DNA of 64,000 nt from Candidatus Hodarchaeota archaeon (GTDB lineage: Archaea; Asgardarchaeota; Lokiarchaeia; Sigyniarchaeales; SOKP01): NCBI GenBank assembly GCA_048887225.1, contig JBHLJY010000003.1, forward strand, positions 174,436-238,435, in the 5' to 3' direction. Shown piece by piece: positions 1 to 64,000 of this stretch (position 1 is the stretch's first letter; every line of letters begins with the position of its first letter). The position numbers were made by a program, and so were the translations under genes. The notes beneath the pieces are model-generated. The model was not told where the DNA came from, ran no database searches, and worked only from the letters and a program-made list of their open reading frames with translations.

Positions 1-467
1 TAACCTTTCATAAAATCCTCTAAAAATACTTGTAAATTCTTATAAATATTATATTTAGGTGGTGTAGTCTCAATAGGTTTTTGAATGGGGGCACTACTTT
101 TAGTTGTTTTTCTTTCAGATATAGGGATATCTTCTATAAGATAATCTTCAACAATTTCGCTTTTTCTCTCATAAGATAACTGTGGTTCAATTTTTTCTTC
201 TGCTTTTTCTTCACGATGATACCAAGTTTCTTCAGATACTCCTGTTAATAATCCCTGTAAATCTATTTGAGCCTCCTTGGCAGAGCTTAAAGCAGAACTC
301 AATGCCGAGTCTAATGATAATTCCGTTTCTGGTATTTCTGCAGCTTTTAAAGTAGCACCCGAAGAAATTTCTAGTCCTTTTTTCTTGGTCGTTTTTAGAG
401 CATCTTCCAATGAGGTGTCTGTTTTTTTCTTTTTAGACGATTTTTTTTTCTTTTTATTCTTAGCCAT
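1..467 (-). CDS. Hypothetical protein, 5' part (runs off window start), polybasic N-terminus MAKNKKRKKKSSKKKK
   Basis: ATG at 467, open to the window edge, protein-like composition (...KYNIYKNLQVFLEDFMKG); absent from the ORF track because it is truncated. Confidence 0.8.
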   Translation of the reverse strand, partial: MAKNKKKKKSSKKKKTDTSLEDALKTTKKKGLEISSGATLKAAEIPETELSLDSALSSALSSAKEAQIDLQGLLTGVSEETWYHREEKAEEKIEPQLSYERKSEIVEDYLIEDIPISERKTTKSSAPIQKPIETTPPKYNIYKNLQVFLEDFMKG

Positions 468-590
468 TAAGAATAAGCCTTTATTATTGTTTAATCTACT
501 AATTTAATATTACAATTAATTTATAAATCTATTTTACAATCAATGTATTTTTAACAAGATTATTTTATTTATTGAATTGAACAAAATTTC

Positions 591-992
591 TTACTCTAAG
601 GGGATTATCTCTACTTCAAGAGCATCTCCTTCGATTTTTAAAATTTCTTTGAGCTTCTCAAGGTCCATCTCTTTTGGTCTCGGTCCAATCACAGTCCACA
701 TAGCGGTTTTCTCTTTTTCAATAGTTAACGATTCTCCATAAACTAGCGAAATCCCGTGATTTCCAAAAGTCGTAGCTATTTTTGCCAATGATCCAGCTTC
801 ATCCTTCATTAATATTCTAAATTTAAGAGAATCACCTTTAATTCCAACTGGGGTTATTCTGATTTCTTTTGTATCTGAATCTGCGATCATCATTAACTGT
901 GAGTTCTCAGTCAGTCCTAGACTTTTTCTAATCGTCATTGGAATTACTATTCTTCCTCTATTATCTATAACCAAAAACTTGACATCCTTCAT
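591..992 (-). CDS. AbrB/MazE-type DNA-binding domain fused to an ACT domain
   Basis: N-terminal IDNRGRIVIPMTIRKSLGL (AbrB signature); C-terminal MKDEAGSLAKIATTFGNHGISL (ACT signature). Confidence 0.8.
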   Translation of the reverse strand: MKDVKFLVIDNRGRIVIPMTIRKSLGLTENSQLMMIADSDTKEIRITPVGIKGDSLKFRILMKDEAGSLAKIATTFGNHGISLVYGESLTIEKEKTAMWTVIGPRPKEMDLEKLKEILKIEGDALEVEIIPLE

Positions 993-1158
993 CTTTTTAA
1001 TTAATTCTTAAAATTTTTTTAATAATTATTAAAGCTATTAAATATATAAATTAATACTTTAAAGGAGAAAAGAAATTTTATTTTCTTACTATGATATAAC
1101 GTTAAATGATACTAGTTTGCTAATATAGAAAGACTTGGAATATTTAAAAATAAAATAC

Positions 1159-3333
1159 TTATGTTTTATGGGCCTTCAACTTCACTGTAAGGTCTCTTGC
1201 TCGCTTTGAATACCAGACCAATAAATCTCCAGCGTTTTCGGGCTTAAAATATTCGCCACCGCATAAAGTTGCAGCACGAGTCATTAATGCGTCATTAGGA
1301 TTCCCCAACCCAACTATATAAATGACTACATTTAAATTCTCAGAGAATCTCTTTGCTGCTTCAAAAAACGCATTACCATCAGTAGGTTCACCATCAGTTA
1401 ACAAAACAATCATGGTTGGCTGATCTGGGGATATTTTTTCAAATTCGTTTAGAATTAATTGAGCTTGTTCCATAGCATGTCCCATATTGGTGGCCTGTCC
1501 ATATGAAGAGGCGATTCTATCAACGATCATCTTCGCAGCCTCCTCTAGAATTCCTTTTTTACCACTAGCGGAATCCATATAAAATCCACCTCCAAAGGGT
1601 AGTACTTGGGCCTCATCAGCAAATCGGATAACAGCAACTTTTTCTCCAAAACCACGACCAACTTTTTCACTTAGGAATAGAACTGCTGCAAATGCAGCCG
1701 AAATTCTTCTTGGGATGTTGATGCCATCCTTGAATTTTTTTAAGAATTCTTGAATTTCACGAGATTCCATTGCTGCCTTAATACCCTCAATTGCTGGCGC
1801 AATATTAGTTACAAGCACATCACGTGCCATCATGGATCGACTTATGTCAATTATCAAAATAGCATTAAAAGGTATCAAACCCAATGGTGATAGGGTTAAT
1901 GTTGTATTTTTCGTAATTTGAGCTAATATATCACCGGTTAAGTCTGGAACGCAATCAATAATAGAACAAGCAATATTAACTGCGTTCCATCTTAATTTAA
2001 TTCCCTTGAAAATGATATAATTTGAAAGCCAATCCTTTAAAGCTTCTACACTCTGTCTAGCATTGCTTATAATTTCCCACATATTCTCGCCAGAAATGGG
2101 TGAAACCCCTAAAGAAACGCTTTGTAAAGGAATGATTTGTCGTTGATTTTTTGAAATTTTTACTTCAAAGCTACCAATTCCAGACGCTTCTAAAATTTCA
2201 CTATCAATAATAATTATATTATCAGGAACTGTTTCTACAACAACAACCTTACCCGCTCCAATTGCTCCCGTAAGTTCATCTTCGAATGCTAAAACATCAT
2301 TATTTTGAATTGAAATTGTATGTTGCGTTCTTGGACTTACTTGACAAAAACCATTTAAATTTGGCTGCGATTGGACTTCTAATATTATTTCAGACGCTTT
2401 TTGAATTGGTGGCTCTGTAGAATATATTACGATTTGTTCAGCTTGAATATTCGTATCTTCTAATGTGTCTTTGCTCATTCTTATCTCAGTATCGCTAATT
2501 TGCGCTTGATCTATTCTCGCAGAACCCATAGATCTCGTTAGAGGGTCTTCCCATGCGATCAACATACCTTGTCCAAGGCCTAATTGTTGCAAAACGTTAA
2601 GACTTAGTTGTACTCGACCTCCTTCTATGTTATTATCTATAACAGGAGTTTGAATTATCCCTTTTTTCTGATTTTTTAACATATTTATATCAATCCTATT
2701 AGGATAAGGTTCTACTGGAGCTACTGGAGCGATGGTTTCTTGCGTCGGCATTGGTTGAAGTGTTGATGGTGGTGGTGGCATTGAAGAAGGAGGGGCCCTT
2801 ATTTGAGGAGGAGGTTTAAACTGTGGTGTTGGAGTAAATTGTGTGGGTGGGGGTATTTGTTTAGGTGGTGGTGGGTGTGCGGGCAGAGGTGCTTGTATAG
2901 GTTGTGTTGGTTTTATAGGTGGAGGTGTTGGTGCGAGCTGAGATGATGGAGGTGGTTGAGGTACAGGTGTAAATTGAGGTGCAACACTTGGTTCTGGTGG
3001 TTGAAGAGACGGTTGAGAAGTTAAAGCGGATTTTGATGGTACTGTAGGTTCGGCTTCTTGTGAAATAGGTGGAGCTGCGGTGCTTGGTCTTATAATAACT
3101 TCAATACCTGTAAATTCTATTTCATCAATGATGTTTTTTGAAATCATCCCAGCAAAATCTAATGCAGAATTAGAAATTTCAGCAAGAGCAATAGTACTTC
3201 TGCCATTCTCTGGATTAATAATTTCTACAGACGATCTTGTTGAAATACCAAGTTTTTTAGCATTGGACGGACTAATAATTGCTTTATTTTTGGTTTCGTC
3301 TTTAATATCTACAAAAATCTTTATTTCTGGCAT
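1159..3333 (-). CDS. Protein with Cdc48-N-like double-psi barrel repeats, a Pro-rich linker and a C-terminal VWA domain
   Basis: MIDAS DISRS, T in GQATN, LLTDG; three repeats resembling ISP...KLGI..V-type barrels; about 125 aa Pro/Gln-rich segment. Confidence 0.8.
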   Translation of the reverse strand: MPEIKIFVDIKDETKNKAIISPSNAKKLGISTRSSVEIINPENGRSTIALAEISNSALDFAGMISKNIIDEIEFTGIEVIIRPSTAAPPISQEAEPTVPSKSALTSQPSLQPPEPSVAPQFTPVPQPPPSSQLAPTPPPIKPTQPIQAPLPAHPPPPKQIPPPTQFTPTPQFKPPPQIRAPPSSMPPPPSTLQPMPTQETIAPVAPVEPYPNRIDINMLKNQKKGIIQTPVIDNNIEGGRVQLSLNVLQQLGLGQGMLIAWEDPLTRSMGSARIDQAQISDTEIRMSKDTLEDTNIQAEQIVIYSTEPPIQKASEIILEVQSQPNLNGFCQVSPRTQHTISIQNNDVLAFEDELTGAIGAGKVVVVETVPDNIIIIDSEILEASGIGSFEVKISKNQRQIIPLQSVSLGVSPISGENMWEIISNARQSVEALKDWLSNYIIFKGIKLRWNAVNIACSIIDCVPDLTGDILAQITKNTTLTLSPLGLIPFNAILIIDISRSMMARDVLVTNIAPAIEGIKAAMESREIQEFLKKFKDGINIPRRISAAFAAVLFLSEKVGRGFGEKVAVIRFADEAQVLPFGGGFYMDSASGKKGILEEAAKMIVDRIASSYGQATNMGHAMEQAQLILNEFEKISPDQPTMIVLLTDGEPTDGNAFFEAAKRFSENLNVVIYIVGLGNPNDALMTRAATLCGGEYFKPENAGDLLVWYSKRARDLTVKLKAHKT

Positions 3334-3556
3334 ATTTTTTCAAATTGTATTCTTTTTTAAGGAATTATTTAATTACATTAATTTTTTAAGAAATGACAGT
3401 AATTAAATTTTGAGATTGTTTTCGTAGATTGAATATATTTTACTTATTCTTCAAATATTTTTAATGGTATTTAAAAGTTCAAATGGTTTTTATTTTTTTA
3501 TAAGCACTTAAAAAAGCTTTTCTAAATGCGAGGAATAAATGATTACTATGATTAGA

Positions 3557-3946
3557 TTAAAGAGCGGGGTATCTTTTACCTATTTCTCCTGCATAATACC
3601 TAAAGACAGTGACAACTTTTCCTAAATCTGCTATCTTTCTTGAAGCGCCCATAAGGAAGAACCGACCAGCAGCGCTAAGTATGATAAATGCGTCCTCACC
3701 TCTTAATACTACTTCCAACATATTATGATATCCCATTGTATCAACAGCGTCAGAACCACTCTTCATAACAACTGCACTTAAACTTGAGAATAAATCAGGT
3801 TCAATTTCATAGCTTGGAATACAGCTAAAGGCCAATTGTAAACCTTCTCTAGTCACTAACGCGAGCGCTTCAAGCTCAGTGTGTTCAGTAATATTCCCTA
3901 AAAAATTCGATAAGCTTTTAGCCTCGTCTGGAGTTAAACTAACCAT
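3557..3946 (-). CDS. Roadblock/LAMTOR2 (LC7) domain protein
   Basis: ALALVTREGLQLAFS...FSSLSAVV pattern, 129 aa. Confidence 0.8.
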   Translation of the reverse strand: MVSLTPDEAKSLSNFLGNITEHTELEALALVTREGLQLAFSCIPSYEIEPDLFSSLSAVVMKSGSDAVDTMGYHNMLEVVLRGEDAFIILSAAGRFFLMGASRKIADLGKVVTVFRYYAGEIGKRYPAL

Positions 3947-4100
3947 TTTAACTTTTTTTCTAAATTTATGTTCTATTTTAAATAATATTATTATGAGTTT
4001 TGAACTTAAAAATGTATAGTTCTTAAGGTAGGATATAAATTACAAATTAGAAAAGGATTATTACTCCACAAATTGAATAAAATAAATAGAGTCTAATTAA

Positions 4101-4970
4101 TTATTTAAACTCTCCAAGCTGCGTTTTAATTTGATCTTTAAGGATTTGCTTTTTATCTTTATATTCAGTGGCTCCTTTCACTTTTTTTGATGATTCACTT
4201 TTTAGAAACTCAATGGCGACAATCTTTCCATGCTCGGAAAGAACTCGTGGAGAATACCCTTCAGCAAAAAAAATACCCTCAGGGATTGATCCTACTTCTT
4301 CAATCTTTTTCTCAGTCTGTTTTTTACCTAAGAAGGTTGTAACTTTTTCGACAACCGAATATGCGTGATTACCAATTATTATTAATTCTCTTTCATAGCC
4401 GTCAGGAATTTTTATTTCTTCTAATTTCTGCATAATTTGATCAAAATCTATTGGCTTTTCCTCTTGAACATAGCTTTCCATTGATTCTTTACCTGTATAT
4501 AACGGTCCTATATTAGAAGTCGAAGATTGAATTGTCTTGCTACCCGCTATATTCATACCTTCGGCAGGGGTAGGTGCTTCAAATGTAGCTTTTTCCCTTA
4601 AAGGATGCCCTCCACCTCCACCTGCCGCTTTAGCTGCTTTTTCTTCTTTAATCTCTTTTGCTATACCTGCTTCTGTTTTCCCTCCAATGACTTTTAGAAA
4701 CTCATCCGTTTCTTCTGCTTCGTCAAGGGGCACGACAGCATAATGCATTCCAACTTGTCCTCTAATTTCTTGACTCCTTTTTGCACCTATAAATTTTGAA
4801 CGGACGGATGATTGTATCCCCTTCCACAGAAAAACTTTTCGAAGATCATCCGCTACTATGACGTAACACTCATCGGTTTTTAGAAGGTCTTTAACAGCCC
4901 CATCTGAGGTTAGTTCTGTGGTTGTACCGTCTGGATTGATTAAAAAAACCTGTAGGCCCAATTTCCTCAA
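4101..4970 (-). CDS. Gelsolin-domain protein with Asgard C-terminal 'X' domain (1DGelX-like)
   Basis: LKTDECYVIV..VFLWKG.QSS...VPLDEAEETDEFL gelsolin motif; C-terminal IPDGYERE..Y.PR..EFL domain shared with 57269..58021. Confidence 0.8.
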   Translation of the reverse strand: MRKLGLQVFLINPDGTTTELTSDGAVKDLLKTDECYVIVADDLRKVFLWKGIQSSVRSKFIGAKRSQEIRGQVGMHYAVVPLDEAEETDEFLKVIGGKTEAGIAKEIKEEKAAKAAGGGGGHPLREKATFEAPTPAEGMNIAGSKTIQSSTSNIGPLYTGKESMESYVQEEKPIDFDQIMQKLEEIKIPDGYERELIIIGNHAYSVVEKVTTFLGKKQTEKKIEEVGSIPEGIFFAEGYSPRVLSEHGKIVAIEFLKSESSKKVKGATEYKDKKQILKDQIKTQLGEFK

Positions 4971-5123
4971 CTCTTTGGCTAATTTATTTTATTACAAATT
5001 ACTTTTTTTATTTATATAATAATAGGTTATTTCTTTATAAAATTTTTAATTATAAGAAATGTATGTGCTTTCAGATATAATTATTTTTCTATTAAAATCA
5101 TAAATAAATTTGGGGTAAAATTA

Positions 5124-6689
5124 TTAACTTCTAAGTAAATCTGAGACTGCCGAATTGATATGATTAATCATATCCATGGCTGTAAATCTAGATCCAACTT
5201 TACTTTTACAATATTCTCCGAAATAACCGTTTAAAAATGCTGCTGAACAAGCAGATCGGAAGGTATCATTATTCATCGTAAGAAAACATCCGCATAAACC
5301 AGCTAAAACGTCTCCAGTGCCTCCAATAGACATTTCAGGACATCCAGTTTTATTAATTTTCAATTTTTTTCCATTGCTAATGTAATCGTATGGTCCTTTT
5401 ACTAATAAAGTGAGGTCTAGCTTTTTTGCTAAATCAAAAATAATTTTTCCTCTCCCTTCAATATCATCATAAGGAGGTAAATCGATACCTATCATTATTT
5501 TTAATTCACCCTCGTGAGGAGTTAAAATAACTGGTTGACCTTTGAGCAAATTAAGATAGTTACTCACTAATTTTAATGCATCAGCATCTAAAACAAATGA
5601 CTTTTTATCTTGTCTTAATTTTTCAAGTAATTTAACTAGAAGTTCTTCAGTTTCTTTCTCTTCTCCTATTCCTGGACCAATAATTATTGAATTAGACCAA
5701 TCAATCAACCACGAGATCTCATCTAATGCATTTTTATTCAGGAAATCGCCTGGACTAGTTCTTACGATCATATTTGGGGAATAACTCCTAACTACATCTC
5801 CTATAACTTCTGGTGTATAGGTTATAACTAAGTCAACTCCAAAATTAATACTAGCTAAAGACGAGTATGTGGGGGCGCCCGAGTAATTTTTCGACCCTCC
5901 TACTATTAAAATTCTCCCAAACTGCCCTTTATGGGTATCAGATTTTCTAACTTTCAGAGTAGGAATTAGATCTCCTCTTCCTACAAATAATCTTGCTTCT
6001 AGAGGGATCCCTATTGATTTAACGATCATTTCATTAATGTATTTAGTATTAATCTTCATACCTTTCTTAATTCGATGGAAGGTTATAACTAAATCCGATT
6101 TTACAGCCTTATCTAAAACCTTACCATTGTCCGGATTTAAACCGGAAGGTACGTCAATTGAAACGACTTTAATATTTTCTTCTTCCCTTAGAGCATTAAT
6201 CAAATCTACTGCTGAAGAAATTGGCTCTCTGATGTTTCCACTTATTCCAGTTCCTAACAAACCATCTATAATTAAATTATATCTTTTTTTCTCTTTAATA
6301 AGTGTGTCAATTTCTGTTAATTCAGCCGAATCCATTATAATTTTTATTTGTATTGAATGATTAAGATGTTTTGTAATGATATTCCAATTTAAATTTGCCT
6401 CTTTAGTTCTTATATTTTCTGGGGCACCTAAAAGGATAACCAATACCTTTATACCATATGACGATAAATGACGAGCGACCACAAATCCATCACCCCCATT
6501 ATTTCCCGTACCGCAAAATATGGCAACTTTAGAATTTTCTTCCAGATTATACCTTTTGATGACTTCATTAGCAAAAGAATAACCTGCACACTCCATCAAA
6601 TAACTTTTTGGTATTCCTAACCATTCTGTGTTATTATCCAAAATCGCAATTTCTTCAGATGATATCTTTTCAGAATTTAATCGTTCCAT
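5124..6689 (-). CDS. nnr: Bifunctional NAD(P)HX epimerase/dehydratase
   Basis: GTGNNGGDG, DVPSG, HKGQFG, DADAL, LTPHEGE, GGTGDVLAG. Confidence 0.95.
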   Translation of the reverse strand: MERLNSEKISSEEIAILDNNTEWLGIPKSYLMECAGYSFANEVIKRYNLEENSKVAIFCGTGNNGGDGFVVARHLSSYGIKVLVILLGAPENIRTKEANLNWNIITKHLNHSIQIKIIMDSAELTEIDTLIKEKKRYNLIIDGLLGTGISGNIREPISSAVDLINALREEENIKVVSIDVPSGLNPDNGKVLDKAVKSDLVITFHRIKKGMKINTKYINEMIVKSIGIPLEARLFVGRGDLIPTLKVRKSDTHKGQFGRILIVGGSKNYSGAPTYSSLASINFGVDLVITYTPEVIGDVVRSYSPNMIVRTSPGDFLNKNALDEISWLIDWSNSIIIGPGIGEEKETEELLVKLLEKLRQDKKSFVLDADALKLVSNYLNLLKGQPVILTPHEGELKIMIGIDLPPYDDIEGRGKIIFDLAKKLDLTLLVKGPYDYISNGKKLKINKTGCPEMSIGGTGDVLAGLCGCFLTMNNDTFRSACSAAFLNGYFGEYCKSKVGSRFTAMDMINHINSAVSDLLRS

Positions 6690-6774
6690 AACAATTAATT
6701 TTAAGATACTGAATTAAAAAACATTTGTTAATTATTACATCTTGAATTATATCATAAAAAAATGGTGAATATGC

Positions 6775-7944
6775 ATAACTAACTATAAAGAAGATATGGA
6801 TGATGCAAAAGAGCGATTAAAAGCCTTTTGGGATCACGAACTCATCGATCGCCCTTGCATTTCTTACCGCTATCCTATTTACGGAAAGAAATTACCTAAG
6901 GGAACTAATGTGATTGAATACTTTTTTCCATGGTTTATGGCAAAAAATTGGGACGATATTCAAAAATTTCTAAAAGATTTTGAGGATATATCAAAATGCT
7001 TCTATTTTGGAGGTGAATGCATTCCACGATTATGGCCCAATTATGGTCCAGGTATTATGGCTTCAGTACTCGGTGTTGAGCCTGAATTCAATCCAAATTC
7101 TAAAACAGTCTGGTTTCATAGAGAAACGAAAGTTGATGATATAATTCCATTATTAGAAGGTGTAAAATTAAACAGAAATAATCCTTGGTATGATCGGCTT
7201 CTAAGAATTACAGAATACGCAGCTAAACAAGCGGGAAAAGATTATTGTATTGCTGTAACCGATCTTGGTGGAGTTTTAGATATCTTATCATCGTTCTTAG
7301 GACCTACAAAAATTATATTAACGATGAGGCGACAACCTGAAATCATTGATACATGTCGGGTAATTATTCTTGAAAAATTATTAAAAGTCTATGACGATCT
7401 TCAAATCATTATAGAACGCTACGGGGATGGCTGCAGTGCTTGGATAGATATTTGGTGCTCAAAACGCTGGTATCCTATTCAATCTGATTTTACTGCTTTT
7501 CTTTCGCCTAAATGGTTTAAAAGATTTGCTTTATCAGATATCATTGCTCAAGCTGAACATATGGATTATGCTATTTATCATTTAGATGGTCCAGACGCTT
7601 TAAAACATCTTGATTCTCTATTAACTGTAGATTCAATAACAGGCATTCAATGGGTTCCAGGGGCAGGAAGAGAGCTTGCATGTAGCGATGCTTGGATGCC
7701 AGTCTATAAAAAAATACAATCAACGGGGAAGTTTGTGATAATTTATGTTTTTGAAATACTAAAATCACTCTCACACTTTTATAAAGTGTTAGATCCAAAA
7801 CTTCTATTCCCTATTAATATATCTATGGATCCTGTAAAAGCTCAATTCTATTTGCCTAAATTTGTTGGTGGGCAAGGAGGTTCTGGAAATTTTGGAAAAT
7901 TTAAAAGAACAATGCGAAAATATTTGAAGAACAAAAATATTTAA
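6775..7944 (+). CDS. Uroporphyrinogen decarboxylase/methyltransferase (URO-D-like) family protein
   Basis: NYGPG, DLGG..DIL, YHLDGP, IQWVPGAG; the start may be ATA 6775 after GGTGA rather than ATG 6796. Confidence 0.75.
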   Translation: MTNYKEDMDDAKERLKAFWDHELIDRPCISYRYPIYGKKLPKGTNVIEYFFPWFMAKNWDDIQKFLKDFEDISKCFYFGGECIPRLWPNYGPGIMASVLGVEPEFNPNSKTVWFHRETKVDDIIPLLEGVKLNRNNPWYDRLLRITEYAAKQAGKDYCIAVTDLGGVLDILSSFLGPTKIILTMRRQPEIIDTCRVIILEKLLKVYDDLQIIIERYGDGCSAWIDIWCSKRWYPIQSDFTAFLSPKWFKRFALSDIIAQAEHMDYAIYHLDGPDALKHLDSLLTVDSITGIQWVPGAGRELACSDAWMPVYKKIQSTGKFVIIYVFEILKSLSHFYKVLDPKLLFPINISMDPVKAQFYLPKFVGGQGGSGNFGKFKRTMRKYLKNKNI

Positions 7945-7966
7945 TTTTAAAAGAATTATATAAAAA

Positions 7967-8112
7967 TGCCGGTGGCGGGAATCTCAGACAGAGCAAAATG
8001 CTACTTCCATTTGAGCCCGCGACCTCCAGATTATGAGTCCAGCACATCTAGTCTGACCCATTTTTCAGAATGAGTATGTGTCTGGCGCTATAACCAACTA
8101 AGCCACACCGGC
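7967..8112 (-). tRNA. tRNA-Met(CAU), elongator type, with two introns (8037-8079 at 32/33; 7981-8009 at 59/60)
   Basis: Acceptor GCCGGTG/CACCGGC-A; removing two BHB-flanked segments gives a 74-nt cloverleaf with CCAGA-CTCATAA-TCTGG. Confidence 0.9.
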
Positions 8113-8127
8113 TTTTCAATTTCATCA

Positions 8128-8200
8128 AGCCCCCGGCGGGGTTTGAACCCGCGACCTTTGCCTTACCAAGGCAACGCTCTACCAGCTAAGCAACGGAGGC
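8128..8200 (-). tRNA. tRNA-Thr(GGU)
   Basis: 73-nt cloverleaf, TTGCC-TTGGTAA-GGCAA anticodon arm, GGTTCAAAC T-arm. Confidence 0.95.
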
Positions 8201-8361
8201 TCTTTTCAATTTTTAGATAAATATCTAAATCATTATTAAATTAAAAATTTTATTTGGAAATGATTCGAAAAAAATCAAACTAATTCTTATTTTTTATTAA
8301 TTTTTAAATTAAGAATAATTAGTATAATTCTCGCTCTGCTTAAGATTATACATCTTTATGA

Positions 8362-9315
8362 TTATTGCGACTTACTTAAAATTTTATATGCTACGTATAT
8401 AAATGATTCATTAATATTTTCTCCTGTTTTTGCTGATGTAAGAATATAATGAAAACCAAGCTCATCAGCAACAGATTTAATTTCTTCTTCGCTTATTACA
8501 ATCTTATCTTTTAAATCAGATTTATTTCCTACTATTACAATTGGAATATTAGAGGATAAGTCTTTTGTAATATCAGCATACCAAGATTTAATACTCTTAA
8601 TATTTCCTTGACGAGTACGATCTATAACTATAAATGCTGCATTTGCTCCACTATAAAATTGAGCTCTATACGGCGCCATAAATTGGATTTGTCCCGCAAT
8701 ATCCCAAATAACGAAAGTTATTTTAGTTTTTTCATTTAAATTATAATCCTTTTTTGAGATTTCAACTCCTAATGTAGAAATATAATCATCTTTAAATTCA
8801 TTTTTAGTAAATGTTCTTATTATAGAACTTTTTCCAACTTGATAATCTCCCGTAATAATTACTTTTTTTGTAAAGTCTCCTGTCGAAAGAGTCCCCTCTT
8901 TTGTTTTTGAAAGAAATTGAATCGCATCTGGGATTTCAAGAGAAATATCTTCCTGTCCCTCTAATATTAATTCAATTTTTCCTGCTATGTGCTCTGATAG
9001 CACTCTTAATTGAACATCAGGAGTAGATATTTCAGTTATAGCTGTTAAAATTGAATTTGGTCCCTGCGAACAAAATACAAATTTCTTATCGCTTGTAGTA
9101 GTCACATTAAAAAAGTTATTTTCAACACCAAATTCATCTTTTAATTGATCGATATACTTTTCTACGTAGGTAGAAATTCCACCTATAACAATATCGTCTT
9201 GCTCCTCTCCTTCTGAAATAATGACAAGGCCGTCTATATCGCATACAGCTACTACTATTACTCCTTCTATATTATTCATATAATTTAATACTAAAGTTTT
9301 CAGTTGTTCTTTCAT
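8362..9315 (-). CDS. Roadblock domain fused to a Rab-like small GTPase
   Basis: N-terminal VAVCDIDGLVI; G1 GDYQVGKSS, G3 WDIAGQ, G4 NKSD, G5 TSAK. Confidence 0.9.
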   Translation of the reverse strand: MKEQLKTLVLNYMNNIEGVIVVAVCDIDGLVIISEGEEQDDIVIGGISTYVEKYIDQLKDEFGVENNFFNVTTTSDKKFVFCSQGPNSILTAITEISTPDVQLRVLSEHIAGKIELILEGQEDISLEIPDAIQFLSKTKEGTLSTGDFTKKVIITGDYQVGKSSIIRTFTKNEFKDDYISTLGVEISKKDYNLNEKTKITFVIWDIAGQIQFMAPYRAQFYSGANAAFIVIDRTRQGNIKSIKSWYADITKDLSSNIPIVIVGNKSDLKDKIVISEEEIKSVADELGFHYILTSAKTGENINESFIYVAYKILSKSQ

Positions 9316-9446
9316 AAAAACACATTAGTTTCAATTAATTTACGAAAATAATAAATTTAAGCCATTTAAATATAGCTTTTTCAATTAAAATATCCCTCTT
9401 ATCGATTAATCTTATTTATAATATTAATATTGAAAAAAAGAATGCC

Positions 9447-10142
9447 TTATAGTAGTAAGGATAATAATACTCCTTGAACTATAAGAAATTGCCCTAAAAT
9501 GTATGTTAACATTATATAAATTCTAATGTTAGGAATTTTCATTTCCTTATTAAAAGTATCTATAGCGATCATAGAATCTGAAATCATAAATAATATAGAC
9601 CCAAACCAAACTAAAAAGAAACAAGGACAATAGATTTCAAATAATGCTAATCGCAAAATAGCAGTAACATGCATTGTAAGGATTGCCACCATGTAAATAT
9701 ATACCGGAATTTTCAAATCCCCCATATGATCTTTATATTTTGGAAATGTTAAGAGTAGAATAAAAATTACTGGTATTAATAAAACATATCCATATATAGG
9801 AAAAGCTATAATATTAACGCCTACAGACAGCAAAAACGAGATTATATAAAAAATATGCCCAAGTAAAAAAGCGGCCATTCCGTATATAAACCATTTATCC
9901 TTATTTTCAAGCATCAGGAAGATATCTCCAGCACATCCGCATAAAAGTGCTACAACGATTAACCAATCTATATTAATTGCAATTGCTCCAAAAATATAAT
10001 ATAAAACTAACAAAGGCATCAATAAGGGTTTAGAAATATGTTCTAATATTTTTTTTTCTTTTGCAACAGCAGCTATATCTGAAGCTGTGAAAACGAAAAA
10101 TAAGACTAAAAAGAGGTACATATATACCATATTATTTTTCAC
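9447..10142 (-). CDS. YhhN/TMEM86 lysoplasmalogenase-like membrane protein
   Basis: KPLLMP, GDIFL, FLLGHIFY, FMISDS, TYILGQ. Confidence 0.9.
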   Translation of the reverse strand: MKNNMVYMYLFLVLFFVFTASDIAAVAKEKKILEHISKPLLMPLLVLYYIFGAIAINIDWLIVVALLCGCAGDIFLMLENKDKWFIYGMAAFLLGHIFYIISFLLSVGVNIIAFPIYGYVLLIPVIFILLLTFPKYKDHMGDLKIPVYIYMVAILTMHVTAILRLALFEIYCPCFFLVWFGSILFMISDSMIAIDTFNKEMKIPNIRIYIMLTYILGQFLIVQGVLLSLLL

Positions 10143-10283
10143 TTTAAATGAAGTTTTTTAATTAAATAATTATCTTTGTTTTAATATTTAAATATCTGTG
10201 GATTTTAAAATTATTTAAATTTAAAAGAAGATATCTATTAAAAATAGAAATCAAAAATTGGTTAAATTAATAGAGGGAATAAT

Positions 10284-11552
10284 TTGCCAGAATTAAAAGA
10301 AGTTGTAGTAGTTGATGGAGTTAGAACACCCATTGGGAAATCTGGATGGAAAGCTGCAAGCGGAGGCAAAAAGCCGGGAATTTTGTTTAATTCTACAGCT
10401 CACGAGATGTTAAAGACAGTAATTGAAAGATTGGTGGAAAATGTTAAAACTAAATCCAGTGCTTTTAATTCAGCTGAGATTGAGGATGTTGCTATAGGTT
10501 GTAGTGCCCAATATGGTGAACAAGCGGCAAATTTAGGAAGAATTGCGGTTCTTCTTGCTGAAAATATTCCAGACAACGATGTTCCTGGTAAAACTATTGA
10601 TCGATACTGTAACGCTGGATTAGAAGCAATTAATAGTGAGGCTCAAGCTATTATGTGTGGAAATGGAGAGATAGCAATCGCTGGTGGTATTGAATTTATG
10701 AGCAAATACCCTTTAGGGAGTTCTCTTAATGCGACTATTATAAATGGCAGGAAGCACATCTTTCATAGACAATTTATGAAAAAACAAAACATCATGGGTA
10801 TGTCAGCTGAGATGGTTGCTGAAAAATATGGATTAACAAGAGAGGATTTAGACGATTTTGGTGCATTGTCCCAAAAAAAAGCAGTATTGGCTATGAGAGA
10901 TATAGAGTGGTATAAAAAAAGAATCGCTCCTGTAACTATTGTCGAGAAAATTGAAGGAAAACGCGTTAAAAATACTTATAATAAAGATGAAACCCCAAGA
11001 GAGGAATTTGCCAACAATTTTGAAGTTGCTAGAGAAAAAATGAAGACTTTAAAACCAAGATTTAAGCCTAAAGGTGGCATAGTTACAGCAGGCAATTCAT
11101 CTGCTATTGTAGATGGGGCAGCAGCAGTTATGTTAATGTCTCAAGAAAAGGCTGATGAATTAAGCATAAAACCTATGGCTAAAATACTCTCTTGTGCTGT
11201 TGCCGCTTCTGAACCGAGAATTATGTTATTAGGACCGATTCCAGCGCAAAAGAAAGCACTTCGAAGGGCGGGAAATCTAAGGATGGATGATATGGACATA
11301 ATAGAACCTAATGAAGCCTTTGCCTCACCTTGTCTTGCTTTTGCTAAGGAATTTGGATATGCTTTTGATGATCCGAGAGTTAATCCCACAGGTGGAGGTA
11401 TAAGCTTAGGTCATCCAATTGGAGCTTCTGGAGTGATTTATTTCTTGGAAATGGTCTGGGAAATGGTAAAAAAAAATCATCGATACGGAATTCAGACATT
11501 ATGTGGTGGCGGCGGCGTAGGAATTGCAACTGTTGTAGAAAGAGAAAAATAA
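10284..11552 (+). CDS. Thiolase (acetyl-CoA C-acyltransferase)
   Basis: RTPIG, RYCNAG, NEAFA, GHPIGASG, CGGGGVG. Confidence 0.95.
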   Translation: MPELKEVVVVDGVRTPIGKSGWKAASGGKKPGILFNSTAHEMLKTVIERLVENVKTKSSAFNSAEIEDVAIGCSAQYGEQAANLGRIAVLLAENIPDNDVPGKTIDRYCNAGLEAINSEAQAIMCGNGEIAIAGGIEFMSKYPLGSSLNATIINGRKHIFHRQFMKKQNIMGMSAEMVAEKYGLTREDLDDFGALSQKKAVLAMRDIEWYKKRIAPVTIVEKIEGKRVKNTYNKDETPREEFANNFEVAREKMKTLKPRFKPKGGIVTAGNSSAIVDGAAAVMLMSQEKADELSIKPMAKILSCAVAASEPRIMLLGPIPAQKKALRRAGNLRMDDMDIIEPNEAFASPCLAFAKEFGYAFDDPRVNPTGGGISLGHPIGASGVIYFLEMVWEMVKKNHRYGIQTLCGGGGVGIATVVEREK

Positions 11553-11724
11553 ATTAGAAGAATACAAAATTTTATTCTTTAATATATAGAAGGTTCTAAT
11601 ATTTTTTTTAAAATAAGTTTAATTTGATATAAAGAGATCTTCTTATTAAATTAAATAATATAATTTTAAAGGTGAATTTATTATTACACTTTCATATGTA
11701 AGATGGTAAAATGGAGCAACGGTT

Positions 11725-12393
11725 ATGGGGGTCTTTATTTTTTCATGCTTATTTGGATTATTTTTTGTAATTAGAGCTAGAAAGCTAAATGTTAATCTTC
11801 TTTTATATCTCGGATGTACTTACTTTTTTGCAGGTCTAGTTTATTTAGGAGATGTATTAGATTTCGTAACAATTCTTTTAACTGGAAAAAATATTGATAA
11901 TAGATTTGGACTAATAGGACTAATAAATTGGATGTGGTTTCCTGGAGCTGTTTTATGTGCCATATATATTGGTGTTGAGATATTAATACCCAATAAAAAA
12001 TGGTATATTTTTGTAATATATTTAGTTTTAGGTATTCTCTTTGAATTATTCCTATTCTTAGATCCTTCAGGTTCTGTTACATATGCTAATCCAGCCACTC
12101 CGGGTGAGGATTTAATTAATGACAATCTCGTAGAAGATTCCATTATATACTATATAGCTTTGATTTTTTTGGTAACTATTATAGTATTAATTGGATTTGG
12201 ATTTCTGGTTAAAGCTATACAATCAAGAGGCATTATTAGAAAGAAATTTTTTTATTTATCAATAGGAGGCTTTATTTATACTATAGGTGATATATTAGAT
12301 GGCTTATTTTCTCCTGGTATAATCTTGGTATTTATTAGATCTGTAATGATTGGGAGCGTTTGGCTCTTTTATTTAGGTTTACAGCCAACTTGA
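11725..12393 (+). CDS. Multi-pass membrane protein (about 6-7 TM), unknown function
   Basis: Hydrophobic helices; possible upstream extension interrupted by TAA (see findings). Confidence 0.75.
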   Translation: MGVFIFSCLFGLFFVIRARKLNVNLLLYLGCTYFFAGLVYLGDVLDFVTILLTGKNIDNRFGLIGLINWMWFPGAVLCAIYIGVEILIPNKKWYIFVIYLVLGILFELFLFLDPSGSVTYANPATPGEDLINDNLVEDSIIYYIALIFLVTIIVLIGFGFLVKAIQSRGIIRKKFFYLSIGGFIYTIGDILDGLFSPGIILVFIRSVMIGSVWLFYLGLQPT

Positions 12394-12457
12394 ATCAAAC
12401 CTAATGTGATTATTGTAGAAAATTAGATTATAATAAGTAGATCAAAAAATGTTTTGA

Positions 12458-12913
12458 TTAATCTGGAGTTAATTCGTCCAAGTCTGATAAATCCAATCCG
12501 GAATCTAGAGTCTCTGGAATTTCCGAAAGGAATTCGTCGAGAATTTCTTTCAATTCATCTCCAGATCTCTTTAATATAAGTCTAATTAACCCAATGTTTA
12601 TATCAGGATCGGAAATTAAACATAATACTCCTTTTGGTCCGCAGCTGGCTGCAAATATTTTTCCACCTGAGAATTCGCTCGTAACTATATCTAAATCTCC
12701 TAATTCGAGATTTTTTCCTTGTTCTTCACTGGCACAGAATACTGCACTTGCAATAGCGCCAATTCCATCCACATCAGCTGGGAAATAGGAGAATTTCGAC
12801 ACGCTCGCGATAGTTAATCCCGTTCGATCAACCAATATTACCTTCTTAATGCCCGATTCGGACTTTATAATCTTACTGAGAATATTATCAAAACTTTTTG
12901 TATCAATACTAAT
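12458..12913 (-). CDS. Roadblock/LC7 domain protein
   Basis: LVDRTGLTIA...GAIASAVF...NIGLIRL; the frame stays open upstream to ATT 12913 (MSIDTKSFDNILSKII), which supplies the otherwise missing first helix. Confidence 0.85.
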   Translation of the reverse strand: MSIDTKSFDNILSKIIKSESGIKKVILVDRTGLTIASVSKFSYFPADVDGIGAIASAVFCASEEQGKNLELGDLDIVTSEFSGGKIFAASCGPKGVLCLISDPDINIGLIRLILKRSGDELKEILDEFLSEIPETLDSGLDLSDLDELTPD

Positions 12914-13131
12914 AGCAATACACCAATCAAATTATGATATTCTTTATAATATATTATTAGAATTTTTTATTATAAATACTCTTATGTTTATTAAAAAAAG
13001 AAGATGTATAAAAAATTATGTTTTTTGTTATTTACATCGATTTTATTCTCAAAACTCGTATGAAAAACAAGAAAATCGATTTCTTTTACTAAGGAAATTT
13101 CAAAATGAAGCTTTATTTTTAAAAACAAATC

Positions 13132-14442
13132 TTAAAGAAGATCGTTATCCTTGACTATTTTTTTATAATGATCTCTTTCACGTCGTAATACTTTTAATTC
13201 TTTTTTCATATCAATTAATTCTTCAGTTAAATTATCTTGAACTTTTTGTTCTTTACTCGTTAAATCCCTCAGCTCAATTTTCAAACTTGCGATTCTATCT
13301 AGGTGATCTTCGTTTTCTTTTTTCAAGTTCTCAATTTCTTGGTTCAACTCATCTATCCTAGTCTCTCTCTCTTCTATTTCTTTCTTTAATTCGTTTATAT
13401 TACGCTCGAGTTCTTCTTTTTCTTCAGTTGTTTTATTAATACTTTCTTTCAAAGATTTATCAGCTTCTTTAATTTCTTCAATTTCAGCTTTATTAGTCTG
13501 AAATTCTGTAATAACCCTAGTAAGTTCCTTAATTTTTTCGTTTTTCTCGTTTAATTGAGTTTTTAAGTCCTTAATTTCATCTTCCAATACTTCTTTTTCA
13601 AGTTTTTCAAGATGTTTTTCAGGAATTCCACTTTCTAATTCTTCACTCATATTAACTTTTAGTTCTGAATCAATTACTTCGCTAACTTTCTCTTCACTTA
13701 TCTCTCCTTCATTTACTACTTCTTCAATTACTTGCTCATCATCACTAATTTCTTCAATGTCTCCTATAGAAGTTTCAGATAATTGGGTGATCTCTTTTTC
13801 CTCAACTTCCATCTGATACTGTTCTAATTCTTTAATGAATTTAGCTTTTAGTTCTGTATCAATTTCTTCACTAACCTCCTTTTCACTTACTTTTTTTTCT
13901 TCATCAATTACAATTTCATTATTTAAAAGCTCATCAGCAATTTCTTCTTCACTAACCTCTTCAACGTCGCTAATAGGTGGAGTATATACCTCGGTTATCT
14001 CCTCTTCTTCAACTTCCTCCCAATATGGTTCTAAATCTTCACTTTTTAACATCAAAAAGAAATCTTTAAATATGTCATCGAAATCTGGATTATTATCTTT
14101 TTTAGGTAATAATATATGAGCGATTCTTCTTAACATTCCCTCAAAATCTTTTGGAATGCCAACTTTTTCAAATTCCTCGGTTTCGATAAACACAGTAATA
14201 GCATAACAAGGTAGACCTACATATCGGCCTGGCGAAAAACCAGAAAAAAAACTTGCAACTCTATAATCAGCAAATTCTATTTTAAAAAAATTAGGTCCTT
14301 TTTTACTCGTCCAATGAAGCATATGAATATCCGTTAAATCAGTCATATTTATATTTAAATTTTTAAAAAGATCGTCTGGATATTGTGCATCAATAAAAGC
14401 TTCAGAATTCTCGTCAAACCCTAAAATCATAATTCCTTTCAA
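13132..14442 (-). CDS. Protein with N-terminal longin/uDENN-like region, acidic linker and long C-terminal coiled coil
   Basis: MKGIMILGFDE...IDAQYP start; Glu-rich imperfect repeat; heptad-rich C-terminus. Confidence 0.6.
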   Translation of the reverse strand: MKGIMILGFDENSEAFIDAQYPDDLFKNLNINMTDLTDIHMLHWTSKKGPNFFKIEFADYRVASFFSGFSPGRYVGLPCYAITVFIETEEFEKVGIPKDFEGMLRRIAHILLPKKDNNPDFDDIFKDFFLMLKSEDLEPYWEEVEEEEITEVYTPPISDVEEVSEEEIADELLNNEIVIDEEKKVSEKEVSEEIDTELKAKFIKELEQYQMEVEEKEITQLSETSIGDIEEISDDEQVIEEVVNEGEISEEKVSEVIDSELKVNMSEELESGIPEKHLEKLEKEVLEDEIKDLKTQLNEKNEKIKELTRVITEFQTNKAEIEEIKEADKSLKESINKTTEEKEELERNINELKKEIEERETRIDELNQEIENLKKENEDHLDRIASLKIELRDLTSKEQKVQDNLTEELIDMKKELKVLRRERDHYKKIVKDNDLL

Positions 14443-14619
14443 TTTGACTCACACGAGGTTTTATAAATCGCAAATTCAATTTATCATAATTGAGTACTGA
14501 TTACTATAATAATAATCACAATTTATTGTTTTATCTTTTTTGCTATTAAGTTAAAGATAAAAATTTTTTTACTAATTCTCTAAATTCAATTACTTTTATT
14601 GGTTTTGAGACATTTTTTA

Positions 14620-16167
14620 TTAAAAAATTTGATTTAAGCTCTCTATAGCCTTATTTACGTCAGTTGCCAAGTATGAATGTTTAAAGAAGGATGCAAAAAA
14701 CGCACGATCTTCTGGATTGAAGTATTTGTAACCAAATTTTTTCCATACCATATTGGGCTGCATAGGTGCTAAAAGGGAAACAGATTGATTTTCCAATAAA
14801 TTCCTAAAGTATAAATTAATTTCTTCATTTGTACTATTCTTAATAGTTGTTATTAAAAGATCATTGGTAAATAAATTCCAAGAATCGTTAAATTGAAGGC
14901 AGAACTTCTTTATATCAATCTTCTTTTCAATAATTAAATTAGATAAAGCTCTTATAGCTATTTCATAAGCACTTTTTTTATTTTGTTGAAAATCTGGATT
15001 AGAAATCATTATACATGGTAAATTTTTAGCATCTTTCTTTATTTGGGGTTGATTATATTCAGGCAAAAGTCGAATTAGGTTTAGTCCTAGTATGTTCCTT
15101 GTATCTTGAATGGTCCCTCCAGTTTCGAAAAACCGTTTATTAATTATATAGATTAATAATTTTTGAGCATGAATATCCCCAAAATAAGGATAATCCGTAC
15201 CAAAAAGAAGATATTCGCTCCATTTACGGTTATCTACTGACTCTTTTTTATTCGAAATAAACCATTCTCGAAAATCCTCTAAAAAATTTGCTGCGCCTTC
15301 CCCATGCAACATAGATAAATCGCCATAAGTATTGGGTTGAACGATGGTATCATAAACTTCGTGATCACCAATATTTCCCTGAGCGAAATGTGCTATTATA
15401 ACTTTAAAATGTTGTAATAATTTAGGGTGGTTTATTTCTAATACGGTTCTCGCTGATTTAATCAATTCGCCAATTTCCATAATTGTCTTTTTTCCTCGTG
15501 TGTCCAAAATTATTGGCATTGAATATTTGGCAGCTTCTACTAAGATTTGGACTGCTTTATCTGAACTAACATTATCAATCCATCCTTCGCTCCTAGGGTG
15601 TAATTTAAGCCCGCGCAACCCTAATACTTCCCTAGCGTATTTTACTTCATTAACAGCTTTTTCTCCTTCCATAGGATCACAACGGCCATAGCCGATTAAT
15701 TTCATTGAGAACGGAAAGTGAGTTGTAAAGCGGGATATATTAATATTGCTTGCGCGATATAAAGCTTCAGGAAATTTATCTCGAAATTTATCTTGAAAGG
15801 GAAAAACGACACCTTGATCGATGAATGTATAAAACTTAGATTTTTCTTTTAAATCTGAATATAATCTGCCCAGTTTCTCTAAGACGCCATATAAATTGTC
15901 AGTGAACGGATAAGGTGTAAAAGACCATGAAATCTTGGTGGATTTATTGTTTAGCGTTGTAGTAAACGAGATTTCATTATTTTTTTTTAATTCTGCAAAT
16001 AGTTTTCCTTGTACATTTCCCCAAAAATCGAAAGTCCCTGTACCTGGAGCCAATGGATTCATCATATTGGCATCGTCTACATCGTGGCCTAAATGTGAAT
16101 GACAATCAATTACAAAGATATTTTCCACTCTTGTCCGTCCATTTTGTTCTATAGTCGCAGTTAACAT
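14620..16167 (-). CDS. Amidohydrolase family (amidohydro_2) protein
   Basis: IDCHSH, GLKLHP, IIAH, LLFGTDYPY. Confidence 0.85.
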   Translation of the reverse strand: MLTATIEQNGRTRVENIFVIDCHSHLGHDVDDANMMNPLAPGTGTFDFWGNVQGKLFAELKKNNEISFTTTLNNKSTKISWSFTPYPFTDNLYGVLEKLGRLYSDLKEKSKFYTFIDQGVVFPFQDKFRDKFPEALYRASNINISRFTTHFPFSMKLIGYGRCDPMEGEKAVNEVKYAREVLGLRGLKLHPRSEGWIDNVSSDKAVQILVEAAKYSMPIILDTRGKKTIMEIGELIKSARTVLEINHPKLLQHFKVIIAHFAQGNIGDHEVYDTIVQPNTYGDLSMLHGEGAANFLEDFREWFISNKKESVDNRKWSEYLLFGTDYPYFGDIHAQKLLIYIINKRFFETGGTIQDTRNILGLNLIRLLPEYNQPQIKKDAKNLPCIMISNPDFQQNKKSAYEIAIRALSNLIIEKKIDIKKFCLQFNDSWNLFTNDLLITTIKNSTNEEINLYFRNLLENQSVSLLAPMQPNMVWKKFGYKYFNPEDRAFFASFFKHSYLATDVNKAIESLNQIF

Positions 16168-16194
16168 TTTTACTATACTCTATTATAAATAATT

Positions 16195-17853
16195 CTACTC
16201 CCTCATCTCTTTAGGAAGAGTTAAAACTCCCGTAAGAGGATTATTTAAAGGATCTTTACAATATTCAATTGTGAAATAAATTAAGTCATATAAGATACTT
16301 GGATCTTCTCCTTGTTTTAATTTGTAGTCATATAAAGACAATTGATATTCGGCTTCTGTAATAGGGGGTTTTGCGTAGGAGACGTCACCAAAAACAGATT
16401 GCAATAGTGGTTTTAAATAAGGGGAATAGAGAAATCCTAACTCTTTTAGTGCATCTTTTAAATAGAAAAACATCCTTTGAACTGCCTGCGTCATATAACG
16501 TACAGGTTGGTCTTTAGGACCTAAATATTGCTCGGCAAAATCAGGATCATAACGAGCAAGAAATTCTCGCGTAAGAGTCGGGGCGGGTCTAAAAATAGAA
16601 ATTAATCCTCTTTCTATTGCTCCTTCTCTATTAGTTGCAATTGTTTCACTTCCAGCATCGGGAACCCAAGTACCACTGTCGAGAAGTTTTCTTGCTTTAT
16701 AACACATCGCTTGAATTAATAATGCAATTCCTATTCGGCGACATATTGAAATTTGAGCATCACTTATACGAACCTCAATGGTACCCCAATCTGTAAAGGG
16801 AAAGATGTCTTGGAAGCGTCCATCTTCCAAACTAGCTTTCTGGACAATTTGGAGGAAATAATTTTGAGCATTTTGGTCTGTTGATGTTAAATAAGGAATA
16901 TAATGGTTTGGGTCGTTGTTACTTAGCATCGAGGTATTATGCTTTAATCTTAATGAGCGCACACAATTTGGTGCTGTAATTCTATTATCTATTATTTTTA
17001 TTACATCAGTAGGTTGATTATTCATTATAGGAGAATTACATGTGAGAGCAATTAAGTGAGGGATAAAATTTCTTATCATACAATAAGCTTGTACTTTTTC
17101 GAGTTCAGATTTAAAAGTCCCCAGATGATTATGGTCAGCTTGTGAAAGACCTCGTTGATATTCCTTTGCTGCTGGATTTATTGCCGAAGCAATAATATGC
17201 AAATCTTTGGGGAGTGTATTTTTTGCTAATAAAAATAATGTAGAAGCCCAATATGCAAGTTCTTCGACAAATTCACAAGGTGGAGTAACTAATTCCAAGA
17301 TATAAGTGATTGCCGTAACATTTCCATCGCGCGCAAAAGAATCTATATCCACGTAAGATCCATCAGGCAGTTGATATCTTAATTTCATTGCAAAACCTTT
17401 TTCAATATCCTCTACGCCCCAAGGGTGTGCCAAAACCTTTTGACGTACATATTCAGGAACAGGTAAAAAATCGGCCCTCCTATTGTATAAAATTTGATCC
17501 ATAATTTTAATGGCCTCCTTCACAATTTCTCGCATTCTAAACACCATTTCATCACCATCAGGATATGCTCCTACATCATCAGCTATAATTAGTTCCATCT
17601 CTATACCGTGAGTGAAGGGTAATGGCCTCCATAGTTCTACATCAGCTAGTATTTCTGCCCAAGGTCTATCATAATGCCAACTATAGATTTCTCGATAGTC
17701 TGTTCCGATAAATAGATTATCGCCCGATCTATCAACTGGATTTCCTAATGAAACTCCTGGAGGTAATCCTTTTACTTTTTGAATTTTCTTAGATACCTTC
17801 GATTTGCTTTTTCCTTTTTTCTTCTTTTTTCTCTTTTTTTTGTCTTTTGCCAT
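16195..17853 (-). CDS. Glutamate-cysteine ligase (GCS2)/carboxylate-amine ligase family protein
   Basis: HGIEMEL, ELVTPPC, HNHLG, ALTCNSP, GTIEVRISDAQ. Confidence 0.8.
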   Translation of the reverse strand: MAKDKKKRKKKKKGKSKSKVSKKIQKVKGLPPGVSLGNPVDRSGDNLFIGTDYREIYSWHYDRPWAEILADVELWRPLPFTHGIEMELIIADDVGAYPDGDEMVFRMREIVKEAIKIMDQILYNRRADFLPVPEYVRQKVLAHPWGVEDIEKGFAMKLRYQLPDGSYVDIDSFARDGNVTAITYILELVTPPCEFVEELAYWASTLFLLAKNTLPKDLHIIASAINPAAKEYQRGLSQADHNHLGTFKSELEKVQAYCMIRNFIPHLIALTCNSPIMNNQPTDVIKIIDNRITAPNCVRSLRLKHNTSMLSNNDPNHYIPYLTSTDQNAQNYFLQIVQKASLEDGRFQDIFPFTDWGTIEVRISDAQISICRRIGIALLIQAMCYKARKLLDSGTWVPDAGSETIATNREGAIERGLISIFRPAPTLTREFLARYDPDFAEQYLGPKDQPVRYMTQAVQRMFFYLKDALKELGFLYSPYLKPLLQSVFGDVSYAKPPITEAEYQLSLYDYKLKQGEDPSILYDLIYFTIEYCKDPLNNPLTGVLTLPKEMRE

Positions 17854-17904
17854 TGATCTATATCCTTTTTTTTAATTTGATCTTTGATGTACTTTTTCTT
17901 AAAA

Positions 17905-19833
17905 TTAAATTAAAGATTGTATAAACGATTTAAGAATATTATATTCGTTAATAAATTCGTAGGATAAAATTAAATTTACAATTTTGCACATATTTGGTGG
18001 AAATAATTGCTTCAAATTGTCTACAGTGGCACCATCCTTAAATAAAGACTCATCAATTATCAAGTTCGCAGAGTCACCAAGGTTTTCAATAATTTTAGAA
18101 TTTATTTCATCATCTATTCCTGATTCAGAAGATAAGATAATTGTAGGTTTTCCTAAGTAAGGAATTAAGTCTAAATTAAAGATTAAAATAGGATTGGGGG
18201 CATTTTTTAAACTGGAAGCTAAAAATTGTGTGAGTGTATTGTTTATAGTCATTAATTCGGATTGACTATGATTTTCTTTTGAGGGATAAATATAATACGC
18301 AAACGATTTGTTCAAATTAAATTTTAAATCAGAATAGACTCGATCAAGTATAGGAAAAATACTAAAATCATAACTAAATAATGAAACGATTATTGCGTTA
18401 AAATTGAAGTCATTCATAAGGATATTATTACTTATGTTACCTCCCGTTAGAGAGAAACTATTTACAAATTCATTGATTTTTGATATAAATGTGTTAAATA
18501 AATAATAATGCGAATAAACCGGCGATGGTTCCATTCTTGTTCTTATTTCATCTACCATCTCGTAAATGGTATCAAATAAATCCTTAGCAACTTTATCTTT
18601 GATCTCCCTTAAGTTAAATCCTATTATTATTGTATCCGCCGCTTGAGGAGAATCAATTTCTGCTAATGCGCATATCGCATCTTTATAGAAATTATAAGCT
18701 GAATTATTAAAATTATTTTCAGACAAATTTAATTTAGATGATTTTTCAATTACATTAATAATTTGATTTAAAACTTTTGAAATCTCTGTTTGACTATTTC
18801 TTTTGTGCAATTCTTTAACTATAGTATATAAAATCTTAACTTTTAATAAACCATCACTAATAAGAGTACATATTTTAGCAGCAACACTAGGATTTAAATT
18901 AATTGTATTGTTAACGATATCAATTATAAGATTTTCTCTTTTCAAAGGATCTTTAATTAAATAAGCTACTTTTGGAGCTTGTTCTGGATCCCTTTTTACC
19001 AAATCGAAAGCTAAATTCATAATTAACGAAAGCTTTTTGTCATTATTCGTAATGTTCTTTATAACTTCAATAGAGCCATCTAAATTTATAGACGCATAGG
19101 CTCTGATTAAATAATGATAAAAACTCGCTTTTTCTTGTTCATTAGACAATTTCAACGCTGAATTTAGCGATTTTTCTAGGTTTTTATTATAAAGATAGCC
19201 TTTTGCCAACTTTTTAGAACAATTGTCAATTTCTTCTAAAAGTCGTTTTTTATTACTCTCAATTTCTTCAATGCTCATTTCTGTCTCTGATTTCTCTGTT
19301 TGAGTCAAAATATTTTGCTTTAATAAGTGAAAAGAGTGATATTCTTTTTTTTTTTTCTCTAATTCTTTTTCTATTTGAGTTAATTCATCCATTGTTATTG
19401 AAATAATAAAATCGTCTATATTGAAACCATCGGCAAATTTAGAGACTTTTAATATAGGTTGTCTTTCTAAAATTTCGTTAATTTGACTTTTAGGAACCAC
19501 ATTTCTTACTTTTTTTACTTTTACAGTATATTCAACAATTTTCATCCAATTTGCAAACATTGACAATTTTCCAAAACCATCAATAGTAGGAATTAACTTA
19601 ATTTCGAAATTTTTGGTTTCTCCCGGGCCAAATTGGATAGCATCCTTTTTTAATTCGTCAGGTATTTCAATTTTTAAATTTTCTACTTCAAAAGCAAATT
19701 TGAAAAAGGCTTGCTTATTAGTACGATTTATTGCTTCAAAAATTATATTGTTATCATTAGAAGGAATTAACAAATTCTGTGGAAAGTGTGTTATTTTCAA
19801 TGAGATCGTTTTTTCTGGGTCCGTAATTTCCAT
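17905..19833 (-). CDS. Hypothetical protein: beta-rich N-terminal domain, helical repeats, alpha/beta C-terminus
   Basis: 642-aa ORF co-oriented with the ligase gene. Confidence 0.75.
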   Translation of the reverse strand: MEITDPEKTISLKITHFPQNLLIPSNDNNIIFEAINRTNKQAFFKFAFEVENLKIEIPDELKKDAIQFGPGETKNFEIKLIPTIDGFGKLSMFANWMKIVEYTVKVKKVRNVVPKSQINEILERQPILKVSKFADGFNIDDFIISITMDELTQIEKELEKKKKEYHSFHLLKQNILTQTEKSETEMSIEEIESNKKRLLEEIDNCSKKLAKGYLYNKNLEKSLNSALKLSNEQEKASFYHYLIRAYASINLDGSIEVIKNITNNDKKLSLIMNLAFDLVKRDPEQAPKVAYLIKDPLKRENLIIDIVNNTINLNPSVAAKICTLISDGLLKVKILYTIVKELHKRNSQTEISKVLNQIINVIEKSSKLNLSENNFNNSAYNFYKDAICALAEIDSPQAADTIIIGFNLREIKDKVAKDLFDTIYEMVDEIRTRMEPSPVYSHYYLFNTFISKINEFVNSFSLTGGNISNNILMNDFNFNAIIVSLFSYDFSIFPILDRVYSDLKFNLNKSFAYYIYPSKENHSQSELMTINNTLTQFLASSLKNAPNPILIFNLDLIPYLGKPTIILSSESGIDDEINSKIIENLGDSANLIIDESLFKDGATVDNLKQLFPPNMCKIVNLILSYEFINEYNILKSFIQSLI

Positions 19834-19859
19834 CTTAAAACCAAGTATATTCTTTCTAA

Positions 19860-19985
19860 TTATCTATATGAAATAATATAATACATAAATTCTTTATTAA
19901 TAGTAATTACCCAAGAGGCTATAGCAAAATATCTTACTGTCAATAATAATATAAACAATGGAATAAGTTTTTTCCACTCAACCAT
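19860..19985 (-). CDS. Possible small hydrophobic protein (41 aa, MVEWKKLIPLFILLL...)
   Basis: ATG-initiated, fills the gap between uppS and the 642-aa gene. Confidence 0.3.
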   Translation of the reverse strand: MVEWKKLIPLFILLLTVRYFAIASWVITINKEFMYYIISYR

Positions 19986-20064
19986 ATTCTTTTTAAAAAA
20001 GAACTTGATTTTAAATCTTTATGAAAAAAAGATTCTAAAAAAAAGGCAATTCTAGAAAGAAGAA

Positions 20065-20802
20065 TTATTTTCCCTTCCGCCTATTTCTACTAATATAATC
20101 TTTTAAATCTTCTAACAGTAATTCTTCGTTATATTCAGGCCAAAATTCGTTTCTAAATTTAAATTCTGCATATGAAGCATCCCATAAAAGAAAGCCAGAA
20201 ATTCTAGCACCATCTTCCATTCCAGTGCGAATTATTAAGTCCACTTCAGGAAATTTGTTTGTATATAAATAGTCTTTAATAATTTTACGATCAATATTAT
20301 TTGGATTAATATTATCTTTAATTATATTTTTTACTGCATCGCAAATCTCAGCTTGCCCATCGTACATTATTAAAACATTCACGAAGGCACCATCAAAATC
20401 TTTCGTATATTCGATTAACTCGTCGATTTTATCACGCACATCTTGCGGCAATAACTCTAATCTGCCAAGTACATTGAATTTAACTTTTTCTTCGGTAACA
20501 ATCGGTTCGTTTCTTACTGTTTCTACAGCCAATTTTATTATCTTATATATATATTTTAACTCATCTTTGGGTCGCTTTAAAGCATTTTCGAGAGATAGAG
20601 CATATAAAGTAAGATATTTAATTCCTGCTTCAAAGCAAGCTAACAAAATCTTCTTTACTACTTCGTATCCCCTATAATGTCCTACATTTCTATGGACATT
20701 ATTTATTCGTGCCCAACGACGGTTGCCATCTGGAATTAAGCCAATATGTTTTGGAATTTTATCATTCGGCAATTTCTGCAATTCTGTAAGTTCAGTTTCC
20801 AA
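20065..20802 (-). CDS. uppS: cis-prenyltransferase (undecaprenyl diphosphate synthase family)
   Basis: HIGLIPDGNRRWA, SLEN, IIRTG...RISGFLLW. Confidence 0.95.
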   Translation of the reverse strand: METELTELQKLPNDKIPKHIGLIPDGNRRWARINNVHRNVGHYRGYEVVKKILLACFEAGIKYLTLYALSLENALKRPKDELKYIYKIIKLAVETVRNEPIVTEEKVKFNVLGRLELLPQDVRDKIDELIEYTKDFDGAFVNVLIMYDGQAEICDAVKNIIKDNINPNNIDRKIIKDYLYTNKFPEVDLIIRTGMEDGARISGFLLWDASYAEFKFRNEFWPEYNEELLLEDLKDYISRNRRKGK

Positions 20803-21225
20803 TTAATCTAACACCTATCAGTAAAAATATAAGTTTATAAAAAAATTTTGCGAATTTTTTTAACCCACGGGATACAGATTTTAACTTTAGTTTTAAGATC
20901 TATAATAATATTAAATGATATAAATAATACATTTAATAAAATAAATATGTATTTATTTTTAGGAAAACAAGAAATTATCAATAAAAAGACCTCTCTCTTT
21001 GAAAAAAAATCTCTCTTCTAATAGGAGAGCTGAAAAGTTCATTAAAAAATAGTTATATAAAGGATCAAAAATATTTATTAAAAAATTCAAATATTTTTAA
21101 TAAAATAAAAAATTCTAATTAATCTTAACTTTTAATGTTAAAAAAGGGAAAAAATTAATTTGCGCAATTACTTATATAAATTTATTTAAATAGTCTTGAA
21201 CAAATAAAGAAAAAATGATGATCCA

Positions 21226-22863
21226 TTGATCTCTAATGAATACTTATTTACAAATATCGGTATTGATTCTGTAGGCTTCCATGCCCCGAGATATTATGTT
21301 GATTTAGAAGAGCTAGCCGTGAAGCGTCAAATCGATCCAGACAAGTTTAAAAAAGGTTTAATGTTAAGAGAAATGCGTTTTCCGGAAGTGGATGAAGATA
21401 TTATATCCTTGGGCCTTAAGGCAGGTTATAATGCTTTGGCAAGAGGAAATATTTCTCCAAAAGACATTGATGCTGTTTTTGTCGGAACAGAAACAATGAC
21501 CTATGCTGCAAAGTCGGTATCTAATATTTTTACTGAATTACTTGGCGTTTCGCCAAATTCAATGACACAAGATGTCTATAATACGTGTGCTGCCGGGACT
21601 CTTGCAATGCTAAACGCGATTTCTTTAATAGAAAAAGATATCATAAATAAAGCGCTGGTTATAAATGCTGATATTTCTTCATATGAATTAGGTAGTTTGG
21701 GCGAACCTACCCAAGGTTCGGGAGCGACAGCATTCGTTATTTCAAAAAATCCTCGAGTGGCCGCATTTAGTAAAAAATTTGGCAAGGTTTCTGGTAATGT
21801 TAATGATTTTTTTAGACCAGTAAACGAAATTAATGCGCAGGTGCCAAATGGTCAATATTCTGTTGATACTTATTTAAATTTCCAGTTAAGAGCTTACGAT
21901 GATCTTATTAATAATGTAGGTGATTTTCATGCTGATTATTACACTTTTCATGCACCTTATTCTAAATTACCAATAAAGTGTATGCAACAAATAATACTTA
22001 AAAGATGGGTAAAACATATTAACAATCTTCCAAAATTAGATGTAGATGAAATTAAGAGCTCACTTTTGAAAAAAATTGATAATTTTCTACATGATGTTTC
22101 TGTACTTCCAGGATATATATATTTGAAATTAAAAGAGAAAGGATACTCATCCTCTAGATTAGAGAATTGGGCACATTGGGTAAATACTAATGTTAAAGCA
22201 AAATTACTTCCTCAATTAAGAGTACCTATGCATTTTGGAAACATGTATTCTGCTGCTTTATGGGCCCAAATTATTTATATCCTTGAGAACCATGCTCGAG
22301 TAAGTGATACGATTTATTTTGGCTCATACGGTTCCGGTGCGACTTGTATATCAGGATTATTAAAAGTAAGGCGAAAATTTAAATCTGTAGTAGAAAATGG
22401 ACCAAAAATAGTAGATTATATTAATTATAAGCAAAGAAAAAGTGTCACAGAATACGAACTAATAAAGTATGGCGTTCTAAAACCTCAAATCCATATTGGA
22501 CGCGTGATTGAACATAAGTTAAATGAAAATAGATGTTTTACACTTCATTTTTGTAATAAGGGTTGTATTATCCCAAATATACCCGGATTAAATTATTGTC
22601 CTAATGGGCATTCTGGTTATCATAAAATGGTATTCCCACTCTATGCTGTTTTAAAGTCTAAACCACTATTAAATCCTAACATTAATGATCTTACCTATCT
22701 AAGAAAGGGATTAGTAAGAGTTTCACCAGAAGCGAGTATAGGGAATTCTTTAGAGTATGAATTGAGACGTGTGGTAATTGACGATGAGAATGCTCATAAA
22801 GCACTTAGTTCATTAAATTGGTCCCCTATGTATGTTCCGGTTCACAACATTTATTATATTTAA
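21226..22863 (+). CDS. HMG-CoA synthase with C-terminal DUF35-like extension
   Basis: VGTET, YNTCAAGT (catalytic Cys), GEPTQGSGA, FHAPYSKL, GNMYSAA, SYGSG. Confidence 0.85.
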   Translation: MISNEYLFTNIGIDSVGFHAPRYYVDLEELAVKRQIDPDKFKKGLMLREMRFPEVDEDIISLGLKAGYNALARGNISPKDIDAVFVGTETMTYAAKSVSNIFTELLGVSPNSMTQDVYNTCAAGTLAMLNAISLIEKDIINKALVINADISSYELGSLGEPTQGSGATAFVISKNPRVAAFSKKFGKVSGNVNDFFRPVNEINAQVPNGQYSVDTYLNFQLRAYDDLINNVGDFHADYYTFHAPYSKLPIKCMQQIILKRWVKHINNLPKLDVDEIKSSLLKKIDNFLHDVSVLPGYIYLKLKEKGYSSSRLENWAHWVNTNVKAKLLPQLRVPMHFGNMYSAALWAQIIYILENHARVSDTIYFGSYGSGATCISGLLKVRRKFKSVVENGPKIVDYINYKQRKSVTEYELIKYGVLKPQIHIGRVIEHKLNENRCFTLHFCNKGCIIPNIPGLNYCPNGHSGYHKMVFPLYAVLKSKPLLNPNINDLTYLRKGLVRVSPEASIGNSLEYELRRVVIDDENAHKALSSLNWSPMYVPVHNIYYI

Positions 22864-22997
22864 ATCAAAATAACATACTTTAGATTTTATTTGAAAATTT
22901 TCTAAAATTAAAACAAAATCCATTTTAATTTGGATAAATTTATAAAATCTTAAATAAATCTTTATCATTTAGAAAAATTATTTGAGTTGAAAAGTGG

Positions 22998-24179
22998 ATT
23001 TCTGGTTTTAAAATAGAAGATGAAATCTCATATGATGAATTTGGTCCTGAAAAGATCATTATTTTAAGCGATCCTAAAGTAAATATGAAGGGCTTTTTAG
23101 TAATTGATAATTCTGCTTATGGAGTTCCAGCAGGAGGTATAAGATTTGCTCAAAACCTCACTTTAAGCGAGATGACAAGATTAGCTCGTGCAATGTCTTT
23201 AAAATTTTCCTCCTATGGATTTCCAACGGGGGGTGCGAAATCGGGCTTAATTGGAAACCCGTTTGATAATAATCGTGATTTATTAATAACAAGCTTTGCT
23301 CTCTCACTAGCTCCATTTATTAAAGAAAAAATTTATTATCCTGGACCAGATATGGGCACATATGATTCGGATTTGGAAAGAATATTTAAAATTGCCGGTA
23401 CGCCAGAGCTAGTTCCTCGGAAAATTGGATTAATGAAAGACGATATTCCGATTGAAGAATTATTTACTGGATACGGGGTAGTTAATTGTCTAAAGACTGT
23501 CCTTCAATATAAAAAACCTAAAAATAATAAGCTAAAAATAATTTTAGAAGGCTTTGGTAAAGTTGGAACCAGTATTGCACTTTACTTAAGGGAATCAAAT
23601 TACAAATTAACTGGAGTTTCAACAATAAAAGGTGCCATATACGATGACGATGGGCTCAATATAGATCAATTATTAAGATTAAAGAATGAATTTGGAGGAG
23701 ACGAATTAATTAATCATTATGAAAGTAAAAATGTAATTAAAATTCTAAAAGAAAAATTATTTGAATTATCTTCAGATTATCCAACAGACGTCATAATCCC
23801 TGGAGCAAGACCAGATGTTATTAATAAAGATAATATTGATAAAATAAAAGCAAAATGGATAATTCCTGCCGCTAACATACCATATCAAAAAGGTGTAATA
23901 GATATATTAGAAGAAAAAGGGATTGTCTGTTTTCCTGATTTTGTGTCCAATGCTGGAGAAATCTTAGCTATAGCTGTAATTAATAACCCAATAGGCGAAG
24001 CAGAGATTTTTAACTATATTAAAACGAAAATTTCAGAAAAAACTTTGGAAATATTGAATGGCGCAAATGAACAAAAAATACCTCCTTTTCATTTTGCTGA
24101 AAACAAGGCTCTAAATGCTTTGAGAAAAAAAATAATAAAAATTAAAAGAAAAATTGAAAGAATAAATAGAAAATTTTAA
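22998..24179 (+). CDS. Glu/Leu/Phe/Val dehydrogenase family
   Basis: GGIRF, GGAKSG, GPDMGT, EGFGKVG, PDFVSNAG; the DEFGPEK..DP motif lies upstream of ATG 23085, implying an earlier non-ATG start. Confidence 0.9.
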   Translation: MSGFKIEDEISYDEFGPEKIIILSDPKVNMKGFLVIDNSAYGVPAGGIRFAQNLTLSEMTRLARAMSLKFSSYGFPTGGAKSGLIGNPFDNNRDLLITSFALSLAPFIKEKIYYPGPDMGTYDSDLERIFKIAGTPELVPRKIGLMKDDIPIEELFTGYGVVNCLKTVLQYKKPKNNKLKIILEGFGKVGTSIALYLRESNYKLTGVSTIKGAIYDDDGLNIDQLLRLKNEFGGDELINHYESKNVIKILKEKLFELSSDYPTDVIIPGARPDVINKDNIDKIKAKWIIPAANIPYQKGVIDILEEKGIVCFPDFVSNAGEILAIAVINNPIGEAEIFNYIKTKISEKTLEILNGANEQKIPPFHFAENKALNALRKKIIKIKRKIERINRKF

Positions 24180-24183
24180 ATTT

Positions 24184-25473
24184 GTGGGTTTAATGGGTAA
24201 AATCAATTCAGAAATTTCTGGTTTCTATAAATTGTCTATTGAAGAACGTCATAAGATTTTATCCAACCTTTTTGATTTAACTCAAGAAGAAATAAAATTA
24301 TTACGTAATTTTGGTTATTTTACCCAAACTCAGCTGGATACATTGATAGAAAATGTAGTTGGAAGTTTTCAATTACCAATGGGTATAGCATGCAATTTTA
24401 AAGTAAATCATAAAGATTATTTTATCCCTATGGTAATAGAAGAACCTTCTGTCGTTGCCGCTGCTTCAAATGCAGCTAAATTCGCTAGAAAACATGGTGG
24501 TTTCCATTCTGGAAAAATTAAATCAGTTATGATTTCTCAAATTCAAATTACTCAATTAGAAGATATAAATGCCGCTAAAGAAAAATTAATAGAGCATAAA
24601 GAAAAAATCTTAAATATTGCTAATAATCAAGATCCAATCTTAAAAAAATTAGGCGGTGGAGCATTTGATTTTGAATTTAGAGAATTGGATACAAAAAAGG
24701 GAAAGATGCTAATTCTCCACTTATTAGTCGATGTTTTAGATGCTATGGGAGCTAATTTAGTTAATACTATGGCAGAAGCAGTAAGTCCTTATATTGAAGA
24801 ATTATGTGGTGGAAAAATCTATCTTCGAATTGTATCTAATTTAGCAGCCAAGCGCATTGCGAGGAGTAAAGCTGTTTTTGATAAGGAATTATTAGGCGGA
24901 GAAGAAGTGGTTGAAGGCATTTTAAATGCTTATGAATTTGCCTTAGAAGATCCCTTTAGAGCAACTACTCATAATAAAGGAATAATGAATGGGATTATCG
25001 CATTAACTTTAGCTACTGGTAATGATGCACGCGCTATTGAAGCAGGTGCTCATGCCTATGCTTCTTTAAGTGGAAAATATAAACCTTTAACTAAGTTTGA
25101 TGTTGATAAAGAAGGAAATTTAATTGGAGAAATAGAAATTCCACTAGCGCTGGGAATAATTGGAGGAATGACGAAGGTCCATCCAATGGCACGATTAACT
25201 CTAAAGATTTTAAATGTTGAAAGTGCTGAAGAGTTGTCTCAAGTTGCTGCCGCTGTTGGTCTAGCCCAAAATGTTGCTGCCTTAAGAGCATTATCTGCTG
25301 AAGGTATACAGAAAGGTCATATGGCACTTCACTCACGAAATATCGCTAAAATAGCTGGAGTACCTGACAATTTAATAGAAGAAGTTGCTAAAAAATTAGT
25401 TGAAGATAAAAAAATTCGCATAGATTACGCCAAAGAGATTTTAAATAATCTTTCAAAAAAGAATCAAAAATAA
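24184..25473 (+). CDS. mvaA: HMG-CoA reductase, class II
   Basis: IENVVG, EEPSVVAA, DAMGAN, THNKGIMNG, GIQKGHMALH. Confidence 0.95.
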   Translation: MGLMGKINSEISGFYKLSIEERHKILSNLFDLTQEEIKLLRNFGYFTQTQLDTLIENVVGSFQLPMGIACNFKVNHKDYFIPMVIEEPSVVAAASNAAKFARKHGGFHSGKIKSVMISQIQITQLEDINAAKEKLIEHKEKILNIANNQDPILKKLGGGAFDFEFRELDTKKGKMLILHLLVDVLDAMGANLVNTMAEAVSPYIEELCGGKIYLRIVSNLAAKRIARSKAVFDKELLGGEEVVEGILNAYEFALEDPFRATTHNKGIMNGIIALTLATGNDARAIEAGAHAYASLSGKYKPLTKFDVDKEGNLIGEIEIPLALGIIGGMTKVHPMARLTLKILNVESAEELSQVAAAVGLAQNVAALRALSAEGIQKGHMALHSRNIAKIAGVPDNLIEEVAKKLVEDKKIRIDYAKEILNNLSKKNQK

Positions 25474-25485
25474 TGTATTATCCAA

Positions 25486-26037
25486 TTATATTTCTCCCCA
25501 TCTCTTTATTCCAATATCTATCCCAATTTGATCAAGTATCCTCCCAACAGTATAATTAACTAATTCATCTACGCTTTCTGGCTTTGTATAATAAGAGGGG
25601 ATTGGCGGAGCAATAATAACTCCTAGTTTTGCGAGTTTAAGCATATTTCCAAGATGTATTACACTTAAAGGGCTCTCTCTCACAATAAGTATAAGTTTTC
25701 TTTTTTCTTTTATCGTCACATCTGCAGCCCTTGTAATTAAGTTATCTGCATAACCATTTGCGATGGCAGCTAAAGTTTTCATTGTACAGGGGACAATAAC
25801 CATAGCATCAATTTTATGTGAACCACTTGCAGGAGGGGCAGCTAAATCATCAGCTTCATAATATTTTGTGGAAAATTGATGTAAATCCGCAATCTTATAT
25901 TCCGTCTCAGCTTCAATCACTTTCTCTGCAGCTTTAGATATAATAAGTTCGGTATTAGTTCCCTTATCTTTTAGAATTTTAAGTAATTTAACTGCTATTA
26001 TGATTCCTGATGCACCCGTAATCGCAATTATTATCAA
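25486..26037 (-). CDS. ubiX: Flavin prenyltransferase
   Basis: AITGASG, PPASGS, PCTMKT, RESP. Confidence 0.95.
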   Translation of the reverse strand: MIIIAITGASGIIIAVKLLKILKDKGTNTELIISKAAEKVIEAETEYKIADLHQFSTKYYEADDLAAPPASGSHKIDAMVIVPCTMKTLAAIANGYADNLITRAADVTIKEKRKLILIVRESPLSVIHLGNMLKLAKLGVIIAPPIPSYYTKPESVDELVNYTVGRILDQIGIDIGIKRWGEI

Positions 26038-26466
26038 ATTGAATCACCGATGTTAATACTATAATTTCGAAAAGATTTTTTATTTTCATTTATGTCTTTT
26101 TTTTTTTACGGTGCGACTCAACAAACCTACCTTCTATTATTAGGTTTGGAAACTATGGCTTGTTGTCATCAAATCTTTACGGTCTTTGGCGCTAGTGCCA
26201 ATTTATTTTTATTGATACTTTCCTTGATTATTTTTATTAGATTAGCAGAATAGATCTACTATTAATCACTATAATCAATATTCTTTATTAAAATCTATTA
26301 TTATAATAAGATAATTCTGCTTGAGAATAATTAAAATTAGATTTTACAAGCATTATTTAAATTAATGGATTAATTGATATTATTCAGAATCTTTCTAATA
26401 ATCGTATCATTTTCATAATAATAGCTAAAAAAAAAATTAAAGAAATAAATTTTTGAGATAGCATTT

Positions 26467-27768
26467 ATGGGATTTAGAGAATATTTAGAAAAAATTGATA
26501 AGAAAGGACTTCTTCGAAAGGTAAACGTTGAAGTTTCGAAGATATTAGAGATCTCTGGTATTTTAAAGGAGAGTGAACCAACCCCCGTAATGTTCAATAA
26601 TGTTAAAGAATCCGAATTCCGATTGGTTGGCAATGTATTCTGTACTAAGAATGTAATTGCTTCATATTTTGGTGTGAATCCCACAGATCTCATACCAATG
26701 CTTTCTAGTGCAATTGCACAACGCTCAGAACCAGAAGTCATATCAGACGCTCCTTGTCAAGAAATAATAGAATCAAGCGTAGATTTAGAGAAATTACCAA
26801 TTTTGTTTCATTGCGAAAAGGATGGCGGAAATTATATTAGTTCCGCGGTTGTTATCACTAGGGATCCTGATTATGGACAAAACATGGATTTTCATAGAGC
26901 TATGCAGTTTTCCAAAGAAAAGTTTGCTACTCGAATAGTTAGAGGACGTCATTTTCATAAATTTTTAGAAAAAAATGGTGAACTAGATGTTGCTTTTTGT
27001 ATAGGGAATACCCCTAACGTTCTAATTGCGGGAGCAACTTCTGTGGATATTGGAGTTGATGAATTATATATTGCAAATGCTTTAGAGCCAATTAAAGTTG
27101 TTAAAGCAAATTCAGTTGATCTCTTAATTCCTGCAGAAGCCGAATTTATCTTAGAAGGACGGGTCTATATGGAAGAAAAACATGCTGAGGGTCCTTTTGT
27201 CGATTTAACAGAAACATATGATATTGTAAGAGAAGAACCTGTTTTTGAAGTCAAAAGAATCACTCATAGAAAGGATGCAATTTGGCAAGCTTTATTACCT
27301 GGTGCGCTTGAGCATAAAATATTGATGGGAATGCCACGAGAACCAACCATTTTCAATAAAGTGAATGAAGCGGGAGTTCAATGCTTAGATGTCAATATAA
27401 ATCCCGGAGGTTGCTCATGGTTGCATGCAATTGTACAAATTGATAAAAAATCAGAAGAAGATGGTGAAAAAGCTATTAATGGTGTTTTTGCTGGCCATAG
27501 TAGTTGTAAACACGTGTTTATTGTAGATAAGGATATTGATATTTATGACCCATTATCTGTGGAATGGGCTATGGCAACTCGATTTCAAGGTGATGTCAGA
27601 ATGGTTATTAAAGATAAAGAACCGGGAAGCAGTTTAGATCCTAGCGCAGAGCCGGGAACAAAAATGACAACTAAAATTGGATTTGATTTAACAAAACCAC
27701 TCATAGCTAAAGCAAAGAGCTTTGATAAATCGGATTTCCCAAAAGTAGACATGAACAAATATTTTTAA
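26467..27768 (+). CDS. UbiD-family prFMN decarboxylase, probable anhydromevalonate phosphate decarboxylase
   Basis: EGPFVDLT, WAMATRFQ, SSLDPS; sits in the mevalonate operon. Confidence 0.9.
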   Translation: MGFREYLEKIDKKGLLRKVNVEVSKILEISGILKESEPTPVMFNNVKESEFRLVGNVFCTKNVIASYFGVNPTDLIPMLSSAIAQRSEPEVISDAPCQEIIESSVDLEKLPILFHCEKDGGNYISSAVVITRDPDYGQNMDFHRAMQFSKEKFATRIVRGRHFHKFLEKNGELDVAFCIGNTPNVLIAGATSVDIGVDELYIANALEPIKVVKANSVDLLIPAEAEFILEGRVYMEEKHAEGPFVDLTETYDIVREEPVFEVKRITHRKDAIWQALLPGALEHKILMGMPREPTIFNKVNEAGVQCLDVNINPGGCSWLHAIVQIDKKSEEDGEKAINGVFAGHSSCKHVFIVDKDIDIYDPLSVEWAMATRFQGDVRMVIKDKEPGSSLDPSAEPGTKMTTKIGFDLTKPLIAKAKSFDKSDFPKVDMNKYF

Positions 27769-27778
27769 TATATAAGAG

Positions 27779-28981
27779 TTGATAATAATTAAGTTAGAAC
27801 TAGAAGAGAAAGATATGCTGGAAGGGAAGCATGGAAAAGCTGCACAAAAATCGATGGAGATATTAACAACATTAGGCGAAATATTTGATGCTGAATGTAT
27901 GGTTGACGTTCATAGTGTTCAGATAGCAGGAGTTTCCTATGCTAATCTTGGCGAAGCGGGGTTGGAATTTCTAAACGAAATGGCTGAAGATGGGAATGTT
28001 AGAGTTTTAACAACTTTAAATCCAGCAGGAATGGATCGCCAAAATTGGCAAGCATTAGGAATAGATGAAGAATTTGCTAAAAATCAGAATAGCGCCATAG
28101 ATGCCTTTGCTAAGATGGGAATAATTACAACATGTTCTTGTACACCATATCTAATTGGAAACACACCTCACTATGGACAACATATTGCTTGGGCTGAAAG
28201 TAGTGCTGTTTGTTATTCTAACTCAGTTATTGGAGCTCGAACAAATCGCGAGGGGGGACCAAGCGCATTAGCAGCAGCTTTAACTGGCAAAACGCCTAAA
28301 TACGGTTACCATATAGATGAAAATCGTCATGGTCAAATCTTAGTTAAAATAAATGCTCCAGTTAAAGGCACTGACGAATTTGGAGTATTAGGAAAAATAA
28401 TTGGAGACAAATTAGTTGAATTAGGAAAAAAAATACCCCATATTACGGGAATTCCTTCCGCTACTGTTGAAGAACTCAAGTCTTTTTGTGCTTCCATTGC
28501 TACGTATGGTGGAACAGCATTATTCCACATGGAACAAATAACTCCGGAGTATAAAGAATATCCTAAACCAAGTGATGTTGTGTTTGAAATTAATCAAGAA
28601 GATTTAGATAATACTCGTGCTGAACTTATAGACGACGATCTTGAAATAGATTTTGTAAGTATTGGTTGTCCTCACGCTTCAATTCACGAAATTGCAGAAA
28701 TAGCAAGGTTATTAAGAGGAAAAAAAGTAAAGAAAGAATTTTGGATTACTACTGCTCGACCTACAAAAAAAATCGCAGATGAAGCTGGTTATTCTAAAAT
28801 TATTGAAGATGCTGGAGCAAAATTCGCAGCGGACACTTGCTGTGTTGTAGCTCCAATTAAAGGACGCTTCAAGGGAATCATGGTTGATTCAGCAAAAGCG
28901 TGTTATTACGGGCGCGCAAAGAATAATTTTAAAGTAAAAATTGGTACAATCGAAAAATGTGTTGAGGAGTCCATTAAATGA
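27779..28981 (+). CDS. Aconitase X catalytic subunit, probable phosphomevalonate dehydratase large subunit
   Basis: TTLNP, SCTPY, AWAESSA, GCPH, DTC, DSAK. Confidence 0.9.
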   Translation: MIIIKLELEEKDMLEGKHGKAAQKSMEILTTLGEIFDAECMVDVHSVQIAGVSYANLGEAGLEFLNEMAEDGNVRVLTTLNPAGMDRQNWQALGIDEEFAKNQNSAIDAFAKMGIITTCSCTPYLIGNTPHYGQHIAWAESSAVCYSNSVIGARTNREGGPSALAAALTGKTPKYGYHIDENRHGQILVKINAPVKGTDEFGVLGKIIGDKLVELGKKIPHITGIPSATVEELKSFCASIATYGGTALFHMEQITPEYKEYPKPSDVVFEINQEDLDNTRAELIDDDLEIDFVSIGCPHASIHEIAEIARLLRGKKVKKEFWITTARPTKKIADEAGYSKIIEDAGAKFAADTCCVVAPIKGRFKGIMVDSAKACYYGRAKNNFKVKIGTIEKCVEESIK

Positions 28982-29367
28982 AATTAGAAGGAAGAAAAAT
29001 CTATAAAGGAATTGCTGAGGCAGAAGCGATTGTAACGAAAGATGGAATATCTTTTTATGGTGGCGTTGACCCTGATACTGGCAAAGTTGTTGAGGTTGGA
29101 CATGAACTTGAAGGTCAAACCATAACAGGAAAAGTTTTAGTCTTTCCTACTGGTAAAGGTTCGACTGTAGGATCATACACTATGTATAGAATGAAAAAAA
29201 ATAATACGGCTCCAGTAGCAATCGTAAATGAACAAATAGATACGATCATAGCAGTAGGTTGTATAATAAGTGAAATTCCCTGTGTAGATAAAATTGATAT
29301 TAATTATATTAAAACTGGACAAAAAGTTATTGTCAATGGTTCAGAAGGTACTGTGGAGGTGGCATAA
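28978..29367 (+). CDS. Aconitase X swivel subunit (DUF126), probable phosphomevalonate dehydratase small subunit
   Basis: ISFYGGVDP.TG, GKGSTVGSY. Confidence 0.9.
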   Translation: MKLEGRKIYKGIAEAEAIVTKDGISFYGGVDPDTGKVVEVGHELEGQTITGKVLVFPTGKGSTVGSYTMYRMKKNNTAPVAIVNEQIDTIIAVGCIISEIPCVDKIDINYIKTGQKVIVNGSEGTVEVA

Positions 29368-30303
29368 ACGGGAACTGGCAAAGGATATGGTAAGACAATC
29401 TTATTTGGAGAACATTTTGTGGTTTTTGGTTTTCCGGCTATTGCATCAGCATTAGGCTCCTATACAACTGCAGATGTTAAAGTCGTTGAAGGAAAAAGCT
29501 GGACTGTCAATGATCAGAGACCTGCTACGCCCGGCTATAAAAAAAAGAAATATAGTGAGGCAATGCAATCAATTAAGAATATAATCGAGCATTTAAAAAT
29601 AGATACGGAGAGTCAAAAACTTGAAATAACTTTCGCCGGAGATTTAATTGCTGCTAGTGGAGTTGGTGCTTCTGCCGCTCAATGCACATCTTTAACTCGT
29701 GCCTTAAACGATAGTTTTAATTTAAAGTTAGATGATGAAAAGATAAATGAAGCTGCGTATGAAGGAGAGAGGGCCTACCATGGAACACCATCCGGTATTG
29801 ATAACACGGCTTCAACTTATGGTGGATTGATTTGGTTTGTGAAAAACTTAAGTGGGGGAAAAAATACAATGGAGCTCCTTCAATCACCAAAAAATATACC
29901 ATTAGTAATCGCAAATTCAGGAATCACGGCCTCAACAACAGAAATAGTTGCTGAAGTCCGGCGCTTAAAGGAAGCTAACCCAGAAAAATTTGAAAAAATA
30001 TTTAATGAATATAAGGCATTATCAGAAAAAGCAAAAAAAGCCTTACTTGAAGGAGACATCGACACTATAGGAAATTTAATGAATCAAAACCACAAATTAC
30101 TTCAAAAAATCACCGTTTCAGGGGATATAAATGACAAATTAGTTGATATAGCACTGAAAAATGGAGCATTAGGTGCTAAAATGACGGGAACAGGGCGGGG
30201 TGGTTTGATTATTGCTTTAGCAAAAAACGAAGCAATACAAGAAAATATTGCCAAATCTATAGAAAAAGAAGGATATGATGCCTGGAGAACATTGATTGGT
30301 TGA
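29368..30303 (+). CDS. mvk: Mevalonate kinase
   Basis: GKTILFGEHFVV motif upstream of the listed GTG; ASGVGASAA, HGTPSGID, GAKMTGTGRGG; start inferred at ACG 29368. Confidence 0.9.
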   Translation, partial: TGTGKGYGKTILFGEHFVVFGFPAIASALGSYTTADVKVVEGKSWTVNDQRPATPGYKKKKYSEAMQSIKNIIEHLKIDTESQKLEITFAGDLIAASGVGASAAQCTSLTRALNDSFNLKLDDEKINEAAYEGERAYHGTPSGIDNTASTYGGLIWFVKNLSGGKNTMELLQSPKNIPLVIANSGITASTTEIVAEVRRLKEANPEKFEKIFNEYKALSEKAKKALLEGDIDTIGNLMNQNHKLLQKITVSGDINDKLVDIALKNGALGAKMTGTGRGGLIIALAKNEAIQENIAKSIEKEGYDAWRTLIG

Positions 30304-32209
30304 GTGTGAATTAAAATTGAAAAGTAGTAATGAAATAATTCTGTTAAAGTTAGGTGGAAGTTTATTAACCGATAAAAATAAATCTTTTTATATTAGAGAA
30401 AATGTTGTAAAAAGCGCAGTTCAACAAATAATTGATGCTAATGAAAAATTAATCTTAATTCATGGTGGAGGTTCATTTGGCCATCCTCTCGCTAAAAAGT
30501 ATAGCATTTCGAAAGGACTTGATATATCCATTCCAAATCAAATTCTTGGACTTGCTGAAACTCACGAAGCAATGAACAAATTAAACACCTATATAATTAA
30601 CAGATTTCTTGAAAAAAACAGTCCTGCTATATCAATTCAAGCTTCAAGTATTTTTATAAAAGATTCTAAGAAAATTTCCACTCAATCCATTGATGTCATT
30701 GAGGCAGCTCTTGATATTGGAGTAATTCCCGTTTTATACGGCGATATAATCCTTGATAAACAAGATTCATTTTCAATTATTTCAGGAGATCGTATAATTT
30801 TGGAATTATGTAAGAACTTACAAAAATTTACAGTTTCAAAAGTTATTTTTACGATTGAAAAAGATGGTATTTACATTAAGGATAAAAAAGAAAATATCAA
30901 ATTGGCTTTGGAACTTAATCATAAGGAATTAGACAACATTCGCCTTGCTGAATTAGATCAAAAAATAGATGTTACTGGTGGGATAGAAGGAAAAATTAAT
31001 TCAATTAAAGAAATTTCTAAACTAAAAATTCCTGTTCAAATTATAAATGGATTAAAAGAAAAATTTATATTTAAGGCTTTAAAAGGTTTAGATTTAAGAT
31101 GTACCAATATCAAAATTAGTACTGTAAAAGCAGAAATAGAAGAAATTCGTGATAGAAAGCTAGATCATTTAAGAATTCCTATTGAATACAATGTACAGCA
31201 TTCAGAAAATTATTTTAAATATATTAAGTTAATTCACAATCCTCTTCCAGAAATGGATTATGACGAAATTGATCTCTCTATTCAATTTTTTAATAAGGAA
31301 GTCTCTGCTCCCATTTGTATTGCTGCGATAACTGGCGGCCACCCCATTTCTAAAGAAATTAATCGAATTTTGGCTGAAGCTGCCGAAAAAGAAAAAATTA
31401 TAATGAGTGTAGGAAGCCAACGTGCTGGATTAGTTGATCCTACTCTGATAGATTCCTTTAATATCGTAAGAAATGTAGCACCTAGTATTCCCATTATTGG
31501 AAATATAGGTATAGGTCAATTAAGTGATCCCAATTTTAATTTAGAGGATTTTAATAAATGTATTAAGATGATAAATGCTGATGCCATGGCTATTCATTTT
31601 AACGCGTTACACGAATTGGTCCAAGATAAAGGAAATCGCTCTTATAAATATTTCCGAGATAATTTCCAAAAAATAAGAGCATCAACTAATACTCCTATAA
31701 TTGCAAAAGAGGTAGGTGCTGGTTTTAATCAAGAACTTGCCTTAAAACTCAATAATCTCGGATTTGATGGTTTTGATGTTGGAGGTGCTGGCGGTACTAG
31801 TTTTGCTGCTGTTGAATCTCACCGTAATTTCAATTTCAGTGAAAATTTTACTAGAAATCCCGCAGAAATATTTAGAGAATGGGGCATCCCTACTCCTGTA
31901 AGTGTATATTATATTAGAAAAGTCACAAAAAAATTAATAATTGCAACTGGCGGGTTAAGAACAGGAATAGATATTGCTAAATGTATTTCTTTAGGGGCAG
32001 ATATTGGTGGATTCGCTTATAAATTTCTTTTATCCTCGTGGAAAGATTATAAAAATAACTCAATTTCTCACACTATCAAAGAAATTAGAACATTAAAAAA
32101 CGAATTGCGCTCTTGTCTATGGTTAATGAACTTAAAAAATATTATTGATTTAAAAGGCAACATAAACAAAAGAGTAATTCTTGGTAAATTAAATCAATGG
32201 TTAAGTTAA
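30296..32209 (+). CDS. fni: Isopentenyl phosphate kinase fused to type 2 isopentenyl-diphosphate isomerase
   Basis: N-terminal LKLGGS, HGGGSFGH, SGD, DVTGG; C-terminal RKLDH, AITGG, VGSQR, KEVGAG, GAGGTS, WGIPT. Confidence 0.9.
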   Translation: MVECELKLKSSNEIILLKLGGSLLTDKNKSFYIRENVVKSAVQQIIDANEKLILIHGGGSFGHPLAKKYSISKGLDISIPNQILGLAETHEAMNKLNTYIINRFLEKNSPAISIQASSIFIKDSKKISTQSIDVIEAALDIGVIPVLYGDIILDKQDSFSIISGDRIILELCKNLQKFTVSKVIFTIEKDGIYIKDKKENIKLALELNHKELDNIRLAELDQKIDVTGGIEGKINSIKEISKLKIPVQIINGLKEKFIFKALKGLDLRCTNIKISTVKAEIEEIRDRKLDHLRIPIEYNVQHSENYFKYIKLIHNPLPEMDYDEIDLSIQFFNKEVSAPICIAAITGGHPISKEINRILAEAAEKEKIIMSVGSQRAGLVDPTLIDSFNIVRNVAPSIPIIGNIGIGQLSDPNFNLEDFNKCIKMINADAMAIHFNALHELVQDKGNRSYKYFRDNFQKIRASTNTPIIAKEVGAGFNQELALKLNNLGFDGFDVGGAGGTSFAAVESHRNFNFSENFTRNPAEIFREWGIPTPVSVYYIRKVTKKLIIATGGLRTGIDIAKCISLGADIGGFAYKFLLSSWKDYKNNSISHTIKEIRTLKNELRSCLWLMNLKNIIDLKGNINKRVILGKLNQWLS

Positions 32210-32258
32210 ATCTTTAAAAAAAAAATTATTAAATTTAGGATTTTACATACTGTTTTTC

Positions 32259-34499
32259 TTATTTTGGTAGAAATTTGAATACCCCTTCTAAATTTTTTGA
32301 AATTGCATCCCGCGAAAATAAAAAAGGTATATACTTGCCTCGAACATATGATTTCATTAAGTCTTTATAGTGCTTATGAAATGGCAATCCTGATTGACCG
32401 CCTGGAATAATCCCGATCGACTTATCCCAATCAGAGAGGTCATGAATTTGCCGGTACGAAGGTCCTACAGTCATTGCAAAATCACTTAAAGGATCGTAAT
32501 AACCATTATTGAGCGTGTTCAAATCACCACCAATTTTGAAAGGGCCAATATTTAATGCTTTAGCAGCATCATCAGCGAGAGAAAATGGATGAACAAGCGT
32601 AAGTTTATGGAAATTCCCCCATTCCCACTTGTTATAATCTGAAGAAATTTTTTCAGACAATGAATTAATTGTTTTTTCTAATGTGTTAACAAGAATTTCT
32701 TCAAGTCCCTCGGGTTTATCATCGTAAATTTTAAATAATCTATCGAGTTCATAAGGGCAACCACTTAAAGAAGCATCGAGAAATTCTTTATCAATATACG
32801 GATTAAGTATCGCTTTTATAGTTTCTAAGTGCCAGACCTTGTAAATAGTACCTGCCACACTCTTACTTGTTAATTTATAATCCCACTTTTCTAATATTGA
32901 TATTATTTCTGGAATTATTTTGGATATTGCTTTTGATTTTACTTTTTTTAGCATAATTGGTAGCAATTCAGCAGCTTCTTCAGAAAACTGATCGTTTTGA
33001 AAATTTTTAATATCTTCTATCGAGAATTTTTCTTTTGACTGGAGTAAATTTTTTAATCTTTTTTGTCTGTAGAATCCTATTGAGTCTTGAGATATAAGTG
33101 CCCCATTAGGAGCTTTATCTTCGTTATAATTTGCTGTATACACAAAACTATAATCTGGATTGAAAACTGAAAACATTTTTTCGAATGGAACTAAACCACA
33201 CCAGTTGTATTTTTCATCCGTGCCAGGAGTAACCATGGCCCCATTCCCATATTTCCTTGTAGGGATCTTTCCACCATGCTGATGCCCAATATTACCGTCT
33301 ATATCGCCATAAAGAAAATTCTGAGGTGTAATAGTCATCAATTTCGTGCCATCTCTAAATTCATCCCAATTTAATGCTTTGTTAATTTTAAGGAATCCTT
33401 CCAAATTATCTTCAAGTTTTGCTCCGAAACTCGACCAACGCAAGGCATACTTTCCAGGGAGTTTTATTCTATATATTTTATTATCTATCTCGAAATACTC
33501 TACGACAGGGCCAAATTTTGTCATTAACACTTTAAATGGTATAGGATTGGGCTCTTCCCTAATAGTTATTGGTTCTTCAATGATCTCGAAGTCTATCCAT
33601 TGTTCGTTGTAAAGGTATTGGTTCTCATTTTCAGGATTTAATTCTAATTTAAATAAATCTACATTATCTGCCGAGACATTTGTACATCCCCAAGCAATTC
33701 TTTTGTTATGTCCTAAAACAACACCAGGGAGCCCTGGAAAAGAAGATCCAAAAACATTTAAATCAGGGCAGTTTAGATGAATTAAAATCCATATAGCTGG
33801 CACAGTAAGAGGTAAATGTGGGTCGTTTGCGAATAATACTGATCCTGACACTGATTTATTAGGACCTATTACCCATCCATTACTTCCGATAGGGTTCTCT
33901 AATTTAGCTCCTGAATAGAGTGGGATAATTTTATCTGCCATTTCAGGTCCTAATTTCATAACAAGATGTTCACGCAATAACTCCAAAGGATAATTTCCAC
34001 TCAAACCCCATTCAATTAAACTAACGATTTTAAAAGAATCTTCAAGCTTCCATTCCCTTGGTTTTATCTCAAGAACTGAGAATTCGATCGGGGGATTAAT
34101 CCTTGCTTTTTCAATACCTGCATTAACACCTGTTATATATGATTGTAACAATTGAAGTTGTTCATTATCTGGTTCTTTCAATAATCTTTCGACACAATTT
34201 CTCGCGATCCGATGTAATCCAATTATTTTATAGTGTTTATCCATATCAAGAGTAACATTGCCAGTAAGTTCTGAAATTTCTCCAGTCGTTAACCGCCTAA
34301 AAAGTTCCATCTGCCATAATCGATGGCGTGCATGGATGTATCCTTGGGCACAATATGCATCTTCGAGTGATTTAGCATAAATATGGGGAATTCCCCATTT
34401 ATCCCAAAGAATTTCAACCTCCTCTTTGATCCCTTCTAAAGATTCAGAACCTTCAGTAGGAGGAAAAGCATTTTTTGCAATTTGAAGTATTTCTTCCAT
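32259..34499 (-). CDS. Penicillin acylase family (Ntn hydrolase, peptidase S45)
   Basis: WGIPHIYA, GSNGWVIG, NDPHL, GGQSG. Confidence 0.9.
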   Translation of the reverse strand: MEEILQIAKNAFPPTEGSESLEGIKEEVEILWDKWGIPHIYAKSLEDAYCAQGYIHARHRLWQMELFRRLTTGEISELTGNVTLDMDKHYKIIGLHRIARNCVERLLKEPDNEQLQLLQSYITGVNAGIEKARINPPIEFSVLEIKPREWKLEDSFKIVSLIEWGLSGNYPLELLREHLVMKLGPEMADKIIPLYSGAKLENPIGSNGWVIGPNKSVSGSVLFANDPHLPLTVPAIWILIHLNCPDLNVFGSSFPGLPGVVLGHNKRIAWGCTNVSADNVDLFKLELNPENENQYLYNEQWIDFEIIEEPITIREEPNPIPFKVLMTKFGPVVEYFEIDNKIYRIKLPGKYALRWSSFGAKLEDNLEGFLKINKALNWDEFRDGTKLMTITPQNFLYGDIDGNIGHQHGGKIPTRKYGNGAMVTPGTDEKYNWCGLVPFEKMFSVFNPDYSFVYTANYNEDKAPNGALISQDSIGFYRQKRLKNLLQSKEKFSIEDIKNFQNDQFSEEAAELLPIMLKKVKSKAISKIIPEIISILEKWDYKLTSKSVAGTIYKVWHLETIKAILNPYIDKEFLDASLSGCPYELDRLFKIYDDKPEGLEEILVNTLEKTINSLSEKISSDYNKWEWGNFHKLTLVHPFSLADDAAKALNIGPFKIGGDLNTLNNGYYDPLSDFAMTVGPSYRQIHDLSDWDKSIGIIPGGQSGLPFHKHYKDLMKSYVRGKYIPFLFSRDAISKNLEGVFKFLPK

Positions 34500-34555
34500 A
34501 TTTATCTCATTAAATTTTATTTAATTTAAATATTAAACTTTAAATCTATAAGAGG

Positions 34556-34990
34556 TTAAAACGATATTATCTTGAGATTTTCTTTAGAATCTGTTTGACC
34601 TTTTAAAATACAACTAAAAGCGCTTAAATTATTAAATTTTAATTTGCTATCTTTAGCAATTATACAATTTTCTAACTCGAATTTATCACCTAGCACGACA
34701 TTGTCAAATAAAATAGTATTAACTAATTCTGTGTAATTTCCTATTTCACAATTATTTCCAATGTAAACATTTGGACCTATAAGAACATCTTCTCCTATTT
34801 TTACATTAGAACCAAGATGAACAGGCTCAATAAAAGTTGGAAAATCACCGATATACTTATCAACACAGTGTTGCCCTCTTAATTCATTTTTAATGAAATT
34901 TATTTGGCTCTCTCTAACTTTATCTGTATCGATCTTTTTTTCAGAAATTAGTTTTTCAATTTCTTCTAAACTCATTTTCATTGAATTCAT
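34556..34990 (-). CDS. Left-handed beta-helix (hexapeptide repeat) protein
   Basis: PVHLGSNVKIGEDVLIGPNVYIGNNCEIG. Confidence 0.75.
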   Translation of the reverse strand: MNSMKMSLEEIEKLISEKKIDTDKVRESQINFIKNELRGQHCVDKYIGDFPTFIEPVHLGSNVKIGEDVLIGPNVYIGNNCEIGNYTELVNTILFDNVVLGDKFELENCIIAKDSKLKFNNLSAFSCILKGQTDSKENLKIISF

Positions 34991-35011
34991 ATTTATCTAA
35001 TAGATAATTAA

Positions 35012-35728
35012 TTATAATCCTAAGATTTCAATTAATTGCTCAATATTTTCATCATATTTTGCGCTTGTTGTAATGACAAGAATATTAGGATTAAATTTCT
35101 TGGCATCCTTTATCATTTTTTCTACATTAGTGCCTAATCTTTCAGCCAGGTCTATTTTATTTATTACCACCACGTCAGATATTTTAAACAGCATAGGATG
35201 TTTTTCAACTACCCATTCACCTTCTGTTGTCGAAACTACTACAACTCTTTTATCAGTTCCAAGAGAGAAATCTGATGGACAAATTAAGTTTCCAACATTT
35301 TCAATGAATATAGCATCGTAGTTTGTTAAATCTTTATTATTTATTATCTGATATATATGATAAGCATTTAGCGCACATTCACGTCCCGTATTAATTTGAA
35401 CCGTTTCAGCGTTATGTTTCTCGATTCGGTCTGCATCAACCCTAGTTGTAATATCTCCACATATGACTAGAATTCTATATTTCGAAGATAATTTTTCACT
35501 TATTTTTTCTAAAATCGCTGTTTTACCTGCTCCAATTGCTCCGACAATATCATAAGATTTTATTTTATATTGTTTAAACTCTTTATTTATCTGTTCAGCA
35601 AGAAATTCGTTGCTTTTTTCAACTTCTTTTTTTGTTTCAATTACCAAATCCCTTATTTCTTCTCTAGCTAAATTAATACTTTCAAGTTCTCGAATTCTAT
35701 GAATTTCTCTCTCGTCTTTATCTGACAT
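35012..35728 (-). CDS. hypB: Hydrogenase nickel incorporation GTPase
   Basis: GAGKT, INTGREC, IENVGNLICP, NKID. Confidence 0.9.
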   Translation of the reverse strand: MSDKDEREIHRIRELESINLAREEIRDLVIETKKEVEKSNEFLAEQINKEFKQYKIKSYDIVGAIGAGKTAILEKISEKLSSKYRILVICGDITTRVDADRIEKHNAETVQINTGRECALNAYHIYQIINNKDLTNYDAIFIENVGNLICPSDFSLGTDKRVVVVSTTEGEWVVEKHPMLFKISDVVVINKIDLAERLGTNVEKMIKDAKKFNPNILVITTSAKYDENIEQLIEILGL

Positions 35729-35844
35729 GTACTATAAATATAATGTTTTTATTTACAACTCTAAAAAAAATTATTATGTAAGTAAATTACAAATGAAAAA
35801 AAAAGATATTTAAAATTCAATAATGGGTAAATTTCTTTTGAATA

Positions 35845-36912
35845 TTAAAATCTCCTTTCTGCGACAAAATCTAATAGACTATCAAAAAATTCTAATTCAG
35901 ATTGATTGATGACGGATTTTAATTTATTCAAAGAGGATCTGGCTTCTTGTACAAAAGAATTTGCCAAAGTCCTACATGAATTTACTACATCTGCTTCAAC
36001 GAAAAACTCTTTAACTTCTTGAACATCGTTACTTGTCATATCTTGTTTCTCAATTAATTTATTAAGCCGATTTTTTTTCTTGTTTTCCAATTTATTATAT
36101 GCCTCTATTAATAGGCAAGTTTTTTTCCCTTCTCTTATATCTCCTTCAGTTGGTTTACCAGTTATTTTTTCGTCGCCAAAGGTTCCCAAAATATCATCAA
36201 TAATTTGAAATATAATTCCTAGGTTTATACCATAAGTAGATAAGAACTGTAAATATTTAGCATCTACATTTGAATAATTTGCTCCTATTAAAATCGATTT
36301 TTCTAATAGAGCTCCTGTTTTAAGTGAAATCATTTTAATATAATCTTGAATATTTAATTTTTTTTGACTTACCATGTCTATTTCGATAAGGACTCCATCA
36401 CTGATTTCTTTAAAAACTTCTTCATAGTAATTTATTGCTTTAAGATTTAGCTTGTGTTCAAATTCATTGAAGATATATGCTTCTAATCCCATGAAAAATG
36501 CTGTGTCGCCACCTATTATTCCAATATTTGTACCAAAATCTTTAGCAACTATTTTTTTTAAATCATATTTTTCGTAATATTTCCTAAATCTATAATGAAA
36601 AGCAGGTTTTCCTCTTCTGAAATCGTCTTTATCTATGATATCGTCATGAATTAAAGATGCGTTGTGTAAAAACTCTATTCCAACACTAGGGATTACAATT
36701 CTTTCATCGGTTTTCTTTTTGAATGAATTGTATGTAGCAATGCATAACAAAGGACGGATTCTTTTGCCCCCTGATAAAAAATAATCCTTTAGTGTTGAAT
36801 AATAGTCTTTAAGAAATTGATTTTTAACACTTTCCAACTTTCGGTCATAAATTAATTTTATTGCGTCGTTTATTTTAGGTTTGTAATTTTTAATATATTC
36901 GGCAAATTTCAT
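35845..36912 (-). CDS. trans-polyprenyl diphosphate synthase
   Basis: GGKRIRP, HDDIIDKDDFRRG, KTG, FQIIDDILG, DIREGKKT. Confidence 0.95.
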   Translation of the reverse strand: MKFAEYIKNYKPKINDAIKLIYDRKLESVKNQFLKDYYSTLKDYFLSGGKRIRPLLCIATYNSFKKKTDERIVIPSVGIEFLHNASLIHDDIIDKDDFRRGKPAFHYRFRKYYEKYDLKKIVAKDFGTNIGIIGGDTAFFMGLEAYIFNEFEHKLNLKAINYYEEVFKEISDGVLIEIDMVSQKKLNIQDYIKMISLKTGALLEKSILIGANYSNVDAKYLQFLSTYGINLGIIFQIIDDILGTFGDEKITGKPTEGDIREGKKTCLLIEAYNKLENKKKNRLNKLIEKQDMTSNDVQEVKEFFVEADVVNSCRTLANSFVQEARSSLNKLKSVINQSELEFFDSLLDFVAERRF

Positions 36913-36923
36913 AAGATAATACC

Positions 36924-38045
36924 TTAATCTAATAGTTTCTTCATTATAATCTCAGAACTTCGATGCTTTTCCCACAACGACAAGAACTTTTTTAAGTTCT
37001 CGTCATTTTGAAATATTTTATCACGTGCTACTCTTTTAGCCTTTAACACTTTAAGAAATTTTCTATCTAATAATCTCTCGTAGTGAATACCTAATTTATC
37101 TAATTTATCTCTTTTTTCACATGTCTTAATTGATTCAATAGCATATAGTCCAGACATCATAGCGTAAGGAATTCCTTTACCTGAGATAGGATCGACGATC
37201 CCGCCAGCGTCACCCACAGCAAATACATTATTATCGTAAAGTTTTGGTCTTAGACCAACAGGAATTAAATGCGGTTTGAAAATTTCTGTTTTTGAGTTAA
37301 CTAATGCTTCTTTTACAAATGGAAGTGAAGTAAATTTTTTGAATTCATTTCTTGAATTCTTAATTAAATTAATTTGATTGCCCCACCCTACTGTTATAGT
37401 TTCAGTTTTTGGAAATAACCAAGCATATCCAACAGGGATAAGATTTTCAATACCAAAAAACAAATGAACAGTATCAACTCCTAAAATCTTATCAATATAC
37501 GATTTCGTTGTTTTCATTTCTTTGGTAATTGTTAAAATTATGTTCTCTTTTTTAAAATAAGGCCAATTTAATTTTTTTAATGTTTGAGAGGTAACACCAT
37601 CAGCCGCAATTACATAGTTAGCTATATATACATCATTACTAGTTGTAATTTGGTAAAAATCATCAAGTTTATCAATATTAATTAATGGTTCTTTTTCTTT
37701 TAGTATTGCTCCACTCTCAACAGCCATATCTGTTAAGAATTTATCAAAAATATTTCGCCAAATAACTGCACCTTTTCCTTTTTTAGAATAGTCTTCTCCG
37801 TCTACATGGTGCAATTCTAAAGATTCAATAACCCTTGCTATTTTCTCTTCTGGATAATTAACTTCTTCTACTAATTCCCATGCCATTGCCCCGCCACATG
37901 CTTTATATCTTCCATTTCCTCCAATAAGTTCTTTTTCAAGTAGTAATGTTTTATATCCATTTTCAGCTGCAGCTTTCGCAGCAAATGATCCGCCAGGACC
38001 AGCACCAACAACAATTATATCAAATATGTTGTCAATTTTTTCCAT
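36924..38045 (-). CDS. Geranylgeranyl reductase family flavoprotein
   Basis: GAGPGG, KACGG, AADG, GYAWLFPK, GDAGG.VDP.SGKGI. Confidence 0.85.
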   Translation of the reverse strand: MEKIDNIFDIIVVGAGPGGSFAAKAAAENGYKTLLLEKELIGGNGRYKACGGAMAWELVEEVNYPEEKIARVIESLELHHVDGEDYSKKGKGAVIWRNIFDKFLTDMAVESGAILKEKEPLINIDKLDDFYQITTSNDVYIANYVIAADGVTSQTLKKLNWPYFKKENIILTITKEMKTTKSYIDKILGVDTVHLFFGIENLIPVGYAWLFPKTETITVGWGNQINLIKNSRNEFKKFTSLPFVKEALVNSKTEIFKPHLIPVGLRPKLYDNNVFAVGDAGGIVDPISGKGIPYAMMSGLYAIESIKTCEKRDKLDKLGIHYERLLDRKFLKVLKAKRVARDKIFQNDENLKKFLSLWEKHRSSEIIMKKLLD

Positions 38046-38232
38046 AATGAATCAAATTTGAAATTTATATATTATACTGTAAAAAACATTCTAATTTAAG
38101 CTATTTCAAATGGATTGAGAAAAGTAATAAATCCTAGTATTTTTAATTTTTTTCTTGTTTTATAAATTAAATTAAATAATTATTTAATAAGACAAAAGAG
38201 ATATTTTATTTTTAAAATGAGTTCAGAAAAAT

Positions 38233-39726
38233 ATGAAAAATGCTAATATTATTATTCATGTTATTTTTATTGGGAAGCCACAATGGGAAGCTGGCTGGCC
38301 ATATATAGGCTATAATAATGAAAAATTGATACAATCAATACTCACCTATTTAAAAAAAAAGTTCCCTGATATTAATTTTAGTAATAATGAAATTGTTGGT
38401 ATTTATAACGAGGAATTAGTTAAGAAAATCAAAGAAAATATATTAAAAGCAGATGGAGTAATAATTTTTACAATAGGACATTATGGGTATCCAGGAATCA
38501 TAAAGGCTGGAGTTGAATTTATCGAGATAGAAAAGCCAGGTATTCTAGCAAATTTGATATACGCTGGAGACCATACCTTTACAAAACTCTATGTTAGTAT
38601 AAAAGAAAAAAATTATCGTTTTTATCCAATATCTTCTAAAAATATTGAAGATTTTGATAAGCCTATTGAAATTTTGTATAATCTTTTACGACTTAGAGGT
38701 ACTAATGTTTTAGTTTATGCTAGTGATAAAATTAAAATGGATTGGGAAGTAATTTTAGGATTATTTACTCCTGAAAGAAGGAAACTTTTAAAAACAAATC
38801 CAGAATTTATTGAACAAGTTGGAAAAATGAGTGGAGATGCGAGTTTTGAATTTTATACAGATACAATAGGATTTGACCAAGCACATCAATGGAGAAAAGA
38901 TGAGAACAAATATAGAGAAAATTTGAAAAAAATTTTTGACGTAGGGATGATAAGAGGAGATCCCGATGAAATAGTTAAATATTATCAAACGGTAAATGAA
39001 GAACAAGCCAAAGAAATAGCCGATAAATGGATTAAAAATGCAAATAAAGTTGAGCCTACAGAAAAAACAATATTAAATTCCGCGAAATTATATCTGGTTT
39101 TTAAAAAAATCTTAATGGAAAGAAATTGTAAAATATTTGCTCCAGATTGTGGAACTTTTTTATTAACAGGTAAATTACCAGCATATCCTTGTATGCCTTT
39201 TTTCGAGTTAAGCAAAGAGGGTTATTATGGTATCTGTGAATCTGATATGGATTGTGCTATGAGTTTTCTTTTTGGCTTATATTTAACGGATCGACCGGGA
39301 TTTGTTTCAAATCATACACTAGATTCTGTAAATAATCAAATAACATATATGCACTGTGTGGCGCCAAGTAAATTATACGGAATTGATGGTCCTATAGTGG
39401 ATTATGAAATTTTATATCATGGAGAGACTAATTATTTAGGAGCTTCTCCTTGTGTTAAATTCCCCATTGGAGAAGTTGTTACGACCATAAAAATTAGTGT
39501 TTTTGAAAAGAAAATGGAAATCAGAACTGGTGAAATTGTTGATAATGTTACAAATAAAGGGGGTTGCATCTCAAAAATGCTTGTAAAAAGTGATGTCAAG
39601 AAAATCATTGATGATTATGATTGGGATACATTTGGTTGGCATAGAGTGACTTTTATAGGAAATTGGAAGGATGAGTTTACTATTGGTGCTAGACTATTAG
39701 GCCTAGAAATTGTTGATTTAGGATAA
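38233..39726 (+). CDS. L-fucose/arabinose isomerase-like protein
   Basis: PC, CESD, HC and C-terminal WHRV motifs. Confidence 0.6.
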   Translation: MKNANIIIHVIFIGKPQWEAGWPYIGYNNEKLIQSILTYLKKKFPDINFSNNEIVGIYNEELVKKIKENILKADGVIIFTIGHYGYPGIIKAGVEFIEIEKPGILANLIYAGDHTFTKLYVSIKEKNYRFYPISSKNIEDFDKPIEILYNLLRLRGTNVLVYASDKIKMDWEVILGLFTPERRKLLKTNPEFIEQVGKMSGDASFEFYTDTIGFDQAHQWRKDENKYRENLKKIFDVGMIRGDPDEIVKYYQTVNEEQAKEIADKWIKNANKVEPTEKTILNSAKLYLVFKKILMERNCKIFAPDCGTFLLTGKLPAYPCMPFFELSKEGYYGICESDMDCAMSFLFGLYLTDRPGFVSNHTLDSVNNQITYMHCVAPSKLYGIDGPIVDYEILYHGETNYLGASPCVKFPIGEVVTTIKISVFEKKMEIRTGEIVDNVTNKGGCISKMLVKSDVKKIIDDYDWDTFGWHRVTFIGNWKDEFTIGARLLGLEIVDLG

Positions 39727-39796
39727 TATTACTTCACTCTATTATATAATTAGATCAAAAATTATTTAAATTAAAAATGAGAAATAGATTATCACA

Positions 39797-41161
39797 ATGA
39801 GTGAGATTAATTTTAGCGAAAAAGAGCGGATACATTCCCGTAAAGGATATTTTCTATATTCGCTTGGTGGTGTAACATCAGCGCTTCCATATAATATGGT
39901 GGGTACATTTTTTGTTTTCTTCTACGTTGTAAAAGTGGGATTATCACTTGAGCTTGTTGGTCTTGTTTTCATATTATATGGATTATGGAATGCAATCAAC
40001 GATCCTCTGTTTGGATATTATATGGATAAAAAAGTCACGAAATGGGGGCGTCGTGTACCTTATATAATACTTGGAACAATTCCCCTTGCAGTAGGATTCA
40101 TTATGATATGGTATGTTCCATGGACTTCTGAGATTTTAATTTTTTTTCATGCTTTTTTCATGTTATTTTTATTCGACACGGGATTTACTTTGGCAATAAC
40201 TGCTTGGGCAGCATTATACACTGAAATGTATGAGGAAGAAAAAGAACGAGCAACAGTAGTCGCCATAAAAGATACAATTGCGTTTACCTCATCCTTAATA
40301 GGCATTATATTTCCTCCACTCATAGCTTCCGCAATTGGTTGGTCATATACCGGTTTAATTCTTGGAATTGTAATATCAATAACAATGTATCTCTCTCTTC
40401 TTGGAACTAAAGAAAGGAAAGAATATCAAATTGATGAACCATTACCTGTTATTCCAGCATTTAGAGAAACTCTAAAAAATAAACCATTTTTGATAATGGC
40501 TTTAACATATACCTTGATGGATTGTGTTTTCGCCATAACTTTGATTGGACTTCCTTTATATGCTAAATTTGTACTTAAGATGGATGAGGCTTTAATAGGA
40601 TTTTCGGCTATTGGTATAGCATTAGGAACTCTTATGAGTATACCTTTTTGGAGATGGATCTATGCCAATAAAGGTCCGAAATATGGATTATTATTAGCAA
40701 TTGGTATTTTTGCAGGGGGAATCTGGGCAGTTTTTCTTATAAGAGATTTCATTTTACTAGTATTTATTACATTAATTCCAGGATTTGGGATAGGAGGGAT
40801 TATTATGACAGAGGTACCGTTTAGTGCAGCTATAGATTATGATGAATTAATAACTGGAAAAAGACGAGAGGCTACGTATAATGGAATATTAAGCTTAATA
40901 GCTAGATTAGCAATTGCTCTTTCGGGCTTAGCTTTAATAATTGTTCAATTCTTTTTTGGATTTGAAGCAGGAAGCGAATCTCAAACTCCATTAGCTCTAC
41001 TTGGTTTAACATTATTAGTTTCATTAATTCCATTTATAATTGCTCTACTTGGTTTAATAGTTTTCAGCTCCTTTCCAATAAATTATAGAAGATTTAGTGA
41101 AATGCAAGAGGAATTAAAAAATCTCCACGAAAAAAGATTAGAAGAATTTAAAAAATACTAA
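39797..41161 (+). CDS. MFS transporter, glycoside-pentoside-hexuronide family
   Basis: NDPLFG, TKWGRRVPY, IDYDELITGKRREA. Confidence 0.9.
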   Translation: MSEINFSEKERIHSRKGYFLYSLGGVTSALPYNMVGTFFVFFYVVKVGLSLELVGLVFILYGLWNAINDPLFGYYMDKKVTKWGRRVPYIILGTIPLAVGFIMIWYVPWTSEILIFFHAFFMLFLFDTGFTLAITAWAALYTEMYEEEKERATVVAIKDTIAFTSSLIGIIFPPLIASAIGWSYTGLILGIVISITMYLSLLGTKERKEYQIDEPLPVIPAFRETLKNKPFLIMALTYTLMDCVFAITLIGLPLYAKFVLKMDEALIGFSAIGIALGTLMSIPFWRWIYANKGPKYGLLLAIGIFAGGIWAVFLIRDFILLVFITLIPGFGIGGIIMTEVPFSAAIDYDELITGKRREATYNGILSLIARLAIALSGLALIIVQFFFGFEAGSESQTPLALLGLTLLVSLIPFIIALLGLIVFSSFPINYRRFSEMQEELKNLHEKRLEEFKKY

Positions 41162-41179
41162 AATAAAAATAAAATAAAT

Positions 41180-42700
41180 TCATTTTTGATTTAGTATTGA
41201 ATGTCCTACCACACTCCACTGTGGCTTAATTCCTAACAAATCCAATAAAGTTGGAACTAAATCCGTAGTCTTGCAATAGTTAAGCAAGAAATTGGGAATA
41301 GTGGAGGATCCTCCAATAATCAACGGAACGGTCATGGATTTTTTAAGACCAATATCGTGGGAATAAACATGTGGATTTTTAGTTTTACCATGTTCGTATC
41401 CAAATCCATATTCGCCACATGTAGATATCATAATATCACAGGAGCGTGGATTTTTAAAATATCTTGGAATTTGGTCGATAAGAATTGGAAAATCAATGGA
41501 ATAGGTTGCTCCTAACCACTCATTGATATTATGAAATTTATTATCCAATAGTTTGGCTGCCTCTTCATGAAGCTCATACCCAAATAAATCTTTAATATCA
41601 AAATTATATTTTGTTTTTTGCTCTTTTCCATGTCCGCTATATTCTATTTGCCCTTTTAATTCTTTAGATTTTTGATCCCTTAGAACAAGATGAATAATCC
41701 CATGATCTGGTGTATTTTCATCATCACGATAATACATTAATTTTGTTCCAGGAATTTTCCATAAAACTTCAAATAAATTTAATTTTTTACTCCCCGTGCC
41801 ACTTGTTTGAAAACTTAGCATTTGCTTTACTGTTGGATGATGATGCCATGAGTCTCCTGGAAAATTAAAAAATCCAACTGATCCCATCTCGGCATCAAAA
41901 TCTCCAGTTTTCTTCTTAGGTAGATATGGAGTCAAGCCTATCTCGGAAAAGAAAGGTTCTAAATTATACATTTTTTCTGCTTTATAATTACCATGATCTG
42001 AAATAATACAAATTGCTGTATCTTCATAATAACCCTTGTCTTTAAGGGTTTTGATTAAAGAACCTAGATACATATCACAATCTAATAGTTCATGGATATA
42101 TTCTGGGTGATTAAATCCTTTTTCATGCATAATTTCATCTGTTTTAGGTATATAGATGACTGTAACCTTAGGAACCGCTTTATTTTGAAAATATTTTTCA
42201 GGAGTTATAAATGCTTTTTCAGCATTTCTGAAAATTCGCTCTGAAGTAAAATCTCTTGGAATTACAATTTTAGAACCTCTATATACAACATTTAACGAGC
42301 TTAGAAAATTACCTTGATCAGCTTGTTCAAATATCGTTTTAACATTATCACCTAAATGGTTATTCAGTTTTCTTAGATAACGCCCGCTACTATAGTTGCA
42401 GATAAATGGTACTCTTTCTCCCACTGAAGGAGGATCTGTTCTTGCTACCCAATGATAGGTAGGAATTCCAGATCCTTCTTTAGGGTAATATCCAGAATAT
42501 GCTCCTGTAATTATATTTGAATAGCAAGGAAAGGTAATACTTGGAAAACTTGTGATACAATCTCTACAAACAATTCCATTTTGAGCTATCTGAGCAATAT
42601 TTGGAAGCTTTCCTTCATCCATTAATCCAAAAAGATGTTCGGACCTTAAATCATCTATTAAAATTACTATAACTTGATTAATTCGAGCATTGCGACTCAA
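41180..42700 (-). CDS. Alkaline phosphatase superfamily (nucleotide pyrophosphatase-like)
   Basis: IDDLR, FPSITFP, SDHG, SHD. Confidence 0.85.
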   Translation of the reverse strand: MSRNARINQVIVILIDDLRSEHLFGLMDEGKLPNIAQIAQNGIVCRDCITSFPSITFPCYSNIITGAYSGYYPKEGSGIPTYHWVARTDPPSVGERVPFICNYSSGRYLRKLNNHLGDNVKTIFEQADQGNFLSSLNVVYRGSKIVIPRDFTSERIFRNAEKAFITPEKYFQNKAVPKVTVIYIPKTDEIMHEKGFNHPEYIHELLDCDMYLGSLIKTLKDKGYYEDTAICIISDHGNYKAEKMYNLEPFFSEIGLTPYLPKKKTGDFDAEMGSVGFFNFPGDSWHHHPTVKQMLSFQTSGTGSKKLNLFEVLWKIPGTKLMYYRDDENTPDHGIIHLVLRDQKSKELKGQIEYSGHGKEQKTKYNFDIKDLFGYELHEEAAKLLDNKFHNINEWLGATYSIDFPILIDQIPRYFKNPRSCDIMISTCGEYGFGYEHGKTKNPHVYSHDIGLKKSMTVPLIIGGSSTIPNFLLNYCKTTDLVPTLLDLLGIKPQWSVVGHSILNQK

Positions 42701-42857
42701 AAATAATTCAACTTATTTTCATTTCTTGCAATAATTTTAATAAAATAGAATAAGTAAAAAACTACAGCTTTCTTATTTTTGTTTTAATATGAAAATTTTA
42801 ATAAATAATAATTCTTAGAGAATTTTACAAATTATAATTAAAAGCTCATTTATTAAA

Positions 42858-43931
42858 ATGGAAACTTCTCATCAAATATTTTTAAAAAATTCTAATGATA
42901 TGTGCGAAGTCGTATCAGATACAGTAGATTTAATAATAACATCACCACCCTATCCCATGATAGAGATATGGGATTCATTATTTTCATCAATTAACGAAGA
43001 TATTAGAGAAGCACTTCAAGTTCAAGATAAAAATGGACAAAGAGCTTTTATATTAATGCACGATGAATTAAATAAAATATGGAAAGAATCAGTTCGAGTT
43101 TTAAAATCTGGAGGAATTATATGTATTAATATTGGAGATGCTACAAGAAAGATTAATAAATGCTTTCAATTGTTTCCAAATCATGTCAAAATCACTAATT
43201 TTTTTTTAAAAAATGGGTTTATTGCATTACCTTTCATTTTGTGGAGAAAACCAACTAATATTCCAACTAAATTCTTAGGATCAGGAATGTTGCCTCCCAA
43301 CGCCTATGTGACACTTGAACACGAATATATTTTAATTTTTAGAAAAGGAAATAATAAAAGAAAGATTCCCCCGAAAATGAAACAAAGATATTATAGTGCT
43401 TATTTTTGGGAAGAGAGAAATAGTTGGTTTTCGGATGTATGGACAGATATAAGAGGAACATCTCAAAAATTAACCTATAATAATGGCCAGCAAAATAAAT
43501 TAAGAGAAAGGTCAGCAGCTTTTCCATTAAAATTACCTTATAGGCTAATAAATATGTTTTCTATTTATGAGGACACAATTTTAGATCCATTTTTGGGAAC
43601 TGGAACAACATCTCTAGCAGCAATGGCTTCAGCAAGGTCCTCCATTGGATATGAAATTAATCCCGAATTTATGGAATTGTTTAAAAGAAATGTAAGGGCA
43701 ATAAAGGAATTAACTAGTTCCATCAATATTAGTAGGATAAGCCAACATATTGAATTTATTAAAAGATATAAAAAGGATAGAAAAAAAGTTTATTATAACT
43801 CTATTAATTATAGATTTCCCGTCATTACGCAACAAGAAAAAAACATATTACTCTATTCTATAAAGAATTACAAAGAAAAAGGGAATAGATTTATCGTTAA
43901 TCACGAAAAATTTGAATACAATCACAAATGA
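42858..43931 (+). CDS. DNA methyltransferase, beta class (probably N4-cytosine)
   Basis: TSPPY precedes DPFLGTGTT. Confidence 0.9.
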   Translation: METSHQIFLKNSNDMCEVVSDTVDLIITSPPYPMIEIWDSLFSSINEDIREALQVQDKNGQRAFILMHDELNKIWKESVRVLKSGGIICINIGDATRKINKCFQLFPNHVKITNFFLKNGFIALPFILWRKPTNIPTKFLGSGMLPPNAYVTLEHEYILIFRKGNNKRKIPPKMKQRYYSAYFWEERNSWFSDVWTDIRGTSQKLTYNNGQQNKLRERSAAFPLKLPYRLINMFSIYEDTILDPFLGTGTTSLAAMASARSSIGYEINPEFMELFKRNVRAIKELTSSINISRISQHIEFIKRYKKDRKKVYYNSINYRFPVITQQEKNILLYSIKNYKEKGNRFIVNHEKFEYNHK

Positions 43932-44057
43932 AAACGTTTTAAATCTTGTTTAATATCTTAAAAGAGATAATTTTTGAGAGAAATCCTACCTGCGCTTAGG
44001 TAATTCATCAAATAACTTTCCATGACCGGGTTTTTTATTTGAATCATTATTTTGGAT

Positions 44058-44927
44058 TTATTCATCACAATCTTGAGCTTGTTGGAGATTTATTTTTATG
44101 AATCCAGCTTCTTGAATATTTCGCTGCTCTGATTTCACCGACCTATTAACTTGATTTAAATATTTTATTGCATCTCTTTTACCATCTGTAATATTTCGAA
44201 TTAACTCGTCCTTGTTTAATCCACCGCTAATTGTCAGTGCTGTTTGGAATGATTGTTCTGGTTCTAAGGTTTTAAATTCTATTTGAAGAGCTGAGAGGAT
44301 TTCACCAGGCTCTTCTTGTAGTTTATTCGAGAGATTTAATTTATCATTATTAATTTTAAACTCTTTAGTTAAGATACTTTCATAGTAAGTTGGTTTAGAT
44401 ATTGTAGAAAATCCAGCATGAATCCCAGTATAATCGTATTGATAAATAATATCATGTTCTTCATCATATCCAGCAGTATCATTATCAAATCCAGAGAGTC
44501 CATTAATGTCGAAATCGAATACAAAATACATTGAAAAATCTATTAAATTAAAATTAGAGTTATTCTTTAACGTAAAGTATGTATTCATATATGGTGCTTG
44601 TCCTCGACGGAGAAAAATGTCAAGATATAGCCGTATTCGATTCTGCTCTTTTTTTAATGTGATTGGCTCCAATTTATTTTCTTCGATTGTTTTTTTTATA
44701 TATTCATTGATATCAAAATCTAAGGTAATTCTATCGATAGCAGTTCCTGTTCGGCTATTTACAAGCTGATAAATAGGGGTTGGCTCAATATTTTTTAATA
44801 TTACAGGTAAGGTTCCTATAGATTCTCCTTTCAATTTAAAGCTAAACCAAGGTCCAGAAAGCGTTGGTTCCGTGAGATATAATAAGTATTTTTGTTTAAA
44901 TGTGATTTGTTTTATTGAAAATCCCAT
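44058..44927 (-). CDS. Hypothetical protein; may extend to ATA 44987 through an in-frame TGA
   Basis: 289-aa ORF, beta-rich, FDFDING motif. Confidence 0.8.
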   Translation of the reverse strand: MGFSIKQITFKQKYLLYLTEPTLSGPWFSFKLKGESIGTLPVILKNIEPTPIYQLVNSRTGTAIDRITLDFDINEYIKKTIEENKLEPITLKKEQNRIRLYLDIFLRRGQAPYMNTYFTLKNNSNFNLIDFSMYFVFDFDINGLSGFDNDTAGYDEEHDIIYQYDYTGIHAGFSTISKPTYYESILTKEFKINNDKLNLSNKLQEEPGEILSALQIEFKTLEPEQSFQTALTISGGLNKDELIRNITDGKRDAIKYLNQVNRSVKSEQRNIQEAGFIKINLQQAQDCDE

Positions 44928-45084
44928 AAGGTAGCCAGCCGTGTTTCAAGTTGCAAAGATCTCATTAAATAATACCTTTAATACTATATTTCTCTTACCT
45001 CCTTTTATTTGAATTAATTTTAAATGATCTATTACTACTTAATTAAGAAAAAGTAATTTAATTAAATAAATTTAGTTAAAAAAA

Positions 45085-46053
45085 TTAAACCGTTTCTATA
45101 AATCTATGTGCAATATATAGAAAAGCATCGTTAACATTTTCACCAGTCTTGGCGGATGTAATTATATAACGATCTCTGTATTCATCAGCAACCTCTTTAA
45201 TATCAAATTCGCTCACAACAATATCATCAATTAAATCAGATTTATTACCAACAATAACAATAGGGATATTTGTAAGGATGGAAGATTTAATTTCATTATA
45301 CCAAAAATGAACACTTTCCTGATTATTTGGACGAGTTCTATCAACTACGATGATAGCAGCATTTGCTCCAGAATAGAATCGCTTTCTAAAAGGTATCATT
45401 TCCTGTTTTTGGCCACCAATATCCCAAATTATAAATTGAATTTTGGTTTCTGAACTAAGATCAATAGTTTTTTTAGAGATTTCCACTCCAATTGTTGAAA
45501 TATAATCTTCTTGAAACGAATTTTCGACGAATCTTTTAATTAAAGAAGTTTTACCGACTTGATAATCACCGATTAAAATTAATTTTGTAGAATACTCACC
45601 TTTAGGGAGTACTCCTCCCTTGGATTTGGAAAGGAGTCTAATAATTTCAGGTATCTCAAGCGTTACCTTTTCTGTACCAGAAATTAATAATTCTGCCTTT
45701 CCTGCTATATGTTCCGAATATACTCTCAATTCGAGGTCTGTCGTAGAAGGATCAGCTATAGTTGTAAGTATACTGTGAGGCCCTTGACTACAATATGCAA
45801 ATTTTTTATCTTCTGTTGAAGTGATATTTAAAAAATTACTTTCTGTTCCAAACTCCTGTTTAATTCTATCAATATAGTTATCAAGAACCGCCGAAATGAC
45901 ACCAATAATCGAATCACTATCAGATTCTTCCCTGCTTTCAGAGGCAATAATTAATCCATCTCTATCACAAACTGCAATTGCTTCCACGCCCTCAACATCA
46001 TTCATGTAATTTCTAAGTAATTTACGAAAATCGTCTCGAAGCGACAATTTCAA
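45085..46053 (-). CDS. Roadblock domain fused to a Rab-like small GTPase (paralog of 8362..9315)
   Basis: AVCDRDGLII; GDYQVGKTS, WDIGGQ, NKSD, TSAK. Confidence 0.9.
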   Translation of the reverse strand: MKLSLRDDFRKLLRNYMNDVEGVEAIAVCDRDGLIIASESREESDSDSIIGVISAVLDNYIDRIKQEFGTESNFLNITSTEDKKFAYCSQGPHSILTTIADPSTTDLELRVYSEHIAGKAELLISGTEKVTLEIPEIIRLLSKSKGGVLPKGEYSTKLILIGDYQVGKTSLIKRFVENSFQEDYISTIGVEISKKTIDLSSETKIQFIIWDIGGQKQEMIPFRKRFYSGANAAIIVVDRTRPNNQESVHFWYNEIKSSILTNIPIVIVGNKSDLIDDIVVSEFDIKEVADEYRDRYIITSAKTGENVNDAFLYIAHRFIETV

Positions 46054-46239
46054 AACTCAATGTTATTATCTTATTTAAAATAAAATTATCTTAACCTTTT
46101 TTAAATGTATTTATTTAAATATTTTAATTTTGTTAAATTTGTGTTCTAAATATTAATAGGAGATATTGTTAAGAGATATATAGTTAAAATATCACCATAC
46201 TATATCATTTTATATCTTTTTCTTTTTCGCATATCATAT

Positions 46240-46389
46240 ATGATAGAAAATGACTTAGAGAAAGAACTTAACTTAGAAAAAGTAATAAATCGCGCTATGA
46301 GTCTATTTAAGCAAACAGGTCTTGCTGAACTTGCTGAAAAATTTGATAAAATTCTTAAAAATTATAAGAGACAAAAAATGGTTAGATAA
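46240..46389 (+). CDS. Small helical protein (49 aa, MIENDLEKELNLEKVINRAMSLFKQTG...)
   Basis: ATG..TAA with protein-like amphipathic composition in an otherwise empty gap. Confidence 0.55.
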   Translation: MIENDLEKELNLEKVINRAMSLFKQTGLAELAEKFDKILKNYKRQKMVR

Positions 46390-46486
46390 TCTTTTTTAAT
46401 TCTTTTCCAAATTTCGGTGCTTTATATTGTAATTTAATCATATTTAAGAGAATTTAATTAAAAAAAACAGATATAATTTTAATTAT

Positions 46487-47707
46487 TTAATTGTTATTAG
46501 CAGATTTTTTTTTCTCTTTTGCAGCTTTCTTTTCTGCTTTCTTTTCAGCTTTTTCTCTTGCTTTTGTAATTTTTTCTACCTGTTTTTTGCTTGTTTTTGC
46601 TCTTTCTTTTCTCAGTTTAACTCTTTTTCTCTCCTTCTTCATAGATCCATATTTAGCGATTCCGTATATAGACATTACAATCATTAATGGAATAACGAGA
46701 TAAAATACCGCAACACTTTTCATTACTGTTAACTCACCAGGTGTGGCCATCAATATATAATCTGAATATTCAAATGCTGCCTTAGCAAATATTAACCAAA
46801 TTAAAACGGCATCCGCACTAAGAATTTTTAATTTCTTACCGAGAAGTTCAGCCTTTTTTCCTGCAAGTCCTCCAATAGTTATTAGTAAAATGAACATATC
46901 AAAAGCGAACATTAAGATTCTAGCGATTAATATGGGTAACGTTCTACCTGTTTTTATAGTAAATAACGCACTTATCATTAAATAAGTAATGTAGCCTCCA
47001 ATAAAAACGAAGAAAACACCAAGCCATGCATTAAATCTTCCTCCAATAATGACAATTGCAATGGCAACAAGCGTAAAAAAAAGAATCATACCAATTACAA
47101 TTATCGGCATCCAATATAGCATTAATGCTAATTCTAGTGTTTCAATTTTTGTTGGATCTACTGGGGCAATTCCAGCAATTATACTAGGGGTGTATAAGAT
47201 TAAAAAAATGCTTACGAGTATTCCAAAAATGAATAAACCCCAGCGTGTTAAAAATGCAACAAAAGTTGGCGCTTTATAAACTGTATCATCGAATTTAACT
47301 CCTTGTACAAAGCAATAATGCAACGAAAATAAAGCAGTAATAAAAATATAAGAAAATATTGAAATTACAAACATTAATGACGTAAAAAGATCTATCATGA
47401 TGAAAAATACAACATATCCAAGGAGTAAATAAATGAAAATTGCTGTTAAAAAGAATAAACTAACTTTTCCTATGTTTTTCCATGAAAGTTTTCTGACATC
47501 TCCTCGAAAAAATGCTGCGTAGATAAATAACACTAAGCAAACGACTAACAGGGGAAAAAAGATCAATTGAGCCAACCAAACAATCCTTATCTCTCGTAAT
47601 GATAATGCAAAATACAGAATTGTGTATGCAGTAAGCAGCCATAAAACTAAAATGCCAAATACAATATTTCTGCCTTTAAAAAGTCTTCCTAAATCCTTAA
47701 AACCCAT
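46487..47707 (-). CDS. Polytopic membrane protein with basic C-terminal tail
   Basis: About 10 hydrophobic helices. Confidence 0.8.
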   Translation of the reverse strand: MGFKDLGRLFKGRNIVFGILVLWLLTAYTILYFALSLREIRIVWLAQLIFFPLLVVCLVLFIYAAFFRGDVRKLSWKNIGKVSLFFLTAIFIYLLLGYVVFFIMIDLFTSLMFVISIFSYIFITALFSLHYCFVQGVKFDDTVYKAPTFVAFLTRWGLFIFGILVSIFLILYTPSIIAGIAPVDPTKIETLELALMLYWMPIIVIGMILFFTLVAIAIVIIGGRFNAWLGVFFVFIGGYITYLMISALFTIKTGRTLPILIARILMFAFDMFILLITIGGLAGKKAELLGKKLKILSADAVLIWLIFAKAAFEYSDYILMATPGELTVMKSVAVFYLVIPLMIVMSIYGIAKYGSMKKERKRVKLRKERAKTSKKQVEKITKAREKAEKKAEKKAAKEKKKSANNN

Positions 47708-47831
47708 TATCGATTCGACTCACTTGTAAAAGATATTTTAAAATTATTAAAACTTATAGAAGATTTAATCACAAAATTTTTAAAACTTTGGATTACAACA
47801 AATGATAAATTGAAAAATTTCCAATCTATTT

Positions 47832-48407
47832 TTAGAGCATACCCTTTGTGGAAGGAATTTCGCTAGAAACAATTTTTTTTGCTTTTTTTATTGCCCATGC
47901 TAGTGCTTTGAACGCCGATTCAACAATGTGATGTTGATCTTCTCCATAAAGAACATGTAAGTGTAGATTCATTTTAGTATTTTCTGAAAAGGAATTGAAA
48001 AAATGTCTAATATCTTCGACCGCAACATCCTCTATATTATAATCTTCTTTCAAATTGAGATTCAGGACTATTGATTTCCGACCACTAAAGTCTATTGCGC
48101 ATTGTGCTAAAGCTTCGTCCATTGGAATAAGCGCATAACCATAACGATTTATTCCTTTTTTATCTCCTAAGGCTTTTGAAAAGCATTCTCCCAAAGCTAT
48201 GCCAATATCCTCAATTATGTGATGTGTCAAATCACCTAATGCTTTAAGCTTTAGATCAATTCTAGAATGTCTTGTTAATAAAGTTAACATATGATCCATA
48301 AATTTAAACCCAGTATCAATTTCACATTTACCTGATCCGTCCAAATTTAACTCAATAGAAATATTTGTTTCAGCTGTTTTTCTAGTTATTTCTGCTTTTC
48401 TTTCCAA
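47832..48407 (-). CDS. hisB: Imidazoleglycerol-phosphate dehydratase
   Basis: DHML, HHIIEDIG, PMDEA, HHIVESAFKA, IPSTKG. Confidence 0.97.
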   Translation of the reverse strand: MERKAEITRKTAETNISIELNLDGSGKCEIDTGFKFMDHMLTLLTRHSRIDLKLKALGDLTHHIIEDIGIALGECFSKALGDKKGINRYGYALIPMDEALAQCAIDFSGRKSIVLNLNLKEDYNIEDVAVEDIRHFFNSFSENTKMNLHLHVLYGEDQHHIVESAFKALAWAIKKAKKIVSSEIPSTKGML

Positions 48408-48435
48408 GTTTAACTCATCTCATTATGAAAAAAAA

Positions 48436-50358
48436 TTACTTATTAAGATTAGAAATAAAATTAGAAATATATTCTTGATCTTTATTAGAAATCCTATATA
48501 AATTAAAAACTCGTGAATCAATTTCTTTCTGAATTTGTTCAATGGTGGCTAAATGTTCATTTTCAAAATTTAACATTTTTTCAACATATAATTTAATCTC
48601 AAGTGCTATGTTTCTTTCCTCATTAGTATTAGGTATTTTAATCGGTAGAGATTTTATTTTCTCTATTAGAATTCGCGAAAATAATTTTTTATAAGAACAA
48701 AAAGACTTAATGAAATAATATGATAAAAGTTTGGAATTAATAATACCAAGTAAATATAAATGATTAAATTCAGCTATTGGAGATTGCAAAATTTTCAAAT
48801 TGTAAAAAGATTGAGAGGTTAATGATAAGTCTTTGTCGTAAGTAGCACAAATTAAACTATTTTGACTTAATTGCCTTATGATAATTCGATCCTCGTAAAT
48901 ATCTAAATTTTTGTAATTAATTCCGTTTTTACTTATATCAATATACTTATTGTTTTTTATTTGATATCTATTAATTGCGTATAAAAACCTCTTGAAATCT
49001 TCATTTTTATTTTCGGGAATTTTTTGGTGAATAATTTTTTCTATATGCTCAGTTTTTAAGTGAGATTTACATTCAGAACAGATTAAAGCTTTTTTAGGAA
49101 CGGGAAAGTATGCTCCACATCTTTTGCAAAAAATTATCTCTCCGGTCTTTGCTAACTCAACACCCCTGCTTAGATTTATTTTGATTTCTTCATTTTTGTT
49201 TAAATTTTTCAATTTAGGAAACTTTTTGTTTAAATGCTCGATAATGGATATATCTGTCTCATTTAAATGTATTAAGAACTTAAAATCCCATTGCTTTAAT
49301 GTTTCCTGGGTAATTTGTATTTCTTGTTGATTTGATAATTTGATTTTAATAATATTTTCATCTCTTATACATGATTCGCTCTCTTTTTCTAAAATTAATA
49401 TGATGTTAGACACGATTGCATCATCGAATTTTGGACCAGTATGATAAATTTCTTTGATTTTGGTTGTATAATAAATGAATTTTCTAATAATTGAACGGTT
49501 TGTTAAAGCTAGAAGTGAGTCAGGTACAATATAACCGAATTTTCCTTGATTCTTTAATAATTTAATGCCAAGCTCAATAAAGATCTGATAATAATCATAT
49601 TGACCTTTGTTGGTTTCAAAATCACCTTTTTCTATTAACTCACGATGATTTGAAGGAATTTCCCTAATGAATAGATATGGAGGATTTCCGACTACAATAT
49701 CAAACTTATTGCGAAACTTCAGGTTTAACGCATTGATATTAAGAATATTAAATTTTGGTAATCTGTAATTATTATCATGTTTTTTTATTATTCTAAAAAT
49801 TTCAAATAAAATAAAATATATATTAATCTGACATAAGATACAAGCAACGGGATTAATATCGACGCCGTAAATATTTTCTTTAATCTTTTGGATGATATAT
49901 TTCGCATTTACAATCGTTAAATCATTAAATTCAGATATATTGAATAAATTTTTAAAAAAATACAACAACCTTTTTACTGCTTGGATAAGAAAACTGCCTG
50001 AACCGCAACTAATATCTATAAGTTTCTTGTCTTCTAAACTATTATTAGTATTATATTCAGTTGCGCTTAAAATGTAATCTACTATTGGTCTTGATGTATA
50101 AAATTCACCTAAAGGTTTTCTTTCTGAGTGATTTAGGATTTTTTCATAGATTTTTCTTAAAAATTCAAAACTCATATCATCAATATTTAAGATATGATTT
50201 AATGCGTTATTTTCATTGAGATTATTTACAATCCTTAACTTATCAAGTACTAAATTAAGTAGCTCTTTCTCTTTTTTATTAAAATTTTTCAATTTATAGA
50301 ATTCAATTAAAGAATTGATGATACCTTCTTCTTTTATATATTCAATAAATGTTTTCAT
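48436..50358 (-). CDS. N6-adenine DNA methyltransferase, gamma class (TaqI/Eco57I-like) with C-terminal specificity domain
   Basis: GEFYT, DISCGSGSF, VGNPPY, YLLGIINSKL. Confidence 0.9.
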   Translation of the reverse strand: MKTFIEYIKEEGIINSLIEFYKLKNFNKKEKELLNLVLDKLRIVNNLNENNALNHILNIDDMSFEFLRKIYEKILNHSERKPLGEFYTSRPIVDYILSATEYNTNNSLEDKKLIDISCGSGSFLIQAVKRLLYFFKNLFNISEFNDLTIVNAKYIIQKIKENIYGVDINPVACILCQINIYFILFEIFRIIKKHDNNYRLPKFNILNINALNLKFRNKFDIVVGNPPYLFIREIPSNHRELIEKGDFETNKGQYDYYQIFIELGIKLLKNQGKFGYIVPDSLLALTNRSIIRKFIYYTTKIKEIYHTGPKFDDAIVSNIILILEKESESCIRDENIIKIKLSNQQEIQITQETLKQWDFKFLIHLNETDISIIEHLNKKFPKLKNLNKNEEIKINLSRGVELAKTGEIIFCKRCGAYFPVPKKALICSECKSHLKTEHIEKIIHQKIPENKNEDFKRFLYAINRYQIKNNKYIDISKNGINYKNLDIYEDRIIIRQLSQNSLICATYDKDLSLTSQSFYNLKILQSPIAEFNHLYLLGIINSKLLSYYFIKSFCSYKKLFSRILIEKIKSLPIKIPNTNEERNIALEIKLYVEKMLNFENEHLATIEQIQKEIDSRVFNLYRISNKDQEYISNFISNLNK

Positions 50359-50497
50359 ATTATAATGCGAAATAATGCAATAATTTAAACAAAATAATTT
50401 TTCATATAAAGTAATGATTCAAATTTTATCTTTTTTCATATTCTCTTATTAATAGCGATACTAAATCTTTTTATTTAATTAAAAAAACATAAAGAAT

Positions 50498-51004
50498 ATG
50501 GAAATTACAGAAAGAGGACTTTACGAATTTAAAAATCGCAAATTTCCTAAGAAAATTTGTTTCAAACCAATAGGAATAATGCATTCACCATTCAAATCCT
50601 TAAAAGGTATTCCAATCCAATCATCAATGTCAAAATCAAAAGGAGTAATTGAAATTTATTCAGAATATCAATCAGCCTTAAAAGATCTTGATGGATTTTC
50701 ATATATGTATTGTTTATATTTTCTTGATATGGTGAAGCAACCTGTTCCACTTCAATCTAAACCCTTTTTGGATAATGAACTGCGGGGTGTTTTTGCGACG
50801 AGAACGCCATTTCGTCCAAATCCAATTGGATTATCAATTTTAGAAATCTTAAGCATTACTCAAAATAAAATTGATGTGAATAATGTTGATATCTTGAATA
50901 AAACTCCAATATTGGACATTAAACCTTATGTTCCCCAGTTTGATTCAAGAAATACTCATAAAATTGGATGGCTTCAAGGCAAAATTAAGAAAAAGATAAG
51001 TTGA
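50498..51004 (+). CDS. tsaA: tRNA (t6A37) N6-methyltransferase TrmO/TsaA-like
   Basis: GVFATRTPFRPNPIGLS, TPILDIKPY. Confidence 0.9.
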   Translation: MEITERGLYEFKNRKFPKKICFKPIGIMHSPFKSLKGIPIQSSMSKSKGVIEIYSEYQSALKDLDGFSYMYCLYFLDMVKQPVPLQSKPFLDNELRGVFATRTPFRPNPIGLSILEILSITQNKIDVNNVDILNKTPILDIKPYVPQFDSRNTHKIGWLQGKIKKKIS

Positions 51005-51055
51005 TTCTTTTTTTCTTAAAAAAAAAGATTTATATATTAATAAGATATATGAATA

Positions 51056-52210
51056 TTGGTTAAGAATTGGAAATTCAGCGTAATATATAATTTAGTATTT
51101 GATATGATTATTACTATAATTCTTCTTATTATCTCAATAACGATTTCTATTATTGGAATTATTTATAGTTTTACTCATCGTGAGATTTATGGAAGTAAAA
51201 GTAGTGTCTATTTAAATATTTCATTACTTATTTTCTTTGGAATCTTTATTTTTACTCTTTTTGCTTCATCTTCTAATATTTATTTTAATAAAGAGATTGC
51301 ATTAATCATATGGAAGTTGTCATTAATAACTTGGTTAATTTCAGTAGCATTGTTGAGTATGACTCAAGCATTTGAAATAGAACATAAAAAAATGGTAGTT
51401 TCTTCTACTTTTCTTTATTCATTTTTAGGAGGGATTAGTGTTAGTTTATTATATTTTCCAGACTCAATTAAGATAATTCAAGAAGAAACTAATTACCGTT
51501 TTATTTTTCAAAATTTTTATATATTAATGTTTATCCTAATATACAATAGTATTGCAATTATTTCAATGCCCTATCGTTATATTCGAAATTTTTCTAATTT
51601 TCGCGATAAAAAATCAAGTATTGTATTAATGATACTAAGCTTTCAATTTTCTTCTTCAATTCTTTTATTCTCAATATATCTTATTACTCAAAATATTTTT
51701 ATTAAGAATCTTTACTTATTTTTTTATTTAATTAGTGTGGTTATAGCGTACTATATAATAGCAAAAAGACCTTCTCTATTTTTTGACCTTACTAATAGGA
51801 TCTATAATTTCATAATTTTCCATAAAAGCGGGCTACTTTTATATTCATATAATTTTGAAACAGGCAAAGAGAGTGTAGATTCCCTCTTAAAGGGACCTAT
51901 ATTAATTGGAATTTCACATATACTTTCAAACTTCGCCGATAAAAAAGAACAATTACATCTTCTTAAAATGGAGGAATTAGAAATAATTTTTGAATACGAT
52001 AATAAATTTGGTTATGCTGTTTTGTTACTAACAAATCGCAGAAATTCTATTATTGAAAAAGGAGTCCGGCGATTTATGGCAAGATTTTCTGAGCTAAATA
52101 GAGAGAATTTAATTGAGATTAGTAATTCCAGCAAATTAATTGATATCTCAAAATTTAAAAATGCAAAGGAAATTATTGTTGAAAAATTTAGTCCTTATCT
52201 TATAAGGTAA
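51056..52210 (+). CDS. 7TM membrane protein with C-terminal longin-like domain
   Basis: About 7 TM helices followed by IIFHKSGLLLYSYNF...F..RF. Confidence 0.7.
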   Translation: MVKNWKFSVIYNLVFDMIITIILLIISITISIIGIIYSFTHREIYGSKSSVYLNISLLIFFGIFIFTLFASSSNIYFNKEIALIIWKLSLITWLISVALLSMTQAFEIEHKKMVVSSTFLYSFLGGISVSLLYFPDSIKIIQEETNYRFIFQNFYILMFILIYNSIAIISMPYRYIRNFSNFRDKKSSIVLMILSFQFSSSILLFSIYLITQNIFIKNLYLFFYLISVVIAYYIIAKRPSLFFDLTNRIYNFIIFHKSGLLLYSYNFETGKESVDSLLKGPILIGISHILSNFADKKEQLHLLKMEELEIIFEYDNKFGYAVLLLTNRRNSIIEKGVRRFMARFSELNRENLIEISNSSKLIDISKFKNAKEIIVEKFSPYLIR

Positions 52211-52333
52211 ATTGAATGAAATTCTGACTTTAACAAAACAGTCTATTTTTAGTTTTTTAGATTATTATTTGTAGGAAAGTCGTCATTCCGATAAAAATTT
52301 AAATAAGTATATGTATAATAGTTTTGTTAAGCA

Positions 52334-53479
52334 ATGTATAATCCTTTAACGATTTCCATAATTATTGGTTATTTTATAGTTTTTTTTATACACACATTTA
52401 CTTTAGTTCATATTATTCGTCATCATAAAAATTACGGCACATTGTTAAATATAATTTTAATTATGATATTGATTTTTAATACTGGAATATTATATTCTAC
52501 TCTTTTTATTTTTTCTATAATCATCTATCAATCAGAAAGTATTAATATTATGTTATGGAAGTTAACTACTGCTATTGCATTTTTAACATTAGGGCTAATG
52601 GTAATAATTGGTTCTTTTATGATTGAATATAAAAAAATATCAATTTTTCCATTTTTATGTTTTACAGCTCTTTATGGATTTCAAATAGGTCTTTTATTTT
52701 TTTTCGATTCTGTTCAAATTATTCATGAATCTTCTGATACTCCACCTTATTTAATTACAGATACATCGGAGATCAATTTTATTTTTAATTTTTTAACAGG
52801 ATTAGTAACAATCATCTTTCTAATTTTAATTATAATTTATTTTTTATATATAGGGATTCTTTTGTATGCTAAATCAAGAGATAAAAAAGCAATTCAAGGA
52901 TTTTTAATAAATGCAATAATTTTTGGTATTCCTATGATAATATATATACATTATTTAATTTTCCATTTAACTACTTTTAGAGAATTATATATTATATTTC
53001 TCTGGATAAATTCAATTATTTTATGTTTAACGTTAATTAAGAAACCTGAAATGTTTTTCGTGTTAACTAATAAAATTTTTTATCTTAATATTTACCACAA
53101 ATCTGGAATTTTATTATATTCTTATAAATTCGAAAAAGAAGGGATCATAGCTGATTCGGTTATCTGGGGTAATATATTAATCGGAATAAATCATATAATT
53201 TCTGAGTTCATAGGTTCAAGAGATAAAATAGATATGCTTCAGACCAAAAATGCAAAAATTATCGTTAATTATAACAATAAGTATGGATTTGCTGTCTTGG
53301 TTGTAACCAACCAAAAGAATAAAATTTTAGATAATATAATGGTAAATTTTACTAATGATTTTGCAGATCGGTATAAAAGTGAACTATTAGAAATTCAAGA
53401 TTTAAACAAAATAATAAATGTGTCAGAATTTAAAGATACAAAGGCAATTATAGAGGAAAATTTTAAAATTTACCTTTAA
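52334..53479 (+). CDS. 7TM membrane protein with C-terminal longin-like domain (tandem paralog)
   Basis: About 7 TM helices followed by IYHKSGILLYSYKF. Confidence 0.7.
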   Translation: MYNPLTISIIIGYFIVFFIHTFTLVHIIRHHKNYGTLLNIILIMILIFNTGILYSTLFIFSIIIYQSESINIMLWKLTTAIAFLTLGLMVIIGSFMIEYKKISIFPFLCFTALYGFQIGLLFFFDSVQIIHESSDTPPYLITDTSEINFIFNFLTGLVTIIFLILIIIYFLYIGILLYAKSRDKKAIQGFLINAIIFGIPMIIYIHYLIFHLTTFRELYIIFLWINSIILCLTLIKKPEMFFVLTNKIFYLNIYHKSGILLYSYKFEKEGIIADSVIWGNILIGINHIISEFIGSRDKIDMLQTKNAKIIVNYNNKYGFAVLVVTNQKNKILDNIMVNFTNDFADRYKSELLEIQDLNKIINVSEFKDTKAIIEENFKIYL

Positions 53480-53601
53480 AAAGATTAAATTCTCTACATA
53501 GGAGATTTTTCTTCGAGAATTTTTTTTTAGATATATATTCAATCCAAATCTTTCTTGGAGAATCTGTTTTATCTTTTCATCTTAATAGAAAAAAAAAAAT
53601 T

Positions 53602-55218
53602 TTACCAATTTGATTTGTCTTTTAATAGCTTAAAGATATAAGAATCGACAAGAGCATCCCATGAAGCTACGATGATGTTTTCATGAGCTCCAATCGTGCC
53701 CCAAGATCCTTCTTTATCATATGTTTCTGCCAACACACGCACTTTTGAAGCAGTACCTTCCTTATTTATAATTCTCACTTTAAAATCTGATAAATCGATT
53801 TCTTTAATGCTTGGATAAAAATGTATCAAAGCTTTTTTAAGTGCGTTATCAAGGGCATTAACTGGACCATTACCTTCAGCTGCAGTATGATATTCTTTAC
53901 CTTCCACAAAAACTTTAATTGTAGCTTCAGAAATTAAATTATCTTTATACATCTCCGTAAGTACTCTAAATCCTTCTAATTCAAAAAATTTATTTCGATA
54001 ATAATTAGGGTCTTGTATATTCATGTCCATGCTTCTCATAATAATTTCCAACGATCCTTCAGCACCTTCAAAAGAATACCCATAATTTTCTTTTTCTTTT
54101 ATTATTTCAAGAATAGCTGCTACTTTTGGATTATTTTCAGTGAGTGGAATACCAAATTTTTTAGCCATGTGCATTATAGAGCTCCTACCGGCTAATTCTG
54201 ATACTTTTATATTTCGGGAATTCCCTACTAGTTCAGGCTCTATGTGTTCGTAAGTTTTGACATTCTTAAGCATAGCAGAGATATGAATGCCACCTTTATG
54301 TGAAAATGCATTTTTCCCTACAAATGGCTGATCTAGTTCACTGGGTAAATTCGCCATTTCATAAACAAAATGAGAAACTTCGGTTAAGTTTGTAAGATCC
54401 TCGTCTGATACGCAATCAATACCCATCTTTAATTTCAAAATGGGGATTATTGATGTTAGATCAGTATTTCCACATCTTTCGCCAAATCCGTTAATTGTTC
54501 CTTGAATTATTTTTGCACCATCTGCAAAGGCTTTAAGAGCAATTGCATTTGCTAATCCTGAATCGTTATGTGCATGAATCCCTAATGGAAGATTATTTCC
54601 TAAACAATTCTTTACATCAACTAAAATTGAGCTTAATTCGTGAGGAAGTATACCTCCATTAGTATCGCATAATACAATCCAAGAAGCCCCAGCATCTTTA
54701 GCAGTTGTCAGTGTCTTTAAAGCGTATTCTTTATTATCTTTATATCCATCAAAAAAATGTTCAGCGTCGTACATTACTTCTAATCCATTTTGTGTCAGAA
54801 ATTTGACTGTATCATCTATCATTTTTAGATTTTCTTCTAGACTTGTTTCTAACGCTGCTTTAACATGCAATTCCCAGCTCTTTCCAAAGATTGTAGCTCG
54901 GACAATTCCCGTTTTTAAGAGTGCTTGAATATTTTTATCATTTTCAACATTAATATTTTTTCGTCTTGTACTACTAAATTGATAAATTTTAGTGTCATCT
55001 AAATCCATTTTTTTAATTTTTTTTAAGAATTCAATGTCTTTTGGATTAGATCCTGGCCAACCAGCTTCAATCATAGGAATATGTAAATCTTGAATCAATC
55101 TTTCCAATATTCTTAATTTATCTTCTATTGAAAAGGCAATGCCAGTTTTTTGGCACCCTTCTCGAAGAGTTGTGTCATAAATGAATACTTTTTTATCTTC
55201 CAATGCTATATTCACCAA
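53602..55218 (-). CDS. cimA: Citramalate synthase (LeuA/CimA family)
   Basis: DTTLREG, GWPGSNPKD, YDAEHFFDGYK, HAHND, HKGGIH, GNGPVNALD; true start probably TTG 55203 after GGTGA. Confidence 0.9.
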   Translation of the reverse strand: MVNIALEDKKVFIYDTTLREGCQKTGIAFSIEDKLRILERLIQDLHIPMIEAGWPGSNPKDIEFLKKIKKMDLDDTKIYQFSSTRRKNINVENDKNIQALLKTGIVRATIFGKSWELHVKAALETSLEENLKMIDDTVKFLTQNGLEVMYDAEHFFDGYKDNKEYALKTLTTAKDAGASWIVLCDTNGGILPHELSSILVDVKNCLGNNLPLGIHAHNDSGLANAIALKAFADGAKIIQGTINGFGERCGNTDLTSIIPILKLKMGIDCVSDEDLTNLTEVSHFVYEMANLPSELDQPFVGKNAFSHKGGIHISAMLKNVKTYEHIEPELVGNSRNIKVSELAGRSSIMHMAKKFGIPLTENNPKVAAILEIIKEKENYGYSFEGAEGSLEIIMRSMDMNIQDPNYYRNKFFELEGFRVLTEMYKDNLISEATIKVFVEGKEYHTAAEGNGPVNALDNALKKALIHFYPSIKEIDLSDFKVRIINKEGTASKVRVLAETYDKEGSWGTIGAHENIIVASWDALVDSYIFKLLKDKSNW

Positions 55219-55250
55219 ATTATTGAAATTTTTTTTATTATATATCGAAA

Positions 55251-55317
55251 AAGAAATTTTAAACCAGAAGTCGTAAGAAAAGAAAAATCAAATCGCAAAA
55301 AGAGTTTAAAATTTCTT
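55251..55317 (-). promoter_or_regulatory. 14-bp perfect inverted repeat enclosing a U-rich 39-nt spacer in the cimA leader (candidate attenuator)
   Basis: AAGAAATTTTAAAC (55251-55264) and GTTTAAAATTTCTT (55304-55317). Confidence 0.6.
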
Positions 55318-55324
55318 AATGAAA

Positions 55325-55384
55325 TTAAATAATTCCAATAATAGCTATAATACCTATGACATTGATAGGAATTATTTTTTTCAT
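55325..55384 (-). CDS. Ile-rich leader peptide MKKIIPINVIGIIAIIGII upstream of cimA
   Basis: ATG..TAA, 10 of 19 codons are Ile; TATA-like element about 21 nt upstream of the ATG. Confidence 0.75.
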   Translation of the reverse strand: MKKIIPINVIGIIAIIGII

Positions 55385-55514
55385 TAGTTTTACAAAATAA
55401 TTGATTATTTATATTTTTTTTTAAAAATTGGACTATAAAAGAAATAAAAAATAAAATTGCTTTTTTATTTTTAATAAGAGATTTTAAGAAAAATCTTTAT
55501 AATGGTATGTAAAA

Positions 55515-56105
55515 ATGTCAATAAAATTTTGTCCTGAATGTGGGAACAAATTAGATAAAGAAGCAGATTTTTGTAGTTATTGTGGGGCTGATTTAAGAGA
55601 GAGAATTGCTCTAGAAAAAAAAGATAGGCCAACAACTCCAAAAGAAATAACAATTCCACCATCAGAAAAGATTTTAGAACCTAAAAAAGAGGATCTCTCT
55701 CAAAAACAATTAGCCGACTTCCTTCCTAGAATGGGTGCTTTAGTTATCGATTTAATGGCAATTTTAGGAATATCTACAGTAGCTTTCATATTACTTTTTA
55801 GACTTGGTTGGATTTTTATTCTGATCATTGTTCCATTGATAAGTTTTTTCTATTTTTGGATATTGGAAATAATAACAGATGGTCAGACATTAGGCAAAAA
55901 GGCTTTAAGTTTAAGAACAGTGAATGTAAATACGCTTGAACCAGCCGATCCTGGAGATTATTTTTTGAACAATTTGTTTAAATTCACTCCAATTACATTC
56001 ATTATTGATTTAATACTTGGTATTTTTATAAATATAGGAGACTCAAAGAAAAGATTACGACTCATGCAAAATGTATCTAAAACTTGTGTAGTTCGAACTA
56101 AATAA
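55515..56105 (+). CDS. Zinc-ribbon plus RDD family membrane protein
   Basis: FCPECG..FCSYCG; R..A.VID; GQTLGK. Confidence 0.85.
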   Translation: MSIKFCPECGNKLDKEADFCSYCGADLRERIALEKKDRPTTPKEITIPPSEKILEPKKEDLSQKQLADFLPRMGALVIDLMAILGISTVAFILLFRLGWIFILIIVPLISFFYFWILEIITDGQTLGKKALSLRTVNVNTLEPADPGDYFLNNLFKFTPITFIIDLILGIFINIGDSKKRLRLMQNVSKTCVVRTK

Positions 56106-56168
56106 ATAATTTTTTTATTTATCGGTTTTTATTTTCAATATCTGAATTATTTACAAGTATTTTATTAT

Positions 56169-56606
56169 ATGAAGGATAGAAAAATTTCTTCAAAAGAAGA
56201 ATATGCTGAATCATGGAAAAGAATAATCGCTTGGATTATTGATTCTGCAATTATACTCTTAACTACTTGGATTTTCTTTCTATTCGTTTTTCAAATGGAA
56301 ACTTTATTTTATTTTCTATTCCACTTAATTGCTTACTTATTTGGATTTTTTTATTTTTGGCTTTTAGAATCTTACAATAATGGTCAGACTTTAGGTAAAC
56401 TAATTTTTGGCCTAAAAACTGTAAATGAAGAGACATTACGTAAAGCATCTAAAGGAGATTACTTAAAAAACTGCATACTTAAATCTCATTGGCTTTTATG
56501 TATCATTGATGTTATTATTGGTTCTATTAATAATTATGGAGATCCCAAGAATAGATTGCGAATAATGCAAAACGCTTCTCAAACTGTTATTATTAAAGTT
56601 AGATAA
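56169..56606 (+). CDS. RDD family membrane protein (tandem paralog)
   Basis: KRIIAWIID; GQTLGK. Confidence 0.85.
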   Translation: MKDRKISSKEEYAESWKRIIAWIIDSAIILLTTWIFFLFVFQMETLFYFLFHLIAYLFGFFYFWLLESYNNGQTLGKLIFGLKTVNEETLRKASKGDYLKNCILKSHWLLCIIDVIIGSINNYGDPKNRLRIMQNASQTVIIKVR

Positions 56607-56742
56607 TTTCTTTTTCAATTTCTTGTTTTTTTGTAAAAATTACTTTTTTTTCAGCACCTATACATTTTTTAAGGAAGATTTTTATGAATTAAATCAGTGA
56701 ATACATTATAAATTAAAAATAAATTAAGAGAGGTTTTTAAAA

Positions 56743-56955
56743 ATAGAACAAAGCGAATATCAAGATATAGAATGGGCAAATGATTGGAAAATTATTGTAG
56801 AGATATTTGATATTATTGATCGTCTGAAAGTATTATTTAAACGGTTAGATATTTCTTACCTTCGTCAGGTTGAACAAAGGCTCTTGATTTTAAATCTCGA
56901 AAAGTATGCTTATTCATTGCAAAACTACATAATTGAAAAGTATTCTGAAGTTTGA
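56743..56955 (+). CDS. Small helical protein (70 aa, [M]EQSEYQDIEWANDWKIIVEIFD...)
   Basis: Open frame with GAGGT 8 nt upstream of an ATA; protein-like composition; not in the ORF track. Confidence 0.65.
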   Translation: MEQSEYQDIEWANDWKIIVEIFDIIDRLKVLFKRLDISYLRQVEQRLLILNLEKYAYSLQNYIIEKYSEV

Positions 56956-57103
56956 AGGAAATTGAATTAAAATGATATTATTCTTTTAAATTTCTCTTTC
57001 TTCTTAAATTATTATAATAAGATCAATTTTTTTACACTTCAAGGTAATAAAACTCTTTTATAATTTAGATTATAGTTATAGATGTTTCTTTATTTATCTC
57101 TTT

Positions 57104-57256
57104 CTAAGGTGCTGTAAAGATAACAAATATTATACCTATTAAAACACCCATAAAAATAAGAATCAATATTAGAAGTGCTAACCATTCTATTTTATTACTT
57201 TTTTTTCGAACAGTCCTAACAGGACGACTAGGTCTTTTTCGTCTAACATGGCTCAT
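57104..57256 (-). CDS. Small basic protein with C-terminal TM helix (50 aa)
   Basis: MSHVRRKRPSRPVRTVRKKSNKIEWLALLILILIFMGVLIGIIFVIFTAP; ATG 12 nt after the upstream stop. Confidence 0.7.
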   Translation of the reverse strand: MSHVRRKRPSRPVRTVRKKSNKIEWLALLILILIFMGVLIGIIFVIFTAP

Positions 57257-57268
57257 TGTTTTCGACTA

Positions 57269-58021
57269 TTACAGATTATTATCTTTTTTTTTAACTCCTT
57301 TCCCTTCTTTATTTCGATTATCTATCTTTTCAAGAAACTCTGTCAGGACAACATTATTGTAAGAGAAAAGCATTCTTGGAGTATATTTTTCAGTTAAATA
57401 AGGTCCATCTGGGACTTCCTCTTTTAAAGGAAAAATTTTTTTCTCTTTTATTACAGACCCCAAATAATTTCTTTCATATTCTCTATAACCGAATAATTGA
57501 TTTTTAACCAGTACCATTTTCCTTTCATAACCTTCTGGAATTCCTGCTTTTTCTAAAAGTAAAATTATTTTCTCTCTGGATAATTCCTCAAGTATTTCTA
57601 GATCTTCTACAGTTCCAGCATAAGTAGGTCCTTCTACCTGTTCTTTTACCAAATCTGATTCTTTTATTATCCCTGCCCTTATTTTGAATCCTGTCATTTC
57701 GTTGCCTTCGTCAACAGCCGTTATCTTATATCCTATTCCAAATCTATCTCTAATATTTGGCGCAATTTTAGCTGCTATAAATTTCATCCTTGTTGTAGTG
57801 TTGCTTCCATGCCATAACCATACCCGAAAATGTTCATGGTCAACGAATAACAATATAAAATCGGGATCTAATAATTCATATAAAGGAACACCTTCTTCGA
57901 TTTCTAATTCCTCGAATTCTCCCAATTGGTCATTAAATTGAAAAACTATAAGTTTTTCTTCCTTAAATTCAGGTATCTGACCTTTTTTGAAAATTTCTGA
58001 TAGATCTTTATCATTTGTCAT
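57269..58021 (-). CDS. Gelsolin-domain protein with X domain (1DGelX-like)
   Basis: LDPDFILLFVD..VWLWHGSNTT..KF..VDEGNE; IPEGYER...YTPR..EFL. Confidence 0.8.
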   Translation of the reverse strand: MTNDKDLSEIFKKGQIPEFKEEKLIVFQFNDQLGEFEELEIEEGVPLYELLDPDFILLFVDHEHFRVWLWHGSNTTTRMKFIAAKIAPNIRDRFGIGYKITAVDEGNEMTGFKIRAGIIKESDLVKEQVEGPTYAGTVEDLEILEELSREKIILLLEKAGIPEGYERKMVLVKNQLFGYREYERNYLGSVIKEKKIFPLKEEVPDGPYLTEKYTPRMLFSYNNVVLTEFLEKIDNRNKEGKGVKKKDNNL

Positions 58022-58067
58022 GATGTTGCGTAATAATAATGTCCATTTATATTTTAGAATTTCCGTA

Positions 58068-58448
58068 TCATTCTAATCCACAACATTCCTTGAATTCTGA
58101 AGGCTCCTCACCATCATCAATAGAAATGATAGTATAATCAATTCCGTACCTATCTCTTATAGTTGGTGCTAATTGGGCAGCAAGAAACTTCATTCGCGTT
58201 GTTGCGCCTCTCCCCTTCCATACCCAAACTGCTTTATGCTCTGGATCGACAAAAGAAAGTACTAAATCGTGATATAATAATTCTTTTAGAGAGGTGGAAG
58301 GATTAATATCAACTTCATCAAACTTTTCTAATATCGCATTTAACTGAAATACTAAAGTAAATTCTTCTCTTTCTTTATCTGGAATTTCGCTTTTTTCAAT
58401 TTTATTATCTTCAGAGGTTTGTTGTTCGTTTCTCATAGTATTCTTCAA
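58068..58448 (-). CDS. Single gelsolin-domain protein (ProGel-like)
   Basis: VWVWKGRGATTRMKF...IDDGEEPSEF. Confidence 0.8.
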   Translation of the reverse strand: MKNTMRNEQQTSEDNKIEKSEIPDKEREEFTLVFQLNAILEKFDEVDINPSTSLKELLYHDLVLSFVDPEHKAVWVWKGRGATTRMKFLAAQLAPTIRDRYGIDYTIISIDDGEEPSEFKECCGLE

Positions 58449-58520
58449 AAATAATTGTCAATAGTATAATATTAGTTAATTTCTATTATATATTTTTTTT
58501 ACCCTTTTAAAGAAAATAAG

Positions 58521-58605
58521 TGCGGGAAGGGAGATTTGAACTCCCGAACTCCTACGAGACTGGATTCTGAGTCCAGCGCCTTTAACCAGACTTGGCAATT
58601 CCCGC
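58521..58605 (-). tRNA. tRNA-Leu(CAG)
   Basis: 85-nt cloverleaf with long variable arm, CTGGA-CTCAGAA-TCCAG. Confidence 0.95.
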
Positions 58606-58746
58606 ACATAAAGAAAACAACCCTAAATGCATTTAATTTAAATTCCCTTATTAAGCAAATGGTATATAGCTTAATTTAAATTTTAATAATTATTTAATTT
58701 ATATCTTAGTTATAATTCGATTTAACTATAAAGAAATTTTACTGAT

Positions 58747-60900
58747 CTATTTCAATTCAAGCGAATTATCACAATAAGGACAGAAAAGAGGGAATTCTTC
58801 CTCGCAAGACTTTAATTCATCACTACTTAACAATTTTCTCCAACAAATTAAATTTTCCCCTTCTTGAATCATATCTCTTCCATGGTGTTGAGGAAGAATA
58901 TTTTTAATTTTACAAGTTTCACAAACGAGCATTCGTGCCTTGCTATCTAATTTTTCAGAAGGCATTTCTTTGAATTTTGCTTTATATCTTAAAAGTAACA
59001 GACTATTAAAAAGAATAAGGAGAGATACTCCCATATCACCAATCCCAACAGCTAACCATAACGTCATTAAACCAACAACCGTTAAAATTGCGAAAGAAAC
59101 CTTGACGATAATAGAAGTCCATATGTTTTGCTTGATTTTTTTATTAGTTTTTTTTGAAATATCAATATAAGTTAACAATTTCTTTAAATCATCCCCCATA
59201 ATTATAACATCAGCAGTTTCAAGCGTTATATCCGTGGCTGAAGCTCCTATTGCTATACCTAGATCAGATAATGCTAATGCTGGAGCATCGTTAATACCAT
59301 CGCCAACCATAGCAACACCCTTGTATTCTTTTTTCAAATTGTCAATCTCTTTTAGTTTTTGATCGGGTAAAAGTTCACCATAAGCATTAGTTATGTCCAA
59401 ACACTCTCCAATTGTATTACAAACTGCTTGATTATCTCCAGAGATTAATACTGAATCATATCCACGCTTTTTCAAACCATTAACAAGAATAGGTGCAGAA
59501 ATTCTCAATACATCTCTAATTGTGATTATACCTAAAAGTATTTCGCTATTTCCTAATAGAATAGGGATAGTACCGTTTAATTCTATATCATCCAAATCCT
59601 TGATAGGTAATTTATAATTTAATTCTTCAAAAAATCGTTGACTACCTACATAGAATAATTCACCGTTAATTTCTCCCTTTACACCTTTTCCTTTAAACAC
59701 TTCAAAATTATTAACCGAGTATAGAGATAGATTCATTTGATTTGCTTGCTCAACTATTGCTTTTCCGATAGGATGCTCAGAAAGCATTTCTAAACTGGCA
59801 GCAATGCTTAAAATTTCTTTTTTACTTCCTGAATAAGTATATACATCGAAAACTTTCAAGCTTCCCTCAGTCAAAGTACCTGTCTTATCGAAAGCAAAAA
59901 CTTCAATATCATCAACCTTTTCAATGAACTTATTACCTTTCACTAATATCCCTTCTCTTGCTAATTTTGTTAAAGCAGTAATATTGGATAATGGTGTAGA
60001 TAATGTCAAAGCGCAAGGGCAAGATACTACTAAAAGAATTAATCCTCGATAGAACCAAGTATTAAAGTCTAAATTAAAAAATAGCGTTGGGATAATCATT
60101 ACAAGTATAGCGGCAATAATTATGATAGGCGTATAGTATTTTGCGAATTTTTCAATGAATTTTTCATGTTCACTTTTGTTTTGTTGAGCTGTTTTGATGC
60201 TTTCAGCAATTTGAGCTACGATTGTATTAGAACTTTCTCTTAAAACTTCAACATCAACAAAACTATCAGAATTAATACTTGCCGCAAAAATATCATCTCC
60301 TTTTTTCTTAAATACAGGAATTGATTCTCCAGTTATGGCGCTTTCGTCAAAATAAGATTTTCCCTTTACAACAACGCCGTCTAAAGGAGCTTTCATTCCT
60401 GGTTTTATACCAATTATATCACCTGTTTTTACTTCTTTAGCTTCGATTATTTCATATCCATCTTCAATTTTTAATAATGCCTCATCGGGAGCTAATTCAA
60501 GTAATTCTTTAATCGCATTTCTTGACTTCTCGGTTGTTAAATCTTCTAAATGTTCTGCTATAGCATAGAGTAAAATAGCTGTTGCCCCTTCTTGCCCATG
60601 GAGTATAAAAAAAGACGCTACAGCTGCTATGAGCATTAAAATATTTGCAGTGATCTTTTTTCTTGCTATGTCATGAATTGCCTCCTTTACTACCCCATAA
60701 CTTGATAGAAAAATTGAAACGATTGCGAGAATTTGGCTTATCAATACTAATTCTGTCGTAAATTCTAAATAAATCGAGAATGTTAATATTAAAGCGGCTG
60801 GAATTAAAAAGTACCAAAAATGCTCTTCAAAGAATGATTTCTCTACTTCAAGATTTTCATCTAAATCACATGCAGGCTGTGAACAACTTACTAAATCCAT
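58747..60900 (-). CDS. Heavy-metal P1B-type ATPase (Zn/Cd/Pb-like)
   Basis: TGES, SCPC, DKTGT, HP, GDGINDAP. Confidence 0.93.
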   Translation of the reverse strand: MDLVSCSQPACDLDENLEVEKSFFEEHFWYFLIPAALILTFSIYLEFTTELVLISQILAIVSIFLSSYGVVKEAIHDIARKKITANILMLIAAVASFFILHGQEGATAILLYAIAEHLEDLTTEKSRNAIKELLELAPDEALLKIEDGYEIIEAKEVKTGDIIGIKPGMKAPLDGVVVKGKSYFDESAITGESIPVFKKKGDDIFAASINSDSFVDVEVLRESSNTIVAQIAESIKTAQQNKSEHEKFIEKFAKYYTPIIIIAAILVMIIPTLFFNLDFNTWFYRGLILLVVSCPCALTLSTPLSNITALTKLAREGILVKGNKFIEKVDDIEVFAFDKTGTLTEGSLKVFDVYTYSGSKKEILSIAASLEMLSEHPIGKAIVEQANQMNLSLYSVNNFEVFKGKGVKGEINGELFYVGSQRFFEELNYKLPIKDLDDIELNGTIPILLGNSEILLGIITIRDVLRISAPILVNGLKKRGYDSVLISGDNQAVCNTIGECLDITNAYGELLPDQKLKEIDNLKKEYKGVAMVGDGINDAPALALSDLGIAIGASATDITLETADVIIMGDDLKKLLTYIDISKKTNKKIKQNIWTSIIVKVSFAILTVVGLMTLWLAVGIGDMGVSLLILFNSLLLLRYKAKFKEMPSEKLDSKARMLVCETCKIKNILPQHHGRDMIQEGENLICWRKLLSSDELKSCEEEFPLFCPYCDNSLELK

Positions 60901-61080
60901 CTTTCTTAACCTATATGATTATTGTAAAAGAAAGATAAAAAAGCTTCTTTTAATATTTTAAAAATTTAGATGGAAAAAGGATGAGAGTTAAAAAATTTTA
61001 TATGATTTAGATTTTAAATTATAAAAAACATACGCTTGCTATGTTTTTTTTTTAAATAATATTTGAATCATCAAAATTGT

Positions 61081-61755
61081 CTACCAATATTCACTTTCTT
61101 CTTCATTTATAAAATCATCGCGAACATAAACATTCTTACCAAATTCTTCAAATCCAATCCATTTTATGAATTTAATAGAAATATCGTTATCTTTATATAC
61201 TTCACACCTAAGTTCTTTAACATTTTTCTCTTTAAAATAATTCCAAGCAGCCATTCCAATTATGGTTCCTAAGCCTTTTCGCTGAAATGCCGGTATAACG
61301 CCAAGAGCCTCGATAATCCCTAATTCGTTATTATCACCTTCAAAATCCAATATAGCAAATCCAGCGTCTATTCCATCAACTTTAGCAATTAAAAAAACTG
61401 TGTCTGGATCTTCAAAAATTTTAATTAAAGTGTCTATAGCCATAGGCCTAAATGGTATATTTACAGTCAGCCAAGCTTTATTGTAAAGATTCATGATACT
61501 CTCAAGGTCTGCTTCTGTAGCTTCACGTATATCTGCGTGAATAAAATTCTGTCGGATTTTCGCTCTTAATGAATCTGCAAATTTTTTAGTGATTCGATTA
61601 ACAGGCAGTTTCATTTGAATATAAACCATACCTTCTTCAAAGATTTCGTCTCTGATCTCGCTAATTTTTTTGTTTTCATGATGTGGTTTAAGTTTAAAAG
61701 TTGAAAAAAACTCTCTAATTCTTTTCTTCTTAAGGTCTAATTTCTTTGATGACAT
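61081..61755 (-). CDS. GNAT family acetyltransferase
   Basis: IREAT, GVIPAFQRKGLG, N..SIKF...GF. Confidence 0.85.
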   Translation of the reverse strand: MSSKKLDLKKKRIREFFSTFKLKPHHENKKISEIRDEIFEEGMVYIQMKLPVNRITKKFADSLRAKIRQNFIHADIREATEADLESIMNLYNKAWLTVNIPFRPMAIDTLIKIFEDPDTVFLIAKVDGIDAGFAILDFEGDNNELGIIEALGVIPAFQRKGLGTIIGMAAWNYFKEKNVKELRCEVYKDNDISIKFIKWIGFEEFGKNVYVRDDFINEEESEYW

Positions 61756-61809
61756 AGAATTTTTGAAATTTTAATTCAAAATAGAAAAATGAATTCTCTT
61801 TTTTTTTCC

Positions 61810-61878
61810 TTATCTTTTTAAACTTACTAATTTTTGTCCTTCTTCTTCAAGATTTAGTACTCGTTGGATTGCGTTTCT
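61810..61878 (-). pseudogene. Diverged remnant of the 3' end of the gene at 63785..64000
   Basis: RNAIQRVLNLEEEGQKLVSLKR* versus RNAIRRELNLEEEEGQKITYVIKR*. Confidence 0.65.
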
Positions 61879-61952
61879 TAAAAAAGTGATATTTATTTAA
61901 TATAAGATTTTAAACAAGAAAATAGTATAAGAATTTAATTGATAAATCTATT
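61876..61952 (+). repeat. Direct repeat copy 1 (two blocks, 22 and 29 nt)
   Basis: TCTTAAAAAAGTGATATTTATT and AGTATAAGAATTTAATTGATAAATCTATT recur at 63690-63741. Confidence 0.75.
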
Positions 61953-62021
61953 ATATTAACATTTAAAAAATTAATTTTAAAGTTTAAATCATCTATATAA
62001 AATAAAAAAGTTAAAATTATA

Positions 62022-63656
62022 ATGATAAGTAGTTCAAAGTTGATTTACCTTAAGCAAACTCTTGTATTCATATTGATTTTTCTGAGTTTCTTTTCTTTTT
62101 CATTATTTACTGCTTTAGACACTACTGATCCTCAAGAAGTACCAAAAAAAATAGAAAAGAGGGACACTATAGAGACCTTTGAAAAACCAAGAACTCAAAG
62201 TAACACATTTCCTCGATATGGGCTATATTCATGCAATTGGGACGGCACTAATTTTACTAGAATATTTGGTTCAGATGAAGTATTTATAACTGGAGGAAGA
62301 GTGTCTCCAAATGGATCAAAAATAGTATTACAGACTTGTAGAGATGTTACTGGGGATGGTAAAGTTGACAAATATGATATGACGGGTTTAGAGATTGCAA
62401 TGATGGATATCAATGGAGAGAACTTTCACAACTTAACTTATGATAATTATATTGATGCTGCTCCAAATTGGGCTCCAAATGGTTCAAAAATATTATGGTC
62501 TACTACAAGATTTTCAGGAGATAAAGGGGATATTGCCGTGATGAATTTGGATGGCTCAAACGCAGTTCAATTAACTACTCACGAAGAACACGAAGCTGAT
62601 CCTGCGTGGGTTAATGATAAAGTAGTCTATGCAAGGAATTATTCAATTTGGATGATGTATGAGAATGGTTCTAATCAAAAGCAATTAACCGATTTTGAAA
62701 ATAGGGGTGATCCTCATCCTAATAGTACTGATTGGAAATATGGAGATTATGATCCAGATTTATCCCCCGATGAGACTATGATAACATTTGAACGTCTACA
62801 AAATGATACGGATCCCCTTGAGTATGATATATTCGTAGCGAATATATCTAATGAATGGGATGTTACTGGTGAAAAGGACTTAAGTAAAAACAATTGGTCA
62901 GACGCTATTCCTGAATTTTCTCCGGACGGTAAAAAAATCATATTTTGGACCGGTGGTATTCCCTTTGGGGTACCAAATTGGCAGGAAAATATTGGAGAAA
63001 TGTTTGTAATAAATACTACGGGTGAGAACAGAACCCGAATTGATATAGATTATAACCCACCACACATTTATTTTGATCTAATTTTTATTAAAGAAAATCC
63101 TGATTGGTTCCCGTCGGCAACTTGGGAAATTAATGGAATCCCTGATGTTATATTTAGCGGTAAATTCTATGGCGAATGGGTTCCACCGGTCTTTGTCGAT
63201 GGTAGACCCGAAGATATCACTTTATCATCATGTCCTATTGGTTATAATATAACATGGGATGTAATGGATGCAGATCCTGATAATTACACAATAGAAATAA
63301 ATGGGGGTAATTATAAAACTAGTGATTGGGACGGTGATCCAATTGTCATGAAGTTAGATAATTTTGGTCGAGGATTTTACGAAATTAATATAACTGTATT
63401 TGACCAAGCGAATTATAACATTACAGACTCGGTTAATGTGAATATTACATACTGCGTATGGGGTGACGATGATGATGATAACGACGACGACGATGAACCT
63501 CCTCCAGCAATAGAAGGTTATAATATTATTCTCATTATAGGATCAAGTGTAGTTTTAAATATTATAATTATTAAAAAGAAGTTAAGTATCAAACATAAGC
63601 TTAGTAAATCTAAATTAGACAGAAGGGATCGAGAAATTGAAGCTGAACAGATTTAA
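62022..63656 (+). CDS. Secreted TolB-like beta-propeller protein with Asp-rich linker and Loki-CTERM-like anchor
   Basis: N-terminal TM; SPNG/SPDG repeats; DDDDNDDDD-PPPAIEGY-TM-KKK. Confidence 0.8.
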   Translation: MISSSKLIYLKQTLVFILIFLSFFSFSLFTALDTTDPQEVPKKIEKRDTIETFEKPRTQSNTFPRYGLYSCNWDGTNFTRIFGSDEVFITGGRVSPNGSKIVLQTCRDVTGDGKVDKYDMTGLEIAMMDINGENFHNLTYDNYIDAAPNWAPNGSKILWSTTRFSGDKGDIAVMNLDGSNAVQLTTHEEHEADPAWVNDKVVYARNYSIWMMYENGSNQKQLTDFENRGDPHPNSTDWKYGDYDPDLSPDETMITFERLQNDTDPLEYDIFVANISNEWDVTGEKDLSKNNWSDAIPEFSPDGKKIIFWTGGIPFGVPNWQENIGEMFVINTTGENRTRIDIDYNPPHIYFDLIFIKENPDWFPSATWEINGIPDVIFSGKFYGEWVPPVFVDGRPEDITLSSCPIGYNITWDVMDADPDNYTIEINGGNYKTSDWDGDPIVMKLDNFGRGFYEINITVFDQANYNITDSVNVNITYCVWGDDDDDNDDDDEPPPAIEGYNIILIIGSSVVLNIIIIKKKLSIKHKLSKSKLDRRDREIEAEQI

Positions 63657-63689
63657 TTTATTATCACCAAATAGTAAATACAGAAGAAA

Positions 63690-63741
63690 TCTTAAAAAAG
63701 TGATATTTATTAAGTATAAGAATTTAATTGATAAATCTATT
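63690..63741 (+). repeat. Direct repeat copy 2
   Basis: Same two blocks, lacking the roughly 25-nt spacer of copy 1. Confidence 0.75.
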
Positions 63742-63784
63742 CTATTAATATTTTAAAATTTTTTTTATTAAAAAAACAAGGAGA

Positions 63785-64000
63785 TTACCTTTTTATAACA
63801 TAAGTTATTTTTTGACCCTCTTCTTCTTCGAGATTTAATTCTCGTCTAATCGCATTTCTAACTAAATATCCACCAATGTGGAGTATCGAGTCCTTTAAGA
63901 TGTTGCATTGTTCCATACTCGCATTACAAGGGTACGCATGGTGCGCCTTACTTATTTTCTCATTAAGAGATAATTCGCCATTGTCAATATATTTCCCCTT
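63785..64000 (-). CDS. 3' end of a gene running off the window end (...KAHHAYPCNASMEQC...RNAIRRELNLEEEEGQKITYVIKR)
   Basis: 71 open codons followed by TAA at 63785-63787. Confidence 0.75.
   Translation of the reverse strand, partial: KGKYIDNGELSLNEKISKAHHAYPCNASMEQCNILKDSILHIGGYLVRNAIRRELNLEEEEGQKITYVIKR

Follow-up and report, generated by a model that had tools for sequence, protein, structure and literature searches.

The citramalate synthase gene cimA of this Asgard archaeon is preceded by a short, isoleucine-rich leader ORF (uORF), which is best explained as a leader-peptide sensor of isoleucine supply that probably controls cimA in cis. It is likely that a ribosome-read Ile sensor acts on cimA; that termination is the output of this sensor is proposed tentatively, at a little under an even chance. 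The uORF contains 10 Ile codons (6 ATT, 3 ATA and 1 ATC), a single Val and no Leu or Phe codons, and Ile accounts for 7 of its final 10 residues, with G-I-I-stop at the C-terminus. An initial sequence-only reading had described this 19-codon uORF, a TATA-like box about 21 nt ahead of its ATG, a perfect 14-bp inverted repeat starting 7 nt after its stop and enclosing a pyrimidine/U-tract spacer, further U residues, and a citramalate synthase gene with its SD and start after the repeat; all of these features were reproduced on the minus strand (Table 1). Its central proposal, a cognate-amino-acid leader peptide for ribosomal Ile sensing ahead of cimA, is strongly supported by comparison, i.e. 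by the orthologous loci, by the rarity of such ORFs and by parallels at leuA and trpD.

Table 1. Features of the cimA leader region. Positions refer to the window, i.e. the whole stretch of 64,000 nucleotides that was analysed.
Feature	Position	Strand	Remarks
TATA-like box TATAAATA	55413-55406	minus	-29 to -22 from uORF ATG; 21-nt gap to ATG; A-run before box
Leader ORF (uORF)	ATG 55384-55382, TAA 55327-55325	minus	19 codons plus stop; encodes MKKIIPINVIGIIAIIGII
P1 5' strand AUAAUUCC	55368-55386	minus	Two bases 5' of AUG, AUG, Lys codons, I-I-P codons; from MFE fold, RNAalifold and pair counts
P1 3' strand	55317-55336	minus	G-I-I codons GGAAUUAU, stop codon, UUUCAUUA; from MFE fold, RNAalifold and pair counts
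P2 5' arm AAGAAATTTTAAAC = AAGAAAUUUUAAAC	55304-55317	minus	7 nt after uORF stop, directly abuts P1; from RNAalifold, MFE fold and pair counts
P2 loop	55265-55303	minus	39 nt, 59% T, 77% pyrimidine
Oligo-T runs in P2 loop	T5 55301-55297, T5 55287-55283, T4 55281-55278	minus	Candidate archaeal termination/pause sites
P2 3' arm GTTTAAAATTTCTT = GUUUAAAAUUUCUU	55251-55264	minus	Perfect complement of 5' arm, 14 bp
T5 run	55252-55248	minus	Overlaps end of P2 3' arm
Spacer, P2 to cimA	55204-55250	minus	A-rich; orthologous spacers average 52% A
cimA SD GGTGA (GGUGA)	55216-55212	minus	8 nt ahead of cimA start
cimA, citramalate synthase	53602-55203	minus	TTG start at 55203, placed by orthologue alignment

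The identity of the downstream gene is clear, as its product scored 698.6 bits against TIGR00977 (cut-off 450) over profile positions 1-522 of 526. A cimA paralogue on contig 11 scored as LeuA instead of citramalate synthase. In the alignment the orthologues carry ATG at the position of the TTG start, and cimA is apparently monocistronic, since the next gene converges. An A-rich run followed by a TTTAAA-type box at a near-constant distance (-33 to -22 from the AUG) was found in about 26 orthologous loci. The position of the TATA-like box relative to the uORF ATG predicts a leaderless or near-leaderless uORF transcript, whose putative start is placed from the box, and the uORF is a candidate for translation in this archaeon.

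The expectation that orthologous cimA genes would also carry an Ile-rich uORF is borne out within the same family (f1), where the uORF and the same helices precede cimA in all 27 loci with a whole leader, while a 28th locus, clipped by a contig end, retains the 3' part. Wherever a locus of this family includes upstream DNA, the uORF is found some 105-135 nt ahead of cimA; it spans 17-24 codons and is always in frame, with an interior sequence that varies freely. A covariance model of the leader (R1) matched 28 cimA loci (61-153 bits) and a single site in this whole genome, before cimA; the same scan revealed no second copy elsewhere in the genome, e.g. before ileS or the ilv genes. In a second family (f2; L024-L026 and L055) the Ile-rich uORF is longer and comes with a start-codon-pairing or uORF-enclosing helix, followed by a stem with a U-rich loop. 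The Ile-rich uORF is absent before cimA in families f4 and f3 of the same order and at locus L056, as well as at 63 bacterial loci whose CimA is 50-57% identical. On account of these bacterial loci, the idea that leader and cimA were acquired together from bacteria was rejected.

Two helices recur in the leaders. The first, P1, encloses the entire uORF, and the AUG pairs with a CAU just past the stop codon in both the MFE fold and RNAalifold; in pair counts, 97% of the cells of its inner helix are paired. The conserved Pro and Gly codons of the uORF form the CC/GG core of P1. This ribosome-dependent helix had been overlooked in the first reading. At locus L008 a compensatory C-G pair is found in P1, with U.G in eight loci, and the positions flanking the AUG and the CAU co-vary: the former is preceded by A in L001-L004 and by U elsewhere, and the latter is followed by U and A, respectively. 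The sixth P1 pair is kept in 17 of the 27 loci; these outer pairs were tabulated by eye, the AUG of L001-L004 being offset by three columns in the model-based alignment (A3). That alignment and alignment A1 were used instead of the 27-sequence MAFFT alignment (A2), which misplaces the G-I-I codons.

The second helix, P2, corresponds to the inverted repeat and is an AU-rich stem of 11-14 bp with a loop of 29-49 nt across the orthologues. At least one run of T4 or longer is present in 22 of 23 orthologous P2 loops and at least two in 17 of 23, and such a run follows P2 in only 8 of 23 loci. Given its AU-rich stem, its long loop and the scarcity of T-runs after it, P2 does not resemble a terminator of the bacterial type. 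When P1 and P2 are taken together, 95.8% of cells are paired compared with 26-65% when the partners are slid, and strand-specific G.U pairs are numerous. Compensatory changes were seen and amount to 4 cells in 3 pairs. This covariation is thin because the helices are so conserved in sequence.

The sequence-only reading had also made folding of the 14-bp stem depend on where the ribosome stands, and this part of it was not supported. Constraint folding of 23 orthologues with ribosome masks showed that P2 forms whatever the position of the ribosome and is largely lost only with a ribosome on the stop codon, in about ten of the 23. No conserved upstream partner for the P2 5' arm was found in these orthologues (median upstream-pairing probability 0.02), nor were any mutually exclusive terminator/antiterminator helices. 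At this locus, visual inspection suggested that the stop-proximal AAUUUC could pair with GAAAUU of the P2 5' arm; this alternative pairing was rejected, as it is lost in orthologues with AAAUUC and is thermodynamically negligible. In the folding models, the only structure depending on ribosome occupancy is P1, which opens and closes. None of the simple models built yields the physiologically expected sign of response.

Our inferences on output and response sign are as follows. The RNA would start at the uORF AUG or a few bases from it, some 25 nt past the TATA box, and a pioneer ribosome would load during transcription and read the 10 Ile codons, seven of them within the last ten positions. 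While on the uORF, it would keep P1 (AUG and I-I-P codons against G-I-I codons, stop and CAU) open; with ample Ile-tRNA it would reach the stop codon and depart, and P1 could then close and stack on P2. The first oligo-U tract, 26-28 nt past the stop, would lie at roughly the distance of a ribosome in contact with the polymerase. For archaeal polymerases oligo(dT) tracts act as termination sites, and oligo-U is all that archaeal termination needs; FttA has a preference for nascent RNA rich in U and requires uncoupling from translation (PMC13681488). The preferred output would be premature transcription termination at the oligo-U in and after P2, either intrinsic or via FttA/aCPSF1, which would be common if the ribosome completes the uORF quickly and would be relieved if it is held up at the Ile codons; CimA would therefore rise when Ile is scarce.

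It may be, however, that the same sensor has a post-transcriptional output, with stalling altering the stability or processing of the cimA mRNA, or cimA translation. A nuclease or aCPSF1 could, for instance, cleave at the P1-P2 stack when closed or at the U-rich loop when exposed, or decay in the 5'-to-3' direction could be blocked by a ribosome stalled near the 5' end; a translational variant would follow the example of the leaderless Cys short ORFs of mycobacteria. The restriction of ribosome dependence to P1 agrees with such an output, as does the absence of a conserved T-run after P2; in addition, the uORF looks leaderless, like the Cys short ORFs that use RBS sequestration (bioRxiv 10.1101/834739), and in the MFE fold of the Leu leader of this genome the Leu codons pair with an A-rich stretch before the leuA SD. 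We nevertheless regard it as rather unlikely, since termination signals explain the conserved oligo-U tracts better and, in an equilibrium model only, accessibility of the cimA SD and start did not change systematically across the ribosome masks in the 23 orthologues. RBS sequestration at cimA was rejected on the latter ground.

The inverted repeat can also be read at the DNA level, as an operator with two half-sites for a regulator of the Lrp/FFRP type, or its 3' arm can be read as the cimA TATA box, the uORF being incidental. Lrp-family regulators are common controllers of branched-chain amino-acid genes in archaea, the arms are AT-rich, the TTTAAAAT in the 3' arm resembles the TATA-type boxes of the lineage, and at this locus the arms lie 53 bp apart from centre to centre, i.e. 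about five helical turns. Among the orthologues, however, the spacing of the arms ranges over the 29-49 nt given above without helical phasing, both arms carry matched insertions in the L005 group, and the variants of the arms fit G.U pairing only on the sense strand, e.g. TTTGGAAT and TTTGAATT, which make poor TATA boxes. Moreover, the stems of family f2 are GC-richer and unrelated in sequence to P2, yet they occupy the same position. As an Ile-specific ORF would also be left unexplained, we consider this reading very improbable. A point against the leader-peptide sensor is that a separate cimA promoter could lie in the AT-rich DNA between P2 and the SD.

The composition of the leader peptides bears on whether the peptide itself could be the functional product. 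In the 23 distinct leader peptides Ile makes up 54% of residues, and its share of I+L+V+F+M is 86% compared with 32% in the proteome. Being hydrophobic, conserved and about one membrane span in length, with Lys/Asn-Lys at its N-terminus and conserved Pro and Gly residues, the uORF product might be taken for a small membrane or signalling peptide with its own function, merely located beside cimA or co-transcribed with it. A membrane helix, however, tolerates exchange among I, L, V and F, and in an AT-rich genome a single mutation leads from Ile to Leu (TTA) or Phe (TTT), so that the Ile share argues against this view. The same holds for the role of the Pro and Gly codons in P1, for the free variation of uORF length and interior, and for the confinement of the element to the position upstream of cimA. 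Furthermore, leuA and trpD have Leu-run and Trp-rich counterparts, the latter not being membrane-like. A functional peptide is thus a highly improbable explanation.

Of the 3374 short ORFs that begin with ATG in the intergenic DNA of the genome, the uORF has the highest Ile content. At least seven identical residues in the last ten were found in 5 of 2210 short ORFs (at least 12 aa, genome-wide scan), namely the Ile uORF of cimA, the Leu-run ORF of leuA and three poly-Lys ORFs; the possibility raised at the outset, that similar ORFs abound in AT-rich spacers, therefore does not apply to this genome. Ten Ile codons were reached in none of 2000 shuffles of the uORF's own bases, in which the frame stayed open in 13%, and base-preserving shuffles matched the actual Ile count with p<=0.0025 at every one of 23 loci. 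Although the spacer composition of 16% G+C favours Ile codons, a chance ORF is a virtually negligible explanation in view of these ranks and shuffles, and it is refuted by the comparative data, i.e. 27 loci conserved with in-frame length changes.

Returning to the leader-peptide sensor, the suggested survey of other pathways for cognate uORFs was positive for leuA and trpD and negative for ilvA and three of the AHAS-like paralogues. In this genome and its relatives, leuA has a Leu-run uORF ahead of it at 17 of 21 loci and trpD a Trp-rich one at about 11 of 15. No leader was found before those three paralogues or before ilvA, whose presence in this genome without a leader counts against the sensor reading. 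It appears probable that the Asgard archaea (Promethearchaeota) possess a ribosome-read attenuation regulon, consisting of leaderless Ile, Leu and Trp uORFs with a start-codon-pairing enclosing helix, followed by a stem with oligo-U termination signals in its loop, and possibly including Phe-rich and, before ilvE, Ala/branched-chain-rich uORFs as well.

In bacteria, ribosome-mediated attenuation is textbook knowledge and relies on transcription being coupled to translation. In archaea the polymerase is eukaryote-like, termination uses oligo-U/FttA and mRNAs are often leaderless; a working archaeal attenuator must be built differently. A full-text literature search revealed no published report of leader-peptide attenuation in archaea, in agreement with the earlier statement that such control is essentially uncharacterised there. 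If the regulon reading is true, this would be the first archaeal case, wired unlike the bacterial terminator/antiterminator switch, and would be evidence, at the level of function, that transcription and translation are coupled in the prokaryotes most closely related to eukaryotes. The helix enclosing the uORF, with a loop that carries U-tracts downstream of the stop at one ribosome-polymerase distance, would offer a small, mutable template for signalling from the ribosome to the archaeal polymerase. Such leaders would also allow amino-acid regulation to be read directly from the genomes of uncultured Asgard archaea; here, the leader would mark cimA, and not ilvA, as the regulated entry to isoleucine synthesis.

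With respect to known systems, the cimA leader looks like the bacterial ribosome-based amino-acid sensors. No match to the Rfam leader families (Leu_leader, Thr_leader, Trp_leader, His_leader and Phe_leader) was obtained, as cmscan of positions 54000-56500 at E<=10 returned three chance-level matches to unrelated families. As in the enterobacterial attenuators (ilvL of ilvGMEDA, ivbL, leuL, thrL, trpL, pheL and hisL), a short ORF rich in codons for the end product lies directly before the first pathway-specific gene, conserved RNA helices and U-runs follow the ORF, and a cognate set of leaders (Ile, Leu and Trp) occurs within one genome; the clustering of regulatory codons just before the stop recalls pheL and hisL. 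In contrast to them, the Asgard leader has an archaeal host, a putative BRE/TATA promoter and an apparently leaderless uORF, its helix wraps the whole uORF including the AUG, and no exclusive 1:2, 2:3 and 3:4 helices are predicted for it. The enterobacterial terminator is a GC-rich hairpin with a trailing U-run, whereas the putative cimA terminator has an AU-rich stem with the oligo-U inside a loop of 29-49 nt, and hairpin-driven release contrasts with archaeal termination by oligo-U tracts and FttA.

A second relevant system is that of the mycobacterial leaderless polycysteine short ORFs, termed the 'Cys ribulon' by Canestrari et al., which act on translation in that a ribosome stalled on them blocks the duplex by which the RBS downstream is sequestered (bioRxiv 10.1101/834739). 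The cimA leader differs from these in that its RBS accessibility is insensitive in silico to ribosome position and its oligo-U tracts are conserved. In both, a sensory ORF rich in one amino acid, leaderless in the Cys system and apparently so at cimA, lies upstream of genes for that amino acid; in the Cys system several loci respond in parallel by ribosome pausing, as the Asgard leaders are proposed to do.

The leader ORF (uORF), the TATA-like box, the perfect stem (P2), the U-tracts and the SD of cimA, all claimed by the sequence-only reading, were found to be present on the minus strand. The uORF contains ten Ile codons (six ATT, three ATA and one ATC), one Val codon and neither Leu nor Phe codons, and the cimA product scored 698.6 bits against the citramalate synthase equivalog TIGR00977 (cut-off 450). 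Since some orthologues carry an ATG at the position matching the TTG at 55203, the latter was taken as the real cimA start and a longer ORF call from 55218 was dropped. The gene next downstream converges on cimA, which thus looks monocistronic. The genome is 3.27 Mb long with 30.4% G+C, while the spacer holding the leader is 296 bp long with 16% G+C. The leader promoter shares this spacer with a divergent gene (window 55515-56105, plus strand) encoding a protein of 196 aa that lacks an NCBIfam match and carries a CPxCG...CxxCG zinc-ribbon at its N-terminus.

Features of the cimA leader (window positions) and of other leader ORFs of the same genome (contig positions)
Feature	Position	Strand	Remarks
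TATA-like box TATAAATA	55413-55406	minus	A-run before; 21 nt between box end and uORF ATG
uORF, 19 codons	ATG 55384 to TAA 55327-55325	minus	encodes MKKIIPINVIGIIAIIGII
P2 5' arm AAGAAATTTTAAAC	55317-55304	minus	starts 7 nt past uORF stop
P2 loop, 39 nt, pyrimidine-rich	between arms	minus	T5, T5 and T4 runs
P2 3' arm	55264-55251	minus	exact complement of 5' arm; end overlapped by T5 run
A-rich spacer, then SD GGTGA	55216-55212	minus	after P2
cimA TTG start	55203	minus	opens 533-codon gene
Leu-run ORF, 32 codons	C11:2901-2999	minus	7 Leu in last ten; L040, 162 nt upstream of leuA
Trp-rich ORF, 23 codons	C1:374997-375068	plus	four alternating Trp codons; L033 98-169, 175 nt upstream of trpD
Ala-run ORF, 30 codons	C4:112950-113042	minus	ends V-V-L; L038, 166 nt upstream of ilvE

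The Ile-rich uORF is not a product of chance. After rough gene calling, 3374 wholly intergenic, ATG-started ORFs of 8-45 codons were collected from the genome, and the uORF ranked first among them for Ile richness. A scan of the 2210 ORFs of at least 12 aa for at least seven identical residues in the last ten gave five matches. Two were the uORF and the Leu-run ORF upstream of leuA, and the other three were trivial poly-Lys ORFs. Base shuffling of the uORF produced ten Ile in none of 2000 tries (the frame stayed open in 13%), and the orthologous uORFs stood out from their own base shuffles at p<=0.0025 each. The top single-residue outlier of the intergenic short ORFs was an ORF of 39 aa (C4:200341-200460, plus strand). 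Rich in Cys and with three repeats of the CKCG type, it looks like a modified-peptide precursor.

Conservation was examined in a GTDB order with 154 species genomes, 42 of which carry a cimA orthologue at E<1e-100; the presence of cimA is patchy inside the family. All same-family loci with upstream DNA were examined (27 full leaders and one cut at a contig end), and every one has an Ile-rich ORF of 17-24 codons about 105-135 nt upstream of cimA, with all length differences in frame. Thus, the two situations considered damaging by the sequence-only reading, i.e., such ORFs being common in AT-rich spacers or missing before orthologous cimA genes, were not encountered. In the 23 distinct leader peptides Ile makes up 54% of residues and 86% of I+L+V+F+M, compared to 32% in the proteome; Leu (TTA) and Phe (TTT) are only one mutation away from Ile codons, yet Ile dominates. 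Fourteen leaders were used to build a covariance model, which detected all 28 loci (61-153 bits) and, in the whole genome under study, a single site. In a second family, including a 6.04-Mb single-contig genome of the same order, the ORF is 35-37 codons long and its tail is Ile-rich; a stem of unrelated sequence lies at the position equivalent to P2. Neither the cimA loci of two more families from this order nor 63 bacterial loci with CimA 50-57% identical contain an Ile-rich uORF. Stop codons were lost at two loci: in L010 (G012) TAA is changed to CAA and the ORF extends across P2, ending 7 nt short of the cimA ATG, and in L053 (G055) TAA is changed to AAA, adding three codons before a new stop that abuts P2. 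The two variants may reflect errors in assembly, or they may be natural mutants that are informative. Beyond same-family Asgard genomes (73-97% CimA identity), the next best relatives were bacterial (50-57%; loci L111-L173), from Omnitrophota, Deltaproteobacteria and Paenibacillus. Within the order, the other Asgard families reached 47-53%, with one at 61%, so that bacterial CimA is as close or closer, a hint that this type of cimA may have been transferred horizontally.

Besides P2, the leader contains a helix overlooked by the sequence-only reading (P1). The conserved I-I-P codons (AUAAUUCC) are the reverse complement of the conserved G-I-I codons (GGAAUUAU), and the uORF AUG with its following bases pairs with UUCAU just past the stop. 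According to the MFE fold and RNAalifold, these pairings form P1, which encloses the entire uORF and is followed by P2 without a gap. When 28 sequences were aligned to the covariance model, 95.8% of P1/P2 cells were paired, versus 26-65% with the 3' partners slid. Compensatory changes occurred at three pairs, and U.G pairs were frequent, which makes sense only for RNA of the minus (leader) strand. By eye, AAAC/GUUU is replaced by AACC/GGUU in three loci, U to C is matched by A to G in L049, the L005 group has matched insertions in both arms, P1 is re-registered in L048 and L052 (CCAAUAAU pairing with AUUAUUGG), and the base preceding AUG co-varies with that following CAU. The leader logic is retained in the second family, in other sequences. 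There, the start codon is paired with a CAU located among the Ile codons, or the complete ORF is enclosed by an 11-bp helix; a stem with a U-rich loop follows directly.

Similar ORFs precede other amino acid genes. Of 21 related leuA loci, 17 have a Leu-run ORF upstream, and about 11 of 15 related trpD loci, covering three families, have a Trp-rich one; the products in the genome under study scored 576 bits on NF002085 (LeuA, cut-off 517) and 400 bits on TIGR01245 (TrpD, cut-off 199). A stem GCCUUC...GAAGGC directly follows the Leu-run stop, while the stop codon of the Trp-rich ORF falls within the loop of a 6-bp, GC-rich hairpin, with a T6 run following. Judging from sequence, the cimA leader would be part of a system with these Leu and Trp leaders. 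The Ala-run ORF before ilvE (product 409 bits on NF009897) may be another leader, with no obvious cognate for the enriched residue. A 17-codon ORF ending FFFFFLF (C7:87160-87213, plus strand; L179) is separated by 116 nt from a downstream gene of 394 aa without NCBIfam match. The genome also encodes a threonine ammonia-lyase (ilvA; TIGR01127, 499.7 bits; C9:5197-6321, plus strand; L177) with a short upstream spacer, so both 2-oxobutanoate routes are present, as well as four AHAS-like paralogues. No leader ORF was found upstream of ilvA or of the three AHAS-like paralogues examined, and, given the upstream regions checked, cimA would be the sole leader-controlled entry to isoleucine here.

Concerning the mechanism, an A-run and a TTTAAA-type box at -38 to -22 from the uORF AUG in about 26 loci predict a leaderless or near-leaderless uORF. 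P2 loops (57% U) carry a T4 or longer run in 22 of 23 cases and two or more in 17; the post-P2 spacer is 52% A, and a T-run follows P2 in only 8 of 23 loci. The first T-run starts 26-28 nt past the uORF stop in 12 of 22 loci; by our own footprint estimate, this is roughly where the polymerase would be when in contact with a ribosome waiting at the stop codon. In archaea, oligo(dT) tracts act as termination sites for the polymerase, and FttA, which requires uncoupling from translation, prefers U-rich nascent RNA (PMC13681488). Given these properties and the conserved T-runs, we favor premature termination as the output; it would occur at the oligo-U tracts, modulated by the position of the pioneer ribosome and P1 closure. 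CimA would go up when Ile is scarce, a sign taken from physiology and not from sequence. The main rival is a post-transcriptional output of the leader.

For 23 orthologues, the ensembles were recomputed with the ribosome footprint masked at each of four positions (early, middle, late and stop). Occupancy does alter P1 in these models. However, P2, whose folding had been proposed to depend on ribosome position, forms in every masked state, except that about ten loci largely lose it with the ribosome on the stop codon. Practically no upstream pairing was predicted for the P2 5' arm, even when the nascent transcript was cut before the 3' arm (median 0.02), and the accessibility of the cimA SD and start showed no gain or loss across masks. 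Thus, neither a textbook three-helix switch nor a mycobacterial-type RBS sequestration is supported. A separate cimA promoter may also lie after P2. Several observations contradict a small hydrophobic peptide as the uORF product: Ile is specifically preferred, Pro and Gly codons form the P1 core, and the remaining sequence varies freely. The clearest argument for an amino-acid sensor over a small membrane peptide comes from the Leu and Trp counterparts before leuA and trpD. P2 arms acting as a DNA operator or TATA box are contradicted by their variable spacing (29-49 nt), by G.U variants on the sense strand, which would disrupt a TATA box, and by the unrelated second-family stems.

A full-text literature search returned no archaeal leader-peptide attenuator. 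The mycobacterial leader design relies on RBS sequestration (bioRxiv 10.1101/834739), whereas predicted RBS accessibility in the cimA leader shows no consistent change with ribosome position. Compared to the literature, the cimA leader would be the principle of bacterial leader-peptide attenuators in an archaeal host, wired differently.
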